A stretch of 5,281 bases of DNA from a virus (Duplodnaviria; Heunggongvirae; Uroviricota; Caudoviricetes): the IMG/VR virus record IMGVR_UViG_2548876700_000007. One strand, written 5' to 3'. A program made the position numbers and the translations under genes. Under the pieces are notes generated by a model. The model made no database searches. It worked only from the letters and a program-made list of their open reading frames with translations, and was not told the DNA's origin. Below are positions 1 to 5,281 of the stretch, in pieces; the first letter of the stretch is position 1; the number at the start of each line of letters is the position of its first letter.

Positions 1-4714: not shown

Positions 4715-5281
4715 CTACAGATTGCCGTTCAGTTTTCTGGCCAACTCTTCAATAGATGGAGGTGATACGTAATCCGGATTTTTATTCATAAGAAACTGAT
4801 TTTCACAGTACAGGCACCTGCTTTTATGAAAAAATTCATATTCTCTAACCGGGAATGGCTGAAGTATCGATACTATCTTTTGTCCAAAACATTTTGGACA
4901 AAGATGCATGATTATGCTGCCGCCGTTCACGGTTACCTCCTTCGAGTACACAAAAGTTCCCGACTCAAGTTGGCTAAGGATATAACCTTCCGTCTGAGCC
5001 TCAAAGTTTTCAAATTCTGCAATTTTAGCTTTGAGAGAAGCATTTATTTCTTGATAAGTGCCCACCAGCTCAACGAGAGACACGCATTCGCGCTGAATAG
5101 ATGCAAGCTTTGAGTTCAGTTCACCAATAGCCGCATTTACTTCAGCTTGAGTTTTTGCCTCGTTCATTAGTTTTGCAATCTGGGCGGTTTCACGAATAGC
5201 CGTCATTGCTGCCGTTAATTCAGCGATCTGAACCGCCCCGGTTTTCCTGGAGAGTGTTTTATCTGTGAACTCAGGCTGCCA
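4715..5281 (-). CDS. hypothetical coiled-coil protein with C-terminal C4 zinc-ribbon motif; 5' end may lie beyond the window (Met at 5206 is an alternative start)
   Basis: Seen: frame is open from the window edge (5281) to TAG 4717..4715. N-terminal region is Ala/Glu/Lys/Gln-rich and heptad-like (coiled-coil prediction is inference). C-terminus has CPKC...(26 aa)...CLYC. Convergent with the cI-side genes. Confidence 0.65.
   Translation of the reverse strand, partial: WQPEFTDKTLSRKTGAVQIAELTAAMTAIRETAQIAKLMNEAKTQAEVNAAIGELNSKLASIQRECVSLVELVGTYQEINASLKAKIAEFENFEAQTEGYILSQLESGTFVYSKEVTVNGGSIIMHLCPKCFGQKIVSILQPFPVREYEFFHKSRCLYCENQFLMNKNPDYVSPPSIEELARKLNGNL
5062..5069 (-). other. Chi site (5'-GCTGGTGG-3' on - strand)
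   Basis: Seen: ccaccagc on the + strand at 5062-5069, same orientation as the 2892 site. Confidence 0.6.

Follow-up and report, generated by a model that had tools for sequence, protein, structure and literature searches.

A probable Rip1-family antiphage gene, split at its start codon by IS629, in the immunity region of a lambdoid prophage

The immunity region and its minus-strand gene

The window, by which we mean the whole 5,281-nucleotide stretch of DNA analysed here, represents the immunity region of a lambdoid prophage that resembles Rac and Qin. Apart from a 734-bp deletion and its last 53 bases, it matches a prophage of E. coli O55:H7 CB9615 with 100% identity. On the plus strand lie a gene for a cI-like, LexA-family repressor with HTH_3 and Peptidase_S24 domains (3466–4182; Pfam and RefSeq annotation) and DUF1391, a ydfA-like gene that is the first of a PL-like operon (4448–4600; Pfam PF07151, E=6.6e-30, and the RefSeq annotation of the identical CB9615 sequence). 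The minus strand carries a P22-Cro-like gene (3201–3416), a YdaT-like gene (2779–3204) and a DUF977-containing open reading frame (ORF; 2059–2754). A 16-bp palindrome, GGTAAC-N4-GTTACC, flanks cI as inverted-repeat pair I1: the copy downstream of cI, GGTAACTCTTGTTACC (4256–4271), resembles an OL operator, and its counterpart, GGTAACAATAGTTACC (3445–3460), lies in the gap between cro and cI. A TTGACT hexamer (4245–4250) immediately precedes the OL-like copy. Directly 3' of the cI stop, a clear hairpin followed by a T-run can be read from the sequence (4190–4212), a hairpin that the consensus terminator scan missed.

The 734 bp that the window lacks correspond to positions 4264–4997 of the CB9615 prophage locus (L001) and are missing at the window junction 2197–2198. 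With them, the DUF977 gene has lost its 5' part and the adjacent 321-aa gene its 3' part; the latter gene is called hypothetical in the CB9615 annotation and HTH-containing in that of strain 97-3250. The 231-aa ORF at 2059–2754 is probably the product of this deletion, which would have fused two replication-region genes. A hokD/sok type I toxin-antitoxin locus also lies in the CB9615 prophage, about 5 kb from the immunity region and outside the window (L001 1617–1792; Rfam sok, 121.7 bits). When the window and the intact CB9615 locus were scanned with Rfam, this more distant sok was the only RNA family detected; none lay near the gene described below, and DicF was not detected at the gathering threshold.

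The gene on which we focus here, which we call Rip1-like for reasons given below, occupies the minus strand at the end of the window. Its frame ends with TAG at 4717–4715 and is open to the window edge, and an ATG at 5206 would give a product of 163 aa. It is convergent with both the cI-like repressor and DUF1391 and lies about 450 bp from the OL-like operator at 4256–4271. The first-pass annotation had placed the gene beside the repressor and an OL-like region and had read it as transcribed against the local early operon; the repressor coordinates and the gene orientations agree with this, and the palindrome pair makes the term 'OL-like' reasonable. The two convergent genes, DUF1391 and the Rip1-like gene, are separated stop to stop by an intergenic region (4601–4714) that holds a GCCGGA-N12-TCCGGC hairpin, read from the sequence, and a terminator scan of this gap found no canonical intrinsic terminator. 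Within the gene, a 95-aa ORF runs antisense on the plus strand (4826–5113); most likely it is open by chance, as a shadow of the true coding sequence on the other strand. The Rip1-like gene itself is real and under purifying selection, with a dN/dS of 0.14 against a 94%-identical allele, and its family includes the 2229 cluster representatives described below.

The last 53 bases of the window (5229–5281, minus strand) are not part of the gene. They are the terminal 53 bp of the right end of IS629, a 1310-bp element of the IS3 family, and match IS629 copies in Stx phages at 100%, with an IS3-family OrfB annotation in phage BP-4795. On the plus strand, the inverted repeat of the element reads TGAACCGCCCCGG. 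We reconstructed the length and reading frames of IS629 from an identical copy. [quoted passage not shown] Within IS629 the Rip1-like frame is open back to a TAA at the equivalent of position 5440, with in-frame ATGs at 5287 and 5305. The partial ORF of at least 188 codons that had initially been described, and its expected continuation beyond the window, therefore do not hold: the upstream-most 17–18 codons are IS629 sequence in which the frame is open by chance. The end of IS629 carries an outward-reading open frame (MIWQPEFTDKTLSRKTGAVQ...) in in-frame fusion to the neighbouring gene. We also noticed that residues 1–26 weakly match the starts of phrog_33794 and phrog_31974, which is consistent with these two families including ORFs that start at an IS629 end.

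The full gene could be recovered from the intact allele of O55:H7 CB9615, WP_000559928.1, a protein of 171 aa by the RefSeq call. Codons 2–171 and the TAG stop are present in the window (4715–5228, minus strand), and the sequence is 100% identical to that allele up to 5228. The native start is a GTG at the window-equivalent 5230–5228, eight codons upstream of the methionine at 5206. We base this assignment on the N-terminus MIAEL(S/T)AAM, which is kept in homologues down to 50% identity, and on the distant homologues, most of which align from residue 1. IS629 is inserted between the second and third bases of this GTG, so that base 5228 is the final G of the native codon and the first two bases are displaced by the element. 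Because the start codon is split in this way (GT|G), neither the 163-aa reading nor the 188-codon reading represents the native product.

Relationship to Rip1 in sequence and predicted structure

The family was not recognised at first sight, and searches of Pfam, NCBIfam and PADLOC gave no significant match, only sub-threshold coiled-coil noise, and the PHROGs match, phrog_1244 (E=1.6e-57), is annotated as 'unknown function'. The homology searches and structure prediction that the first-pass annotation had proposed as checks were more informative. A family profile matches the Rip1 protein of HK446 (164 aa) in the Protein Data Bank, entry 9oox, chain L, at E=2.9e-15, with profile positions 8–151 aligned to chain positions 18–160 and both CxxC motifs included. 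The title of 9oox describes Rip1 in complex with the small terminase of phage T6. By BLASTP, the window protein is 27% identical to HK446 gp37 (Rip1) over 150 aa (E=4e-13) and 30% identical to the 164-aa gp30 of JBD30 over 149 aa (E=3e-19), and gp30 in turn matches the Rip1 chain at E=1.5e-19. When an AF2 model built from the family alignment was searched with Foldseek, the sole significant matches were chains of 9oox (E=6e-7, probability 1.00, target TM-score 0.72). Judged by both its sequence and its modelled fold, the gene is homologous to Rip1.

The AF2 model is confident (pLDDT 87.4) and consists of two helices followed by a beta-rich domain. The N-terminal helical region (residues 2–78; 4994–5227, minus strand) contains helices at residues 2–23 and 27–78 in an Ala/Glu-rich half of the protein, much as the original reading of a helical, Ala/Glu-rich N-terminus had it. 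The C-terminal, beta-rich, zinc-ribbon-like domain (residues 83–149; 4781–4981, minus strand) has strands at 83–86, 92–100, 103–109, 121–125, 133–138 and 144–149, with pLDDT above 90. Hairpin knuckles of this domain carry the two CxxC motifs, both read from the sequence and invariant in the family: C110-P-K-C113 (4889–4900, minus strand) and C138-L-Y-C141 (4805–4816, minus strand). Both motifs had been noted before as CPKC-X26-CLYC, and the motifs themselves stand; their spacing is 24 residues (X24) rather than 26. From the motif, the four cysteines are predicted to bind zinc. Across four clades, namely that of the window protein, HK446 Rip1, HkaP and JBD30 gp30, the residues Y82, V93, Y94, C110, C113, L122, C138 and C141 are invariant.

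An arrangement of long helices ahead of a C4 zinc motif bears a superficial resemblance to DksA/TraR. This architecture, together with the position of the gene next to regulatory genes, could suggest a zinc-ribbon regulator that binds nucleic acid or RNA polymerase, either DksA/TraR-like or antirepressor-like. We consider such a regulator very improbable, since Pfam and NCBIfam give no match to the DksA/TraR family at the thresholds used, the cysteine-bearing domain is beta-rich, and no DksA-like structure appears among the specific fold matches; both the DksA/TraR-like and the antirepressor readings were rejected.

The helical N-terminus had also been described as a coiled coil. A generic coiled coil is not the best description of these helices, and by homology with Rip1 a pore-forming amphipathic region fits better. 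The most amphipathic 18-residue segment lies at about residues 7–25, where the helical hydrophobic moment peaks at 0.44; in HK446 Rip1 the peak is at the same place, at 0.42. The mean amphipathicity of the N-terminus is modestly elevated (z=1.8 above shuffled controls), and no transmembrane segment is predicted (maximum Kyte-Doolittle 19-mer score of 1.13). By the same homology, the N-terminal helices would be the pore-forming part of the protein, and the C-terminal beta/zinc-ribbon domain would make the contact with the phage ring protein.

The family is broad. An exhaustive profile search matched 2229 cluster representatives at E<=1e-3, and those among the matches listed are mostly 145–180 aa long and aligned over most of their length. 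Close relatives (50–98% identity) come exclusively from Enterobacteriaceae and are called 'hypothetical' where the source names them. Among phage genomes, a translated search recovered distant homologues in HK620 (HkaP, also in HK630 and HK629; 29% identity), in HK446 (27%) and in Pseudomonas phages (30%), for which about 30 records matched, among them those of the Mu-like DMS3, JBD30 and MP42. Identity to the characterised Rip1 proteins is thus 27–30%. Taken together with the full-length homology, the fold, the core residues and CxxC motifs, and the nature of the gene as small, stand-alone and variable prophage cargo, we consider it likely that the gene belongs to the Rip1 ('ring interacting pore 1') family, whose members are antiphage defences that consist of one prophage-encoded protein.

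Genomic contexts and the state of the interrupted copy

A survey of 5426 complete E. coli genomes found the gene in 653 of them (12%), always on the chromosome, and in every context examined it is antisense to the flanking early operon. In CB9615 it sits between DUF1391 and dicB, antisense to the PL-like operon. A 65%-identical E. coli homologue, likewise antisense, has dicB on one side and a 210-aa gene on the other, after which come DUF1391 and cI. The Enterobacter homologue is also in an immunity region, convergent with the repressor and antisense to its neighbours, and the Salmonella homologue is in an immunity region on the cro side, again antisense to its neighbours. The 94%-identical allele directly follows a different repressor in CPS-53/e14-like prophages and in phages PhiR29 and PhiR49. 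HK446 Rip1 and HkaP of HK620 and HK630 are encoded next to N and cI, in a sieB-like slot, and also run antisense to the pL operon.

Presence of the gene varies among syntenic prophages, as one would look for in a moron. Phage Tritos and the second prophage of strain 97-3250 have the same cro-cI-DUF1391 module, with ydfB-ydfC in the slot and the gene absent; in Tritos the slot additionally holds DicF. This absence from prophages with the same immunity module indicates that the gene behaves as a moron, that is, as exchangeable cargo. The early proposal that it might be exclusion or defence cargo gains further support from its homology, in sequence and fold, to a characterised antiphage defence.

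In the intact CB9615 allele, the GTG is preceded by a leader of about 110 nt (L001 8032–8150) that, across the E. coli, Salmonella and Enterobacter homologues, shows stronger conservation than the coding sequence. The leader contains two CCCCAACAACAA direct repeats. It also contains a ACAAGGAU motif, which we take to resemble a CsrA site. The consensus RNA fold of the leader is weak (-11.8 kcal/mol, with an unfavourable covariation term, from five sequences) and gives no convincing structure, and a consensus scan upstream of the intact allele found no sigma-70-like promoter. The gene may nonetheless form its own transcription unit with its own promoter.

In the window, IS629 separates the gene from this leader. 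With its start codon split and the leader of about 110 nt displaced, the window copy is probably silent, altered or non-functional, an assessment that we hold at somewhat better than even confidence. The gene could be expressed only by read-through from IS629, in which the transposase genes have the same orientation, and translation would have to begin either at Met9 or at an in-frame ATG within the element, the latter adding IS-encoded residues to the N-terminus. Either change would alter the helix presumed to form the pore. The insertion is recent, since none of the 5426 complete E. coli genomes has this junction and the intact allele does not differ from the window copy in coding sequence.

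One may ask whether the gene is simply a dead remnant in this genome, an IS629-inactivated gene in a decaying prophage, whatever the family does elsewhere. We regard this as moderately probable. Besides the split start codon, the removed leader and the junction seen in 0 of 5426 genomes, the 734-bp deletion fuses two replication-region genes relative to an otherwise 100%-identical CB9615 prophage, and deletion and insertion together suggest decay. On the other hand, the coding sequence has remained 100% intact, read-through is possible given that the IS629 transposase genes are directed towards it, and in-frame ATGs are available at 5206, 5287 and 5305. Such a remnant is compatible with the Rip1 explanation and does not compete with it over the function of the family.

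It is tempting to speculate further that the Enterobacteriaceae 'MIAEL' clade, to which the window protein belongs, is a functionally distinct Rip1 subfamily that recognises another phage ring or oligomer and is under leader-mediated post-transcriptional control, and that the IS629 allele is a deregulated or N-terminally extended hybrid with altered activity instead of a simple knockout. The near-invariant Cys48, the extra C-terminal tail of some members and the leader with its two CCCCAACAACAA repeats, conserved above the coding sequence, are what prompt this idea, which we consider doubtful.

Proposed action and comparison with known systems

Rip1 was described by Patel et al. (2026, Nature 651:1060), and we draw here on a review of that work (PMC13434031), with which a meeting report and another 2026 paper agree. 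According to this account, Rip1 is a single prophage-encoded protein that is non-toxic alone. Superinfected cells that carry it round up, suggesting a loss of inner-membrane integrity, and escape mutations map to the portal in Pseudomonas phages or to the small terminase in E. coli phages. By cryo-EM, twelve Rip1 subunits encircle an 11-mer ring of small terminase; the N-terminal amphipathic helix forms the pore, the C-terminal half touches the terminase, and the complexes release dye from liposomes. The review also describes homologues as widespread in proteobacterial prophages and as protecting against heterologous phages.

By homology, we propose that the intact 171-aa protein of the CB9615 allele would be made in the lysogen and would be harmless alone; its transcription unit would be separate from the repressed early operon and run antisense to it. 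Late gene expression by a superinfecting phage would then supply a ring oligomer, the small terminase or for some phages the portal, to be bound by the C-terminal beta/zinc-ribbon domain. Binding would template a ring of about 12 Rip1 subunits around the phage ring, after which the N-terminal amphipathic helices could make a pore in the inner membrane. The permeabilised cell would die before infectious progeny are complete, which would amount to abortive infection. For the protein of the window family, the trigger, the ring, the pore and the protection against phage are all carried over from Rip1 and should be read as such.

Two other functions deserve consideration. The first is a SieB-like early superinfection exclusion, in which the protein would block injection or abort infection early, with neither late-ring sensing nor a pore. 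HkaP of HK620 is annotated as a 'putative superinfection exclusion protein' and sits in a sieB-like slot, and a JBD30 structure paper, citing Tsao et al. 2018, states that gp30 'blocks phage genome injection', at variance with late action. However, the escape mutations in late proteins (portal and small terminase) from the later work summarised in PMC13434031, together with the solved Rip1-terminase complex, argue against an early block. So do the low transmembrane score (maximum 1.13) and the lack of a Pfam SieB match at E<=0.1. We rejected a SieB-like function as improbable.

The second is a role internal to the phage, in which the protein would tune the packaging or lysis timing of its own prophage through the terminase or portal ring and any antiphage effect would be secondary. 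Binding of terminase or portal rings by homologues (PMC13434031) would fit such a role, and the strongly conserved upstream leader suggests regulated expression. Yet the gene is dispensable, and prophages that share a backbone differ in whether they carry it; the gene is antisense to lytic operons, which fits expression in the lysogen instead of during lytic growth; and homologues protect against heterologous phages, again according to PMC13434031. A phage-internal role thus seems slightly less probable even than early exclusion, and Rip1-type defence remains our preferred explanation.

What is new here is a divergent, uncharacterised member of the Rip1 family; the biology of Rip1 itself was published in 2026, and our analysis extends it and is not a discovery of it. 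It offers a likely function, Rip1-type ring-sensing, pore-forming defence, for a RefSeq 'hypothetical protein' found in about 12% of complete E. coli genomes, whose carriers include the O157:H7 and O55:H7 lineages. It also indicates that Rip1-type defence is exchangeable cargo of Rac/Qin-like and CPS-53-like prophages, housed in the slot next to their immunity region. For phage therapy or typing of STEC, whether a given strain has an intact or an IS-disrupted copy could matter. For annotation, the locus is a caution that IS629 ends make open frames that fuse with neighbouring genes and can mislead start-codon calls.

Among the older systems, SieB (lambda, P22) and RexAB are prophage-expressed exclusion or abortive-infection functions that adjoin the immunity region, as the window gene does. 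SieB is also transcribed against pL. SieB and RexB are membrane proteins, whereas the window protein has no predicted transmembrane segment, no Pfam match to the SieB family at E<=0.1, and no relationship to SieB or RexAB in sequence or fold. HkaP of HK620 (also in HK630 and HK629) is closer: by tblastn (E=1e-12) it shows 29% identity in an alignment that spans 91% of the protein. It shares the sieB-like slot and the putative superinfection exclusion annotation already mentioned, and differs in position: hkaP is between cIII and hkaQ/N, and the window gene comes directly after the first PL gene. The literature that we searched on HkaP gave no functional data; nearly all of the papers were unrelated, and the single one on HK620 uses the flanking intergenic regions as insertion sites.

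Tab, the tail assembly blocker of JBD26, resembles the proposed system in being encoded on the minus strand with its own promoter and in acting on late virion proteins (PMC10884400). Tab blocks tail assembly via the tape measure protein and is paired with anti-Tab, while the window gene has no evident partner gene. In the Casadabanvirus phages, Tab shares a hotspot at the terminase genes with a Rip1 homologue (PMC10884400): the slot that holds gp30 in JBD30 (L003, 13213–13707) is occupied in JBD26 by Tab (83 aa, described as having no known relatives) and anti-Tab. This slot is a defence hotspot with interchangeable minus-strand cargo. JBD30 gp30 itself has the same conserved residues as the window protein and is a reverse-oriented, single-gene insertion with a reported phage-resistance phenotype; the JBD30 structure paper calls the 164-aa gp30 a phage-blocking moron, citing Tsao et al. 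2018. It differs in its host, in belonging to a Mu-like phage, and in lying in the late operon instead of the immunity region, and in the Pseudomonas phages escape mutations fall in the portal instead of the small terminase, according to PMC13434031.

The closest parallel is HK446 Rip1. Unlike it, the window copy is cut by IS629, and the subfamily to which that copy belongs starts 10 residues later in the alignment and has a near-invariant Cys48 that Rip1 does not have; the window protein and its closest relatives also carry an extra C-terminal tail (NPDYVSPPSIEELARKLNGNL). In other respects the two are much alike: they are of similar length (164 and 171 aa), both combine N-terminal helices with a C-terminal beta domain bearing two CxxC motifs, and both are encoded by lambdoid prophages beside the immunity region, antisense to a pL-type operon.
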